Shown: in pieces, positions 1 through 1,079 of the stretch
How the letters are laid out: every line of letters begins with the position of its first letter
How positions within the stretch are numbered: the first letter of the stretch is position 1
Notes under the pieces: model-generated
Databases searched by the model: none
What the model saw: the letters and a program-made list of their open reading frames with translations, nothing else
Told to the model about the DNA's origin: nothing
Assembly: GCF_003334305.1 (NCBI RefSeq)
Contig: NZ_QOWS01000062.1
Strand: one strand, 5' to 3'
Source of the DNA: Escherichia coli
Lineage (GTDB): Bacteria > Pseudomonadota > Gammaproteobacteria > Enterobacterales > Enterobacteriaceae
Length of the DNA stretch: 1,079 nt
Made by a program: the position numbers and the translations under genes

Positions 1-1079
1 AAAAACTGGATCGACAAAGAAGAATATCCGCAATCCGCAGCCATCGACCTGCGTTGCGTAAATATGGTTGCCGATCTGTGGCATGCGCCTGCGCCGAAAA
101 ATGGTCAGGCCGTTGGCACCAACACCATTGGTTCTTCCGAGGCCTGTATGCTTGGCGGGATGGCGATGAAATGGCGTTGGCGCAAGCGTATGGAAGCTGC
201 AGGCAAACCAACGGATAAACCAAACCTGGTGTGCGGTCCGGTACAAATCTGCTGGCATAAATTCGCCCGCTACTGGGATGTGGAGCTGCGTGAGATCCCT
301 ATGCGCCCCGGTCAGTTGTTTATGGACCCGAAACGCATGATTGAAGCCTGTGACGAAAACACCATCGGCGTGGTGCCGACTTTCGGCGTGACCTACACCG
401 GTAACTATGAGTTCCCACAACCGCTGCACGATGCGCTGGATAAATTCCAGGCCGACACTGGTATCGACATCGACATGCACATCGACGCTGCCAGCGGTGG
501 CTTCCTGGCACCGTTCGTCGCCCCGGATATCGTCTGGGACTTCCGCCTGCCGCGTGTGAAATCGATCAGTGCTTCAGGCCATAAATTCGGTCTGGCTCCG
601 CTGGGCTGCGGCTGGGTTATCTGGCGTGACGAAGAAGCGCTGCCGCAGGAACTGGTGTTCAACGTTGACTACCTGGGTGGTCAAATTGGTACTTTTGCCA
701 TCAACTTCTCCCGCCCGGCGGGTCAGGTAATTGCACAGTACTATGAATTCCTGCGCCTCGGTCGTGAAGGCTATACCAAAGTACAGAACGCCTCTTACCA
801 GGTTGCCGCTTATCTGGCGGATGAAATCGCCAAACTGGGGCCGTATGAGTTCATCTGTACGGGTCGCCCGGACGAAGGCATCCCGGCGGTTTGCTTCAAA
901 CTGAAAGATGGTGAAGATCCGGGATACACCCTGTACGACCTCTCTGAACGTCTGCGTCTGCGCGGCTGGCAGGTTCCGGCCTTCACTCTCGGCGGTGAAG
1001 CCACCGACATCGTGGTGATGCGCATTATGTGTCGTCGCGGCTTCGAAATGGACTTTGCTGAACTGTTGCTGGAAGACTA
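1..1079 (+). CDS. gadB: Glutamate decarboxylase (PLP-dependent, GadA/GadB type), internal fragment; 5' and 3' ends lie outside the window (about residues 82-440 of a 466-aa protein)
   Basis: Frame 1 on the + strand is open across the full window (359 complete codons, no stop). Manual translation gives [359 protein letters not shown]. This matches the E. coli GadA/GadB sequence from memory, including the PLP-lysine motif S-x-S-G-H-K. Codon usage is typical of E. coli (about four-fifths of Leu codons are CTG by manual count). The symbol is given as gadB, but gadA is equally possible: the paralogs differ only in the N-terminal ~22 residues, which are outside this window. Confidence 0.96.
562..588 (+). 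other. PLP-binding active-site motif S-I-S-A-S-G-H-K-F; Schiff-base lysine codon AAA at 583-585 (Lys276 in GadB numbering)
   Basis: Translation of 562-588 in frame 1 is SISASGHKF. The S-x-S-G-H-K signature is the conserved pyridoxal-phosphate attachment site of group II amino-acid decarboxylases. Numbering follows from window codon 1 being Lys82, so codon 195 is residue 276. Confidence 0.9.

Follow-up and report, generated by a model that had tools for sequence, protein, structure and literature searches.

A 1,079-nucleotide Escherichia coli glutamate decarboxylase fragment of ambiguous paralogue that is most likely a collapsed gadA/gadB contig

The stretch of Escherichia coli DNA analysed here (1,079 nucleotides in total, hereafter called the window) is the central 77% of a glutamate decarboxylase gene, comprising codons 82–440 of 466. 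Its exact sequence occurs in both paralogues of this gene, gadA and gadB, and its two ends coincide with positions at which these paralogues diverge from each other. The most likely origin of the window is a collapsed repeat, in which the two gene copies have been merged into one contig by an assembler. We assign a probability of roughly 0.85 to the explanation as a whole, namely that the window is a gad fragment of ambiguous paralogue and most likely a collapsed gadA/gadB contig. The gene, the mechanism of its enzyme, the homogenization of the two paralogues and their behaviour in genome assemblies have all been described in previous publications, and the biological news in this sequence is therefore small.

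Frame +1 is open across the whole window (positions 1–1079, plus strand; G+C content of 56%), with no stop in its 359 codons, as had been noticed in an earlier examination of the letters and an ORF list without database searches (the sequence-only reading). The numbers of stops in the other five frames are 8, 19, 13, 10, and 1. None of 20,000 mononucleotide shuffles of the window yielded a fully open frame, and the analytic chance of such an event for one frame is approximately 8e-7. The product of frame +1 is 100% identical to both GadA (PDB 1xey) and GadB (PDB 1pmm) of E. coli over residues 82–440. This is exactly the residue range foretold by the sequence-only reading, which had called the translation near-perfect and had placed the window in the interior of gadA or gadB. 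Two family models lead to the same identification. Specifically, the fragment scores 589.9 bits against TIGR01788, an NCBIfam equivalog model for EC 4.1.1.15, which exceeds the cutoff of 380.4 even though the sequence is incomplete, and it covers positions 67–422 of the 431 in the profile. In addition, the Pfam model PF00282, representing the group II PLP-dependent decarboxylase domain, matches fragment residues 1–302 with an E value of 3.4e-99. The expected enzymatic activity, which is the conversion of L-glutamate to GABA, would follow from the complete identity of the fragment to characterized enzymes.

The coordinates of the window in the gene are nt 244–1322 of 1401, such that codon 82 is complete at its 5′ end and only the first two bases of codon 441 are included at its 3′ end. 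In agreement with what had been proposed from the letters alone, the gene has neither its start nor its stop in the window. The complete genes in which the exact window is found have 466 codons and encode proteins that end with SFKHT. The pattern of natural variation also reflects the reading frame. When eight alleles were compared (four of gadA and four of gadB), 51 polymorphic sites were found in the range of the window, and 49 of these are on codon position 3 of frame +1. Amino acid variation among the eight alleles is confined to codons 153 (D/N) and 384 (D/E). At the corresponding positions of the window, which are 214–216 for D153N and 907–909 for D384E, the encoded residue is D in both cases.

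In E. coli, there are two copies of the glutamate decarboxylase gene, with gadA located beside gadX and gadW, and gadB located in an operon with gadC. The enzyme and the Glu/GABA antiporter GadC together form the glutamate-dependent acid-resistance system. DNA matching the window is present in all 5426 complete E. coli genomes of our collection. The median number of matching places in a genome is two, and their neighbourhoods are either ccp-gadA-gadX-gadW-mdtF or pqqL-gadB-gadC-digH. The best 25 genome records are 100% identical to the window and every one of them is annotated as gadA. Among 40 records sampled at even spacing along the match ranking, three are exact matches.

Several observations concern individual records in this collection. 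Matches to the window occur at 10 places in one complete E. coli genome, compared to the median of two, and amplification of a gad locus or an assembly problem are possible causes. A total of six matching places are located on plasmids. The record NZ_AP027522.1 (positions 1–3722) is described as the 'plasmid' pLR-31_2, a circle of 3722 bp that carries pqqL and the first 294 nt of gadB, with both of the CDSs at its ends being partial. Instead of a genuine plasmid, this record seems to be a piece of the chromosome that was circularized at the gad repeat. In strain 30EVA1 (NZ_CP138423.1, 4388297–4389374), the gadA match is 99.7% identical and includes 1078 record bases against 1079 query bases, which indicates a 1-nt indel in gadA that is either a frameshift or a sequencing error. 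Finally, a gadB-type place in strain D1 (NZ_CP010134.1, 75357–75416) is annotated as 'pyridoxal-dependent decarboxylase' rather than as gadB, and this may be a pseudogene or a truncated copy.

The E. coli enzyme (EcGad) is a PLP-dependent hexamer, and each cycle of its reaction, in which L-glutamate is decarboxylated to GABA with release of CO2, uses up one cytoplasmic proton (PMC12961736). It is active at pH 4–5 and is switched off above approximately pH 5.5–6, when the ordered C-terminal tail plugs the active site and His465 attacks the Schiff base between Lys276 and PLP (PMC12961736). For EcGadB, the same source gives residues 58–346 as the large PLP-binding domain and residues 347–466 as the C-terminal domain. 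By these limits, the plus strand of the window encodes most of the former (residues 82–346, positions 1–795), which is also the subject of the PF00282 match, and the first part of the latter (residues 347–440, positions 796–1077).

The catalytic core of the enzyme is found inside the window. It includes the GAC codon for Asp86 (positions 13–15), which is part of the sequence KNWID that reads from residue 82, and the AAA codon for Lys276 (positions 583–585), which is part of the motif SGHK within a stretch of 12 residues. It also includes the codons for the beta-hairpin formed by residues 300–313 (positions 655–696, as located by codon offset). All three are on the plus strand, and their roles are known from the characterized enzyme: Asp86 binds the gamma-carboxylate of the substrate and belongs to the bacterial Gad signature, Lys276 forms the Schiff base with PLP, and the hairpin shifts across the entrance of the active site when the enzyme adopts its acid-active form (PMC12961736). 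The pH switch of the protein is formed by its two ends (residues 1–15 and the C-terminal tail that includes His465), both of which are encoded outside the window. Complete genes with an exact copy of the window encode the two of them.

The sequence-only reading did not choose between gadA and gadB, and our comparisons bear out this restraint, given that the encoded protein is identical to both GadA and GadB and the exact DNA sequence is present at both loci. Fixed differences between the paralogues, as judged from four gadA and four gadB alleles, are located only at gene nt 6–243 and at nt 1395, and there are none within nt 244–1322. Most of the genomes that have the exact allele carry it at gadA. 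For example, gadA is an exact copy of the window in all five of the exact-match strains that we compared (W2-5, 89-3156, 2014C-3307, 2013C-3033, and FORC_042). Within each of these genomes, the gadB gene differs from the window at six sites, all of them synonymous, which are distributed over positions 153–774 (153, 399, 456, 459, 696, and 774).

When the 5′ region of K-12 gadB was used as a query, no exact-match strains were listed, and a second gadB allele, from strain Z1323PEC0013, recovered them. Copies of gadB that carry the exact window were sought by using a query composed of the gadB upstream region, the 5′ part of gadB, and the window. This search identified four complete genomes at 100% identity, and the exact window is therefore present at gadB in at least four genomes. 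The isolate SY038 (NZ_CM185151.1) has the exact window in both gadA and gadB, and its two genes (L024 15026–16426 and L023 455–1855) are identical over gene nt 244–1394 (1151 nt), differing solely within the first 243 nt and at nt 1395. This isolate is a clean case of a fully homogenized central tract.

These findings can be used to weigh the possibility that the window is specifically the gadB copy, which is co-transcribed with the antiporter gene gadC. The gadB genes that match the window throughout in at least four complete genomes are consistent with this proposal, as is the identity of the encoded protein to GadB. However, the five exact-match strains have the window at gadA and a gadB gene that is six sites away from it, and the best 25 exact matches listed are all at gadA. 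Moreover, every site that distinguishes the loci is outside the window, and so a gadB origin could not be decided from the window alone. We therefore judge a specific assignment to gadB to be very improbable.

Rather, the window is best described as a sequence common to the two genes. Gene conversion between gadA and gadB, which PMC10362622 credits to Bergholz et al. 2007 (Mol Biol Evol 24:2323), keeps the central parts of the two genes nearly or fully identical. Because the window is entirely inside this homogenized tract, because the diagnostic sites and the flanks are outside of it, and because its exact sequence is found at both loci, the window is not assignable to one locus by sequence.

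The length of the window provides a clue to its origin. An exact-sequence look-up revealed that the identical 359-residue fragment is present in 101 blocks of a public assembly collection, and always on contigs that are shorter than 2 kb. All ten of the contigs that we inspected are exactly 1079 nt in length, and the gene has the same coordinates in each of them as it has in the window. They derive from MEGAHIT assemblies of gut metagenomes (k111, k119, and k127), from NCBI draft genomes, and from Logan, and two of the ten are each common to at least 20 samples. The differences between these contigs and the window are almost confined to the six sites at which gadA and gadB differ, where the contigs exhibit mixed combinations of the two genes. 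At four of these sites (399, 456, 696, and 774), the contig QOFN01000082.1 has an N. At the six sites, the window itself has the bases of gadA throughout, and no base-for-base copy of it is present among the ten inspected contigs.

The two genes of strain FORC_042 were used to examine where such contigs are expected to end. In this strain, gadA is equal to the window, and gene nt 1323 is C in gadA and T in gadB. At every k tested from 77 to 141, the outermost k-mers shared by the two genes enclose 1079 nt (nt 244–1322). The shared span is 1250 nt for k values of 55 or less and 926 nt for a k value of 155. The 1323-T variant is found in 209 complete-genome records and is located at gadB in every match listed. 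In four 1323-T strains, the gadA gene is an exact match to the window.

Presumably, short-read assembly with a de Bruijn graph merges the two near-identical copies, and the window would be the whole of the resulting contig. The 5′ end of the window is one base past the last of the 5′ paralogue differences (nt 243), and the 3′ end is one base short of the gadB-specific synonymous variant nt 1323 C>T, which is carried by a minority lineage. By this model, the source genome would belong to the 1323-T lineage, and the bubbles at the internal differing sites would have been merged. The coincidence of its ends with the points of gadA/gadB divergence, which had escaped the sequence-only reading, makes it very probable that the window is a contig of a collapsed repeat, and such an origin would explain why the gene has no start or stop in it. 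A collapse of the FORC_042 type requires that the gadA variant be chosen at every internal bubble. It is possible that this consistent choice reflects a higher read depth of the origin-proximal gadA gene in growing cells, but this is speculation.

We also considered a version of the repeat model in which gadA and gadB of the source genome are perfectly identical over exactly the window. This candidate was rejected, as gadB is six sites away from the window in the five exact-match strains, and the identical copies in SY038 share 1151 nt rather than 1079. Its failure is the reason that the model described above invokes bubble merging and the 1323 C/T boundary.

An alternative explanation regards the window as an excerpt of gadA taken from a longer, correctly assembled chromosome, such that the agreement of its ends with the divergence points is a coincidence or a by-product of how the window was chosen. 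The window is 100% identical to gadA from many complete genomes, including the best 25 matches, all of which are annotated as gadA, and it exhibits no mixture of gadA and gadB variants. As a real and unmixed gadA allele, it could simply come from a finished genome, and the absence of an identical sequence among the ten public 1079-nt contigs is also compatible with this view. However, chance would then have to place both ends at gene nt 244 and nt 1322, where independent assemblers end their contigs and where the k-mer simulation predicts the two end bases. For an arbitrary cut, the probability of such an agreement is approximately 1 in 1400 for each end. Given these considerations, an excerpt from a finished chromosome is an unlikely source, and a collapsed gadA/gadB contig remains our preferred explanation.

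The glutamate decarboxylase gene itself is absent from the list of ORFs made for the window. The list was prepared with a default threshold of 60 amino acids and omits ORFs that run off the ends of the sequence, which is why the real gene is missing from it. As had been noted in the sequence-only reading, the list contains only minus-strand ORFs at this threshold. These are located at positions 320–511 (63 amino acids), 405–662 (85 amino acids), and 810–1025 (71 amino acids), and the longest plus-strand ORF listed is 57 amino acids. The sequence-only reading had also warned that anyone who relied on this list would annotate the region as three reverse-strand hypothetical proteins. Its description of the list is accurate, but the risk appears to be only theoretical, because the gene calls on the ten public 1079-nt contigs consist of the partial plus-strand gene and nothing else.

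The three minus-strand ORFs appear to be spurious. We found no matches to them in NCBIfam, a single match in PHROGs with an E value of 0.081, and nothing in the PDB with an E value better than 0.7, which is the outcome that had been anticipated. Their exact sequences are absent from approximately 15 billion called proteins, even though the DNA is present in thousands of genomes. Natural variation provides further information on each of them. All ten of the SNPs in the ORF at 320–511 change an amino acid, and the ORF at 810–1025 has an internal stop in the natural gadB allele of strain 28Eco12. In the ORF at 405–662, all nine SNPs are silent, and its amino acids are unchanged in every allele examined.

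This apparent conservation of the 85-residue ORF can be understood from its register relative to the gad gene. The ORFs at 405–662 and 810–1025 share the antisense frame that has its wobble positions at the same bases as the sense frame, and the ORF at 320–511 is in the third frame. In the wobble-coincident frame, 82% of the sense-synonymous transitions and 58% of the sense-synonymous transversions are also synonymous in the antisense direction. Because the wobble positions of the two strands coincide, the probability that all nine SNPs are silent is approximately 0.12 without any antisense constraint. The length of this ORF is also unexceptional. When the codons of the gene were shuffled synonymously 2000 times, the longest minus-strand ORF averaged 68.5 ± 17 amino acids, and a length of at least 85 was reached in 33% of the shuffles. 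The occurrence of three minus-strand ORFs of at least 60 amino acids is less common, and was observed in only 1.9% of the synonymous shuffles. We do not regard this value as evidence of coding, and have no explanation for it beyond chance and the local arrangement of codons.

Other features of the window were also sought. No sigma-70-like promoter was found on either strand, an Rfam scan of both strands at E values up to 1 returned nothing, and a repeat search identified just a trivial 14-nt palindrome at 654–673. On the minus strand, there are two weak terminator-like hairpins (window positions 364–380 and 28–40), with 0.9 such structures expected from shuffles, and we judge them to have formed by chance.

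A real antisense gene overlapping gad, with the ORF at 405–662 as the foremost candidate, could account for the unchanged amino acids of that ORF and for the rarity of three such ORFs in synonymous shuffles. However, silent SNPs at nine of nine sites are expected with a probability of approximately 0.12 from the constraint on the sense strand alone, and one-third of the synonymous recodings create an ORF of this length or longer. The family, structure, and called-protein searches and the promoter search all lack support for such a gene, and the two other ORFs are disrupted by amino acid changes at every SNP or by a natural stop. For these reasons, the existence of an antisense gene is exceedingly improbable, and the three ORFs are best viewed as spurious.

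The codon-register antisense frame is a distinct feature of the window. We considered and rejected the possibility that the listed minus-strand ORFs are this shadow frame, which has one stop and runs off both ends of the sequence, as a result of which it is invisible in the ORF list. Its single stop in 359 codons is located at window positions 574–576, opposite the sole TCA codon on the sense strand, of which it is the reverse complement. Codon use in the gad fragment includes no TTA or CTA, and CTG is used for 22 of the 28 leucines.

The main value of these findings is for annotation practice, and there is little new biology in the window itself. The appropriate label for a 1079-base contig of this kind is a partial glutamate decarboxylase gene representing both gadA and gadB, and such a contig should not be scored as three hypothetical proteins on the reverse strand. 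Because collapsed contigs can mix the two copies, the SNPs inside of them are unfit for typing. In addition, on any short contig the real gene will go unlisted in ORF tracks from which open-ended ORFs are dropped.

Comparison with known systems places the window firmly among published examples. Its product has the same amino acids as E. coli GadA (b3517) and GadB (b1493; PDB 1xey, 1pmm, and 2dgk) at residues 82–440. At the DNA level, it differs from K-12 gadA by 2 bases in 1079, both of which are synonymous, and from K-12 gadB by 5 bases in 1079. Relative to the complete proteins, it lacks residues 1–81, which include the helix-forming N-terminal segment that distinguishes GadA from GadB, and residues 441–466, which include the autoinhibitory C-terminal tail and His465. 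Glutamate decarboxylases from other bacteria and from plants (PDB 5gp4, 7x4y, and 3hbx) share the same fold family and align with the whole fragment, with E values of approximately 1e-107 to 1e-111. However, these proteins are far less similar, with scores of approximately 360–377 bits compared to 855 bits for the E. coli enzyme. Judged by these alignments, the window is the E. coli gene itself rather than a distant homologue.

Likewise, the location of the window within a tract where the paralogues share alleles resembles the gene conversion reported by Bergholz et al. 2007, and in the terms by which that work is credited in PMC10362622, it appears to represent nothing new in kind. The behaviour of the two genes in assemblies also has a precedent, wherein gadA/gadB, tufA/B, rRNA genes, and IS elements break contigs in shotgun assemblies of E. 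coli genomes (PMC3045373). The gadB break described in that study is approximately 1150 bp, which is similar to the 1151-nt tract shared by the two genes of SY038. The 1079-base form represented by the window differs from this precedent in that it also requires the 1323 C/T difference, which is carried by a minority of genomes (209 records).

Follow-up and report, generated by a model that had tools for sequence, protein, structure and literature searches.

A 1,079-nt Escherichia coli contig that very probably represents the merged core of gadA and gadB

The stretch of Escherichia coli DNA analysed here (the window, 1,079 nt) is very probably a short-read-assembly contig in which the cores of gadA and gadB (gene nt 244-1322) have been merged into one sequence that stands for both copies. 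The origin of this window by collapse, and the type of genome from which it came, we infer from the comparisons below. An earlier note, made from the letters alone, had warned of paralog collapse, and the warning was justified: the window is the stretch common to both loci, and independent assemblies have repeatedly produced the same 1079-nt contig. That note had also held that gadA and gadB are indistinguishable from the window, which is true in a stronger form than was claimed, as the protein is identical and there is no universal in-window site. The features of the window are given below.

1..1079, + strand: internal glutamate decarboxylase CDS fragment, codons 82-440 plus 2 nt of codon 441, frame 1.
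1..1, + strand: 5' contig end and upstream graph fork; the first base past the dense differences at gene nt 213, 219, 234, 237, 240 and 243.
153 (gene nt 396), + strand: synonymous site, T in the window; the sole in-window difference in S10 (gadA T, gadB C), and C in both copies of K-12.
399..459, + strand: synonymous paralog-variable cluster of sites 399, 456 and 459 (gene nt 642, 699 and 702), C, C and T in the window.
580..585, + strand: His275-Lys276 codons CAT AAA, placed from the sequence and the residue numbering.
696..774, + strand: synonymous paralog-variable sites 696 and 774 (gene nt 939 and 1017), T and T in the window; C and C in gadB of M19, EC11 and B4103-1.
936 (gene nt 1179), + strand: synonymous site, C in the window; gadA C versus gadB T in K-12 only.
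1079..1079, + strand: 3' contig end and downstream fork; the last base before gene nt 1323.

Translated in frame 1 of the + strand, the window stays open throughout, over 359 codons and with zero stops. In a profile search its product scored 589.9 bits (cut-off 380.4) against the glutamate decarboxylase profile NCBIfam TIGR01788, covering positions 67-422 of the 431 in the profile, and it aligned with residues 82-440 of both GadA (1xey) and GadB (1pmm) at 854.6 bits each. PF00282 (pyridoxal-dependent decarboxylase) is recorded for the identical product on public contigs. The gad product is a PLP-dependent glutamate decarboxylase and belongs to an acid-resistance system. Lys276 of GadA/GadB, the codon for which is present in the window, is established as the lysine that binds pyridoxal phosphate. 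The window occupies nt 244-1322 of the 1401-nt gene (offset 243 in gadA of strain 120899); the start and stop codons both lie outside it, and residues 1-81 and 441-466 are missing. It is a fragment of a family member, ie not a whole gene. The remaining six-frame ORFs were short, out-of-frame and within the gad gene, and no Rfam families were found in the window. The window DNA was matched in every one of the 5,426 complete E. coli genomes, at a median of 2 places per genome and at up to 10 places in some of them.

Both ends of the window directly abut sites that distinguish the paralogs, nt 243 and nt 1323. At the latter, M19, EC11, B4103-1 and CUWW11 have C in gadA and T in gadB; T was present at this position in 206 records, and all 20 of the rows listed were annotated gadB. 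In each of M19, EC11 and B4103-1 the window occurs unchanged in gadA, and nt 243 and nt 1323 set gadB apart. The k-mers common to both loci in these three genomes (k = 77, 99 and 127) span exactly nt 244-1322, compared with 244-1376 in K-12 and 244-1394 in S10, and the shared blocks begin at nt 244 for k of at least 77 in all six genome pairs. The 27 differences between gadA and gadB of CUWW11 all fall outside nt 244-1322. The longest stretch over which the two are identical measures 1079 nt and is base-for-base the window, and the shared block was 244-1322 at every k tested.

These spans suggest how the contig would have been formed. A de Bruijn graph assembler would merge nt 244-1322 of gadA and gadB into one sequence, which would stop upstream at the dense gadA/gadB differences ending at nt 243, and downstream at nt 1323 if the genome has T at that position of gadB. 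The copies then differ again at nt 1395 and run on into unrelated flanks, so that no shared k-mer longer than about 71 nt exists beyond nt 1323. The same boundaries may also arise with no assembly step, if windows were set by a repeat criterion.

Between gadA and gadB of K-12 there are 31 base differences, 26 of them in nt 1-243, three in the window (399, 456 and 936) and two beyond it; the window carries the gadA base at all three of the in-window sites. Over residues 82-440 the proteins of K-12 gadA (b3517) and gadB (b1493) are both identical to that of the window. The nucleotide differences from the window are synonymous, numbering two for gadA (window 153 and 459, where K-12 has C instead of T) and five for gadB (window 153, 399, 456, 459 and 936). 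Compared to K-12 gadA, the window is without any flanks and without the first 243 nt, which are locus-specific. The gadB of other strains is nearer to the window, with one difference in S10 and none in CUWW11 and the fox isolate LR883965.1. When the two copies within a strain were compared, a single in-window difference was found in S10 (window 153), five to six in M19, EC11 and B4103-1 (gene nt 396, 642, (699), 702, 939 and 1017), and none in CUWW11. Altogether 36 sites in the 1401 nt were variable among the 14 gad copies compared. As the difference sets of K-12 and S10 are disjoint, no in-window position is a fixed locus difference, and no in-window nucleotide tells the locus in every strain.

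Window positions 399, 456 and 936 were considered as locus markers and rejected, as in S10 each of the three is C in both copies; they are also contradicted by some K-12-derived assemblies with the gadA state in gadB. Several such 'complete' assemblies (NZ_CP097883.1, which is MG1655-derived (L006, 2651-4051), J53, C600, MT102 and others) have a gadB with gadA bases at gene nt 642, 699 and 1179, unlike the reference MG1655. This could reflect either gene conversion in the laboratory lineage or mis-polishing between the paralogs.

The differences between the GadA and GadB proteins had been placed by the earlier note in the N-terminal 22 or so residues, and in K-12 they were found at residues 3, 5, 6, 9 and 22, all upstream of the window; the GadA-type residues there are Q3, L5, L6, F9 and A22 (gene nt 1-243). 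Its description of the two loci was correct in most respects. At the reference loci gadB was followed by gadC, in the context pqqL-gadB-gadC-digH, and gadA lay beside gadX and gadW, in the context ccp-gadA-gadX-gadW-mdtF. The acid-fitness-island genes that it expected upstream of gadA are not there: gadW, mdtFE, gadE, hdeD/AB and slp are on the 3' side with gadX, and the 5' side of gadA is formed by ccp and treF.

The occurrence of the exact window at each locus was counted by joining it to a 94-nt anchor (gene nt 150-243, containing six A/B differences). Eleven transversions were planted in the anchored query, such that only copies without a real mismatch remain at 99% identity or above. The exact window with gadA-type nt 150-243 was found in 285 complete-genome records, and with gadB-type nt 150-243 in four. 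Two of the four, LR883965.1 and CUWW11, were confirmed to adjoin gadC (pqqL-gadB-gadC-digH). The in-window haplotype is thus found at the gadA locus and, rarely, at the gadB locus. As the loci have no fixed in-window difference, assignment to the gadA haplotype is a frequency argument: the base calls are gadA-like (approximately 70:1 if they came from a single locus), yet the contig represents both loci. A chimera of the window with long K-12 gadB flanks gave no perfect match, a result confounded by variation in the flanks.

The best match to the gadB-anchored query, with 2 real mismatches, was NZ_CP027544.1 2716723-2717895, which is annotated gadA; this suggests that the gene may have a mosaic 5' region, or that its PGAP name does not follow the locus. 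NZ_AP027522.1, a 3,722-bp record, ends in a partial gad gene and matches the first 50 bases of the window, or 143 with the 5' anchor.

Contigs of the same class are widespread in public assemblies. The exact 359-aa partial product of the window was present in 101 index blocks of the public collection, always on contigs of less than 2 kb, and all ten of the contigs listed with this product were 1079 nt long. They came from MEGAHIT gut metagenomes (with names in k127_, k111_ and k119_), NCBI draft genomes and Logan. Each of the ten inspected contigs differed from the window by 2-6 synonymous differences, mostly at the paralog SNP sites and in mixed combinations, and none of the ten matched it base for base. 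Window positions 696 and 774 had mixed or N states in these sibling contigs. The draft contig QOFN01000082.1 (GCA_003338395.1), also of 1079 nt, has N at four paralog-variable sites, 399, 456, 696 and 774, which points directly to a consensus drawn from two copies that were merged. Another contig, L023, differs from the window at exactly 399, 456 and 459, three sites which form one assembly bubble at k = 99 or 127; in predicted-bubble units it is an EC11-type genome resolved gadA, gadB, gadA. The mixed and N bases were seen in the sibling contigs, and the window itself has a clean gadA haplotype, as would be expected from a CUWW11-like source or from a uniform resolution of the bubbles.

The collapse model predicts contigs of other lengths from genomes with other shared spans, and both predicted classes exist. 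The 1133-nt (K-12-type) class comprised 584 blocks, 583 of them with only contigs of less than 2 kb, and the 1151-nt (S10-type) class 1086 blocks, of which 1084 had only contigs of less than 2 kb. The short contigs listed for the two classes were exactly 1133 or 1151 nt long, including the SPAdes contig NODE_79024_length_1151. The collapsed gad-core contigs of all three lengths have gene nt 244 as their first base, as does the window. The 1079-nt class shares with it the last base as well, nt 1322, and the 359-aa product. Unlike the window, the classes of 1133 and 1151 nt run on to nt 1376 and nt 1394 respectively, ie further 3', because their source genomes are without T at nt 1323. In scaffolded records 100-N gaps stood directly before AAAAACTGGA, and in the few long records with fragments of the 1133- or 1151-nt type the core piece lay between 100-N gaps.

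Several long records contain related structures. CP012781.1 has the same core piece at its gadB and gadA loci (L034, 1566441-1573591; L035, 3635726-3642876), and the pasted core splits each gad gene into two called fragments. In the chromosome or long-scaffold records L028 and L036 a collapsed gad core is likewise flanked by 100-N gaps. The metagenome contig OBZF01000422.1 (reverse strand) has a mosaic gad 5' end, gadA-type over nt 1-144 and gadB-type at six of six sites in nt 213-243, and its gad sequence extends as far as gene nt 1394, immediately short of the A/B difference at nt 1395; the mosaic may be either a real recombinant or an assembly mis-join. A scan of metagenomes and one of species-representative genomes did not recover the source contig, a point against the collapse reading, as is the want of an exact match among the ten contigs above. 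The metagenomes gave one unrelated 23-kb contig, and the species representatives only NZ_RHJI01000034.1 of Escherichia sp. E1V33, a 48.5-kb draft contig with a gadB-gadC-type locus of 92.3% identity to the window. The E1V33 contig breaks off within its gad gene, at gene nt 93, apparently through a further assembly break in the paralogous region.

Two types of source genome would yield the window by collapse. In an EC11/M19-like genome, gadA would be the window and gadB would have 5-6 internal synonymous SNPs, the bubbles from which would have been removed by the assembler with the gadA allele kept each time. In a CUWW11-like genome, gadA-to-gadB gene conversion would have left nt 244-1322 identical in both copies. 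Approximately half of the cross-checkable gadA-exact genomes had T at nt 1323 in gadB, and EC11/M19-like genomes seem common, whereas the CUWW11-type configuration was seen in one of the 5,426 complete genomes. On frequency, therefore, an EC11/M19-like source is favoured. Uniform gadA resolution of all bubbles in an EC11-like source would be expected about once in 8 if the choices were random, and for such a source the uniform gadA haplotype counts against the collapse reading. Replication dosage (gadA near the origin, gadB near the terminus), acting through a higher depth of gadA, was considered as a reason for gadA alleles to be favoured in bubble removal and set aside as unsupported, since the sibling contigs show mixed choices. 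That the source strain was instead CUWW11-like, with a recent gadA-to-gadB conversion, and the window a true exact two-copy repeat and not a bubble-popped consensus, we regard as rather unlikely.

In the CUWW11 gadB itself a core of gadA type lies between a 5' end and a 3' end (T1323/T1395) that are both of gadB type. This is the pattern of a conversion tract bounded within nt 244-396 and nt 1017-1322, and could reflect either a polishing artefact or a conversion that really took place. Gene conversion is believed to have occurred between gadA and gadB (PMC10362622, citing Bergholz et al. 2007, Mol Biol Evol 24:2323), and the conversion-tract pattern in CUWW11 gadB resembles the recent gadA/gadB conversions attributed to Bergholz et al. 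2007 in PMC10362622. Both genes were also among the repeated genes that broke contigs in shotgun assemblies of K-12 (PMC3045373). The gadB break interval given there corresponds to approximately gene nt 244-1393, on an assumed offset that is uncertain by 1-2 bases, and provides approximate support. Another repeated pair of a different gene family, tufA/tufB, broke contigs in the same K-12 assemblies in the manner of gadA/B (PMC3045373).

The window might instead be a faithful piece of a single locus. If that locus were gadA, in the acid fitness island, the ends would lie beside paralog sites by coincidence. The preponderance of gadA anchors among complete genomes (285 records to 4) agrees with such an origin, as does the ccp-gadA-gadX context of the 100% matches examined. 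The chance of both ends abutting variable sites is, however, only about (36/1401)^2, or roughly 7e-4, the source sequence is itself just 1079 bases long, and contigs of identical boundaries are repeated across public assemblies; we consider a gadA-only origin improbable. A faithful gadB-locus piece with its core converted to the gadA allele has actual precedents in the four complete genomes with the exact window at gadB, two of them with confirmed context, but this placement is about 70 times rarer than that at gadA, and it leaves the coincidence of the boundaries unexplained. Moreover, as CUWW11 gadA holds the identical sequence, even there the window is not gadB-specific, and a gadB-only origin must be judged very improbable indeed.

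An origin outside both chromosomal loci, in a horizontally transferred or plasmid-borne gad copy, has in its favour a few gad matches on plasmid-labelled records (six places in the E. coli set and six PLSDB records). Those six are out of 72,556 plasmid records in PLSDB, however, and none is exact. Three are chromosome-sized, plasmid-labelled records of 4.8-4.9 Mb (NZ_OL790696.1, NZ_CP141089.1 and NZ_CP134663.1), and one holds 50 bases. The other two, CP054253.1 and NZ_CP141085.1, are large and non-mobilizable, at 252 kb and 385 kb, and their gad copies are of 97.1-97.5% identity. With exact chromosomal matches plentiful, this origin is the least credible of those considered. Collapse of the gadA and gadB cores into one contig remains the preferred reading of the window.

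The collapsed gad core is a known assembly artefact on known biology (paralogs and gene conversion), and nothing about it is new. Its consequences concern how gad genes are read from short-read assemblies. A collapsed contig stands for two genes, and calls of gadA/gadB copy number, presence or absence, and allele made from such assemblies are therefore unreliable. The paralog-variable bases in collapsed contigs can be chimeric, as in the sibling contigs with their gadA/gadB mosaics and N calls, and scaffolded 'chromosomes' may hold the same collapsed piece pasted at both loci. The size of the collapsed contig, on the other hand, tells the SNP state of the gadB 3' end: 1079 nt corresponds to T at nt 1323, 1133 nt to the K-12 type and 1151 nt to the S10 type.
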